This document shows, in pieces, positions 1 through 64,000 of a DNA stretch of 64,000 bases. The stretch covers positions 7,440,001 to 7,504,000 of the forward strand of contig OX597828.1 of assembly GCA_951406725.2 (NCBI GenBank), in the 5' to 3' direction. The DNA is from Octopus vulgaris. Lineage: Eukaryota. The notes under the pieces were generated by a model. That model ran no database searches and had not been told where the DNA came from. It saw only the letters and a program-made list of their open reading frames with translations. A program made the position numbers and the translations under genes. Numbering within the stretch: position 1 is the first letter of the stretch; each line of letters opens with the position of its first letter.

Positions 1-274
1 AGCCGCAATCACACAAACGCACACCCAATGCCATATGCGCACGCGTGTACGTGGTTGTGCACGTTTATATGCACGTATGTGTATGAGCTTGTATGCGTAT
101 GTGTGCGCGTACGTACATGTGTGTATCTAGAACGTCCCGTTTTCAAAATAAATTTCTTTATTTTGGGGCTACAAGCTTCAGGATATAAAAGTATATACGC
201 GCACAGATATACGCAGTCTCGCACAGATGATACACAAATACGCACTCAAAGTCACACTGACACACATACACACA

Positions 275-695
<421 letters not shown>

Positions 696-1045
696 TAATC
701 AGCTAACTCATCTATTCCAACAACATTAACAACGCTAACAACAATAGCAAAAACAACAACAACAACAACAGCAACGATGTCCATCTACATTGTCCAGAAA
801 AGGCTTAACAATAATGGAATGTAGAAAGTGTTAAGTTAACCTTTAGAGGCACACTGTAATTTATTCTGAAATGTCTCCAATGTGTTCTTAATTGACAAGG
901 CAAACGTGTCGAGGAATACTACAGCTGTCCTTTACTGTCCAGTCGTCTGGTGGCCGAAACAATACATGCTTCAGAAAATAGCTGACCGTAATGCTTCACC
1001 TAACTATCAACTCTATTTCTCTTTCTTTCAACTCTTGCTTTCTGT

Positions 1046-1076
<31 letters not shown>

Positions 1077-1144
1077 TGTCTACTCAGGCCATTATATTGT
1101 CCAGCCGGACATCAACAGTTCCTGTTGTTGTTTTTGTTATAATT

Positions 1145-1213
<69 letters not shown>

Positions 1214-1275
1214 GTGTGTGTGTATCTGTCTGTTCAGTTATATATATTTTACAACCTTGTCATATACGGAAATGC

Positions 1276-1340
<65 letters not shown>

Positions 1341-1487
1341 CAAACACACACGCGCACGCGATACACACACAAGCATGTATACATTTACACACACATGTAT
1401 ATGTACGTATGTACTTATGTATGTATATATATATATATATACACAATAGATACTCTATATGTGAGTGTGTATTTGTATGAATATATT

Positions 1488-1537
<50 letters not shown>

Positions 1538-1808
1538 TATATCTATATATATATTACGTATAATCATACAAATTACGAGTGCATTACTTTTGTTTTGTTT
1601 CAATACTCTTCTGTTTTACACAATGTGTTCATAGATATTTAGCCAAAACGCTATGTAAAGTCAGCTATAATAGTTCTGTCTTTATATACAGTATCTTTAC
1701 GCACAGAAAGTTTGAAATCAACCGGAGTAGTTTCAGTCTCATGTCGGAGTTGCATCGGCGAGTGATTCCCTCTTGTAGTGTGTACGAGAATACTGTCTAT
1801 AAGGAGAG

Positions 1809-2097
1809 TTTCCTTCTCGAGCCACGCTTGGCTCATAAGGGCCGGTTTCCCGGTTTCCTTCGCGTATAGGTTCCCCACCTGGACGGGATGCCGGTCCGTC
1901 GCAGGTGAACTGCAAGATGCAGGAGGAAAGAGTGAGAGAAAGTTGTGGCGAAAGAGTCAGCAGAAATTTGCTATTACCTTCTGCCGGAGCCGCGTGGCGC
2001 TTAGGTGTTTCGCTCATAAACACACACATCGCCCGGTCTGAGATTCGAACCCACGATCCCTCGACCGCGAGTCCGCTGCTCTAACCACTAGGCCATG
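1809..2097 (-). mobile_element. tRNA(Arg)-like SINE, tail type X (resembles octopus OR-type SINEs)
   Basis: Minus strand has A box TGGCCTAGTGG and B box GGTTCGAATCT with a TCG anticodon-like loop. Colinear with the copy at 42299-42589. Confidence 0.85.
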
Positions 2098-2554
2098 GAG
2101 TACAATTGAGGGTTTAAGTGAATCGGACACATTCACATTGAATTCGGTGAGACCACGCGGAGACCCCAAATTCTGTTTTTGAGACCAGGTCAAGGGTACT
2201 CTCCTCCGCTGCTCCATTCATCCAGGGACATAATCACCAAGACCGTCCAGATGGGGGGCATCTCATCGTCTAGGAAACGGACTAGGTTGAAAATAACAGG
2301 CATCAAGAGGCAGAGGTCAGACGTCGAAGACGCAAAGAACGACACGCACTTCCTTGTCTCCCTTCAAAATGCGATAAATGTCCCCAGCTTTTCTATATAT
2401 CAATACATCAATAAGTTATTTTGTATAGTGTTTAATATACCTTTAATAGGCCTTCTTGTTCAAATACATGTCATGCCATTTTGAGTAAATTCTCTCAACC
2501 ATTTCTCGTTTTATTTAACATAATGCCTATACAAGTTTTATAAATTTATATATA

Positions 2555-2948
2555 TCTTTATATTTAAAACTGTAGTTGTGTGTCTGTCTCCTGCGATTCA
2601 GATTCCTAACTACTCCCACATTTTGCGGTGCAGTGTAACCAAAAGCGGGTATCTTATAGTCGTGATTCATATCGAGCCTTCTGGATATTAGCGCGCGTCT
2701 ACGATGAGTCTACGATTTAAAAAAAAATATTACCATCACTTTTTCCCATTTTAATGCATTTTTTTGCTATTATATAAGGGAAGTAACTCTCTAAAAATGT
2801 ATTATTAAATCTCAGAACGTAAAAAGCTACAGTAACACCCCCCTTTGTGGTTAGCCATATTGAGATGGCTATTATACTTTACATCTCTAAAAATGCTTAT
2901 ATAGTTATTTCCCTTACAAACCCGAGCAACGCCGGGCGATACTGCTAG
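2555..2948 (+). mobile_element. non-autonomous Helitron
   Basis: 5' TC preceded by A. 3' GC hairpin CCCGAGCAACGCCGGG (2921-2936) then CTAG (2945-2948) followed by T. The 3' ~65 bp are shared with the 33100 and 57376 elements. Confidence 0.8.
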
Positions 2949-3119
2949 TATATTCATATATAAGTATCTTGTTCTAATGGAGACAAGGCACATTGCTGCT
3001 GAAACACGTGTGTCCAGAGCACGTCCTCTTCTCTTCAAAATATCAGAGATTGTTTTATTTACTGGCATGACAATTCTTGAGAATATGCGTATCTGTGTGT
3101 GTGTATTTATGTGTGTATT

Positions 3120-3403
3120 TGGCCAAGATATTCAGCTCACGACCATAAGATCGCGATTTCGATTCCTGGCAGCGCATTGTGGCCTTGAGCAAGACGCTAT
3201 GTTCTACGTTACTCCAGTCCATTGAGCTGGCAAAAGTGAGTTATGACTGCAATTCAAAAGGGCCAGCCTGCTCACATTGAGAACGACGTTAAGGGTACGC
3301 ATGGTGGTGGAGTACTCAACTACTTGCACATCAATTTCACGAGTAAACTGTTCCATTTATCGAATTAACTGGTACACACGTCATCGCAACAGACGGAGTG
3401 CCA
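3120..3403 (+). mobile_element. degenerate tRNA-derived CORE-like SINE, second tail type
   Basis: CCTTGAGCAAGAC core-like motif, CTCCAGTCCA and GTTAAGGGTACGC shared with 28004-28270 and 28862-29072. Confidence 0.65.
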
Positions 3404-3540
3404 ATTAATGAATATATTTATATGAATACATAAATTCATGTATAAATGTACTTATGTGCGTATTATCACCGTTTTGGGATCACCACTACTTTATTATCTC
3501 CCCTGCCACCTAGCTCTCCTGTGTGATCCTTCTGTCCAGC

Positions 3541-3737
3541 ATTCGCCATGATAGACGCCATGATAGATCGCTAGCTACTACGCTTTGTTTTCTCTTCTTG
3601 TTTCTTTCTGTGTTCCTTTCTGTGGAAGAGCGTAGGCTCTAAACGTGAAAGACTTTCATTTCCCGAGCGTTAAACTAATACATCTGTTTGTTGTATACGC
3701 CACCTGTCTTCGTTTTTGTATTTTTGTGAACTCTGCC

Positions 3738-3738
<1 letters not shown>
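3541..3738 (+). mobile_element. minimal-hammerhead element family A (probable Penelope-like pLTR remnant)
   Basis: CTGTGGAAGAGCGTAGGCTCTAAACGTG plus the shared 3' body ending at (TA)n. Five copies in the window. Confidence 0.65.
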
Positions 3739-3765
<27 letters not shown>

Positions 3766-3768
<3 letters not shown>

Positions 3769-3898
3769 TATATAGAAGGAGCTTCTACAGGACTAGAACT
3801 GTTTCATTCAAGAGAAATCTTCAGGAAGCACAGGGCTTCCTGAAGATTTCTCTTGAATGAAACAGTTCTAGTCCTGTAGAAGCTCCTTCTATATAATA
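3766..3898. repeat. perfect inverted repeat with 64-bp arms and a 5-nt spacer
   Basis: 3766-3829 is the reverse complement of 3835-3898; spacer ACAGG. Confidence 0.95.
3833..3885 (+). ncRNA. type I hammerhead ribozyme motif, mirrored on the minus strand in the left arm
   Basis: Stem I GGGCUUC/GAAGCUC, core CUGAAGA, weak stem II UUUC-ucuu-GAAU, GAAA, stem III ACAG/CUGU, GUA site at 3878. Confidence 0.65.
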
Positions 3899-3970
3899 AA
3901 TTAATTTTACTCTGCTATGTATTGAGTACCTTATTTATTGTGGTTAACCCCGAATCAACCCGGGACCTAC

Positions 3971-4049
<79 letters not shown>

Positions 4050-4194
4050 TATATATATATGTGTGTGTGTGCGCATGTATAGATTGATATATAAATAAAT
4101 AGATAAATAGATAGATGTGCACATATGTCGTGCGTGCTTGTGTATATATATGAGCATGGTACATGGTGTATGTCTGTGTATGTGTACATATATC

Positions 4195-4237
<43 letters not shown>

Positions 4238-4257
4238 ATTTATGCATGTATATACAA

Positions 4258-4328
<71 letters not shown>

Positions 4329-4379
4329 AATATATATATATATGTATATATATACACATATAAATATATATATACACGT

Positions 4380-4576
4380 GTGTCTGTGTATGAGTGTGTC
4401 TTCGTGTCTGTTTGACAACCGGTGTTGGTGTGTTTACGTTCACGTAACTTAGCGGTTCAACGAAAGGGGCGATAGAATAAAGACTCAGCTTCAAAAATAA
4501 TAAGTACTGAAGTCGATTCACTCGAATATGAATTCTTCATGGCGGTGCCCCAGCATGGCCGCAGAAAAATGGATGA

Positions 4577-4580
<4 letters not shown>
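4380..4580 (+). mobile_element. CORE-like SINE with internal microsatellite, 3' half
   Basis: TTGACAACCG..GTGTTTACGT..TAACTTAGCGGTTC..CAGCATGGCCGCAG match the full copies at 25312 and 40074. Confidence 0.8.
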
Positions 4581-4623
<43 letters not shown>

Positions 4624-4827
4624 TATATGTGTGTGTGTGTATGTATGTATTTATGACCGTGTATATATATAAATACGCACACTCACACATCTACATACAT
4701 GTGTGTGTGTGTGCGTGTAAGCATGCATGTATCTGTCTGTCTGTCTATCTATAGTATATATGCATATGCTATCTATATCAACCAACTCACCCAACAGTGG
4801 GAAAATCACAATCAACTCTATATTCTA

Positions 4828-4859
<32 letters not shown>

Positions 4860-5093
4860 GAGGCCCAGGCGCACATTTTCCGTATAACACTTTCCGTGTG
4901 ACACGCATACACTATGAATTATACTTCTTCCTAAACGGTAAATTACATATTACATATGAACACTAATACTTCTAGCGTAGCAGTGAGTTTATATACCCCA
5001 CAGAATAGATTCCAAAACTGGTACTCAGTATTCATAACGGGTTTCAATCCTACAATGTGTGTATGGCTGGATGCGCGTGCACGTGTGTGTGTG

Positions 5094-5146
<53 letters not shown>

Positions 5147-5356
5147 GTAATACTTAATATGCACATGATACTATACTGAGGTGCAGTAAAGAGTGTTTCA
5201 TGCTAGGGTCTGTTATACTCGACTGTTACATATTCACTCTATTCTATATTTATGCTCTATAGTATATGTATTAAGCAGGAAATGGTTGGTGAGTTTAATA
5301 TACATACATACACACATACACGCATACACAGACAGACACACACACACATGCACTCA

Positions 5357-5707
5357 CACCTTGAGCAAGTGTCTTCTACTACAGCCTCGAGCTGACCAAA
5401 CCCTTTGTGAGGGGATTTGGTAGACGGAAACTGAAAGAAGCCCGTCGTGTATGCATATGTATGTATATATAAGTCTTTGTTTCTGTGTGTGTATGTTTGT
5501 TTCTGTGTGTCTTCGTGGCTGTGTCTGTCCTTCACCATCATTTGACAACCGGTGATGGTGTGCTTATATCCCTGTAATCTAGTGGTTATGCAAAGGCCCG
5601 AGAAAATAACTAGGACAACCAGTTTTCAGGAAGAAATACTGGGGTCAATTCATTCGTCTAAAATGTTTTCAAGGCATTGCCTTAGCATCACCACAGTCAA
5701 ATGTCTG
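5357..5707 (+). mobile_element. CORE-like SINE, 5' truncated
   Basis: CACCTTGAGCAAGTGTCTTCT..GATTTGGTAGACGGAAACTGAAAGAAGCCCGTCG. Confidence 0.8.
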
Positions 5708-5744
5708 AAAAATATATATATATATTTGTATATATATTACATGC

Positions 5745-6045
5745 CCACGTGGTCGACCAGGCTATCAGATGTTGATACACATCACTGGTCACAATGTGCT
5801 TCGCATTGTTTTAGCCTTCAAATGATGCCACCCCGCTAGCTAAGTGAGCAGGCCAACGGCAGAAAGAGTGAGCGAAAGTTGTGGCGAAAGAGTACAGCTG
5901 GGATCGCCGCCTCCCCTGCCGGAGCTTCGTGGAGCTTTGGGTGTTTTCGCTCAATAAACACTCACAACGCCCGGTCTGGGAATCGAAACCGCGATCCTAC
6001 GATCACGAGTCCGCTGCCTTAAACACTGGGCCATTGCGCCTCCAC
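5745..6045 (-). mobile_element. tRNA(Arg)-like SINE, tail type Y
   Basis: Reverse complement of 35417-35710; A and B boxes present. Confidence 0.85.
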
Positions 6046-6046
6046 T

Positions 6047-6081
<35 letters not shown>

Positions 6082-6380
6082 ACAAGCGCACAAACATACC
6101 CACACACACACATATGTATATAAAATATATATGTATGTACATAAAACATTCCAGGTAGATGTATGCACACACAAACGTACGATGAGCTTCTCTCATTTTC
6201 CATCTACTACTAGACCCCAGAACTGTTGTAGAAGCTACGTAGAGGGACTGAACCTCTGTGTGTGTGTGTGTGTGTGTGTATGTATATTTATATATGTATA
6301 TATGTATATATATATATATATATACACATATGTATATAGATATTTATATATATATACACATATATGTATATATATATATG

Positions 6381-6427
<47 letters not shown>

Positions 6428-7564
6428 GTATGTATATATATGTATATATATATATATGTATATATATATATACATATATATACATACATATGTATATATA
6501 TATATATGTACATACACACACATATATATATATAGATAGACAGATAGATAGATATATAATTATATATATATATACATTAGTGAAAAAGTAAAGGGTTACC
6601 CCAAAACGATTACCAATTTGCTCTCAGCTCTTATATTTTATAATATTAAATATATATATAATACACAAACACACATATATTTAAATATATATACATATGT
6701 TCTTTTTTCATTTGTTCAAGTCATTGCACTGTGACCATGCTGGAGCACCGCCTTTAGTCGAGCAAATTGAGCCCAAGACTTATTCTTTGTAAGCCTAGTA
6801 CTTATTCTGTCGGTCCCTTTTGCCGAACCGCTACTTTACGGGAACGTAAACACACAAGCGATGTTGGGGGGACAAACTCAGACACACAAACATATACACA
6901 CACATATATATATAAACATATATACGAGCTTCTTTCAGTTTCCGTCTACCAAATCCAAAGCTTTGGTCGACCCAAGGCTATAGTAAAAGACACTTCACCA
7001 AGACTGAACGCGGAACAACGTGGTTGGTAAACAAGCTACTTATCACACAGCCACTCCTTCAACAAAATGTAAAATATTTTATGGAATTATATCGATATCT
7101 ATCTATGTATCTATCTGTCTTTTACCTACTTCAGTTATTGGGCTGCGCCCTCCCTCAGGTGCCGCGTTGCAGGGTCTTAATCGAACCAATCGACAAAAGT
7201 TTTTTTTTTAAAATTTTTAAATTGCGCCTCCACTTGTGTATATATATATATATATATATATATAAACACAAGCGCACAAACATACCCACACACACACATA
7301 TGTATATAAAATATATATGTATGTACATAAAACATTCCAGGTAGATGTATGCACACACAAACGTACGATGAGCTTCTCTCATTTTCCATCTACTACTAGA
7401 CCCCAGAACTGTTGTAGAAGCTACGTAGAGGGACTGAACCTCTGTGTGTGTGTGTGTGTGTGTATGTATATTTATATATGTATATATGTATATATATATA
7501 TATATATACACATATGTATATAGATATTTATATATATATACACATATATGTATATATATATATG

Positions 7565-7609
<45 letters not shown>

Positions 7610-8406
7610 GTATGTATATATATGTATATATATATATATGTATATATATATATACATATATATACATACATATGTATATATATATATATGTACATACACA
7701 CACATATATATATATAGATAGACAGATAGATAGATATATAATTATATATATATATACATTAGTAAAAAAGTAAAGGGTTACCCCAAAACGATTACCAATT
7801 TGCTCTCAGCTCTTATATTTTATAATATTAAATATATATATAATACACAAACACACATATATTTAAATATATATACATATGTTCTTTTTTCATTTGTTCA
7901 AGTCATTGCACTGTGACCATGCTGGAGCACCGCCTTTAGTCGAGCAAATTGAGCCCAAGACTTATTCTTTGTAAGCCTAGTACTTATTCTGTCGGTCCCT
8001 TTTGCCGAACCGCTACTTTACGGGAACGTAAACACACAAGCGATGTTGGGGGGACAAACTCAGACACACAAACATATACACACACATATATATATAAACA
8101 TATATACGAGCTTCTTTCAGTTTCCGTCTACCAAATCCAAAGCTTTGGTCGACCCAAGGCTATAGTAAAAGACACTTCACCAAGACTGAACGCGGAACAA
8201 CGTGGTTGGTAAACAAGCTACTTATCACACAGCCACTCCTTCAACAAAATGTAAAATATTTTATGGAATTATATCGATATCTATCTATGTATCTATCTGT
8301 CTTTTACCTACTTCAGTTATTGGGCTGCGCCCTCCCTCGGGTGCCGCGTTGCAGGGTCTTAATCGAACCAATCGACAAAAGTTTTTTTTTTTTTTAATTT
8401 TTTAAA
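6033..8406. repeat. near-identical ~1.19-kb tandem duplication (6033-7220 and 7221-~8406)
   Basis: Identical unique segments 1182-1188 bp apart. Visible differences are microsatellite and poly-T lengths and about two substitutions. Confidence 0.92.
6700..7057 (-). mobile_element. CORE-like SINE, duplicated at 7882-8239
   Basis: Family motifs on the minus strand. Confidence 0.8.
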
Positions 8407-8800
8407 TTTTTATTTTTTGTCTTATTTTTGAAGTCCGATACTCATTCAATCAGTTCCCTACGATGAACCGCGCATTCGCTGGGACGTAAACAAACCAACA
8501 CCATTTATGAATCATTGATGTTGGATATACGCAGAAACACATACGCACACTTATACACACACATATGTCTTCAACGAGCTTCTTACAGTTTCGCTCACTA
8601 AATCCACTCACAAAGCTTTGGTCGGCCCAGGGCTATTAGTAGGCACTTCTTCAAGGTACCTCGCTGAGGAACTGAACCCAGAACCATGTTTTTGCGACAC
8701 AAACTATTTACCACACAGCCATGCATAAATGTAAGATCTTATACATATATTTGAAAAAGAGAAGAGAGGAAGAGATGAGAATTTACTTATATAGAGAGAT

Positions 8801-8961
8801 AGGCGCAGGAGTGGCTGTGTGGTAGGAAACTTGCTTCCAACTTCATGGTTCCGGGTTCAGTCCCACTGCGTGTCACGTTGGGCAAGTGTCTACTACTATT
8901 GCTACGGTACAGACCAAAACCTTGTGAGTGGATTTGGTAGACAGAAACTGAAAGAAGCCTG

Positions 8962-8965
<4 letters not shown>
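8801..8965 (+). mobile_element. CORE-like SINE, 5' half
   Basis: AGGCGCAGGAGTGGCTGTGTGGTA head and GGTTCAGTCCC B-box-like motif. Confidence 0.8.
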
Positions 8966-9029
<64 letters not shown>

Positions 9030-9035
9030 AATGTG

Positions 9036-9221
9036 ACCGCGTGTGTATCGTTGGCGATTTATTTCCTCCGTCTTCCCTTCCTTGGATCTTTCCTTTACCT
9101 ATATTTCTGATGAAGAGCTCCGCTCCAAACGTTAAATCCTCCTTCTTTTCTTCCTTTCCTGAGCGTCCAATAACACGTCCTCGCGTTGTGTTTTCTCTTT
9201 GTGTTTTCATGTTTGGATTAA
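9036..9221 (+). mobile_element. minimal-hammerhead element family B
   Basis: CTGATGAAGAGCTCCGCTCCAAACGTT; ends TTTGGATTAA then (TA)n. Copies at 23146 (-) and 61918 (+). Confidence 0.65.
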
Positions 9222-9354
9222 TATATATATATATATATATATGTAGTATACTATAAACAGTTGTACATCTTGACTGGTTCACGGTGTGTAGTTAAGTTTT
9301 GTTCTAAAATTGAGTGTACATGTACTACTGAGAGTCTAACGTGCGATTTACTCA

Positions 9355-10930
9355 ATAGGTGGAGTATAATTCGTCGGCGAAATTTGAACTTGGAGCGTCG
9401 GAACGTGAAGACAGACGAAATGTTGTTAAGCATTTTGGCCGGCGTACTAACGATTCAGCCAGCTCGCCGCCTGGAGTTGAATAGAGATATTAGTTTCAAA
9501 TTTTGGCACAAGGCCAGCAATTTCGAGGTAGAGGCTTAATCGATTAAATCGATCCGAGTGCTCAACTAGTACTTATTTCATCGCCCCCAAAATGATGAAA
9601 AGCAAAGTGGATGTCAGTGGAATTTGAACTCAGAACCTAAATACAGATGAATTGTCACTACTGATTTTACCAACCTCTCTGCATTAATATGATAATGTTT
9701 TCTAATTTAGACACAACTCCTCAATATTTATTTGCCGAGTTTACGTTCTGAGTTCAAATTCCGCCGGGGTCAACTTTACCTTTTATCCCTTTGGAGTCGA
9801 TTTAATAAATACCAGTTGAACAGTAGGGGTTGATGTAATCAACTTAACACATCCTCCGAAATTACTGCCCTTCAGTTGAAAACTGAAGAACAATCAATTA
9901 TATCTACTTCGATACTAAACGGATACATTAATTTGAAACCTTCAAAAAGATGAAAGGCCAAGACGACTCTACCGGGTATGGACTTAGAAAGTAAAAGAAT
10001 GTAATTGAATACTAAAAGATCATTTCTTCGACGCTCGCCAATTATGCCTTCTTACCGCCCGTCCTCAACCTGAAAATAATGTTTTCCAACATAAGGTACT
10101 AAACAAGAAGATTGATGGGGAAACCATTGATTTTATCAACCCCTGTACTTGAGTGGTACTTTATTTTATTGACGCAAGAAGAATGAAAATAGCATTGAGG
10201 TAAAGTGCCAGATTCGATTTAATCCATCCACTACTAATCTGCGTCAGTATATAATTGGTTAGCAAGGTAATGGAACTGTTGAGCTTAAGTTTTCCGGCCA
10301 ACCACGCGCGAGGTTTCGAGTTCTAGTGTACCTTCACGGAAAAAAGTCATGATACTTATGGCTAGAATGTCTCTTATATATTACATTATTGCCCACAGGG
10401 GACTAAACATAGAGGGTCAAACAAGGACAAACAAAGTGATTAAGTCGATTACATCAACCCCAGTGCGTAACTGGTCCTTATTTAACCGACCCGAAAGGTT
10501 GAAAGGCAAAGTCAACCACGGCGGAATTTGAACTCAGAACGTAACAGTAGATGTAATACCTATTTCTTTACTACACACAAGGGGCTAAATACAGAAAGGA
10601 TAAACAAGGACAGACAAACGGATTAAGTCGATTATATCGACTCTAGTGCGCAACTAGTACTTAATTTATCGACCCCAAAAGGATGAAAGGCAAAGTCGAC
10701 CTCGGCGGAATTTGAACTCAGAACGTAACGGCAGACGAAATACCGCTAAGCATTTGGCCCGGCGTGCAGAAGATTCTGCCAGCTCGCCATCCTAATGCCT
10801 CTTATTATAGGTCCCACAATCAATGCTCGCCTGGGACAAAATAGCAAGTGGAATTACCGCAAAAAATTTTACCTTTTAATTTAGAGATTCAGCTCCCACA
10901 TCGTCCTATAAAAATGATAATAATAATTTA

Positions 10931-10962
<32 letters not shown>

Positions 10963-12240
10963 GGTCAGAAATTCGAAGTAGGAGGACAGTCGATTATATC
11001 AACTTCAGTACTTGTCTGGTATCTGATTTTATTGACCACGGAAGAACGAAAGCCAAAACTGACCTCGGTGGGATTTGAACTCAGAACAAAATGTCGAGAT
11101 AAATACGTAAAAATGTTTTGCTTGACTCTAATAACTCGCAATGCACCACCCTACATTTCTTAAATAGTTACAAAGCCAGAAATATGGGTGTTGGGAACAG
11201 TCGAAAAAGTTGATACCGGAGCTGTATTGATATTTTCTTTTATCGATCCCAGAAGGATGAAAGGTAAGTTGGGCTCAGGAAAGACTTGAAAACAGGACAT
11301 CAGAAGCTGCATCAATGGAATCGATACCATTGTAATGTTCAAAATAATTGTTTCAAAGTTTGGTACAATGCCTGAAGCTGTACGGGAAGGGCGCTAGGCA
11401 AATACATCGACCCCTGTACTTCGTTAATACTTTATTTTATCGTCCCTGAAAGGATGAAAGGCAAAATAGAACACGGTAGATTTTGAGCTCAAAGCTTAAA
11501 GACACAGAACGAATGTCGCTAAGAAGTTTTTGCTTGATACACCAACAATTCTGCCAGCTCGTCTCTTATTAATAATCGACTTTACTTAAGACACAAGGCT
11601 TGAAAGTTTATGTGAAAGGGCCAGTCGATTACCCCAATATTTTGGGGGTAATCGACTGGTACATATTTTATCGACCACGAAAGGATGAAAGGCAGAATTT
11701 GAACTAATGATGTACAGACGGAAGAAATACTGCTAAGCATTTTGTCTGGCATACTCTCTTTACTCTTTTGCTCTTTTTCTTGTTTCAGACATTTGACTGC
11801 GGGACATATTTTTTGTAAACCTTAGTACTTATTCTATCGGTCTCTTATGCCGAAACGCTAAGTTATGGGGACGTAAACACACCAACATCGGTTGTCAAGT
11901 GCTGTTGGGGAGGGGGGACAAACACAGACACACAAACATATACGCACACATACACACATATATGTATACATATATATGACGGGCTTCTTTCAGTTTCCGT
12001 CAACCAAATCCACTCACAAGGCTTTGGTCGGCCCGAGGCTATACTAGAAGACACTTGCCCACGGTGTCACGCAGTGGGACTGAACCCGGAACCATACTAA
12101 CGATTCTACAAGATTTTCGCCTTTTGCTGTTTATTAATTATGGTTTTAAATTTTGGCACTGGGTCAGCAATTTTTGAGGGGATGAGAAAAGTCGATTACA
12201 TTGACTCCAGTACTTGACTGATTCGTCTTTTATCGACCAA
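9355..12240. mobile_element. cluster of mostly minus-strand Meta-domain-like SINE copies and remnants, including a 2-unit array at 10375-10793 and a CORE-like SINE at 11755-12095
   Basis: Recurrent GATGAAAGGCAAAGTCGACCTCGGCGGAATTTGAACTCAGAAC motif. Confidence 0.75.
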
Positions 12241-12364
12241 GCTGAAAACCAGGATACTATGGCCCCGGTTTTCAACATGGTAGCCATGACTGGAAGTGGT
12301 TTTGCGTATAGGTTTGCTCAATCAAAGCACACTATGATAAACGAAAAATACAACGAAAAATACA

Positions 12365-12487
12365 CCAACAACAGCAGCAGCAGCAACAACAACAACAACA
12401 ATAACAGCAGCAACAACAAAAGCAGCAACAACAGCAGAAGCAACAACAACAGCAAAAGCAGCAGCAATAACAACAACAGCAACAACA

Positions 12488-12540
<53 letters not shown>

Positions 12541-12568
12541 CACCACCACCACCATCACCACCACCACC

Positions 12569-12612
<44 letters not shown>
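12365..12612. repeat. (CAA/CAG)n-(CTA)n-(CCA)n-(CTA)n compound trinucleotide repeat
   Basis: Direct observation. Confidence 0.95.
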
Positions 12613-13096
12613 AGGTTTTCAGGGGCCAACAAGGTTACCTCAAACATGTTTTTTTTTCAGCATGATAGAAATATCGCTCAGTTACAGCCCTTAATAAACA
12701 GGACAACCCATTGAATAATAGCATGGCCAATACACTATTTATAAAAAAAAAAATGTCTGGTTGGCCACAGCTGGAAAGCATTTGATCATAGAACTTCTGA
12801 AATACAGATAAACAACAACCACAGCTGATCTTCATGAATTCTAAGCGATTAGATTAGATTAATGCGGTCTCCGTCACATGGAAAATTGATGAGAACTACC
12901 TTAATATAAAACATATTTGCTGTAGGATGGAGTGAATCATTCAGAGATAAATGGCTTTTCTAATGCGGTAATTATTGCACTAGTGTTGTCATACGAACCA
13001 CTGACCTGACGGTCATTTATCTGGCATACTATCTGCACGTCGAGGTGTAACACGCTACTGATCTACATTTTCGATAAGCAATATCACAAGGAGAGG

Positions 13097-13148
<52 letters not shown>

Positions 13149-13297
13149 GAGCGATTAATAGAGAGAAAGAAGTATAAAGATAGATTGAGAGAGAGACATA
13201 CACACCGGCAGACACTGAGACACTATAGAGCATACAACACCTCTTTGCAGCCGATGATACATGCGTGTATGTGTGTGTGTGTGCGTATTATATATAT

Positions 13298-13336
<39 letters not shown>

Positions 13337-13446
13337 TACATACATCATATATGTGTGTGTGTTATATGCATACAAGTATATATATATGTATAGGTATGTA
13401 TATACGTATATGTTAAAAATATACATACAATATATGTGTGTGTGCT

Positions 13447-13496
<50 letters not shown>

Positions 13497-13622
13497 TAGA
13501 TAGATACATAAATATACACATATCTACATTCAAATACATACATTTATGTATATGTATATTCGTAAATTTACGTATGTATGTACGTATGTATGTATGTGCG
13601 CATATACATATATATACATATG

Positions 13623-13725
<103 letters not shown>

Positions 13726-13796
13726 GTGTGCTTATATATGTATATCTATCTAGCTATCTATCGATGAAGCTATATATATATATATACATATACATA

Positions 13797-15061
13797 CAGG
13801 TGCAGTTGTGGCTATGTGGTAAGAAGTTTGCTTCCCAGCCACAAGGTTCCGGTTTCACTCTCACTACTGTTCGGCACCTTGGGCTTGTTTCTACAAATAA
13901 AAACCCGTGTCGACCAAAGCCTTGTGAGTGAATTCGGTAGCCAGAAGCAAAAGAGAAGCCAACTCGTCGAATATGCATATATATCTACTTGTCTGTTTCT
14001 TTCGGTTTGTCCCCCACCTACGCTTGACAACTGGTGCTTGTTTGTTTAAGTCCACGTAAGGAGCGATTCGACAGAAAGGAACCGATAGAATAAGTAGCAG
14101 ATTTCCCGGCCTTTCGTTTTCAATTACTCGGTTCGATTTGTTCGACTAAGGCCCACGTGGGCCTTGCGGGTCCATATATCGTTTTGGTGTTAACATTTAT
14201 CTGCAATAAATGGCTTAAACATCTTTTATACACAAAATATTTTGATATTGTTTGTACAATCTATAGGGGCAGGCGCAGCTGTGTGGTAAGAAGCTTGCTT
14301 CTGAACCACATGGTTCAGGGTTCAGTCCCACTGTGTGGCTCCTTGGGCAAGTGTCTTCTCCTATAGCCCCGGGCCGATCGAAGCGTTGGGAGTGGATTTG
14401 CTAGACGGAAACTGAAAGAAGCCCGTTGTATACAAACACACACACACACACACACACATACACACACACACACACTCATGTATATTTACATTTATATATT
14501 TATGTGAGTGTCTTTGTTTGTGCATGTCAGCCCACCACCAACTCGCCATCGCTTGGTGTATTTACGTCCCCAGAACTTAGCGGTTCGGCATAACTGAGCG
14601 ATAGAATAAGTACTAGGCTTATAAATACCCATCGAATGGCTATGGGGGTCCAGTAGAGCAAAATAGGTATCAAAGAGGTCCACAGGTAAAACATGATTGA
14701 GGTCCACTGGACTAGACTTTTCACGGATGCGCCCGCCACCTACCCGCTTGGTCCTGGGTTCAGTCCCACAGCGAGGCACCTTGAGTAAATGTCTTCTAAT
14801 ATAGCTTCGGACCAATGAAAGCTTTGTGAGTCGATTTGGTATATGAAAACTGAAAAAGACTATCGTATATTAGTATATATGCATCTGTGTGTGTGTATAT
14901 AAGTGTGTAATGTGTGTGTCTTTGTGCCCTACAAACGCTTGACAACCGGTGGTGGTGTGTTTATGTCCCCTTAACTTAGCAGTTCGGCATAAAGGGGTCC
15001 CCCTGATTTAATTCTTCAAGGTGGTACCAAAGCATGGCCGCAGCCTAATGACTGATACAAA

Positions 15062-15125
<64 letters not shown>

Positions 15126-15182
15126 GCATATATATATATACATATATGCATATATTTATATATGTATATATGTATATATATG

Positions 15183-15246
<64 letters not shown>

Positions 15247-15315
15247 TGTATGTGCATATATATATATACATATATGCATATATTTATATATGTATATATG
15301 TATATATATGTATGT

Positions 15316-15347
<32 letters not shown>

Positions 15348-15403
15348 CATACATATATATACATATATATACATACATACATATATATATATATGTATGT
15401 ATG

Positions 15404-15434
<31 letters not shown>

Positions 15435-15619
15435 GTATGTATGTATATACATATACATATATATATATATATATATATACATACATACATACATATATAC
15501 ACATATATATATATACATACATACATACATATATATATATGTATGTATATATATACATATATATGTATGTATGTGTATATATATATATGTATGTATATAT
15601 ATACATATATATGTATGTA

Positions 15620-15712
<93 letters not shown>

Positions 15713-15873
15713 ACAGGCACAGGAGTGGCTGTGGGGAAAGAAGCTTGCTTCTCAACCACATGATTCCGGGTTCAGTCCCACTGCGTGGCACCTTGGGCAA
15801 GTGACTTCTACTATAGTCTCGGGCCGATCAAACCCTTGAGTAGATTTGGTAGACGAAACGTGAAAGCAGCCCG

Positions 15874-15880
<7 letters not shown>
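13797..15880 (+). mobile_element. four same-orientation CORE-like SINE copies (13797, 14270, 14750, 15714) around a ~650-bp TA/TATG field
   Basis: Family head and core motifs repeated. Confidence 0.75.
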
Positions 15881-15923
<43 letters not shown>

Positions 15924-16287
15924 GTTTAATGTAAGGGATCTCAACTTCCGACCACGAGCGCTTAGTTAGTGATACGTATGAATGTACCACTATCTGTTAA
16001 GTATAGGCCTGTAAAAATACCAGAATTAAGCGAACACGACTTCCTAAATTCCCCTTTAATCCGACTTCACTCACCAGATAAGGTTCGTACCGTGGCTGAT
16101 ATAGAAAACTTACAGTTGCCTATGATGTCATAAAGCCGAATCAAAACTGGGTCTCATGACTGCAAAGCGAACTTGTTAATCGTTCAGCCATCCTGATGTA
16201 TACATACATAAATGTGTGTTTGTGTGTGTAAAAAAGGAAAGTGTGAGAGTGAGAGAGAGAGAGATACAGATTGATAAATAGATAGAT

Positions 16288-16381
16288 ATTTCTTTATTGC
16301 CCACAAGGGGCTAAACATAGAGGGGACAAACAAGGACAAAGGGATAAAGTCGATTACATCGTCCCCAGTGCGAAACTGGTA
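16288..16381 (-). mobile_element. 3' tail fragment of the Meta-domain-like SINE abutting GATA repeats
   Basis: TTTCTTTATTGCCCACAAGGGGCTAAACATAGAGGGGACAAACAAGGACAA. Confidence 0.75.
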
Positions 16382-16391
16382 AAATACATAC

Positions 16392-16442
<51 letters not shown>

Positions 16443-16533
16443 CAAGCACAGAGGCATACATTTCCATAAATAAATATATGTTACCATGCGCAACTCATAC
16501 AAAGTTACATGTGCGTATGTGTGTGTGTGTGTT

Positions 16534-16602
<69 letters not shown>

Positions 16603-16976
16603 TTGTGTGCTGAAAGTCAGATAAATGTATATATATATATATGGGTGTAAGTATGCATTTATAGGTGTGCCAATATATAAACGAATATTTAGATTCACAT
16701 ATATACATGTACATACATGAATACTACGAATACGCACACATACATACACACACACACACGTGTAACTTTCATCTTGTAATTGTTTCAGTCACTGGACTCC
16801 GCTGATGCTGGGGATTTGCCTTGATGAGTTTTAATTGGACAAATGGACGCCGGGACCTATTGCTAGTAAACTTGGTCATGTTTTATCGGCTACTTTTTTT
16901 TGAGAACCCAGAAAGGTACGGGGATGTATACAATACAACACCAGTTGTCAAGCACCGGCATGAGACAAATACACAT

Positions 16977-17041
<65 letters not shown>

Positions 17042-17224
17042 GATGCACATTTTTAAAAATTAGTAATCAGTAGAGGTTGCGGAGTGACTCAAGTCCTGAA
17101 AGGTTCGTCCGTTGACACTTTGATTAGTACCAACGAATGAAACGCTCTTCCACCAAGTCGCTGTGTAACACACGAAACTCTCGTCTTTGAGTTACTCTGT
17201 ACCTTCGACTGAGTGTATACAAAA

Positions 17225-17492
<268 letters not shown>

Positions 17493-17940
17493 ATGTATAT
17501 ATATATATATACTCGTGATTTGAGTTTTGCTTTTCTGTTTGCATCACGAAACCTACACATATATTCACAAACACGTATGTAAATATATATTCAATAATAC
17601 TGAAGCGTATATTTGTCTGTGTGTGTGTGTGTGTGTATAAGATATAAATGAGTGTGTGGATAAACGAAAGAAATGGGCACTCAACACTTTTAGACAACAG
17701 TTGCATGTATTATTTAAAAACAGTTTGACTCGGTTCTATGCGATATCAGGTTTAGCAGGCCCCTATCAGAAGCCTGAAAGACACGGGCTCCCGTTAAGGG
17801 CCTGCAAAATTTGAGGTCGAACGGAACCGAACCAATCTGCTTTAAATAATATATATATATATATATATATATGCATATACACATATATATATATATATAT
17901 ATATACATATACAGATATATATATATATAGATAGATAGAT

Positions 17941-18003
<63 letters not shown>

Positions 18004-18091
18004 TGTGTGTGCGTAAATACACATACATACCCGTGCACACGGATTTATATATAGTTACATTGACAGAAAGATTGGTAAAGACGTAGATAGC

Positions 18092-18165
<74 letters not shown>

Positions 18166-18200
18166 CATATATGTGTAGGCATGTGTGCATATGTATGCTC

Positions 18201-18269
<69 letters not shown>

Positions 18270-18672
18270 CCTATCTATCTGCTGTCTATACATATAGTAT
18301 ATTATCAATCACCTACAGTAGCCGTCTCATTGTGATCTTGTTCTTTTCGGTTAGTAGCTTCAATGCAGCTAGTTGATGTTGGTCGTCTGCATCATTACAA
18401 GTTATTGTGTGTACGTGTGTTCGTTGATTGGCTTTGCTGAATTAGAAGACTCGGCGATTTATTCACATACACGCATATGCACATATGGGCAAAGGTATTC
18501 ATTAAGCAGATGTACGTACTGATGGACATAGGTGCAAAAACATAGCCATATTTCCCAGACGGATTTGTGTGTGTGTACAGACACACACGCATACATATAT
18601 AAGTATAAATATACACATATCTGCATATATAAATCTCCATGCACACGTTTGTACTTGTGTGTGTGTGTATGC

Positions 18673-18733
<61 letters not shown>

Positions 18734-18874
18734 AATTTGCCAAACCGATACAGATATAACCTCATATATATATACACACATATACATATATATATATATA
18801 TACATCTTCATCAAACATACATTTACAAAGATAATATATAAATATACATACATACATGCAAAAATACACATATA

Positions 18875-18905
<31 letters not shown>

Positions 18906-20411
18906 GGAGAGAGAGAGAGAGAGAGAGACAGGTAGATAAATAGATAGATATACGTACATAAATACATACATACATACATACATGCATACATATACGCACA
19001 TTCACACACAACACACACGCACAAATAATTGGGAAATATATATATGTATACATACGGTAAGGCACTGAATCACAACCATTCTTCATCTCCCTTCACGTCA
19101 GAGACATATATGTCGAACTTAAGTACACATACATTCATATATGTAGATACATGCGCATATATATGTATATAGCATTACAAATAGCCGGTGGTTTTGTCAA
19201 AAGTGTAACCCGAGGACCTTGGTTCATGTGACTGATCTCTTCTCCTTGTTGCAAAGGAAATAGAAAAATAACAAACCTACAAAATCATTCATTAGTTTTG
19301 ATTAGGAACAAGGCCAAGTTTTCGTAGAGGAGAGGTCTGGTCGATAAAATCGACCCCATATATTTGTCTAATTTTTATTTTATCGATCTCGGGTGGATGA
19401 AAAGGAAAAATAAAAATTGACTCCTCGGAGATTTGAACTTAAATTTGAAAAGTACGAAACATAATATTGATTTTTATTAAAATTTGGCAGAATTTCATTT
19501 TAAAAAAAAACGACGCATTTACGAGAGAGTTGTAACGCATTGAATTTGCCTGGGTACATTAGTGGTACAGATTGCATGACCTTCGGTTAGATGAAAGCTT
19601 AGTAATCCCTAAAGAGATTTGAACTTACCGTTTAAAGGGCAGAAATATAAGCTAGGTGAGTTAGTCAGTGCACAGCAGTATCGTTTTTATCAACCGCCCT
19701 AATTCTGTCGGAGAATTCTTGAATGAGTGCGATAGATCAATTGCTTTGTATTGATAAAGTTGACCAATATCCAGTGTGCTCGCATTCGAGATTTAGTCTT
19801 ACTTTGCCTTGGGTCCTCAGCTTAAAATGGAATCTTAGAAATGCAAGTCGCGTCTCTGGACATCTAAATCTGCCGATATTCATTCTTCCTCATGTCGAAT
19901 CCCGGTCAGCTTCTAACAAAAAGAAAACGAGAGAGTGGGAATAGAAAATGTAATAGGAATTAACTCTGGTTCTGGATTGTTATTTTAATAAACCGATCAT
20001 AAAAAGATAAAGAAAAACAAGTGGTGGGTGACCGGTGGATTTTGGACTCATTTTGGATAGGTCCAGAACGAATAAACAAATATAGGTTATTCGATGCTTC
20101 AGTGACTTGGCTACTTCACTATAATCTAGCCCGTTTTATAAACATAAGTCAAACTGATTTATTAGTTGGAAGATGCGTGATTCGAACGTGGAATCAAGAC
20201 GCACGAAGCTAAAGATAATAAAACAATACAAAATAATCGCTAAAATCCAAGGTGGCTTACAGCTATGAGTAGTTTAGTGACATCTGTTGCAGTGTACTCT
20301 GAGACATAATTTTATCATTAAACTGCTCCGAGTATTTGTATCCCTTGATGATTACATATATACAAGCAGACACACATATAATATATACACACACACTTAC
20401 AAATATCCTTT

Positions 20412-20566
20412 ATTTTCTCTCCTTGTTTTTCTGTATACCTTTCTGTAGAAGAGGGTAGGCTCGAAATGTAAAATACTTTTTCTATTCCTGAGCGTTATAC
20501 TAATACATCTGTTTATTTTGTACACCACCTGTCTTCGTCTTTTGTTTATTTTCGTAAACTTTCCCT
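20412..20566 (+). mobile_element. minimal-hammerhead element family A
   Basis: CTGTAGAAGAGGGTAGGCTCGAAATGTA; ends at (TA)n. Confidence 0.65.
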
Positions 20567-20567
20567 T

Positions 20568-20610
<43 letters not shown>

Positions 20611-20910
20611 TTGCGTGTGTATGTGTGTGTATGAGTGTAGACAAACAGATATTCCCATGCTGTCTCTCACACAGAGGTGTATGAATATATACCTACTTAA
20701 GTTCAAGTACATTCACACACACACATACATTTATTTATAAGTGGCAGAAGCAGAATTAATACCGGAAGATAACATTTATCCTCACTTAAACGTGAATGTT
20801 CTGTTACAACAAACTTTACTACGGTAGATACCATAAGCTTTTCCTTCATAATGCATTCTTGTTTATATCGCTTGTGGGGAGATAAATCCCCGCCATTTCC
20901 GGCGCCGAGA

Positions 20911-20957
20911 CCATCAGATCAGGTGATTTCGACCTTCCTGGGTCTCATCAATGATGG
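20911..20957 (-). ncRNA. type I hammerhead ribozyme (U3-G8 core)
   Basis: CCAUCA UUGAUGA GACC-caggaa-GGUC GAA AUCA-cc-UGAU C UGAUGG. Confidence 0.75.
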
Positions 20958-21257
20958 ATGCTCGGCCATTAGTGGAAGCACCGATCCATCTCCCCGCCAG
21001 TGATATATTGGAAAACGGTGCCAGAACGGGTACTGGTGTCGCTATTGACCAGTGAGCCTGTTAGAAATATATATATTAGCGACAGAAGCCATATTAATAC
21101 CGAAAGGTCATATTTATGCCCATTTAAACGTGGATGTTCATTTAGAACAGACTATACTGCGGTAGTTATGAGAAAAAACTCTTATATTGGCTTGTGGTTC
21201 ATAATAGACTTATATCGCTGGCAGGGAGATAAATCCGTGCCATCTTCAGTACAGAAA

Positions 21258-21304
21258 CCATCAGATCACGTGATTTCGACCTTCCTTGGTCTTGTCAATG
21301 ATGG
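21258..21304 (-). ncRNA. type I hammerhead ribozyme (U3-A8 compensatory core)
   Basis: CCAUCA UUGACAA GACC-aaggaa-GGUC GAA AUCACGUGAU C UGAUGG; palindromic stem III. Confidence 0.78.
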
Positions 21305-21399
21305 ACGCTCGATCGCAAGAGACAGCAGCGATTCATCTCCCCACCACCGATATACAAAAGAAACATTGCCAGAACAGGAGAATGAAAGATATATATATA

Positions 21400-21722
21400 T
21401 TCTTTTATTCTTTCACTTGGTTCAGTCATTTGACTGTGGCCATGCTGGAGCACTAACTTTAGTCGAACAAATCGACCCCAGGAATCATTCTTTGTTATCC
21501 TAGTACTTATTCTATCGGTCCCTTTTTGCCGAACCGCTATGTGACGAGGGACATAAACACACCAGCATCGGTTGTCAAGCGATGGAAGGGGGACAAACAA
21601 AGACAAAAATAGCATACATATATACATATATATATACGACGGGTTTCTTTCAGTTTCCGTCTACCAAATCCACTCACAAGGCTTTGGTCGGCCCGAGGGT
21701 ATAGTAGAAGACACGTACCACG
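21400..21722 (-). mobile_element. CORE-like SINE, 5' truncated
   Basis: Family motifs; adjoins and probably truncates the retrozyme repeat. Confidence 0.8.
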
Positions 21723-21912
21723 TGGTGAGTGTGTGTGATTGTCTGTGTGTGTGTGTATGCGTGTGCAAAAAATAAACAGTAACATCGGATGAGAGCTAAA
21801 AGAAGTTTAGCAAAAATCACACCATCTGAAGGAACCAGCCTTCGCATTTTACTCAGAGAAATTCGGTATCTGCCTGGATATCATATCCCTCCTCTAGTCA
21901 CAGACACACATA

Positions 21913-21985
<73 letters not shown>

Positions 21986-23145
21986 CCCCTCTCATTTATT
22001 CATACACATACTTCTCCACAAAGTGTTTTTAACTTGGAGTTGTCTGTTCGTCAATTAGAATACCATGCGATGTTCTTTCCGGGACGTTACTTATTTGACA
22101 TATTACTGAGATCGGTATTACCAATCAAAACTCTGGAATCGATAAATACATTAATAATCCATTAATGGCACAATTTCTTCACTTTCTCTTTTTCTGTCTG
22201 GAAGAACTCGGCTGTGTTCAGACATGGAAAGAATTGGGCTCCGTTGTCACAAACGGCGTGGCTTGCGTATTGAAAATGTTCATGACACGCGTTATTTAAG
22301 GACATCGAACCAACGAGTCCACTAGTATTTGATGGCTCAAAGCAAGATAAGTCATACTTGTATATATGCAATATTCATAAACACATACATTTTAACGGAT
22401 TTGTTATTTAACTCGAAGACCCCCTAACCATTATTTCTTTACGCCATGCAACATTATTTTTTTATGTAAATGTCAAGGAGTGGTTTGAAGAATACTTGGC
22501 TGTTACTTTTAGTAGATTAGATGAGCACGAACAGGCTCTCTGATTCGAGAATTCGAGCTCAGGATACGAAATGCTACAACAGACACTACAAAGCAGCTCC
22601 TCCGTCTCTCTATCACTTCGAGCAAACCACGACTCCAGACCGCTATTTCTCTATCGACTCCGACAAAAATGGAAAGCAAAATTATCTTCAGTGAAATTCG
22701 AACTCAGGTAGTAAAGAACCGAAATGAATATCACAACATATTCCATCCGATGCTCTAACCACTTTTAGGATTCAGAACATCAGGGTCTCCAAATTTTTAT
22801 TGAGATATCCATTTACATATTCCTGCCTTTTTTCTTCCACTTACCCTCCTTTTATTTCTCCCTATCCAGTTATCTATGAATCCACCTAATAATATATACA
22901 CCCTCGTGATATGTTTTTTATACACACCTTTCGTTCGCTCATCTAACCAGTCGTTTAGTCATTCGTCCATTCCATCCACCTAGCGATTTCTCTACCATTC
23001 ATCCATCTGTTCATACTACATACACCAATCTAATAGACTGGCATTCATGGCTTATCTATCTGTTTACCTGTCTGTCTGTCTGTCTGTCTATCTATATATA
23101 TCTATCTATCTATCTATATGTAATTATATATATATATATATATAG

Positions 23146-23330
23146 TTAATCCAAACAAGAAAACACAGAAAAAAAGAGAAAAAAAACACAGCAACGCAGG
23201 ACGTGGAACAATTAAAGTATTATTGACGCTCAGGAAAGAAGGGAAGGAGGGTTTAACGTTTCGAGCGGAGCTCTTCGTCGGAAACAAGGAGAAGGAAAGA
23301 TCCCAAGGAGGGAAGACAGAGGAGAAAATA
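23146..23330 (-). mobile_element. minimal-hammerhead element family B
   Basis: Minus strand GUUU CCGACGA A GAGC-ucc-GCUC GAAACGUU AAAC; ends at (TA)n. Confidence 0.68.
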
Positions 23331-23614
23331 TTTGAGCTGGTGGTGCTTAAGAGATCACATGTTTGGTTCGGTTCCGTTCGACCTCAAATTTTGCAGTTCT
23401 GAATTCAATTTTCATCCGTATAAACATACATACAGAAATACATATTTACATCCATCCATCATCTAAACCACCCGTCTGTCCGTCTGTCCGTCCATCCATC
23501 TACCCATCTATCCATCCAGTTGCCCCTCTCCCTCCATCCACCATCTATCCATCCATTCATCCCGACCTTCCTTCCTCTCTCTGTCCAACTCTCCTTCCAT
23601 CCCTTCATCCATCC

Positions 23615-24081
<467 letters not shown>

Positions 24082-24448
24082 CCAAGCCATGCTTATTTGC
24101 CAGCTATGCATCTCTGCCAGTCAGATCAGACAGCCTGATAATAGCCAGTCGGACACCAGCCAGACAACCAGACAGCCAGACAATCAACCATTTTTATTCA
24201 ATCTTCTAACGGCGTATCAGGTGACCGACAGCGTACTTTTGCGCACCTGTCACACTAATTGATAATTGTTTTGTCGCAATCACTGAGTCTGGTGGACGGA
24301 TATATATAAAAAAAAAGAACGATGCGGCCCACTTATCTGTTGATATCGATCGCTGTTTTACAAAACCTGCGTGAGTGATGCAGGAACTGAAGGGAGACTG
24401 TCCTGCATTAGTTTTCAGTCTGTTAGTTTTCAGCACCAAAGCATGCAA

Positions 24449-24461
24449 GCTGCTGCTGCTG

Positions 24462-24525
<64 letters not shown>

Positions 24526-24581
24526 CACCACCACCATCACCATCACCACCACTACCACCACCACCACCACCACCACCACCG

Positions 24582-24629
<48 letters not shown>

Positions 24630-24630
24630 A

Positions 24631-24692
<62 letters not shown>

Positions 24693-24693
24693 A

Positions 24694-24749
<56 letters not shown>

Positions 24750-24790
24750 GCACTACTACTGCCACCACCACCGCCACCACTACCACCACC

Positions 24791-24842
<52 letters not shown>
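24449..24842. repeat. alternating (CTA)n/(CCA)n trinucleotide repeat
   Basis: Direct observation. Explains the poly-S/G, poly-T and poly-L/P ORFs. Confidence 0.95.
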
Positions 24843-25311
24843 TTGCTGCCGCTTCTGATAGTGGTCTCATGTTTGTGGCTCAACTTGCTAGAAATAGAAA
24901 CCAAATTTCCGTAAAATTGCATCCTACGCACGCACACACACACACACACACATACACACACACACACACACCACACACACATATACATAAGAGAACGTAA
25001 TCCTATTTACAAGTAAAGAAACATGAGAGGACATAGCTTGAATAGGTTTAGTGATAAATCTACTGGATTTCAGGACTGACATGGATGAAGAAAAACTCAA
25101 ATGACTGATAAAGTATGTCGAGCTAGAAATAGCAACCAAATCTACCTGAAATTACTGCTTTATCGTTTTAATAACGTGAAGGACCCATGAGATAAGACAG
25201 TACTCCATATCTTTGAAGACGTGGATTACCAGTATATCCCTCTTTCTAAAAAAACCTGTACATTGTTGCAAAAATAATTTCGATCCTCTTGCTCCAGCCT
25301 TGTGCAACGCA

Positions 25312-25727
25312 GTTACTCTCTTTTACTCTTTTACTTGTTTCAGTCATTTGACAGCGGCCATGCTGGAGCACCGTCTTTAGTCGAACAAATTGACCCCAGG
25401 ACTTATTCTTTGTTATCCCAGTACTTATTCCATCGCTCTCTTTTGCCGAACCGCTAACTGACGGCGACGTAAACACACCAGCATCGGTTGTCAAGCAATG
25501 CTAGGGGTACAAACACAGACACACAAACATACACACACACACATATATATATATACATATATACGACGGGCTTCTTACAGTTTCCATCTACCAAATCCAC
25601 TCACAAGGCTTTGGTTGGCCTGAGGCTATAGTAGAAGACACTTGCCCAAGGTGCCACGCAGTGGGACTGAACCCGGAACCATGTGGTTGGTAAGCAAACT
25701 ACTTACCACACAACCACTCCTGCGCCT
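25312..25727 (-). mobile_element. full-length CORE-like SINE with internal (TA)/(TG) tract
   Basis: Head AGGCGCAGGAGTGG, MIR-core-like CACCTTGGGCAAGT, 3' GTAAAAGA repeats. Confidence 0.88.
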
Positions 25728-26069
25728 ACATTTATTATTTTTTACAGAAATATTTGTTTTCGGATTTAGACGAAAGATATCGAAGTCTATTTGGATGAAA
25801 CACGGTATTGACCTCGATGGTTCAGTCATGAAAATCCTGTCGTTTCTGTATCAATAACTACTCGTAGTTTCTCAAAATTCCGTTACTTAAAACTGTAAGG
25901 TTGTCATTTGTCAGAGATTTAGTTGTTGATTTCAACACAATGAATGACCACGTATTGAGCAAAATTGTCTCACAATAATTGATTCTCTCACTCAGTCTTT
26001 AAACCCCGCTGTGGTGTGTTTTACGGGCTCGATAACATAAACTGTCAGTCAAATGATGCTTTGAAATTT

Positions 26070-26270
26070 TTAGCACAAGGCCAGCAATTTCGAAGAAGCG
26101 GTTAAATTGATCACATCGTCCCCAATGTTCAAATGGTACTCATTCTATCGACCCCGAAATGATGAAATGAAAAGTCGACCTCGGCTGAATTTGAATTCAG
26201 AACGTAAAAACGGATGAAATGCCGTCAAACATTTTATCCGGCGTGCTATCAATTCTGCCAGCTTGCCGTC
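26070..26270 (-). mobile_element. Meta-domain-like SINE, short-tail type
   Basis: Tail AATTGCTGGCCTTGTGC and family core motif. Confidence 0.7.
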
Positions 26271-26321
26271 GAGTAAGTGTTTTGGAGTCGAGTAAGTGTT
26301 TTGAATGAAGTTATTTTAGTT

Positions 26322-26687
26322 CATTATTTACATTATTTACAATTGACGGATATTTGTCCTCATCTTTGTTGTTAACACAACGGGCATATGGCGTAGTGGA
26401 TAAGAGCGCGGACTGCTAACACCAAGATTCCGAGTTCGATACCAGGCAGTGACCTGAATAATAATTATGATAATAATAATAATGGTAATAATAATAATAA
26501 TGATAACAACAACAACATCGAAAAATACCTTAGGAACGGGAATCCAGGTTCGAAATTTCCTCAAGACCCCTGATGAAGGCTGGAGGGTATATCAGCCAAA
26601 ACATTGTGTCAATAACAAACAAGATGAGGACAAATATCCGCCAAATGTAAATAATGTACATAATTCCTCATCTCTTAAATATAGAAC
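26322..26687 (+). mobile_element. tRNA-headed element with a degenerate hammerhead and an inverted terminal arm (Penelope-related?)
   Basis: 26322-26382 is approximately the reverse complement of 26602-26664. A and B boxes at 26389-26443. CTGATGA-A-GGCTG..CAGCC-AAAAC at 26570-26602. Confidence 0.6.
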
Positions 26688-27367
26688 TGTGTTATTGTAG
26701 TTTAACTGCAGGTTAGTTGAAGCCCAAAGTTGTTTTAACCATGACATTCCGACATTTTTTTTCTGACATGGGTTATCAAGGACTACATTATCCCATGTGT
26801 TCTTACGTTTCAGTTTAGTAAGTTGCACTGCAAGTGACAATGACTAATTACTTCTAGTTGATTAGACGTGGCTTATAGAAATAAATTAACTCTGTTACCA
26901 ATAAAGAAAAAATTAAACAAAAAGAGCATGGACGTTGGTGTTGATATTTCACAAACGTTTATTGAGCAACAAACAACATGACCGTTAGTGAGTTTGGAAG
27001 TTGGCTTTCCAAGGGATTTTTTTAAAGGATAATAAGTTAATCCACCTATCTTAGCAAAACGGATCAGTAATTATTATATTGATCAATTTGCGCTTCATAC
27101 CTCGATCAAGTGACATCTTCGGATGTAATTTTAGGCCATATTTTGCGAAGTTTTCAAGAGGTGTATCATAAAGGGTATATCACTTTAAGCATACAAATTT
27201 AGTGTCAGATATGGACACTAATTTGAAACTTTCATGTTGGGGGCGACACAGTCGTTCTTGAACTAAAATATTAACATAAACCGGTTGAGTGCGATTTCTT
27301 AAATATCTACCTGCTATTTTTTTTCCAGAATGAATATCGGTGTGCTGAGTATAATTCTAACAATAAA

Positions 27368-27397
27368 TGACTCTCTCTCCTTTTCTCTCACTGTCAT

Positions 27398-27431
<34 letters not shown>

Positions 27432-27797
27432 ACTGTCATTCACTCTCTCTGTCTTTCTCTCCGTCTTTCTTACTGTCATTCACGCTCTTTCTCTCTCTCT
27501 GTCTTTCTCACTGTCATTCACTCTTTCTCTCTCTCTCTCTCTCTCTCTCCGCCTTTCTCACCCTCATTCACTCTTCCTCTCTCCGTCTTTCTCACTGTCA
27601 TTCACGCTCCCTCTCTCTCTCTTTCTCCGTCTTTCTCACTGTCATTCACACTCCCTCTCTTTCTCTCTTTCTCCGTCTTTCTCACTCTCATTCACACTCC
27701 CTCTCTTTCTCTCTCTCGCCGTCTGTCTCACTATCATTCTCTTTCCACGCTCTCTGTCTTTCTCTCCGTCTCTCTCACTGTAATTCCCTCTCTTTCT

Positions 27798-27834
<37 letters not shown>

Positions 27835-27880
27835 GTCTTCCCGCCTCTTTCTCTCTCTCCCCGTGTCTCTCCCTCTGTCT
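27368..27880. repeat. pyrimidine-rich minisatellite of ~35-45 bp units (CTCCGTCTTTCTCACTGTCATTCAC plus CT runs)
   Basis: Roughly ten recurrences of CTCACTGTCATTC-like cores. Confidence 0.85.
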
Positions 27881-28003
27881 GTCTTACACTTTCTATTTTG
27901 TATCTTTAGAAAGAGTCATTACACTAGAATGTGAGTCAGCTCATTCCTTAACTCAGTGGCGTAGTAACCGCAAAACCATTCCTTCACAGATAAAATGACT
28001 TAG

Positions 28004-28270
28004 GGTGAAGGCACATGGCTTAGTGGTTAGGATATTCGGCACACGGTGTGAGTTCGATTCCTGGTGACGTGTTGTGTCCTTAAGCAAGACACTTCTTTTC
28101 ACGTTGCTCCAGTCCACTCGGGTGGCAAAAGTGAGTTGAATCTGTTACACCGTGTCACACTGCATCTCCTTGATATCTATGTTAAGGGTACGCGGTTAAT
28201 TTTACGAACAGCTTGTTCCGTTTTATCAGATCAATGGAACCCTCACCGTCGTAAGCGACGGAGGACCAGT
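28004..28270 (+). mobile_element. tRNA-derived CORE-like SINE, second tail type; further fragment at 28862-29072
   Basis: TGGCTTAGTGG A box, GAGTTCGATTCC B box. Confidence 0.7.
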
Positions 28271-28590
28271 CAATGAATTAGAATAAAACCTTAGAGCAAT
28301 ACCTAGATGATTGTAGGGGAGATTATGTGGCCATGTTTATGTATATCAACCAACTAAAACTAGCGTGCATGTGTGTGTGAATGTGTGTGTATGTGTGTGC
28401 GTGTATGCGTGCGCGCGCGCAAGCGTTTACCCGTTAAACTTTATCTGTCACAGACAGATAATGCCTGTCTGAATCTACACCTAGCAGGGGTAATTTACCT
28501 GCAGATTGCCCCCAGCGATACAATTATAGCACTCTGTGAATTGGTCTAAAATTTCAATTTGAAATTTGAATGTACGCACGCACGCACGCA

Positions 28591-28649
<59 letters not shown>

Positions 28650-29451
28650 GCACACACATACACGCACACACACACATACATATAGGCATTCTTTTTATTC
28701 TTTTATTTGGTTCAATCATTAAGCTGCGGCCATGCTGGAGTACTGATATGAAGAATTTTAATCGAACGAATCGACTCCAATACTTATTTTCAAGCCTGGT
28801 ATTTATTCTGTCGGTCGCTATTGACGAAAGGCTAAGTTACGGAAACCTAAACACGCGAACACAGTCCACTCAGCTGGTAAAAGTGAGTTGTACGTGGTAT
28901 TCAAAGGGTCGGTCTTATCATATTCTGGGTCACGCTTAATCTCCCTAGGAACTACGTTAAGGGCATGTGTGTCTGTGGAACACTCAGCCACTTGCTTCTT
29001 AATTTCACGAGCAGGTTGTTCCGTGGATCGGATCAACTAGAAACCTCGTCGTCGTAACCGACAGAATGTCAGTTACCTACGTGACACGGATGAAATCCTC
29101 TTCGGAAGTAAGTTTCTTTGCATTTTGGTTCAGAGAGTATATGTGAGAGAGGAAGAGAGGGGTGGGGATAAAGACTGACAGGTAGACGGGTGGGTGCCTT
29201 TATTCGACCAAACTATAAAATAACCTTAAACTTCATTGGATACAATGCACCTCCATTCTTCCTTTGATTGCACCATTCTCTTCTCCATTCGAGACGGAAA
29301 TCTTTGACAATGTCCGATTCCCATCCTATTTCATGTCTTCTAAAGCACTTATTACGATCTTTTGGATACCATTCGACGGCAGTACGGGTTCACCTGTCTG
29401 TGAACCTTGTAACGTGTCTTACTTTGCAGAAATTATACCAACGGTATTTGC

Positions 29452-30044
29452 AAGGCGGTGAGCTGGCAGACACATTAGCACGCCGGGCGAAATGCTTAAC
29501 GGTATTTCGTCTGCGTTACGTTGTGAGTTCAAATTCCGCCGAGGTCGACTTTGCCTTTCATACTTTCGGGGTCGATAAATTAAGTACCACTTACGCTCTG
29601 GGGTCGATGTAATCGACTTAATACCTATGTCTGTCCTTGTTTGTCCCCTCTGTGTTTAGCCCCTTGTGGGTAATAAAGAAATAGGTATTTCGTCTGCCGT
29701 TACGTTCTGAGTTCAAATTCCGCCTTTCATCCTTTCGGGGTCGATAAAATTAAGTACCAGTTACGCACTGGGGTCGATATAATCGACTTAATCCGTTTGT
29801 CTGTCCTTGTTTGTCCCCTCTGTGTTTAGCCCCCTGGGGGTAGTAAAGAAATAGGTATATCGTCTGCCGCTACGTTCTGAGTTCAAATTCTGCTGAGGTC
29901 GACTTTGCCTTTCATCCTTTCGGGGTAGATAAATTAAGTACCAGTTACGCACTGGGGTCGATATAATCGGCTTAATCCGTTTGTCTGTCCTTGTTTGTCC
30001 TCTCTGTGTGTAGCCCCTTGTGGGCAGTAAAGAAATAGGTATTT
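29452..30044 (+). mobile_element. Meta-domain-like SINE with three tandem body+tail units and a 12-bp target-site duplication
   Basis: One head; units start at GGTAT at 29501, 29684 and 29854. GGTATTTGCAAG at 29443-29454 and 30038-30049. Confidence 0.88.
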
Positions 30045-30410
30045 GCAAGATCACATGACTCACTCCATTTCATTCTTGAATCACATCGTTTCAGTCCGCA
30101 CAGATATACCTAAAATGAATCTATCCATGCCTTTATGCATTGTAACCAGTCTCTTTTCGTCCAACTCATAGTAAACCACGGTTAATTAGAGTATAAAGAG
30201 CACAGGTAGCATTGTGCTGAAGAAAAGATTACCATATTGGTTCTTGACCAACAATAATTTGAGCAGGTCTTTATTTGAAGCAAGCACATTATACCCTGCT
30301 TGCATGCACGCGCGCACACATACACACATTTATCGACCGCACATGCTTAACGTATGTATTTTGCTTGCTATCCGGGTGCATCGCATAGCGCGATGGCGAC
30401 GGCACCTTAC

Positions 30411-30435
30411 CTCATAATGCTGGGTGTTAAAACAC
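30411..30435 (-). other. candidate 25-nt exon
   Basis: Minus strand tcttaac..gactttcag|GTGTTTTAACACCCAGCATTATGAG|gtaagg in non-repetitive DNA. Confidence 0.3.
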
Positions 30436-30921
30436 CTGAAAGTCATAGACAGTTAAGACAAATCTCCTCCAATTCCATTCAGGAGTGATGGACACCGATA
30501 TTTTAGAATTTCTGTGAATTATCACCATCAAATCCCTAAATCGAAACGGGGAATGTTTACAACACGAGCGTTGCTTTTGATCCATAACTGAATTCAATCT
30601 TACGCATACATCGCCGGAGCATCCCAGTAAATGGTTCACAGCTTGTATATAGTCATAGACTGACGATTCGATTCGTCCCAGTAGGTTTCATTACAATTAT
30701 AGCGACTTATTTCATATTTATTTTTAATCTAATGCATGTCTCATAATTTAATATATACTTGTTTATGCTCTGTGCACATCGCTGGATCGTTCTCTCATCG
30801 AATCTCTGAAACAGCCGTGGAAGACTATTTTTTTGAATTTTCTTTCACATGAGCTTCGAGTAAATCTTTGGACAACATCTACTTATCTATGAAGGATAGA
30901 ACGGGATATCTTCCTGTTTCC

Positions 30922-30972
<51 letters not shown>

Positions 30973-30994
30973 ATATCCATATCTACGTATAAAC

Positions 30995-31055
<61 letters not shown>

Positions 31056-31703
31056 TATATATATATACATATATATACATATATATACATACATATATAT
31101 ATATATATGTGTACATATATATATACATGTATAAATAAATTTACATGTACATACATATATAAAGATATATACATATACATATCCAAATATACACACACAT
31201 ATATGTGCATATATATATACATATATATACGTATATATATACATATATATATACATATATATATATATACCTATATATATATATATACATACATATATAT
31301 ATATATACAAGATATATGTGTCTGTATATATATAGAGAGAGATAGGTTGATAGATAGATGCCAATATATCAATGACAAAATAGAAGACACCCGGATATAT
31401 ACACGAATGTTTGTGTCTGTTCTTGAGTGTATGTGTATGTGTGTGTGTGTGTGTCTGTGTGCACGCGTGTATATGTGTGCGTGCGTGTGTGTGTGTGTGT
31501 GTGTGTGAGCATATATGGGTGGTGGGGGTGCGTGCGTGTACATATACGAATTCCTCGTTGAAAAGCACAAACTATTCCACAGAGTGCTTTAATTTTATCG
31601 CTGGGGGCCGTCGCCAGGTAAATTACTCCTGCCACTGATAGAGTCAAATAGACGTTATCTGTCTGAGACAGATAAATCGAGACAGGTACCCGCTCGCGCG
31701 CAT

Positions 31704-31747
<44 letters not shown>

Positions 31748-33099
31748 GCACATACACCGTATATCAATGTTTATGTACACTTAGTCTATACTCAACATTT
31801 TAATGCTTTTCACGTACTCTCTTAATCTAATGTTATACCAATGTGCATGAACATACATACATTCATTCACACGCGCACAAGTTTGCATCATATATATATA
31901 TATACATATGTGTGTGTGTGTGTGTGTTTATGTGTGTGTATGTGTGTATGTGTGTGTACGTAGACATACACGTTTATACACACATCTCTCACTTTCTCTC
32001 GATATAAATGTACACACACACACACACACACAATTTGCATACGCTTATTCATACAACGACCCACACATCTACATACATAGAGAAAAATCTGTGCACATAA
32101 TCCTGTTCATATTCTCAGTTGTGTGCTATATCTACCGCTAAATCACTGCTGCATTTTCCCCGACGCTTACAGGATTCACCAAATTCTTCATTCCAACTAA
32201 ATAAGAACATCAGTAAAAGAAGTTTGAAATCACGATTGCTGGCTTGTGTGACCAGTTTCCAAACCTGCTGAGCTGATATCCTTATCACTTCTAGCTTAAG
32301 CACAGGGTTAGAAATTTTCAGGTAGAGACTGATCGATGATATCCATGGGAGTATGTGACTGGTACTTTACTTTATCGACCCTAGAAAGAAGAACGACAAT
32401 GTTGATCATGGCACCATTTCAAATCAAAATGTAAGGGACCATAATGAAGCACCCCAAGGATTTTCTCCACTGTCCAACTTTTCTTCTAATTCCCTACAGT
32501 AAATGTGTTTGAATGACTGATTGAAGAAAAAGAGATTCGAACTATCGAATGCTGCTCCACAAGACCAATACTCAAAACTGCTTACGTCTTATTGTTTCCA
32601 AGAGAGGCAAATGATTAGAAACTTGGAGGAGGGGGTGGGGGCAATCGCTTATAGCGACTCAAGTACTTAACTAGGACTTTATTTTCGTGATCCGCGAAAA
32701 AGATGAAAGGAAAAGCTAACCACGGTGGAATATAATCTCTGAATATAAACAATTGAAACAAATACCACAAGGCATTATATCCAATGTTCCCATGCTTCTT
32801 TATTTTATTTTATTCATCAGAAAGATGAATGAAATTGATTCCGGTGTGATTTGAACTCAGAATGCAAGGAAACACAAGTAAACATCACAAGGATTTCCCC
32901 AACGTTCTAAGAATCCTTTTGATTGACTGCACTAAATAAATTAGAATGTAAGCGAGATCTGACCGAAAGCCTTTTGCTTTTCGAGACCAGTATTGCAAAT
33001 TCCAGATATCCATCGCCCTGAACTCTAAGATCTATTAAATAAATGATAAAAAGGCATAAACTAATAAATAAAATAAAATATGACAAAATTATAATCTTA

Positions 33100-33482
33100 C
33101 TAGCAGTATTGCCCGGCGTTGCTCGGGTTTGTAAGGGAAATAACTATAAAGCATTTTTAGAGAGTTATAGCCAAAAAATAGAAAAAAATGGAAAAAAATT
33201 ATGGTAAATTTTTTTTTGAGAGTTAAAACGGTCGAGTTGCGTCCCCTAGACAGTCTGTGGTTTGTGTTTCTGATTCTCGACCCCATGTCGAATTTATCGA
33301 GTTTTTTCAGAACTGGGGGAACTTTTCAAAATTTTCGCTGCGTTAGTTTTGAATTATGACATTGGGCTATGTGTATGTCAAGTTTCATCAGAATCGGTTG
33401 AAAGCCATGGTCAGGGTGAGGGTACAACCTGTCAGACACACAGACACACACACAGACAAACTGCCGTTTATATATAGAGAGA
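33100..33482 (-). mobile_element. non-autonomous Helitron
   Basis: A^TCTCTCTATATATAAACGGCAG 5' end; 3' hairpin plus CTAG^T; highly similar to 57376-57737. Confidence 0.85.
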
Positions 33483-33917
33483 TTCATGTATACTGTCATA
33501 AAATTCACAGAATAGCTTTTCTCCGTTCACCCAGCCGTCTTCGTGCTTGTGCATTATGAAATGCACAAGCTTACAAGTACTGAAATGAATATAATGCAGT
33601 CCTCTATCCTTCAAAATATAGGGGCTGCTCTCCTCGATCAGATATAACTCAATACAACTCAGACACATGTACACATACATACGCACATAAACGCATACAT
33701 ACACAATTATATACATGTGGGAACGTAGGTGCAAAAGGGAATAATATTTGAATGCCAAAAGAACGGTAAAATATAGTGTTTTGCTTAAGCGGCAAAGATT
33801 CACAAACTGTTACCCAGAGTTTCACATAACTTATCATTTCGCATCATCTGTTTGATGATCGGCTACGTGAACCTCTATATAATGATGGGTGAAGATCTTT
33901 CAGCTTCAATAAAATAC

Positions 33918-34046
<129 letters not shown>

Positions 34047-34240
34047 ACGATCCCTATTGATAGATTTTTTCTTTTTCCTTTTATTCCACCCTCCCTTTTT
34101 TTTTTGCTTTCCTCTTACTTTCCTTTTACGATCCCTTTTGATCGAAAACCAAGCCCCCTTTTTTTTATCCCCCGAAAGAAAAGCTCTACCTTGTAATTTG
34201 TCCCGTCTGTGTACAGCCCTGTGTGGCTAATAAAGAAACA
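34047..34240 (+). mobile_element. probable LINE 3' end within a (TATC)n tract
   Basis: (TATC)n on both sides; ends TTTGTCCCGTCTGTGTACAGCCCTGTGTGGCTAATAAAGAAACA, similar to the Meta-like SINE long tail. Confidence 0.55.
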
Positions 34241-34366
<126 letters not shown>

Positions 34367-34416
34367 GTTGTCTGTTTGTCTGCTTGTCTGTCACGCTTTC
34401 AAAGTTTATCTATGCA

Positions 34417-35354
34417 TCTATCAATATATATGTGTAAAATTCTGTTTGTCTGTCTGTCTGTCTGTCTGTTCCTTATGCATTCTCAAACAGCTCCACCAAA
34501 TCAAATCAAACTTTACGAAATAATAGTATTAGAGTGTCAACATGTAATTTTTTTTCATTTGGATTAAAACAACATAACATTTTATCTAAAATAATCTTTC
34601 TATAGTCATCTATAGTAAAAGACATTTTTACGTCAACGACGACGACGATGACTTTTTTTTTTATGTGTGTGTGTGTGTTGGCGCGTTCGTTACGTACGAC
34701 ATAGTAAAGGACATTTTATTCCACGAAGACGACACATTTTGTATATGAATGTATATGTGTTTGTGTGTGTGTGTGTTTGCTCCTTCCTTACGTACGAGAT
34801 AGTAAAGGACATTTTATAACACTACGACGACGACGCGTTTTGTATATGAGTGTGTATGCGTCTGTGAGCGTGTGCGTGTTTGCGAGTTCGTACATACGAC
34901 ATAGCATAGGACATTTTATACGACGACGACGATACACTTTGTATATGCGTGTGTATGTGCCTATTCCAAAATTTCCAAAATTACCAACAATTCTCAGTCA
35001 AACTAAGTTTTGGTATATATATATATATATTAATTAACAAATTTCATGGTCACTCCCTCAAGATTGTTGGATTTCATCTCTCTACCACATGCTTCTCCTG
35101 AGTTGGAAGCACCAACAATTTATTGATTTAGATGCAGACAGAAAATTACACAATGAATATTGTTTAATCTGGGGTGCTTTAAGATTGACAAAGTTTCAGT
35201 TCTAAATCCTATTATCATTACAGTTTGGAGATTTTAAAAATAAAATATAGATATTTTGAAATGATTATGATTAAAACATATTTTTTCATATTTATTGCTT
35301 ACTAATAAAAAAAAGAACAGCAGTAACTCGGGCAACGCCGGGTAATTCAGCTAT
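34417..35354 (+). mobile_element. older non-autonomous Helitron-like element with (GTCT)n and internal ~100-bp tandem repeats
   Basis: 5' TC; hairpin CTCGGGCAACGCCGGG (35327-35342) then CTAT; ATAGTAAAGGACATTTTA-like units at 34612, 34701, 34799 and 34901. Confidence 0.55.
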
Positions 35355-35376
35355 GTGTCTCTATGTGTGCGCGTTG

Positions 35377-35410
<34 letters not shown>

Positions 35411-35416
35411 ATGTGT

Positions 35417-35710
35417 GTGGAGGCGCAATGGCCCAGTGGTTAGGGCAACGGACTCGCGGTCGTAGGATCGCGGTTTCGATTCCCAGACCGGGCGTTGTGA
35501 GTGTTTATTGAGCGAAAACACCCAAAGCTCCACGAGCCTCCAGCAGGGGGTGGTGGCGATCCCTGCTGTACTCTTTCGCCACGTCTTTCTCCCACTCTTT
35601 CTTCTGTTGGCCTGCTCGCTTAACCAGCGGGATGGCGTCATTTGAAGACTAAAACAATGCGAAGCGCATTGTGACAAGCGATGTGTAGCAACATCTGATA
35701 GCCTGGTCGA
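35417..35710 (+). mobile_element. tRNA(Arg)-like SINE, tail type Y
   Basis: TGGCCCAGTGG A box, GGTTTCGATTCC B box. Confidence 0.85.
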
Positions 35711-36318
35711 GATGAGATGAGATATATGTATATATACATATATGTGTATGCATATGTATGTATGCTTACACACACACACACACACACACAGACGTACGTC
35801 AATTTCTGTCGAACGAATGAGACTGGAGTGATCAATACCTGTTGCCAGTACTTGGACAGGAACGTCACAGTGGTGGCATTAAACTTGAGTGGCAAGACAA
35901 CAAATTTTCAGTTTTAATAAAATTAAATGCACCACCCCTCCCCCGCCCACACTCACAGTTAAACCAATATTAAAAAAAAACTCTGTTAGCTGCTTCACTA
36001 AAGAACATAAACATATAAATACTATCTACCAGATTATAAAATATGTAAACGGCAGATTTAGATTGGCTTAGTAATAAGACATTAAGAGTTAACAGACATT
36101 AAGAGCTCACAATAAAAGCAGTTTAACATACAATGGGTTTCCTTTTTCTTTCGTCTAAATGTATGCTTGTGTGTTTTACTACCTAATGCTTCACTATATT
36201 TATACGCATACGTACATACATGTATACATACAATCCATACATTCACACACACGCACACACACACACCACATATATATATGTACATAAATAAACCATAAAT
36301 ATATATACAATATATATA

Positions 36319-36371
<53 letters not shown>

Positions 36372-36382
36372 TATATATATAC

Positions 36383-36770
36383 CATCATCATCATCATATT
36401 CATCATCGTTTAACGTCCGCTTTCCATGCTAGCATGGGTTGGACGATTTGACTGAGGACTGGCAAAGCAGACGGCTGCACCAGGCTCCAATCATGATCTG
36501 GCAGAGTTTCTACAGCTGGATGCCCTTCCTAACGCCAACCACTCCGAGAGTGTTGTGGGTGCTTTTACGTGCCACCGGCACGAGAGCTAGTCAGGCGGTA
36601 CTGGTAACGATCACGCTCAACTGGTGTTTTTTTACGTGTCACCTGCACAGGAGCCAGTCCGGTGGAATTGGCAACGACCTCGCTCAAATGTTTTTCATGT
36701 GCCACCGGCACAAGTGCTAGTAAGGCGACGTTGGTAACGATCACGCTCGAATGGTGCTTTTTACGTGCCA
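36383..36770 (-). mobile_element. RTE-related non-autonomous retroelement with a (GAT)n tail and internal ~65-bp repeats
   Basis: Minus strand GGTTGGCGTTAGGAAGGGCATCCAGC and 3' GGACGTTAAACGATGATG; repeats at 36566, 36633, 36696 and 36762. Confidence 0.65.
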
Positions 36771-38432
36771 CAAAAAGTCGTACCAATTTAAAAAATAAAC
36801 TTAAAACACAATATTTACATACTTTTACATATCTTTATCCAGCTACATGTGACCCATTTTGTCCCACTATCTTTCGCCATGTTGAACTAACTTGATGATC
36901 CCATCCTCCAGAAATTTGCATCTTTGCGGGACATGAACTGTTTAAATGGTTTTTACAGTCTTCCAAAGAACTGACTTTCTCCCTATTAAGAAAATTTTGC
37001 AGATAAATAATTCGTAGGTGCAGGATCAGGTGAGCGCGACGAGTGTTGTAGGATATCGCAACCAAGTTGTACCAAATTCTGTCAAATCTGTAAGGAAACA
37101 TGACATCAAGCGTTTCTTGAAAGAAGACGAGACCGTTCCGGTTGGCTAATTTTGGACGTTTTTCATTGATTGCCTCCTTTATGTCTAATAAGGAACAATT
37201 ATTGTCTAAACTTAATGTCTAATTTTGAAGAAGGTCGTAATGCACTGTACCCTTCCAGTCTCACACGATGGGTGTTACCATCTTCGGATACTAACCAGCT
37301 TTTGGAGTGATTATAAATGATTTCTTTCGTTTTCTTCAAGAGCTTTCTCGCTCCACATTGTTATAAACAATCCATTTTCCCTCACCAGTGATAGTTTTTT
37401 TTTCTTTTCAAAAATGGGGAGTTTTTGCAGCGTTCGAGCAGAGAATTCCAGAAGAAAACGCGGTCCTCTGAATTATTTTCCGTTACATTATGAGGTACTG
37501 AATCAACGCAGGAATTCACGTGATCAAGGGATTTTAAATGCTTTATATGAGATATGTGGAATATCTCCGTGATATCTCGTGTCGTGTAACATGGTTTATT
37601 TTTGATGAGTATTTTGATTTGGTCAACGTCAACTACTCTAGGTCTGTCGGAATATTCGTGGTCTTCCTGAGAAAAAATTTCACACCTGACCTAGCAAACC
37701 CCTTACAAACAGTTCTCTCGGTTATGGCATCATCTCTCTGAGATGCACATTTCTTTCTTTTTGGCTGTTTCTTTAATCATTTACCTGTTACTTGCTTCAG
37801 TCATTGGACTGCAGCCATGCTGGGACATAGCCTTGAAATACTTTAGTCGAAAAACTCGACATCAGTACTTAATTTTTTAAAGCCTAGTAGTTATTCTATC
37901 GGTTTTCCTTGCCGAATTGCTATGTTACGGGAACGTAAGCACATCAACATCAGTTGTAAAGTGGTGATGGTTGTGGAACAAACGCATACACAAAGACTCA
38001 CACACATATAAATATATACATATATATGTACGACAAGTTTCTTTCAATTTCCGTCTCCCAAATCCACTCACAAAGCTCTGGTCTGTCCGAGAATATAATA
38101 GAAGACACCTATCCGTGGTGATACGCAGTGGGACTGAACCCGGAACTGCATGGTTGAGAAGCGAGTTTCTTACCACACAACTACATTTTTAACTTGCCAA
38201 AAATAAAAGGGGATCAAATAACAAAAAGTATCATATTTTCCTCTACTTGCACGTTTTATTTTTTCGTAAAAACTGTAAAAATAAACTATGTACCCTACAA
38301 TCGAATTGAAAGACATGTTAAAATGTAATCTTTCTGTACATATGTCACATACTTCTATCACGGGACAAAACGAAATCACTTCTTTAATCTCCAACTAAAG
38401 AATAATGGTACGAACTTTTTGTCTCAGCCCAA
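36771..38432 (-). pseudogene. decayed mariner transposon (transposase pseudogene) interrupted by a SINE
   Basis: Minus-strand remnants: SVPHNVTE (WVPHEL-like), ITGEGKWIVYNNVERES (TGDEKW-like), SPDPAPTNY (YSPDLAPSDY-like), LQNFLN..SLEDCKNHL, WRKIVGQNG. TIR TTGGGCTGAGACAAAAAGTTCGTACC at 38407-38432 next to TA, with a partial match CAAAAAGTCGTACC at 36771. Confidence 0.85.
37780..38185 (-). mobile_element. CORE-like SINE nested in the mariner
   Basis: Family motifs; splits the transposase N-terminal region. Confidence 0.8.
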
Positions 38433-38835
38433 TATATACATACCTATACACACACGCGCAAATACACATTATAAGCGCACTCCTACCTGCATGCTTAATA
38501 AATTTACTTCGCAAACAGTAAGGTTTCACGTTTCAACTTCGAAATTACTGTGACAGAACATAGATATCTGATTAACGCATGTTTTTGCATATGGAATTTA
38601 GTAAACAGAAGCTCTACTAAACCGCGACGTATAAGTAAATCCAATTTATATTCCTGTATGTTATATTTTAATAATTACTGGTATCTTTATATATTTAATA
38701 TGTAAAGCATAATATGTTATATATAGGCATGTATATTCTTGTAATTGTCATTTTAGTAAATAAATAAATAAATTGACATAATATAGTGTCTAAAAGTTAA
38801 TGAACCACCTATTGATCACCTCCATTTTCTTATTG

Positions 38836-38875
<40 letters not shown>

Positions 38876-38888
38876 TTCTCTATCTCTC

Positions 38889-38963
<75 letters not shown>

Positions 38964-39109
38964 TATATATCTGTGCTCACCCACGCCTGTGTACATGTGT
39001 CTGAGTATATGTATGCATATCTTACTATTACCGGGATATAACACCGTTTCCGAGTGTGTTCCTGTACGTCCAAAGGAGCTTTAGCCATTCGATAAACTTC
39101 CAAAGGCGC

Positions 39110-39157
<48 letters not shown>

Positions 39158-39170
39158 ATACATATGTATG

Positions 39171-39221
<51 letters not shown>

Positions 39222-39294
39222 TTATACATTAGTACATATATTCATTTATAAATATATATCATACAGAAATACACGCACACAACCACACTTATGT

Positions 39295-39360
<66 letters not shown>

Positions 39361-40073
39361 GTACACACACACAAGCATCCACAGACACATTTCCAAATAT
39401 GTATACATTATACACAGACCAGATATCCATGACTGCGTATAATGAATTCATTTAATCATCCAAATTGATATGCTTACATTTGGACATATCTAATTTGAGT
39501 AAATACTAACATGGTTTATTTTTGCATGGTTTATTATTTATTTTTGTTTTTCTTTGTCTGACTCTTTGTTTGCTACAGATAGCAGGCTTCTTTTTTTTTT
39601 TCCATTTTGGAGTGGACGGAGCTGTCTAGATTGTTACAATATATATATATATATATGCTTGTTTGTGGTATTGTATTATATATGTGCTTGTTTGTGGTAT
39701 TTAAGTAAGACTGGACATATCATGAAATATTCAACCGAAAATACATCCTATTAGATCATAGCTGAAATATTATCAATAAAATATGTATTGCAGATCGGCA
39801 CCAGATGGACTGGAACTTCTCTGAGGCAGACAGTGAAATAACCTACAGAAAACAAGATGAAATATTTATTAATAGTAAAAGTATAGCGGAATATATGGCC
39901 CACTGGCTAATGCTTTCGGGTAGGAAAATCTGGGATTTAGTAGTTCGGGTCTCTTCTCTTCCTTTAGTTCTTTTTTCTATCGATTATTGGAACCAATCCT
40001 TATTTCCTATCGCTATTGCTATCATTTAGGTCCATCGTTAAGTTTGATATCAATTCCTTTTAGGATTCTTTCT

Positions 40074-40225
40074 AGGCGCAGGAGTGGCTGTGTGGTAAGT
40101 ACACATGGTTCCGCGTTCAGTCCCATTGCGTGGCATCTTGGGCAAATGTCTTCTGCTATAGCCCCGGGCCGACCAATGCCTTGTGAGTGGATTTGGTAGA
40201 CGGAAACTGAAAGAAGCCTGTCGTA

Positions 40226-40324
<99 letters not shown>

Positions 40325-40530
40325 TTGTGTGTCTGTGTTTGTCCCCCTAGCATTGCTTGACAACCGATGCTGGCGTGTTTACGTCCCCGTCACTTAACGG
40401 TTCGGCAAAAGAGACCGATAGAATAAGTACTGAGCTTACAAAGAATAAGTCCCGGGGTCGATTTGCTCGACTAAAGGCGGTGCTCCAGTATGGCCGCAGT
40501 CAAATGACTGAAACAAGTGAAAGAGTAAAA
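40074..40530 (+). mobile_element. full-length CORE-like SINE with an expanded internal microsatellite; older copy at 40830-41190
   Basis: Family head, core and tail. Confidence 0.88.
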
Positions 40531-41359
40531 GGGTATCTCTCTATCTTGTAACTATTTTCAACGATATTTCCTATAAGATGTCACGGCTTCTATCAAACAG
40601 CTTTTCTTTTTATGGAGATAATTGTTTGTTAAACCATACTATTACATATGAAATGAGACATATACGTAAAGATACTTATTCTACATAACGGTCACGTGAG
40701 GTTTTCTTCCTCCAATCATACTCTTAGTGTTTATGCGTAAATATGAATGTAAAAACATATTTACATACATCCATATATATGCGTATCTGTATAGCCATTT
40801 TTAAATATGTATATATATGTTTGTATATAGGTATGGCTGAGTGTTAAGAAGCTTGCTTCCCAACCATGTGGTTCCAGGTTCAGTCCCATTGCGTAGCATC
40901 TTGGGCAGGTGTCTTCTACTATAACCTCGGCCCGACCAAAACCATGCAAGTAGATTTGGTAGACGGAAACTGAAAGAACTTTGTCGTATATATGTATATA
41001 TATAAGAATATATTTTCGGATATGTGTGTGTGTTTGCCCCCGCCACCATCACCTGGCAACCGTTGTTGGTGAGCTTACGTCCTCGTAACTTAGCGTTTCG
41101 GGGTTGATTTGTTCGACTAAAAACATTTTAAGGCGGTGTTCCAGCATGGCCTCACTCAAATGACTGAAAGAAGTAAAAGAATAAAAGAATATACATACGT
41201 ATATACTATATATATATAGTGAAAAATATTAGTGATGCCAACGAATATGTTTCGCTGTTGGTGTCTAATAAAATTGCTTTAACCATCAAGAATTGGCTCT
41301 GAACCTGAAGCCACTACGAAGACTATTTTTTCTCTCCCTTTCTTTCTTTTCTCTCTCTC

Positions 41360-41403
<44 letters not shown>

Positions 41404-41568
41404 TATATATATATATATATATAGTAAGGAAAGGGAATGGAGAATTTCGATTATCCCCGCGTTGTAAATTGTAATGCAATATATATATCTTAACAGAAGG
41501 TAAATGCACACAGTTTACATAGTTTTAATATATTCTTAAATGTATTTTATAGGTGAAAGAGTATTGTT

Positions 41569-41601
41569 TGTCGACCGGTTTCGCTTTTGCTAATCATGAC
41601 A
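41569..41601 (-). ncRNA. minimal hammerhead-like motif with A3-U8 core
   Basis: UGUC AUGAUUA GC-aaaa-GC GAAAC-CG-GUC GACA. Confidence 0.45.
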
Positions 41602-42298
41602 TTGAAAATATTGTAATTTTGTATCTTCTTAAGATATTACTGCATGTTCTTGGAAGGAAGTTTGTGAATGAATCAACGAGTAGAAAAATATAAAGGGAGG
41701 TTATTATTCAGGACAGGAGATGTAATTGCTCATTTTGTCAATAAACTCGAGATAATTTCGTTTGATTTTTAATGAATTTATTGATTATAATCACTTAATT
41801 TTCGATTTGTTTTTCCGCCTTTTTTATTTTTCCCAGTAACAACGAAAATAATAATAATAAATATTAGTTTAACGGCGGTAATTACAATTAATTAACGGAG
41901 AGGGTCAGGGGCCTTGTTAAATGTGGGATTATTTATTCCGGACTCGAATACCCGCTTCCTTAATCAGGTATTTGGAGGGTTTTAAGTAATGTCCAATGAT
42001 TTTCGCGAATAGTTTTCGCGTTTAGCAATTTTTGTTTTAAATTCCTCCGTGTTTGGCAAATTAAATAATACTGAATTGCCGGACGGCAGAAAATTCACCG
42101 CTAAATATAAATATATATATATTAACAGAAGTGCCGCACACTACGAGATACCGAATACCATCTTTAGATCCTTGCTGCACATTTGCACAATCTCAACCAG
42201 CCTCTATATTTCACGCTCTGTTTTTGCGATCAGTTTGAAATAATTTATGAAGAGAAAGTGGTTGAGACGAGGTCCATTCTTTCTCAGCTCACAGTGCA

Positions 42299-42589
42299 GT
42301 GGAGGCACATGGCCTAGTGGTCAGAGCAGCGGACTCGCGGTCGGGAGATCGCGGGTTCGAATCTCAGGCCGGGCAATGCGTATGTTTATGAGCGAAAACA
42401 CCTAAGCTCCACGCGGCTCCGGCAGAAGGTAATGGCGAACTTCTGCTGATTCTTTCGCCGCAACTTTCTCTCACTCTTTCCTCCTGCATCTTGCAGCTCA
42501 CCTGCGACGGACCGGTGGGGAACCTATACGCCAAGAAACCGGGAAACCGGCCCTTATGAGCCAGGCATGGCTCGAGAAGGAACAAACAA
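42299..42589 (+). mobile_element. full-length tRNA(Arg)-like SINE, tail type X, with a 14-bp TSD
   Basis: CAGCTCACAGTGCA at 42285-42298 and 42590-42603. Confidence 0.92.
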
Positions 42590-42744
42590 CAGCTCACAGT
42601 GCACGTTGATTTTGTTTCGGACTACAGAAAGTGGGATCAAGGCGGCGGTGAGCAGGCCGAATCGTTTCAGAATCGATGAAATAAATACCAGGTCGACGTA
42701 ATTAACTAACCATTTCCACTGAAATTTTCAGGCCTTGTGCCAAC

Positions 42745-42969
42745 TCGCCGTTGACAGAATCGTCAGCACGCTGGCCAAAATGATTAGCGGTATTTCTTCC
42801 AGTTTTACGTTCCTAGTTCAAACTCCGCCCAGGTCACGATTGCCTTTCATTCTTTCGTGGTCGATAAAGAACGTAGCAGTTCAGCACTGGGATCGATATA
42901 ATCAACTAGCACTCTCCTCCAAAATGACAGGTTTTGTTCCTATATCAGAAAGTGTTGTTGTTGTTGTTG

Positions 42970-43016
<47 letters not shown>

Positions 43017-43230
43017 GTTGTTGTTATTATTATTATCATCATCATCATTATTATTATTGATGATGTTGCTGCTGTTGTTGTTGTTGTTGTTGTGAGTTCA
43101 AATTCCGCCGTGGTCTACTTTGCCTTTCATCCTTTCGGAGCGATAAATTAAGTACCAGTGAAAAACTGGGGCCGATGTAATCGACACATCTCTTTCCCGA
43201 AAATAGCTTGTCTTGTGGCACAATTTGAAA
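42745..43230 (+). mobile_element. degenerate Meta-domain-like SINE copies separated by (GTT)/(ATT)n tracts
   Basis: GTTCAAATTCCGCC..TGCCTTTCAT motifs. Confidence 0.65.
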
Positions 43231-43278
43231 TCATTATTATTATTGCTAATGTTGTTGTTATTATTATTATTATTTTTA

Positions 43279-43342
<64 letters not shown>

Positions 43343-46004
43343 CTTTAATGTTACTGTGAATGCGCAACTTCCACGTAGCTCCCGCTAGGCAAAGGAATTC
43401 TACCTGGATAAACTAATGGAAAAACAAGATCGTTCGTTTCCGTTTTGATTTGGAATAATAAGGAAAGGCTTTTAGAGTTATCTAACTTTCAGGCTACTTT
43501 TGAAATGGAAGAAAAGTTCATTTTGACATTATTTCCTTTAGTAGCATATACTTTTTCTTTCTGGCAAGCGGCCATTTACAATGTTGTTCGAGTTTCGACA
43601 TATTTTGGATTGCATGAAGAGGTACATTTCTGAATGGCTATAAAAATCTCTATGCAAAAGAAAGAAAGAAAGAAAAAAAACAGAAAGAAAGCGAAATATA
43701 CTCCTTCCTTCATTTCTAGTCAAAAGCACAACCAATATAAGCACATAGACGATAAGATAGTCCAACAAATGTAAGGAAAGTAAACATTTATAACATGCAA
43801 AGAACAGTTAAGAACATTGATACGGATGTTAAAACCACAGGAACAGCTTGCGTACCAGTAAAAAGCTCTTTTCTTTCACTAGCATTGTTGGTGACTGAGA
43901 GGTACTGGATATGAGCAGGCATTTCGAAACAGGAAGAAAGATGAATAAGGTCTGTTGCAAGACAGAGTGTCAGTCTGCTCAGTTTTTACCTAAGATACAG
44001 TAAATTTACAGCGGCATATTTTTGATTTACAAACAGAGGGTTAGTGCCTTATGCCTTCAAAGGAAGATGTAACGGAATGCGTGACTTCTCATTGGCAGGA
44101 TCCGCACACAATAGAGTGCGGTAAAGATGTGGAGCCCTGAGATTTATTCTTTAAATCTAGGGTGAGATGCGGAGTCAAGTAGGCCTCCTGTTCCACAAGA
44201 TAGTGAATAGTCTTGCACAAAAGTATATGGGCAAGAAAAATAGAAGAACCAGTGCCAGAGATTTCAGTGCTGAGGTGGATGCTTGGTTTATGTTATCATG
44301 TTTGCTAAGCAGTGAAAGCAGAAGATGAGAATGTAAGTAAAATTCATCAACATGAGGCAAGAGTGAGGTTTGTACGAATATCAAGGAACTATAAGTAATG
44401 TGAAAACGAAAAAAAAAGTGAATAAAATGAAATACTTATAGAAAATATTGCATAGAATTTAAGTGTTTTCAACGTCTTTCAATAATGGCGGGTGAATCAA
44501 ATATACCGTAGTTCGTTGTAGGATATAAATAATCTGACTACTTGCTTATCGTGAAATTTATGCTTTTGTTTTTTAAATATCACCATTAAAGGTATTTCTC
44601 GTAAATAAACGAAACCCTCGTATCTATCACTGTACACACGAACACACGCACGCACACACACACACACACAAACACACACAGATTCTCATATCTATATATG
44701 TATTTATATATGTACCCACACGTGTCTACGTGTATAGGTACACTATTATCTATACGTGAAGAGACGAGGATCGATTCATATGAAAAAGTTAGGGAACAAA
44801 ATGCTTACAGGAAATATTGCATAGAATTTCAGAAGTGTTTCACCATTATAGGTATTTATAAATATTTATACTTCGGTGAAATTAAGAAATCAACTCGTAA
44901 ATAAGCGGAACCCTCGAATCTATCATTGTATATACACGTGCGCTGCGCAAGCACGTACACACACAAACACAAACAAACACATATACAGTCGTATATACGT
45001 ATGTACATAAATACATTCGTTTGAAGATAATCAAGCCAAATTTTCATCATTTCAAGCCATTTATCCAATGAGTATTTCTGCTAAATTTGGTAAAAATATA
45101 TATTATATTATATAGTAGCTTTCATTTCTTCCCTCGTCTTTGTATAACCGATCCACTCATGTCTTTTAATCCTTCTGTGCAACGTTTCTTAGTTTGCGTT
45201 GCTATCTTTCTTTTCGCGCGTGTATAATAAAGTCAAATACAAGGGTCGCTTTACCCCCTACCCCAAAGTTGCTGGCCTTGTGCCAAAATTTGGAACCATT
45301 ATTATTATTATCATCATCATTAATTAATTAATTAAGGTAGCGAACTTGCAAGACTCTTAGCACTTCGGAGAAAATGCTTAGCAGTATTTCTACCGGCTCT
45401 TTACGTTCAAATTCCGCCGAGCTCTGCATTGCCTTTTTTTTCCTGGATCGATACAAGAAATGCAAGCCACGTTCTGGGGTCGATGTAATCAACTTGCCCC
45501 TCCCCCTTAAAATTGTGGGCATTGGGTGGAAATGAGAAAGAATCAATCTTGTTGTTGCAATTGCTGTTGTTGCAATTATAATTGTTATTATATTGTTATA
45601 ATTTTACTTCTGCGTTAGAGATAAAATCACTGATAAATTACATCTAACATAATGTTAAAACCACCACCACTACTATCACCGTCGCCGTAACCACCAGCGC
45701 CGCCACCGTCACCACCACCGCCGCCGTCACCACCGCTACCATAGAAATGCCATCACTATCATGGCCACAATATCACCAACACTACCATAAAACCACCGTA
45801 ACACTATCACCATCACCACTGCCATTACTAACACACAATTACGTCACTATCAGCGCAAAACCATCACCACTACCACCACCACCTTAACGATCACTTGCTT
45901 AAATAAACACCTCATGCTGTTACCAACTCCAGCTGCCACCAGTGAAAATACCAAGTAAAACCTTATACCATCACCACCATCGCAGTCTACAATAATTCCT
46001 TTTT

Positions 46005-46798
46005 AATTCTTGGCACCAGGCCAGCAATTCTGAGAGGTGGAGGAGGAGGAGGAGGAAGAAGAAGAAGAAGAAGAAGTCAACTGCATTAATCCCAGTGCAC
46101 AACTGGTACTGATGTCATTGACATCGAAAGGATGAAAGGCAAAGTCGACCACAGTGGCTTTTGAACTCAGAACGTAAAGAGCCGGAGGAAATGCCACTAA
46201 GTATTTTATTCGGCATGCCAACAATCCTGCCAGCTCGCTTTTTTTGCGCTGCCTACACTGTCGACACCACTTCAAGCCAAGGGAGAACATACTGGTGGAT
46301 GTGTTTTTAGATAGCTTGTAGCTGGATATCAGATGGAATGGTCGTGGTTGGAATGTTTTTGATTGCAGAGAAGGATTGACCTCGAGACCTAAACAGCAGC
46401 AAAATCTGTAGTAGCAACAACACTAATGGCGACTTCAGTTCTTACTTCTTTACTACCCACAAGGGACTAAACATAGAGGGGACAAACAAGGACAGACAAA
46501 CGGATTAAGTTGATTATATCGACTCTAGTGCGTAACTGGTACTTATTTAATCGACCCCGAAAGGATGAAAGGCAAAGTCGACCTCGGCGGAATTCGAACT
46601 CAGAACGCAACGGCCGACGAAATACCACTAAGCATTTCGCCCAGCGTGCCAACGCTTCTGCTTGCTCACCGCCGTTGTTTTTTTTTTTTTTTTTTTATTA
46701 AAGGCAGAGTTGACCTCAGCGGAATTTGAACTCAGACAAGACGAAATGCCGCTAAGCATTTTTGCCTGGTGGGCTAAGATTCTGCCAGCTCGCCGCTT
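46005..46798 (-). mobile_element. three Meta-domain-like SINE copies
   Basis: Family motifs at 46005-46240, 46445-46675 and 46700-46798. Confidence 0.75.
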
Positions 46799-47398
46799 TA
46801 CAAAATTTGGAGAATCCGTGTAACGATCCCGGTACCTCTCGCATGCTAAGCAAGTGACGACTTCAGTCCTATCACCATCACCAGCTTACCATCATCACTG
46901 CTACTACCATAGCAGTAAAGAAAGGACGATATTATCATATATATATATATATAAAGAAATGTAAAAACGAAACTAAATGTTTCACCGGGAAAGGTTGAGT
47001 AAAAATAAATGGTGAACTGAAGGGGCAAAAAAAAAAAAAGAAAATAGAATAATAAAATAAAATAAAATTTAAGGAAAAAGGAAAAGAATCCTCAAATATA
47101 AGAGAAAAAGAGGGAAAAAAACAGCAATGAAGGTGATATATTCTCGCCAGTAATTTCTGATTTTTTTTTGTGTATTTCTTAACAAATTCTTGTTATTATT
47201 GTTTTTATTTCTTTATTATTATTATTATTATTGTTGTTGTTATTGTTGTTGTTGTTGTTGTTGTTGTTGAGAGAATAAACGTACATATATACATATAAAT
47301 ACACACACATACACACGCACATATATGCACAAATGTACCTACACATACTACGTTTATACAACATCTCTATATACCTTATTGAATTTCAATTTCCCTTA

Positions 47399-47454
<56 letters not shown>

Positions 47455-50400
47455 GTGTAAAGAAAAAAGGAAAGTGAAAAGTAAGAAAAAAATAATTAAA
47501 CAAAATGAAATTACGTAAAAAAGAAATACAAACCATACTTTAAAACAAAACAAAAAAACTAATTTGGAAACTGATTAGGTAAAATAAAAAATAATACATT
47601 TTTACGTGGATATAAAAAGAAAGGAAGAAAGTGTAGAATTAAATTGATTTTCAGAATAATTGTATTATACTCAGCTTTTTTTTTTCTTTTCTTTGTGTAT
47701 CCTTAGCAACAAAACTGCGCCCTTTCTCCAGGCACTTACCGCCATAAGTATCAACAGGGCCACATATATGGTGCAAACAGGACACACACACATACTTACA
47801 CATACATACACACACACATACATGCAGACATACAGAATGGAAACATTTTCAATTTAATACATGTACTTTCGAACTTGAAGTGCCAATTAAGTAAGTTGCC
47901 GCTGCTGTTACACGAACACTGGCCGCGACGCATTTTCTTTGACTCTACGAAAAGCAGCGTTTAGCGAAATTGGTGGTCGAGACGGTGTAAATAAAATAAA
48001 GCCGAATGACGGAATATCATTGGTTAAAATTCTAATTATTAAACAACGTTAAACTTAGAAGTTACAATTCCGTTTTCATTCTGGTTTACAATTAAGTTTA
48101 CTTTTGACACACACACAGACATTTACACACAAGCTCTCACGAATCTGTTTGGTTCAGTAGGAAAAATTTGAAAAAACTGGCCTCAAAATAGAAAAGATCC
48201 CAACTCTCAAACGGTCAGCGCAGTGTACTGTATACGAATACAAGCTCACGGGTACAGTGGAAGAGAAGATATATTTGATCAAACTGCATACACAGACGCA
48301 TATGCGCACTCATGCTTTAACGGCGTGCAGTTATCTCCCCTGTTGCTCTCTTCTGATTAACGTCCTGTCGTTTCTGCTCCTTTCTAACATGCTTTGCTAT
48401 ATTCTAAATCATATTTATCAATTGTTCCATTTCTGTTGCTTTTTCTTTCGTAGTTCTTTGTGTATGACGCGGAGCTTAAACTCGAAACATTGAAGACGTA
48501 TCTACTTCCTTTCCTTGCCTTGAATGTAAACCTAATATCATAACTTTGCTTTCAATTTTTTTTTTATGTCGGTCCGCTTGGTGTTTTACACACACACACA
48601 CACACACACATACACTTGATAAAACCCACCCAAGAATATCAATTACCAGCAAAAGTGAAGGCGTCTGTGTGGTCGCTCAACCTGTTTGAAATAGGGGCCA
48701 AATCTACCTTGAATCGCTTCCAGCTTTCTTACAAAAGGAAGGACTTGTACACTCAAAGTAATGTAATCTCAGGTGCATAATAGTCTCAAAGTCAGATGGG
48801 ATGATCGTTGCTAGAACATTCTGATCATAAGGTTGCTTGATTTTGCCCTACCCACATTATCTAAAAAACAAGTATATTAATAACATCAGCAGCAAATTGC
48901 ATCTTTTAGAGAAACCAATAAGTTTATTGAGAACCACTTTAACAAAATCCATTAAAACAGGATTATTTAAATCACGACATTTGGTTAGCTCTGGCAAAGC
49001 AGAACTACAGCCAAATGTGTTCTCCCTGTGATCATCGAGTATCTTGTACACTTAGGACTATATTTACTACGCTTTTCTTTCATTATAGGGCAGTAGAGTG
49101 TGACATGAGGAAAATTTGGTTGTTAATTCGTCGTTTCTTTATGTGAGACGTGTTGTATTTTGACCGTGACAAGTTGTTTTTTTCCTGTTTCATAGAACAG
49201 GTTTCAAATTGTGACAGGTTCTTTGTTACTTCATGTACAACGTAACAAGTTTTAGACTATAATAGGCTTATTGTTTGTTCAAGGTTCATGTGTTAATTTT
49301 AAACCGCGGCAAGCTTGGATTTGCTTTTCATCCTTCCAGTGTTGATAAAATAAATATCACAAGTTGATAAACTCGTCCAATGATGAGGTAGAGCTGTGAT
49401 CCTGCAGCAGCAGCAGCTATCTCAACATTTCACAGATTTTACCGCACGGATTACCTTAACTCATGTTTCGTTCCCTCATTTTTTAAAAGAGTACGGACTG
49501 AATTTTCGATAGTCTTCGCAAGTGGAACGTTTAATCAGAGACTGTTTCGTTGGAACAAATAAATAGCGGTTGCATAAAGTGGATGATTTAATAGGTTGTC
49601 TCTTTCCTTCAGCTATTTCTGATATTGTAATAATGGAAAACAATTTTTATTATCATTTATCAATCTTCAAGTTCGCATTTATAATTATTTTTACTTTTTC
49701 ATATTTGCAGGACCGGTGAAAGAATATTTTGTTGTTGCTCTTTTGTCATTGTTGTTGTTTTCGTTTTAGCCCTAGGTTATCCCAGACTGAACAGACCAAT
49801 GATCATACGGATTTCAGCTGTGACTATTACACAAGAACATTATTCGTCGCGTTCTTTATCACGACGGCGTTGTGTGATTTGATGGAGATTTGGCGATCAA
49901 TTCTTCGGAATTAATAAGTGGCCGAATCCATAGGATATTGGACAGCTGTCAGAGCCACATGCTGTGAGTAAATACGTAGGATAGGCTGTATATTGTATGT
50001 GGCGAAGCCTAATGATCTATATTTAAAAAAATCATTATTATTAGCGATAGATTTGCTGAATCGTTAGCACATCGGAAAATAAAAACTCTGCCTTCTGCGT
50101 TCGAATCCCATCGAAGTCATCTTTGCAGTTCATCCTTTCGGGATTGATTAAATAAAGTACCAGTCATGAAATGAGATCGTTGTAATTGTTAGACACCTAC
50201 CCTCAAAAGATACTGGTCTTCTGCTACGTTTAGAAAACATTGTTAATTTTGACGAACGATCCATAGCTGTGATCTGAAATAACTTTATAAATTTTAGTTG
50301 GAAAAAGTTACTTCAACTTAAAAAGAAAATTTAATTAAATTAAGGAGAAAATTAAAGTTTGAAAATAACTCTTTATAAAATCTAAATATATTTAAAGCGT

Positions 50401-51387
50401 TTTTATTCAATTTTCATGCTAAATAATATCTAAAGTAAAGAAAAGTATTCCATTGATGAAAATTTGAAAAAAAAATGAAGAAAGAAAAGAAACATTTTTT
50501 TCTGATTCAAAGCTTATAGGAAGAACTTTAATTAAATGATTACGTAGATTATTTTAAGTTTTCAACTTTAGATCCATATTCTTCAAATTAACGAAAAGAA
50601 AGAAAAGGCAAAAAGAAGAGTATAAAGCTCCTATTTTTTTCAATTCTGAAAATTTGCTAAGAAATTGAAAATTGTTTTTCTTCCTTTTTTTTTTCTTTGG
50701 TTTCCTTATTATTCTAATTGAACCAAACTAGATTCGATAGCAAATATCGGATTATTCTTTTAATGTTTGATGGAAAACATGCTGAATTTGCCGTAAAATT
50801 TCACAAGAGGCAATTATTTCGTAATTTCATTTATTTCCTAATAACTTTTTTTATATTCGCTCTGAAATCTTAAGATTCTTGTCTAGATTCCTGTACTTTC
50901 TTCATTTTTGCCCTAAATCCTATATTATGCAAAAGACAAAAAAAAAAAAAAAAAAAAGAAAGAAAAAGAAAAGAAGATCCATTATTATTAATAGTATTAT
51001 TACAGAAAGCAATTCAATGCCAGAAACGACGGAACGCCGATTAAAAATAAATTACAATGATGACTTACTCCTCCTTACGAACTGAGTTCAAATCCTGCCA
51101 AGTTCGGCGGTAACTTTTATTATCCTTCCTCGGTTGATAAGATAACTTGCAATCAAGAACAAATTTTATACGATCAAATCGAATAGTATTCTATTCCCCT
51201 CTCGCCATTAATTTAGACTTATCTATGTGAAAGAAATTAAGTATAATAATTTAAAGAACGGCTACAAATTCATCTATTCTTTGGGGCCTTTAGACCAATA
51301 TAAGAAATCAATATTGCCCATTTTTATTTTTGGGGGGAATGGTGATCACAAAGCTGATAAAATTGGTATAAATAATAACGTGTAAAG

Positions 51388-51949
51388 ATTCTTTTCTACA
51401 CTAGGCTCAAGGCCCGAAATTTTGGGGGAGGAGGCCAGTCGATTAGATCAACCTCAATACACAACTGGTACCTTATTTATCGACTTCGAAAGGATGAAAG
51501 GCAAAGTCGACCTCGGTGGAATTAGAACTCAGAACATAAAGACAGACGAAATACCTATTTCTTTACTACCCACAATGGGCTAAACACAGAGAGGACAAAC
51601 AAGGACAGACAAACGGATTAAGTCGTTAATATCGACCCCAGTGCGTAACTGGTAATTATTTAATCGACCCCGAAACGATGAAAGGCAAAGTCGACCTCGG
51701 CGGAATTTGAAATCAGAACGTAGCGGCAGACGAAATACCTATTTCTTTATTACCCACAAGGGGCTAAACACAGAGGGGACAAACAAGGACAGACATAGGT
51801 ATTAAGTCGATCACATCGACCCCAGTGCGTATCTGGTACTTAATTTATCGACCCCGAAAAGATGAAAGGCAAAGTCGACCTCGGCGGCAGACGAAATACC
51901 GCTAAGCATCTCGCCCGGCATGCTAAAGTTTCTGCCAGCTCGCCGCCTT
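51388..51949 (-). mobile_element. Meta-domain-like SINE array: head, two long-tail units, one short-tail unit
   Basis: GAAATACC junctions at ~51548, ~51732 and ~51893. Confidence 0.88.
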
Positions 51950-52146
51950 AATACCGTGCAAATATTGGGTTAGAAAACCCTTTGGATAGAAAATGTCGAA
52001 TGCTGCCCGTGGGACTTGTGTATAGAGGAGATGTGGTTCGAGTCTCAGGAGCAGCCTTCGAATTTTTCTAGCCAAAGATTTTCTTTTAGATTTTTACATG
52101 CTGTCATTTGCAGCTTTATCTGCTTCGAGATTCATCGTTCCAAAAT

Positions 52147-52232
<86 letters not shown>

Positions 52233-52260
52233 TAATAATAATAATAATAATAATAATAAT

Positions 52261-52789
52261 TGCCCTGATGCAGTACCAGACAGTGGCTCTCATGGCTTCT
52301 GATCTTAATTGATTGGAAGTGTTGTCATGTACATTATTTTGTCTTCGTATAAAAAATGGGCGACAGCAAATATTCTGCTCAATACCACAGATTTGCTTGT
52401 CAGTTGTTTGACCTTAACCAGTTGACTATGTCCCTTAGTGGCTGACGATATGTGCATCTTTGATCATGAGCAGAAGTAGTGGGGGAGCATCATAGCCATG
52501 TGTTGTGAGGGATTCTTGAAGGTTTGGATAATTCACCTTTGGAAACATGGGTGGTTCGTTCAACATCCTTAAACAATCCTTATTCAGGGACCTTTTGAGT
52601 GGGATGGGCTACTCGACCAGAAGAAAATTCTAACTGGGCCCCACCTGCAAGGTCATGCGCTGTTTATCTTGATATGAGATCACCATGTCGCGTATATATG
52701 GTTGTGATGCATGTGCCTGGTGTACCCTTATCAGACGGGTAGTCATGATGGGTATACCGGGCTTCGTATATTTTACCCCAGTGTCACTC
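52261..52789. mobile_element. ~530-bp sequence embedded in an (AAT)n tract, probably an interspersed repeat
   Basis: Long (AAC)/(AAT)n on the left, (AAT)n on the right, sharp boundaries. Confidence 0.5.
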
Positions 52790-52893
<104 letters not shown>

Positions 52894-54931
52894 TAATAAT
52901 AATTTCATGTTCTCTCAAAATTTATAAATACTTATGAAATCAATATTATGTTTTACTCGAAATAGGTTTAAAGGCTTTCGAGACATGACCATCATATAAA
53001 TAAATATACGGGACAATAATTTTCCAGTATGTTCCTTTTTTTTTTTTTTCATCAAATAGATTAGTGCCATAAGACGATAATTTGTCCGTTATTTCTAAGA
53101 GATATGGGAGTAGGTCGGGGAAGAAAAGATAAATGTCAGCACTAAAAAAGGTGGGGAAGAGCAGCGTGAATAGGGAGGGAAAGGTGGATATCCAGCGACA
53201 GGGTCCGCATCTGAAGTATGCGGTAAGTGAATATAGAGGATGAGAGGAAACAAGGATGGAGAAAAAGATGGCCGATATGAAATGGTGTTCAGTAGTGGCC
53301 GAGGTCAACCTTAACTGATCCGACATATAATCAAAGGCAGTCCAGCCTTGCCCATCACGTTTTTTCCTCTGTGCAGGCAACCCAGGTTCACATACCCAAC
53401 ATGTTTTTTCTTAAGACAAGAAGATAAGGCTGTTAATTCTACCAGGTAGAGCGACCACGAAGGGGTTCGTTTGTTAGATCAACTTTGAATAGGAGTTCTA
53501 AAATTTCTGCTGTCCACTTAGCAGTAAGTGTCTTGGCAGACAGTCGTGGTCAAGCTCTATAGAAAAGTAGTTTGAAAAGCGTCGGACAAAATGCATTGAA
53601 GTAATTATTGTGGTTCTTTAAACTCTAAGTTGAAATTCTGCAACAATCAAATTTGCTTTACATTACCAATGTTGGGCGGTGAACGAGCGGGTGGCTTGCA
53701 GCATTTGAACGCAGCTCCCTGCGTTCTCTGTCCAAATCTAACTGTAGCATATTTGGATAGTAGGCTTAATCCGTCTCTCACTACAAGGCAGCTTGGGTAC
53801 CTTTAGCGAGGTTCACTCGGCTGCAAGCATTCCACCGAAGTTCCAGTTTCAGGATAATAACTTTCCACTCCCCGGCACCTTCGAAAACCTTGTAAAGGAT
53901 CATGGGTATTATTAATCCTTCTCGATTAACAGGTAAAAAACAAAAGTGCCGAGCTCTAATCTCACCATAGACCACTTGGATAGTAGCTTTAAGCCGTTAT
54001 CCCATTTAACACTAGGACGGGTCACAGGGATAACTTTCGTGCAGTTCATCCCGTTGTAAGCATTCCACAAAAGTTCCCGTTTTTAGAAAATTCATTTTCT
54101 GTTTTTCACCCAGAAGAAAAAAAAAGATAAATAATAAAAGTTATGAAGCTAAAACTATCAAAGCTACTGAGAAAAGGTACAAACATCACCATGTTTTATT
54201 CACCTACATTGATAGCATTATTTAAACTCCAGTTGAAAGAAGCCTATAATTGAGTTGTTTTTACAACTGGGACAACATTTCAATTATGACAAAAAAAGAA
54301 GAAAAAAAAAATGAAAAAATTAAGAAGACACAAGAAAGAATCGCAGAAATCGAAAACGAAAATACAAGAATAACAGTAACAAAAAAAAACAAACAAAAAA
54401 TAGTGAAAATTTCATCTCGAATAAATAACAAATCTGTTGTTTGGTGTTTGTTGTATTTGTCTTGCTCCCTGTCTCTCTTTCTCTCTTTCCCTTCCTCTCA
54501 CCCTTTTCATTTTTCATATGTAATATATATATATATATTCTAAATATATAAATATGTATATATATATTTCGCTTAGGCATCGTGAATATATTTATTTACA
54601 TATATACATATATGTGTTTAAAATTTATATACGTACATATGCGTATACACATACGCTCTCACACATGCAAACACACATACATACATACATACATACATAC
54701 ATACATACATACATACATACATACATACATACATACATACATACGCACACACGCACACATGAATATGAATATGATTATTTTTTTCAGCTTGTCGCTCTAG
54801 TTACTATTTTAATAGAAGGTAAAATCTTCTTAACGATATACATACGTATATACACACATGTGTGTATGTGTAGCCATATATATATATATATATATTCAAC
54901 CATATATATATATAGATATATATATATTCAA

Positions 54932-54979
<48 letters not shown>

Positions 54980-55382
54980 CCATATATATATATATATACA
55001 TATACATACACACTCGTATATTCTGTTAAAATTTTCAATGTTACTGCGCTTTTTGTATAGTTTTCCTCCTTTGTTTATCTATGTATTTACTGCGATATCT
55101 AACAGATTTTCAATACTTGTTGTTGTTCTGAAGTTGTTGTAGGGGCGATGGCTGATATAAAGGTGACTGTTGTATTTTAAACGTCATAGATTTTTATAGT
55201 TATTCTTTGTAGCTTACATTTATTGTTTGTTATGTTCTCTGTGCTTTTTTGCCATTGTTAGCCATTTTTTTCCAGGACAGGAAATTATGTGTATATGCGC
55301 GCGCACGCGTGTGTAAGCGTGCGTGTGTGCGAACGTGTGCGTGTATAAATGTATGCTTATATTTATAACACACACTCATATA

Positions 55383-55430
<48 letters not shown>

Positions 55431-55515
55431 CATATATATATGTGTGTGTGTATTGCACACGAGTGCATCCCCATATATACATACATATATATATATATAC
55501 GTATGTATATATACG

Positions 55516-55550
<35 letters not shown>

Positions 55551-56058
55551 GCACACTATATATTGATATATGTATGCATATAAGCGCGCGTATGTATATG
55601 TGTGCATGGGTGCGCATGGGCTTAATCGTGTATATTTGTGAAGGTATGTTTTTGTGGGTCTATTTCCGTCTCTCTGTTTCAATGTCTGTAAATGTGTTTA
55701 CGTGCGTCATTTAAAGAAAACCCACTCATAGATAGTAGCTGCTACTTAACAAGTATTTCTAGGATTAAGGCTATTTCCTATTTAGAAACCTCCAGACTTT
55801 TATTGTTTCTTTAATAAACCAAACATTCATATAAAATTATTTCTTGAAATAGATTTCATCAGATCTACTTTATAAATATTTCATCTTCGTTAGTTTTAGA
55901 GTTCTGACAAAGATGCTGCACACATACAAATTTAGTTTTGTCTTTCTTATGTATTTACGCACACGTACATAAGGCGAATCCATCTCGATGTATTTAATCT
56001 TCAACCATACATATATACGTACACACACACACACATATACACATGTATCAGAAAGAGA

Positions 56059-56094
<36 letters not shown>

Positions 56095-56247
56095 CAGGCA
56101 GAGAAAGAGAGATTGATTGATTGACATGTTCTACAAAACACATCTTGGGTCGTCCAAAAAGGAATCACACTTTCCCGAATAAGTACTCAATAAAGAATTT
56201 ATCGAATATATGTGACTCTGAATGCATCTCTCTCTCTCTCTTTCTCA

Positions 56248-56285
<38 letters not shown>

Positions 56286-56420
56286 ATATATATATATATA
56301 TATGTTTTTCTCTCTCTCTCTGTATATATATATATATATGTGTATATATACATACATATAGATATATATATATACATATGCATACATACATACACACACA
56401 TACATACATACATACATACA

Positions 56421-56451
<31 letters not shown>

Positions 56452-57375
56452 GAACATATTTACATACTTATACACATCTATAGAGCCTTAGTATATCGTG
56501 ATAAGATTCCACACAGTATGTTCCTATTTCAATTTAAGCAATTCCCTTCAAGTTCTCGATGGCCGAAGGATCGATATCCCGAGAGCGTCAGAGCTCAAAT
56601 AACAAGAACAACTCTCACTCTCATTTTTCTCTCATCTTCGCAATACACGGAACACAACCGTATCGGAATATATTTCTTCATTCGAAAGTTTGCTGTAGAA
56701 TAGTGGTCAGCGTTCTTTTTATATATATATATTATTGCATTTTTGCAAAGTGTCTGCAAATAATAACTATAGCAGAAGGTATAAGGCCCTATCTTACGTA
56801 GCTAAGACGGCATAAAAGACGGCAATATCGACCGCAGTATATTACTGGAAACGCTTTTTCATCGATATGTCGCCTTGTTGGCGTTTGTGTATAGATCACT
56901 CGTTAATGAGAGAGATAGGCATATGATCAAAGACACTCTAACAGTGTCTAGTCCTTCGTCATTTCAAATGCCTTCAGTATTCGGTTGCAACCAATTGTTG
57001 CACTGTATTTGTTTTTCAAAAGATTGAAGGGCCTAATTTAAGACAGCAGATCTGACTGATATTGCTGACTGCCTAGAAGCGCCAGCATTGTTATCCTGAG
57101 ATGAAAAACAATATATACGGTTAATTTGAACATATGATGTTATGTACCAAACAAACCCTGTTATGATGCGCTTCACCCTGCAAGAAAAGGTTCGGTTTGG
57201 GAGGGAGGGCTGTCCAGATTTTAGAATTCTGGATAAATGATCGTTTACTTGCAGTACGAAATTAATCACTTTGCTTCTAGAGAATAAACGATTCACATTG
57301 CGACTGTATGTCTCACTGGTTTTCGGTGTTGTGTATATGTTTCTTATATCATTCTTAAATCATTATATAAAACTA

Positions 57376-57737
57376 CTAGCAGTATCGCCCGGCGTTGCTC
57401 GGGTTTGTAAGGGAAATAACTATAAAGCATTTTTAGAGAGTTATAGCCAAAAAATGGAAAAAATATTATGGTAAATTTTTTTTTTAGTTAAAAAGGTTGA
57501 GTTGCGTCCCCTAGACAGTCTGTGGTTTGTGTTTCTGATTCTCGACCCCATGTCGAATTTATCGATTTTTTTCAGAAGTGGGGGAACTTTTCAAAATTTA
57601 GCTTTGAATTATGACATTGGGCTCTGTGTGTGTCAAGTTTCATCAGAATCAGTTGAAAGCCGTGGTCAGGGTGAAGGTACAAGCTAACAGACACACAGAA
57701 ACACACACAGACAAACTGCCGTTTATATATAGAGAGA
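57376..57737 (-). mobile_element. non-autonomous Helitron
   Basis: Same termini and body as 33100-33482. Confidence 0.85.
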
Positions 57738-58232
57738 TTTATACATTTACCGGAATGGTAAAGCTTGGGACGTGGGACATTAAGCAATTCCATGGTGTAA
57801 TGGAACGCGGTATATCTGGAAGATCTTTTGGTTGTTTGGCAAAATCTCGGAGGAGTAAATTTCGATGATGGCGCTGCTGACACCAGTCGATAATATTTAG
57901 CATGATTCTAGATGTAACTGAGTGTATACGTGTGTGTGTGAAATAATTTACTGTGATACATCCGACTTCAATCGATGATACACACACGTACATATATATA
58001 CATACCTTCATACACACACGCAAGTAACCACATAAAAGCAGCTTCAAGAAATTCTAAAAATTTGTGGAGAGTTAGGGCTTCGAACGAACAAACAACACCA
58101 GAGTAGAAGCACAGACTAAACAATCGACGAATGAAAACTTTAAGAGGTGTTAGGCCAAGACGAAATGTAATGGGTAACGCCTGAGAGAAATTTTGAAAGG
58201 ATATATATATATATATATTCTCTCCATTTTTT

Positions 58233-58397
58233 CTCTCCTTTTTCTCTCTCCTTGTTTTTTTCTGTGTATCTTTCTGTCGAAGAGCGTAGGCTCGAAACGT
58301 AAAAGACTTTTTCTATTCCTGAGCGCTATACTAATACATTTGTTTGTTTGTACTCCACCTGCCTTCGGTTTTTGTTTATTTTCGTATAAATTTCCCT
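58233..58397 (+). mobile_element. minimal-hammerhead element family A
   Basis: UCUUU CUGUCGA A GAGC-guag-GCUC GAAACGUA AAAGA. Confidence 0.68.
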
Positions 58398-59093
58398 TTA
58401 TATATATACACATACATATATGTACATAAACAACTTATAAACAAGGAGAGAAGAAAAAATTCCAATGCCAAATATGCCGAAATATTGACTTAATCGTCAA
58501 TAACCATATAATTTATCACTATAAGCATGCGTCTCGAAAGTAAGCCTATAGAAATTTCTAAAAAATTCGTTATTATCGGATTGGTCCCAATTTCTGAGTT
58601 AATTCATTTAGAATTTTCTCGTCATCGGCGATAAATACGATAAACCTTTAAAGATATTTTTTTAATATGTTGGCCATTGATAAAAATCTTTTCGAAGATT
58701 TTTTATCCTATATTAGATATAAATTTAATACTATTCATATATGTACATATATATAATAAGGGTAACGTAAGATCCAAGGATCTAAGTGTAGGAGGTTTGT
58801 AAGCATCAAAGCTGTCTATGGCAGGTATAGAACCAAAAAGTGGACCATGCTCGTTCAGGAACAATAACAATTTATTGGCGTCGAAGGTTAATTACTTTTT
58901 CCCATAATAAACTTATGGGAAAATTCAGTTAGCTGAAAATTTCTGGATAGCGCAGTTAGCAACTTGAGATGCTATGAATACAAATAAAAGTCGCTTGCTA
59001 GGAAGCTTATGTAGTTTGTATTTTACTTGTTATACTCCCTCAACTTGGATCCATCCATCCCACCATCAGTCCCTCCCTCACTCCCGCCATACA

Positions 59094-59177
<84 letters not shown>

Positions 59178-59180
<3 letters not shown>

Positions 59181-59377
59181 AGAGTTTACGAAAAAACAAA
59201 AGACGAAGACAGGTGGTATACAAAACAAACAGATGTATTAGTATAACGCTCAGGAATAGAAAAAGTCTTTTACGTTTCGAGCCTACGCTCTTCTGCAGAA
59301 AGGGATGCTAGAAAATACAAGGAGAAAAACAAGGAGAGAAAAAAATGTGTGTAGTGGCTAACGATCTATCCTGGTGA
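59178..59377 (-). mobile_element. minimal-hammerhead element family A
   Basis: Minus strand CTTTCTGCAGAAGAGCGTAGGCTCGAAACGTAAAAG; ends at (TA)n. Confidence 0.68.
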
Positions 59378-59536
59378 CATATATATTTATATACATACAT
59401 ACATATACACACAAATATGTAAACTGCTGTTTATATTAATTTTATATATACACAGTAGCGAATCTCTAAATCATTCAATTATTTGAATGATGAAAACATA
59501 TATACTAATGGCGAAGCGAGTCCGAAAATTGCCGAA

Positions 59537-59607
59537 GTCGAATTGTCTTAACTGTTGAGGCAACAGAAATTGCCGCAACTACCGCGTCAATATTAAAAAT
59601 TCTCGAT
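59537..59607 (+). ncRNA. degenerate type I hammerhead (unit 1)
   Basis: CUGUUGA, stem II GGCAA/UUGCC, GCAA instead of GAAA, AUA at the site. Confidence 0.6.
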
Positions 59608-59890
59608 CGACTCTTCAGAAGATTGCAGTCCCCGTTAGTGTATGTGTTTCCATTCATGTGCGTTAACTACAGCGTTTGCGCTGTTTAGTTCTTATTTCTA
59701 GCATTGCGGGTGTTGTCTATCACCCTAGTCGCATTTAGTTACATTTGTAATTCTCCTTTTTGGCAAAACATTGCAAACAGCTGTTTATATCCATTTTATA
59801 TATACACATTAGCGAATTTCTAAATCATCCAATTATTTGGATGATGAAAATATAAATACAAATGGCAAAGCGAGTCCGGAAAAACCTGAA

Positions 59891-59961
59891 GTCGAGCTCT
59901 TTTAACTGATGAGGCAACCGAAATAGCCGAAACTAACGAGTCAGTATTAAGAATTCTCGAT
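59891..59961 (+). ncRNA. type I hammerhead ribozyme with canonical core (unit 2)
   Basis: Stem I UUUUAA/UUAAGA plus distal GUCGAG/CUCGAU; CUGAUGA (59906-59912); stem II GGC/GCC; GAAA; stem III ACU/AGU; GUA site at 59946. Confidence 0.82.
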
Positions 59962-60130
59962 CGGCACTTTTCGGACGATTATGGTCTCTGTTAGTGTAAA
60001 TGTGTTCATTCATGTGCGCTAACTACAGCGGTGTAGCTCTTATTTCTAGCAATGTAAGTGTTTCCTAACACCCTACTCGCATTTAATGAAATTTGTAATT
60101 CTCCTTTTTAGCGAAACATTGCAAACTGCT

Positions 60131-60190
<60 letters not shown>

Positions 60191-60254
60191 ATGAGTTTGT
60201 GTATGTAGGAAGTTTGTGTATGTATATATGAATCATCAGTGGAAGTTGGACATA

Positions 60255-60430
60255 CAGGGTGCGATGCGTAAATTGTAACCATTTTAGCTTTTAGTTTGGC
60301 GCATGTGCATTGTTTGTTTTTCAGTTTGTCGACTGCACAGTATATTAAGGTGCGTTGGGCACCGGCTGTGAGAAAAATTTCAGAGTGTTTCAGCATCAAT
60401 CTGAGGACATGTACCAAGAGTGATAAAAAT
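60255..60430 (+). mobile_element. possible Tc1/mariner terminal fragment
   Basis: TA|CAGGGTG start typical of Tc1/mariner TIRs; no partner end seen. Confidence 0.35.
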
Positions 60431-60647
60431 CAAACATCCAGTCAACGTCATAGTGTTTGCAGTGATCACTTGACAACCGTTGGTGGTTTGTTTACGTCCC
60501 TATAACTTAGCGGTTTGGTTTAAGTAGTAGGTTAGATTCATCCAACTAAAGATTCTTCAAAGCGGTCTAATGAAGGCAGTAGTTTAATGAATGAAACAAG
60601 AAAATGATAAAGATATGTGTATATCGACGCACATGCACAAATATATA

Positions 60648-60698
<51 letters not shown>

Positions 60699-61917
60699 GC
60701 ACACACACACACAAATACACACATTCACGCACACGTGCACATATATACATATATGTTACTGCACGTGCATTCACTTATGTAGATCCGAACCATGTGTGTT
60801 TGTTTCTTTATGAACCATGTGTGCTTGAATTTCTGGTTCTACTTTGTTTTTCTTTTTTAATATTCATTTAGCTGATAGGAACCCGTAAGAGTCCCGAGTA
60901 TATATTTATTTGGTGTATATCTAACTCAGAGTACATAGCATTCAAGTAATTTATATTGTTCTAAGCTATTCAGGTTGAGGGGAGCACGTTCGAAATGTTT
61001 CGGAAAAGAAAAATCAATTCATGATGTATTTTGAGAGATATTTCCAATTTATTGCTCGCAGCTTAGGTTAATCTTAAAACTGTTAATGCTCTCTTTCTGT
61101 ATGTTTCTACGGGCAAAGAAAATTGAATTCACTGACATTTCAAATGAAATTTTCACACCTCATGTCTTAACTAGTCCATCTCTGGGGTATATACAACTAT
61201 GTTAAGTTCAAATATATTATAAGTTGTCCTCCAGCGAAAGAAACTTCTGTTTATGTTTTTAATGTACACCCAGCTGCCAGAAATACATATATTTCCGGGG
61301 TATAATATAATGTGTATTTATTTTAATGCATTTACCTTGTAATGTATTTAATCAAATAACATTATATTAATTTATATTTCTCAGAGAATTTCGGTTATTG
61401 AGATTTTGCGAGAATTTTCCGCAGGAAAATATATTCTTGTCGAATACTTAGAAATATTTATATTATGTGTCTCTACATCTATTAATGGGTCTATGAACTA
61501 CTATAAAGGCATGCATCATACCAATAATATCCTGCCACGCACATTAGCGAAACGTATATATTATAACACTGTAACATATTATGCAACCTGATGAGGTGCA
61601 CTGTGAGTACATTTGATTCCATTATATCGTTCCCCACCTACTAGGGAGAAGTGCAGATGTAAACCGAAACGATCGGAGTGCTAACCCATGTTTACAGTAC
61701 ACTGCCTTCCCTATCAATAATTTCACATATACTAAACGTATACCGACGATTTCCTTATTTAGATCCTACGACTAAAACGCTTTACCATGGATGACGCCTG
61801 GCAGCCGTATGTGATGAACGTGCTCTCAATTCATACTACTATGAACATAGCCAAAGCAAGGTTTGGATGCTACATTTTAAAGTCTCCTGTCTAAATTTTA
61901 ATTTCAAACATAACCTC

Positions 61918-62110
61918 TGTGTGTGTGGCAATTTTTTCCCCTCTGTCTTCTCTTCTCTGGATCTTTCCTTCTCCTATGTTTCCGACGAAGAGCTCCGCTC
62001 GAAACTTTATACCCTCCTTCTTTCCTTCTTTCCTGAGCGTCCAATAATACTATATTTGTTCCACGTCCTCGCGTTGATGTGTTTTTTGTGCTTTCATGTT
62101 TGGATTAACT
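61918..62110 (+). mobile_element. minimal-hammerhead element family B
   Basis: CCGACGAAGAGCTCCGCTCGAAAC; ends TTTGGATTAAC then (TA)n. Confidence 0.65.
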
Positions 62111-62131
62111 ATATATATATATATATATATT

Positions 62132-62476
62132 CTTTTATTCATTTACTTGTTTCAGTCATTTGACTGCGGCCATGCTGGAGCACCACCTTTAGTCGAGCAA
62201 ATCGAACCCAGAACTTATTCTTTGTAAGCCTAGTACTTATTCTATCGGTTTCTTTAGACGTAAACCCACCAGCATCGGTTGGCAAGCGATGTTTGGGGGA
62301 CAGACACAGACACACAAACATATACACACACATACATATATACATATATACAACGGGCTTCTTTCCGTTTCCGTCTACCAAATCCAATCACAAGACTTTG
62401 GTCGAAGTTGAAGACACTGAACCCAGAACCATGTGGTTTGTATGCAAGCTACTTACCACATAGCCACTCCTAAGCC
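62132..62476 (-). mobile_element. CORE-like SINE with internal deletions; another 5' half at 63280-63423
   Basis: Family motifs. Confidence 0.8.
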
Positions 62477-62593
62477 TATATATATATATATAAATGCATA
62501 CTTACATAATGTGATATATGATATAATATACTAGCAAACGCACCCGTCCTTTGATGGTACTTTTTGAACTACCTAGAAAGTTTGAATCCATAT

Positions 62594-62760
62594 AAGAAAG
62601 TCACAGGTAAAAATGTCACAGGAAAAGAAGTCACGGCAATAAGGTTACAGGGGTGGTGTCCGGGAGGGGAGTGTCCGAGCGGGTTTTGTCCTAGGAGTTT
62701 TTTCCGGATCTCATAAATTTATTGTGACTTTTTTTCCTGTGAATTTATTACCGGTCACCG
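62594..62760. repeat. ~14-15-bp AAAAAGTCACAGG-type repeats in inverted orientation (MITE-like remnant)
   Basis: Four GTCAC/GTTAC units at 62594-62650 and inverted TGTGACTTTTTTTCCTGTGA at ~62723. Confidence 0.45.
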
Positions 62761-63204
62761 AAAGGGTTTATGAGTAGCACGGCAATATATGTTTCCAATT
62801 AACCTAGGAAAGGAAAATGAAACTGAAATGCTGGTTATTGTTGAGGTCATTGCACTTTCATGATCATAGAACATGTGAGTTTCCAAGCGATGCAAAGTAG
62901 AGTTCCTGAAGTTTTGCGGGAGTAGATTTCGGATAATGACTACAAAATATAATTGTTTTACATGAAACCGAAATTTCTTGTCAGAAACGGCCACATAAAT
63001 TGTATAAGGAATTTGAAGGAAGATGTTGAAACATCCTCTCTGCAACTTTATTTTATTCAACAGCAAAGGGAGCTATTTTTTCGAAGAGATAAGCTAAGAA
63101 ACGCCCCTTTATTCTGTCTTCCTACATAGCCTGCGCATATACTAACAGCGAATGCTACATAAAGTTAAATTGGTAAGATACGTATAGCTTTCGCTAGTTG
63201 AAAC

Positions 63205-63280
<76 letters not shown>

Positions 63281-63852
63281 GGAATACTTTCAGTTTCCGC
63301 GTACCAAATCCACTCACAAGGGTTTGGTCGACTCGAAGACACTTGTCGAAAGTGCCATTTAGTGGGACTAAACCTGGGACCTTGTTGGGAAGTAAATTTC
63401 TTAGCACACACCAATGCCTGCGCATACATTATATATACGTAATTATATGGATTTCAGCCACGTCACTCCTGAAACGTACAGCAACGCCAGACGCCACCTC
63501 TGTAATTTCGCTGCAAAGAATCTGGAGTATAGACGGTGTGCGTAGTGAGAATTCTCAAGATGGCTGCGCGTCTACGAACCCTATTATTGGGTTTGAGACT
63601 TGCCCATATTAAAAAGATGAAGGGTGAGCAACCACGCACACATACACATTCACACACACACATACATATACGCGTGTTTCCTGGTTTCTGCACATTCTTC
63701 ATTTGCCGTCTAATAAAGCATATTGCATCAAACAAATATATTGGACAATTATACTCTGCAACATGTAATGAGTACGTTTCCTTCCATGTGTTGGACTAGA
63801 TAGATCCGTAATACATTCATTAGGATATAAATTTGTAAACATGTATTTGTGC

Positions 63853-64000
63853 ATGTATGTATGTATGTATGTATGTATGTATGTATGTATGTATGTATGT
63901 ATGTATGAATGTATGTATGATGTATGATGTATGATGTATGTATGTATGTATGTATGTATGTATGTATGTATGTATGAATGTATGTATGATGTATGATGTA
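63853..64000. repeat. (TATG)n / (TATGATG)n repeat
   Basis: Direct observation. Confidence 0.95.

Follow-up and report, generated by a model that had tools for sequence, protein, structure and literature searches.

The locus considered here raises two questions, namely whether a diverged tandem repeat carrying two hammerhead motifs represents a retrozyme, and whether the U3-A8 pair found in one of its catalytic cores is a compensatory exchange or a product of decay. The window, i.e. the whole 64,000-nucleotide stretch of DNA that was analysed, is AT-rich (29-45% GC per 2 kb) and, like animal genomes, abounds in microsatellites as well as dispersed repeats, whose likeness suggests a cephalopod. 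The features of the element are collected in Table 1.

Table 1. Features of the hammerhead element and of its neighbours (window coordinates)
Positions	Strand	Feature	Basis
20729-21378	minus	Whole element: non-coding repeat of 347 nt in about 1.9 units, head to tail	Self-blastn and family depth
20917-21263	minus	Monomer predicted from cut to cut (347 nt, 42.7% GC) with a branched fold; rod arms look like the family minority type	Fold, GC, arm depth
21258-21304	minus	Hammerhead copy 2: N3 21298, N8 21293, core UUGACAA (U3-A8), palindromic helix III, predicted cut after C21264	Descriptor scan
20911-20957	minus	Hammerhead copy 1: N3 20951, N8 20946, core UUGAUGA (U3-G8 wobble), predicted cut after C20917	Descriptor scan and Rfam HH9
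21305-21354	minus	Outer 5' rod arm, upstream of copy 2, near the family majority	Pairs with 20863-20910
20863-20910	minus	Outer 3' rod arm, located downstream of copy 1; includes the helix I extension CUCGGC; near the family majority	Pairing and loose-end majority
21210-21257	minus	Inner 3' rod arm (monomer start)	Pairs with 20958-21007, 38 of 46 columns
20958-21007	minus	Inner 5' rod arm (monomer end), GCCGAG extension and 3-nt bulge	Sequence and pairing
21401-21714		SINE-like dispersed repeat beside the upstream end, unrelated to the element	Many window copies at 69-91%; self-blastn match of the element stops before it
20406-20570	plus	165-bp repeat, dispersed, whose hammerhead motif is minimal and Penelope-type; outside the unit	One of 5 window copies

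Self-blastn aligned positions 21067-21378 with 20729-21030 at 71.4% identity over 318 columns (E 1.6e-44), and the depth of family contigs covers the element from about 20745 to 21354. A contig of the DNA run X1 is identical to 20743-21291 over 549 bases, with 0 differences; the dimer is therefore no assembly artefact. The element is bordered by a short, microsatellite-like TG tract at one end and by the SINE-like repeat at the other. No target-site duplication was found around it, the longest word common to both flanks being a 7-nt AT repeat, and both units carry private decay. Unit length and GC content fall within the 150-450 bp and below the 45-50% GC used to delimit non-LTR retrozymes. 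The longest ATG frames across the element are 40 aa (minus strand) and 72 aa (plus strand), and a 176-aa stop-to-stop frame overlapping it has no Pfam match; the repeat is thus non-coding. No further copy was detected by self-blastn elsewhere in the 64-kb window, no TRF array appears at the locus among 150 of 197 arrays listed (the listing extends past the locus), and scans of the DNA for bacterial promoters and tRNAs returned nothing informative. By eye, the 170-bp tandem units at 29552-30044 look related to the SINE-like repeat.

A relaxed descriptor identified 6 distinct hammerhead motifs over the window. The strict helix test, defined as helices of at least 6, 4 and 4 pairs together with a 3-8 pair, was passed only by copies 1 and 2, whereas chance yields a mean of 0.01 matches per 64 kb in 100 Markov simulations. 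Both copies are type I hammerheads with the canonical features: a helix I of 6 bp (CCAUCA/UGAUGG), a helix II of 4 bp (GACC/GGUC) bearing a 6-nt loop, a short helix III and an NUH triplet (AUC). These helix sizes agree with those given for the canonical metazoan type I hammerhead in PMC4209133. Helix III is formed by AUCACGUGAU in copy 2 and by AUCACCUGAU in copy 1, the palindrome being complete only in the former. All core positions besides the 3-8 pair are canonical in both copies; positions 3 and 8 form a Watson-Crick pair (U-A) in copy 2 and a U-G wobble in copy 1. The C17 sites (21264 and 20917) lie 347 nt apart, one in each of the two units. The two units agree at 43 of 47 letters of the motif but, outside it, at only 184 of 249 ungapped columns, a difference with a Fisher p of 0.008. 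A first-pass annotation of the letters had described two diverged units with a motif better conserved than its flanks, intact stems I to III with an AUC site, the U3-A8 and U3-G8 cores, and the cut positions with their 347 spacing; all of these were recovered, the last as motif coordinates. Its further statement that the family is invisible to canonical-core searches was overstated. Both copies are missed by a strict CUGANGA pattern, but the Rfam model RF02275 (Hammerhead_HH9), which has a similarly bulged helix I and 6-nt loop II, aligns over its whole length to copy 1 (34.9 bits, E 7e-7, below the gathering score of 52), and, among the family contigs listed, one carries C at position 3. Copy 2 is not listed by the Rfam search up to E 10, and the gathering score is reached by neither copy.

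Folding predictions place the active conformation above the minimum-energy fold, by 4.3-4.9 kcal/mol for each motif and 8.2 kcal/mol for both, with a probability of about 0.08 for helix I in the predicted circle. A dimeric swap of helix III, in which the strands of copies 1 and 2 pair at -7.1 kcal/mol with a mismatch and those of two copy-2 palindromes at -12.9, is possible according to the model and unneeded. The tight motif pattern gave 0 matches in metagenome contigs, and the motif pattern 0 in viral contigs. With the loose pattern, two metagenome contigs were matched (801-828 in both L001 and L002); they are identical over the 90 bases printed and hammerhead-like with a canonical core, and have only the 27-nt search pattern in common with the element family.

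The family itself is large. At 80% likeness or more, 2,395 contigs were retrieved from DNA run X1 (organism A) and 3,047 from DNA run X12 (organism E), which supports the earlier proposal of a retrozyme-type repeat family and identifies it as high-copy. The deepest point within the element is the copy-2 motif. Summed at the two cores, depth amounts to about 1,300 times (X1) and 1,700 times (X12) that of one single-locus contig, a figure that stands for 'many' and not for a copy number. Half or more of the sampled words were found in 9 of the 24 listed runs, under four species labels. Family contigs also occur in X20 (66; an RNA run only by guess) and X10 (40), contig presence being no measure of expression or of circles. 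The contigs are short, and several of their joints step back by about one 347 period, e.g. 340 plus 8 letters; such back-joints are present in DNA runs too and are compatible with tandem or mosaic copies. C-to-T and G-to-A are the commonest changes among the copies.

The locus is best explained as an old insertion, since diverged, from a repeat family that is non-coding, present in high copy number and likely a non-LTR retrozyme. The motif lies far beyond chance and is better kept than its flanks. In its sequence the element appears to combine the features by which a non-LTR retrozyme is recognized, cleavage and circles being predicted. The hammerheads would cleave tandem transcripts to give monomers of about 350 nt; a host ligase is predicted to close these into circles, as in published retrozymes, and the circles would likely be copied back to the genome by the reverse transcriptase of a Penelope-like element. 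Cleavage, circle formation and Penelope dependence are thus carried over, as predictions, from published systems. The model of PMC7229834 comprises cutting of tandem transcripts to monomers, closure by the host tRNA ligase and reverse transcription by an autonomous element, a role for which Penelope-like elements are the foremost candidates. A Penelope enzyme favours AT-rich targets in vitro (PMC11167929), Naiad elements often target TA microsatellites (10.1101/2021.04.23.441226) and Xenopus retrozymes have been linked to Penelope terminal repeats (10.64898/2026.07.22.740005). Further background is provided in PMC3884650, PMC7151607, PMC6155905 and PMC8782182.

Comparison with the metazoan non-LTR retrozymes (Cervera and de la Pena 2020, PMC7229834) reveals one type I hammerhead per short tandem unit in both, as well as a similar unit length (about 350-390 bp in mussels), low GC, absence of coding sequence, thousands of related pieces and a self-paired monomer. 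The present element differs by U3 in both copies and by a unit identity of only 71%, its cleavage and circles are predicted ones, and no target-site duplication was found. Non-LTR retrozymes are further characterised by the absence of an LTR, a primer binding site and a polypurine tract, and by target-site duplications that are long where they occur. The vertebrate non-LTR retrozymes (Li, Clavereau and Pollet 2026, 10.64898/2026.07.22.740005) likewise occur as dimers with a hammerhead per unit, in genomes that also hold Penelope-like elements. The screen used in that work begins from TRF arrays, whereas the present locus has neither a TRF array among those listed nor an identified parent Penelope element. 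A retrozyme family at this locus would extend a kind of element already recorded in many animals, corals, mussels and amphibians among them.

The U3-A8 pair is already on record in hammerheads. Natural U3-A8 hammerheads active in vitro were described by Perreault et al. 2011 (PMC3088659) and display the same Watson-Crick exchange as copy 2; in the part of that report considered here they are not placed in an animal tandem repeat, and copy 1 differs from them by its wobble. About 1,300 U3-A8 minimal hammerheads were found, only after a change of descriptor, in the Cercyon Penelope-like elements of Schistosoma mansoni (Cervera and de la Pena 2014, PMC4209133). The covariation and the residence in a metazoan retroelement are common to both systems, but the Cercyon motifs are minimal and mostly single, lacking helix III and having a longer helix II, whereas the present element is full-size and tandem with a long rod. 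Outside the supplement of PMC7229834 and one file of PMC4209133, the literature searched holds no report of U3-A8 in a full-size tandem retrozyme or of the family itself.

The first-pass annotation had taken U3-A8 for a compensatory trait of the family. The presence of U3 in both copies speaks for a real U3-A8 sub-lineage; that A8 is compensatory is no more than likely, positions 7-8 (UG in copy 1, CA in copy 2) being also derivable, as two decay products, from one ancestral CG. The best surviving alternative starts from this point and, while disputing the core, accepts the retrozyme call. An ordinary C3-G8 retrozyme would have decayed at this locus: C3 changed to U once, the unit was duplicated or its motifs homogenised, and C7-G8 turned into UG and CA, in which case U3-A8 is a coincidence and the ribozymes are dead or weak. 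This course of events is a real possibility, although not the one we would expect. It agrees with the letters at 7-8, with the X1 contig that has C at position 3 together with CUACCA, with an A at helix I place 1.3 that is common to both copies and kept by only 13-31% of the depth (X1, X12), and with the prevalence of C-to-T and G-to-A changes. The rate of change, however, is 0.17 per base at CpG as compared to 0.16 at GC, 0.14 at CC and 0.08 at the remaining G/C pair, and the observed/expected CpG ratio of the window is 0.92. Because CpG is not clearly hotter than GC or CC sites, the derivation from CG is weakened but not removed. CpG decay as the specific cause of A8 was rejected, as the GC and CC controls are nearly as high, which leaves only general C-to-T or G-to-A decay.

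Contig depth also weighs against such a decayed C3-G8 ancestor. It continues through positions 3 and 8 of both copies, and alternative letters at these positions, C3 included, are absent at either copy among the best 40 of 349 variant rows (largest share in any run at least 0.81), a result to be read with the caveats that contigs sort to the best-fitting copy and that one-fifth of the depth barely exceeds possible decay. If the rows rank by share, a rule that we infer, C3-G8 would not seem to be fixed in the family. Furthermore, should the monomers represent separate lineages, a single local C3-to-U event fails to explain both. A toy model gave a U3-A8 ancestor a probability of 0.18-0.95, depending on the prior. 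On balance of the sequence comparisons, A8 is likely compensatory rather than decayed, and U3 probably marks a sub-lineage in which its partner is A8, other members of the family having retained C3. The combination of C3 with A8 was inactive in a schistosome hammerhead motif (PMC8490949); A8 therefore needs U3. If C3-G8 cores as well as U3-A8 cores do occur in one high-copy family, this would constitute a natural test of the catalytic-pair swap, and strict CUGANGA screens would undercount such elements.

These considerations bear on the activity of the locus. A U3-G8 wobble is expected to be slower in cleavage; the literature searched contained no measured rate for a U3-G8 hammerhead. Since both cuts are required and copy 1 has only the wobble, release of a 347-nt monomer from this locus is doubtful. 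In view of the same wobble and of the private decay in both units, the locus itself is probably a weak source and a poor cutter. Among the Xenopus dimers predicted in 10.64898/2026.07.22.740005, cleavage in vitro is reported for only 1 of 9.

The ribozyme sits on a long rod. A GCCGAG/CUCGGC extension of helix I in copy 1 and a stem joining 20864-20888 to 20982-21006 had been pointed out earlier, and both are present; the scheme was nevertheless refined, as the most stable pairing of the arms runs between the copies (-62.0 kcal/mol, outer pair) and not within copy 1 (-45.8). On fixed diagonals, 41 of 46 columns are paired between the outer arms (21354-21308 with 20864-20909). The family majority letters at 20873, 20897, 20901, 21317 and 21347, drawn from the best 40 of 349 variant rows, repair 4 of the 5 mismatches and bring the outer rod to 45 of 46. 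Helix I varies in step: judged by eye, the loose-end majority sequence past the cut is UGGUGG for X1 and UGGUAG for X12, at agreements of only 0.56 and 0.57; on the opposite strand of the helix, CUACCA occurs in a contig of X1. The cut-to-cut monomer is predicted to be self-paired, with a fold at z = -3.49 and 0 of 100 shuffles as stable. A long predicted rod of about 45 pairs beneath the ribozyme is thereby shown, from aligned letters, to be kept at the level of the family.

Both arms have changed between the copies in 4 of the 46 rod columns. When paired from cut to cut, 3 of these 4 columns are Watson-Crick in both (U-A/C-G, C-G/G-C and C-G/U-A); the ribozyme-centred pairings give 0 of 4, and one column is accommodated by neither scheme. 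At least 3 such columns arise in 2-9% of simulations of neutral decay of an identical dimer (p about 0.02-0.09), and a permutation test on energies did not single out the cut-to-cut register (p = 0.19). In X1 and X12, the outer arms are 3.5-11.7 times deeper than the inner ones. A contig of X12 spans 20861-21139 with 20 differences in 279 bases, and the same junction therefore exists in organism E, as the orthologous locus or as a similar copy. Because the rod pairs best from cut to cut, the dimer may join unlike monomer lineages at the ribozymes. We lean slightly towards a union of two different lineages, with moderate confidence that majority-type flanks enclose a minority-type monomer and that the switch lies at or near the ribozymes. 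Each of four routes could produce such a switch: template switching, a nested insertion, the ligation of monomers that differ, or recombination at the DNA level within the best-kept part of the element. The rod covariation, in following the cut-to-cut monomer, would argue at the sequence level that selection acts on the cleaved, probably circular RNA, and joints located exactly at the cut would indicate that unlike monomers were ligated before retrotransposition. A bolder and rather unlikely proposal is that the insertion is a fossil of RNA-level recombination: the hammerheads of two monomer lineages would have cut them, ligation would have joined the cut sites head to tail, and the product would have been reverse-transcribed as a heterodimer, in a family carrying C3-G8 and U3-A8 cores with a co-varying helix I, thus recording an exchange of the catalytic pair via U3-G8 intermediates. 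Outside the two supplementary items named above (one of PMC7229834, one of PMC4209133), heterodimeric retrozyme insertions were not found reported in the literature.

A second alternative concerns the nature of the unit. It could be a terminal repeat (pLTR) that belonged to an autonomous Penelope-like element and survives here as a truncated partial tandem, and not a free retrozyme that forms its own circle. According to 10.64898/2026.07.22.740005, Xenopus retrozymes are related to pLTRs, and 24 of 57 Xenopus retrozyme families match known elements, 21 of the 22 elements being Penelope-like; the Schistosoma U3-A8 motifs of PMC4209133 also reside in Penelope elements. The microsatellite-like tract at the element end points in the same direction. 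The motif is however full-size, with a helix III and helices of 6 and 4 bp, unlike the minimal metazoan Penelope motifs of PMC4209133, which combine a long helix II and a short helix I with the absence of helix III. The rod moreover closes from cut to cut, several contig joints fit the 347 period, and a reverse transcriptase or other coding partner was not seen nearby (0 Pfam matches in 5 of the window's 27 listed frames). A pLTR origin is accordingly improbable. A dispersed hairpin (foldback or MITE-like) repeat whose loop merely resembles a hammerhead would suit the dominance of the long rod in the fold and the isolated 63-75-nt motifs, which fold no better than shuffles (z -0.48 and -1.29), but is very hard to reconcile with a core that is canonical outside the 3-8 pair in both copies, the rarity of such motifs by chance, the HH9 match of copy 1 and a motif that is the best-kept and deepest part of the element.

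The retrozyme reading also counts in its favour the dispersed 165-bp Penelope-type repeat, with its 5 window copies. These copies (3583-3742, 17245-17385, 20406-20570, 58236-58401 and 59153-59329) end at TA tracts, and their motif has a 4-bp helix II and a palindromic helix III region, core position 6 being U or C, not A, in all 5; they are likely remnants of Penelope terminal repeats. Another hammerhead dimer is present on the plus strand at 59418-60130, with units of about 354 nt that are 81.5% identical and flanked by TA tracts. Its motif at 59906 has a canonical core, that at 59553 is decayed, and the helices differ from those of the 20729-21378 element. The two repeats had been called unrelated in the first pass (the second as the repeat at 59421), and this was confirmed by the absence of a blastn match and by a local score of 19 against a shuffled mean of 19.2. 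Two of the 165-bp copies, 20406-20570 and 59153-59329, lie 159 and 89 bases from the two dimers, on the opposite strand, an arrangement attained in 0.6% of random placements; a common liking for microsatellites could explain this proximity.

Two further observations were made in the window. A near-perfect hairpin of 87 nt at 3789-3875 matches Rfam mir-3199 on both strands with 70.9 bits, below the gathering score of 100, and is probably an inverted repeat. Finally, the TRF rows and equal blastn scores suggest a near-exact duplication between about 6250-7000 and 7440-8180, at an offset of about 1,182 bases, apparently a recent duplication or an assembly artefact.

Follow-up and report, generated by a model that had tools for sequence, protein, structure and literature searches.

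An old two-unit copy of a hammerhead-bearing repeat family, likely a non-LTR retrozyme, ending at a (TA)n microsatellite

The window (the whole stretch of 64,000 nucleotides that was analysed) contains, on its plus strand, a short non-coding array of two head-to-tail repeat units and the first 16 bp of a third, flanked on both sides by TA-rich microsatellites (Table 1). The two units and the 16-bp third start at the (TA)n tract, as proposed in the initial annotation, were reproduced, with 290 of 346 aligned columns identical between the units (83.8%; 81.7–81.9% by BLAST). The accompanying statement that there is no ORF was borne out as well, as ATG ORFs longer than 50 aa are absent from the array. 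The units abut directly with no internal region, and on that basis, rather than from a separate scan for PBS and PPT, an LTR/PBS/PPT layout is absent. The array does not appear in the TRF listing, and by BLAST the units match nothing else in the 64-kb window. No target-site duplication was seen at the array; the 16-bp repeat belongs to the unit, and because other copies of the family cover these 16 bp, they are derived from the element and are not a duplicated target. A scan for bacterial promoters and terminators returned 3 against 5.7 expected, which is uninformative for such DNA.

Table 1. Positions of the array, its hammerhead motifs and the short repeats that end at (TA)n tracts within the window.
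Feature	Position	Strand	Remark
Degenerate TA/CATA microsatellite	59378-59420	.	5' side of array; putative other half of target
Repeat unit 1	59421-59774	+	354 bp, GC 0.37
Repeat unit 2	59775-60122	+	348 bp, GC 0.36
16-bp third-unit start, terminal redundancy	60123-60138	+	runs into (TA)n
(TA)n/(TATG)n microsatellite	60139-60192	.	3' end of array; putative insertion target
Decayed type I hammerhead of unit 1	59537-59607	+	site after 59592
Type I hammerhead of unit 2	59891-59961	+	predicted cut after A59946
Unit 2 core	CUGAUGA 59906-59912, GAAA 59929-59932, GUA 59944-59946	+	all intact
Unit 2 outer helix I	59891-59896/59956-59961	+	6/6 pairs
Unit 2 inner helix I	59900-59905/59947-59952	+	6/6 pairs
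Unit 2 helix II	59913-59917/59924-59928	+	4/5 pairs, one mismatch
Unit 2 helix III	59932-59936/59941-59945	+	4/5 pairs, one mismatch
Alternative 6-bp helix	59905-59910 with 59940-59945	+	sequesters CUGA core; predicted minimum-energy fold of unit 2
Would-be monomer between two cut sites	59593-59946	+	354 nt; putative product, unit 1 ribozyme broken
Family A, ~170-bp repeat	59178-59344	-	minimal-hammerhead-like fold without core A6; ends at (TA)n
Family A copy	58227-58396	+	ends at (TA)n
Family A copies	3558-3737, 17229-17385, 20406-20565	+	each ends at (TA)n
Second short repeat, three copies	9052-9222, 23140-23332, 61926-62110	+, -, +	each ends at (TA)n

Each unit carries a motif of the type I hammerhead ribozyme. 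In unit 2, helix I is bipartite, its two halves (6 + 6 pairs) flanking a 3×3 internal loop, and the helix III region is self-complementary at 10 of 14 positions. This hammerhead had been described as complete, which holds for the core and the bipartite helix I but not for helix II and helix III, each of which has a mismatch. It was the sole match to a type I hammerhead descriptor on both strands of the 64-kb window, while 0 of 1000 dinucleotide-shuffled windows matched with the same parameters; a looser descriptor gave 0.08 hits per window. Rfam returned no hit at gathering score across the window, and no ribozyme family was present among the 28 matches at E ≤ 10 in 57500–63000. With regard to the loop 1–loop 2 contacts of canonical type I ribozymes, the motif has a 6-bp inner helix I, a 3×3 internal loop with U's and a 6-nt loop II ending in A, together with a helix II of 5 bp; in mussel retrozymes the usual contact bases are missing (PMC7229834). 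In unit 1, the three core or site mutations listed in the initial annotation were confirmed (CUGUUGA at 59552–59558, GCAA at 59575–59578 and AUA at the site, with A6 and A13 changed), and the helices are damaged besides: helix III retains 2 of 5 pairs and each half of helix I has one mismatch, while helix II has 5 of 5 pairs.

Other hammerhead-like motifs were also observed. A single-copy CUGAUGA ... GAAAC motif with a helix II region of ~70 nt lies at 61588–61680 (+); it fails the descriptor at the cleavage site and is possibly a decayed hammerhead. Three motif loci on metagenome contigs (L001:1975–2045, plus strand; L002, about 1985–2055, minus strand; L003, about 610–680, minus strand) were rejected as relatives, being GC-rich, non-tandem and alike only in 26–30 nt of the core and helix II; by eye, they are unrelated type III motifs.

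To describe the repeat beyond this locus, contigs from 4 of the 24 listed sequencing runs were aligned at 80% likeness to one permuted unit (59680–60030). Sequence words of the unit were found at shares of 0.49–0.86 in three DNA runs of organism A and at small shares in organisms B, C and D, and the listing gives no RNA run as a carrier of them; small shares of 0.04–0.06 in runs outside the alignment, organism C among them, were left aside. DNA contigs matching the unit numbered 698 in organism A, 1035 in B and 786 in D, of which 475, 609 and 476, respectively, were less than 90% alike to it, and the search for further copies that had been suggested earlier thus reveals a large diverged family in three organisms. 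One variant letter at single positions was common to 83, 98 and 91 different contigs, and each genome therefore has no fewer than tens, and probably hundreds, of such loci. The summed contig depth in run X1, up to 19,000 versus 18–75 for single listed contigs, likewise suggests hundreds of copies, though contigs give neither array length nor true copy number. In addition, a run whose RNA origin is only a guess contributed 60 contigs that match the unit, none of them 99% alike; they may be DNA or read-through, and contigs show neither ends, nor strand, nor circles. The depth of this run is low over 59800–59895 compared with the DNA runs, which reflects little cover in one contig set and is not evidence.

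The arrangement of these other copies was read from the pieces crossing the unit ends. The 16-bp terminal repeat was spanned, with at least 31 letters on each side, by 5 of the 32 pieces listed (2775 further), and those five carry 33–43 other letters, which places them at other loci. Other pieces span 59810–60028, and joints link 60026–60029 to 59683/4; on a permuted-monomer reference, such end-to-start joints merely continue the unit. As diverged contigs bridge every part of the 350-bp ring, no single linear monomer explains the pattern, and other loci of the family are tandem or permuted. In two runs, 21–22 contigs leave the alignment at 59726 (59726–59748) with a common different segment and form a subfamily.

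The family majority was then compared with the ribozyme of unit 2, with majority shares expressed as percentages of depth in the three DNA runs (organisms A, B and D). Two of the 22 proposed helix pairs are mismatched in unit 2, and the majority letters mend both, at 59925 (90, 90 and 92%) and at 59935 (88, 93 and 94%). A wobble at 59901 becomes C-G in the majority (87, 82 and 88%), and the majority letter at 59939 (71, 74 and 71%) makes helix III and its loop a perfect 14-nt palindrome, while two more majority differences, 59899 and 59919, lie in loops. Among the 40 variant rows listed (57 further), the core positions are untouched and no helix pair is broken in the majority. Consensuses of loose ends before 59940 (28, 41, 37 and 5 contigs) run through an intact core and are two bases shorter; from these loose ends alone, and with no entry in the indel table, a further variant may be read whose palindromic helix III measures 12 nt. 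The ribozyme predicted for the family comprises an inner helix I of 6 bp, a helix II of 5 bp closed by a 6-nt loop, and a helix III of 4–5 bp in which the ACUGA of the core recurs on the 5' arm. These comparisons indicate that the predicted hammerhead is a trait of the family and not an oddity of one locus. Hundreds of diverged contigs, the continuity of the ring and the helix-restoring majority letters all support the ribozyme-bearing tandem retroelement family that had been proposed from the locus.

The locus itself stands at some distance from this majority. In run X1, 25 majority differences were found among the 40 variant rows listed (57 further), which puts the locus at a distance of no less than 7% from the family majority. 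Comparison by eye of 17 positions where unit 2 has a non-majority letter gave 12 at which unit 1 agrees with the family, 2 at which it has yet another letter and 3 at which both units carry an identical non-family letter. The two units would thus go back to one slightly variant template, having been near-identical at first and then decayed mostly apart. A distance near 0.09 has been equated with about 25 million years (PMC13282606), a rate that would apply here if the host is an octopus, as the SINEs and microsatellites of the window would suggest.

Folding of unit 2 was predicted to favour another structure, with −5.7 kcal/mol for the hammerhead versus −19.1 kcal/mol for the minimum-energy alternative, and a pair probability of 0.0 for helix III. 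In the alternative fold, it is the 3' arm of helix III that holds the CUGA core in a duplex; the match of this alternative helix to the core was spotted post hoc. Because nearest-neighbour folding ignores tertiary contacts, the misfolding of unit 2 is a prediction. No majority change is displayed at the positions of the alternative helix, which would therefore be available to the family too. Given the mismatches and the predicted misfold of unit 2, a failure of 59885–59965 to cleave would say little against the family. The 354-nt would-be monomer, folded as a circle, reaches −76.1 kcal/mol with 58% of its bases paired and a z of −1.8 versus 100 shuffles, values that belong to a decayed copy.

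Within the window, all eight of the short minimal-hammerhead repeats have (TA)n at their 3' end in the sense of the ribozyme, and the array does likewise; about 0.9% of window positions have a TA run at such a short distance. All five copies of family A in the 64 kb have core A6 replaced, the minimal hammerhead of the second short repeat is of textbook Penelope type (CYGANGA, extra A, 4-bp helix II, GAAACG), and the extra base before helix II, a Penelope-type mark, is present in the folds of both short families. Family A repeats are probable 3' termini of Penelope-like elements (PLEs). The initial annotation had named putative Penelope-like remnants adjacent to the array: the remnants are indeed probable PLE termini, but they are dispersed (5 copies in 64 kb), no sequence similarity to the unit was detectable by BLAST, and no RT or GIY-YIG remnant gave a Pfam match at gathering score among 300 of the 303 filtered frames of at least 55 aa. 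Since neither an RT/GIY-YIG remnant nor sequence shared with the remnants was found, the RT partner is suggested by the target only, and the value of the remnants lies in the shared (TA)n polarity rather than in proximity. Among the contigs, 12 and 17 in two runs stop at 59790 and go on into mixed TA-rich sequence, although these stops are confounded by two unit 2 mismatches at 59791–59792.

Other repeats were observed in the window besides these. Broken remnants of a Tc1/mariner (SETMAR-like) transposase lie at 36838–37690 (−), and only generic mariner clusters were returned by the Atlas. A dispersed repeat of ~350 bp is present at 57374–57720 and 33098–33465 (also 2718–2950), two copies being 89% alike, and presumably resembles a Helitron/Helentron-type non-autonomous element. 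Inverted arrays of 170–184-bp SINE-like units occupy 29552–30044 and 51463–51887 (2.8 and 2.3 copies) and are 92% complementary over 298 bp. An apparent local duplication at about 5840–7000 and 7200–8200, with a spacing of about 1.18 kb, contains repeated ORFs and microsatellites.

Published work on PLEs offers possible enzymes for such a target. A bias towards microsatellites is known for both Neptune and Naiad elements; the Naiads, described as without hammerheads in the available text, include members in Octopus (Craig et al. 2021, 10.1101/2021.04.23.441226). In work on a purified Poseidon protein (Frangieh et al. 2024, PMC11167929), the protein nicks AT-rich DNA, and RT of Poseidon_Ac begins internally, at a constant position about 90 nt beyond the ribozyme cut. 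For insertion of Poseidon_Ac in vitro, unprocessed RNA was used and ribozyme cleavage was dispensable (PMC11167929), and tandems can therefore arise without circles. The initiation site of Poseidon_Ac is non-homologous to its target (PMC11167929), and priming through base pairs between the target and the TA-rich tract of the unit, which we had considered, is unneeded. The 3' end of the array lies about 190 nt past the presumed cut, compared with about 90 nt in Poseidon_Ac and about 95–100 nt in the short remnants of the window. Internal initiation of this kind suits a circular template and, equally, a linear tandem transcript.

The family was compared with known hammerhead-bearing repeats. Metazoan non-LTR retrozymes are 150–450-bp tandems with a GC content below 50% (Cervera & de la Pena 2020, PMC7229834), and mussel retrozyme repeats measure 350–390 bp (PMC7229834). 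The repeat described here shares with them multi-copy, non-coding tandem units with one type I hammerhead each, a GC content below 50%, co-occurrence with Penelope-type minimal hammerheads, a helix I of 6 bp followed by an internal loop, and a palindromic loop III. In canonical metazoan type I ribozymes, helices I, II and III measure 6, 4 and 1–2 bp (Cervera & de la Pena 2014, PMC4209133), whereas the family has 5 bp in helix II and a wholly palindromic helix III of 4–5 bp whose 5' arm repeats the core. Unlike active retrozymes, the copy here is without two intact ribozymes; no description of (TA)n insertion by retrozymes was found in the literature searched. With PLEs, the array has in common head-to-tail tandems, a fixed 3' end with a type I hammerhead upstream of it, an AT-rich or (TA)n target and no clear target-site duplication; it differs in having no RT/GIY-YIG ORF and no spacer between units, in a core that runs straight into G10.1, and in its helix III of 4–5 bp. 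Schistosoma Sm-alpha and newt/axolotl satellite-2 resemble it in type I topology and in ~330–350-bp tandem satellite-like DNA (PMC6155905, PMC7229834), and a palindromic helix III permits dimeric folding between neighbouring units in all of them, but the family-form helix III would be long enough for monomeric cleavage. This likeness is one of topology and repeat size, and no Rfam hammerhead model matches the unit.

Given the tandem units of 150–450 bp, the type I core, the absence of coding sequence, the GC content and the copy number, we consider it likely, with a probability of about 0.7, that the array represents an old and likely inactive copy, two units long, of a hammerhead repeat family, which is likely a non-LTR retrozyme using a Penelope-like enzyme. 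Li et al. 2026 regard two consecutive intact ribozymes as the mark of an active retrozyme (10.64898/2026.07.22.740005); at this locus, A6 and A13 of unit 1 are changed and its helix III is broken. With the core of unit 1 broken and unit 2 predicted to misfold, the locus could not release a monomer, and it is probably a dead fossil copy. Even among predicted dimers of Xenopus, 8 of 9 did not cleave, and retrozymes have been described as non-autonomous PLE derivatives (10.64898/2026.07.22.740005). On the retrozyme life cycle set out in PMC7229834 and PMC7761336, intact tandem copies would be transcribed, the transcripts would be cut by their own hammerheads into ~350-nt monomers, and the monomers would be ligated into circles by a host ligase. 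A borrowed Penelope-like RT/endonuclease would then return the sequence of the circles to (TA)n microsatellites; a microsatellite-biased element of Neptune or Naiad type would be the best candidate for this enzyme. If the enzyme initiates inside the RNA, always at the position about 190 nt 3' of the cut site, copying of slightly more than two unit lengths would yield unit-unit-16 bp, and the decay of the two units after insertion would be largely independent.

Some of the same observations could also be accommodated if the unit were the pseudo-LTR (pLTR) or 3' terminus of an autonomous PLE or of a derivative, with tandems made from linear RNA and no free circles, an explanation that we regard as rather unlikely. 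The (TA)n polarity of the array is that of the window's Penelope-type remnants, PLEs form tandems and their pLTRs bear hammerheads (PMC4209133, PMC11167929), cleavage is dispensable for insertion in vitro (PMC11167929), Xenopus retrozymes and pLTRs are homologous (10.64898/2026.07.22.740005), and 16–25% of the aligned contigs continue into unlike sequence. However, metazoan PLE ribozymes are minimal, having no helix III, an extra base between A9 and G10.1 and a short helix I (PMC4209133), whereas the motif here does without the extra base and combines a full bipartite helix I with a helix III that is stable in its family form. Moreover, other copies bridge the 350-bp ring with no ORF between units, and the window is without a coding remnant.

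Local DNA-level duplication of a SINE-like hammerhead monomer, by slippage or unequal crossover at the 16-bp repeat, would likewise give the order repeat-unit-repeat-unit-repeat, as expected from recombination between short terminal repeats, and both ends of the array do fall within the same 16 bp. The non-majority letters common to both units at 3 of 17 positions, scored by eye, allow for such a duplication. Yet the head-to-tail junction occurs at other loci in all three organisms (5 of the 32 listed pieces), and the family letter of unit 1 at 12 of 17 positions is what independent decay of near-identical copies would leave, and we judge a local origin to be very improbable. A chance look-alike of a hammerhead in a local duplication would account for the missing Rfam match and for a hammerhead that is not the predicted minimum-energy fold, but it is already largely refuted and has next to no likelihood: no shuffled window matched the descriptor, the majority letters mend exactly the broken pairs, and the length variant retains the palindrome.

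Within the retrozyme reading, a more specific version can be put forward tentatively, although we think it rather unlikely: a cephalopod family set into (TA)n by a microsatellite-targeting PLE enzyme that initiates internally on an RNA circle, with an off switch in its ribozyme. The switch would be helix III, a perfect palindrome of 12 or 14 nt with ACUGA in its 5' arm. The 3' arm could then pair with its own 5' arm (active monomer), with that of a neighbour (active dimer) or with the core (inactive circle). How animal retrozyme circles avoid re-cutting is a question left open in the available text of PMC7229834. If this version is true, the borrowed enzyme would be named and the avoidance of re-cutting by these circles would be explained.

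Non-LTR retrozymes are known from corals, mussels, insects, fish and amphibians, and as they already occur in so many animal groups, one more family is unsurprising. No description of cephalopod retrozymes was found in the literature searched, nor any mention of a cephalopod ribozyme in the main texts of PMC7229834, PMC7761336 and PMC13282606 as far as these were available; supplements, subscription journals or Repbase/Dfam may list one, and existing catalogues may carry the family as an unknown repeat, a satellite or a PLE. The fossil locus matters only as a pointer to younger copies. The family adds a probable cephalopod retrozyme, conserved across at least three organisms. Its (TA)n 3' end, shared with Penelope-type remnants, gives a handle on which enzyme mobilises retrozymes, and its long palindromic helix III, predicted to be able to sequester the core, gives a handle on how circles stay uncut.
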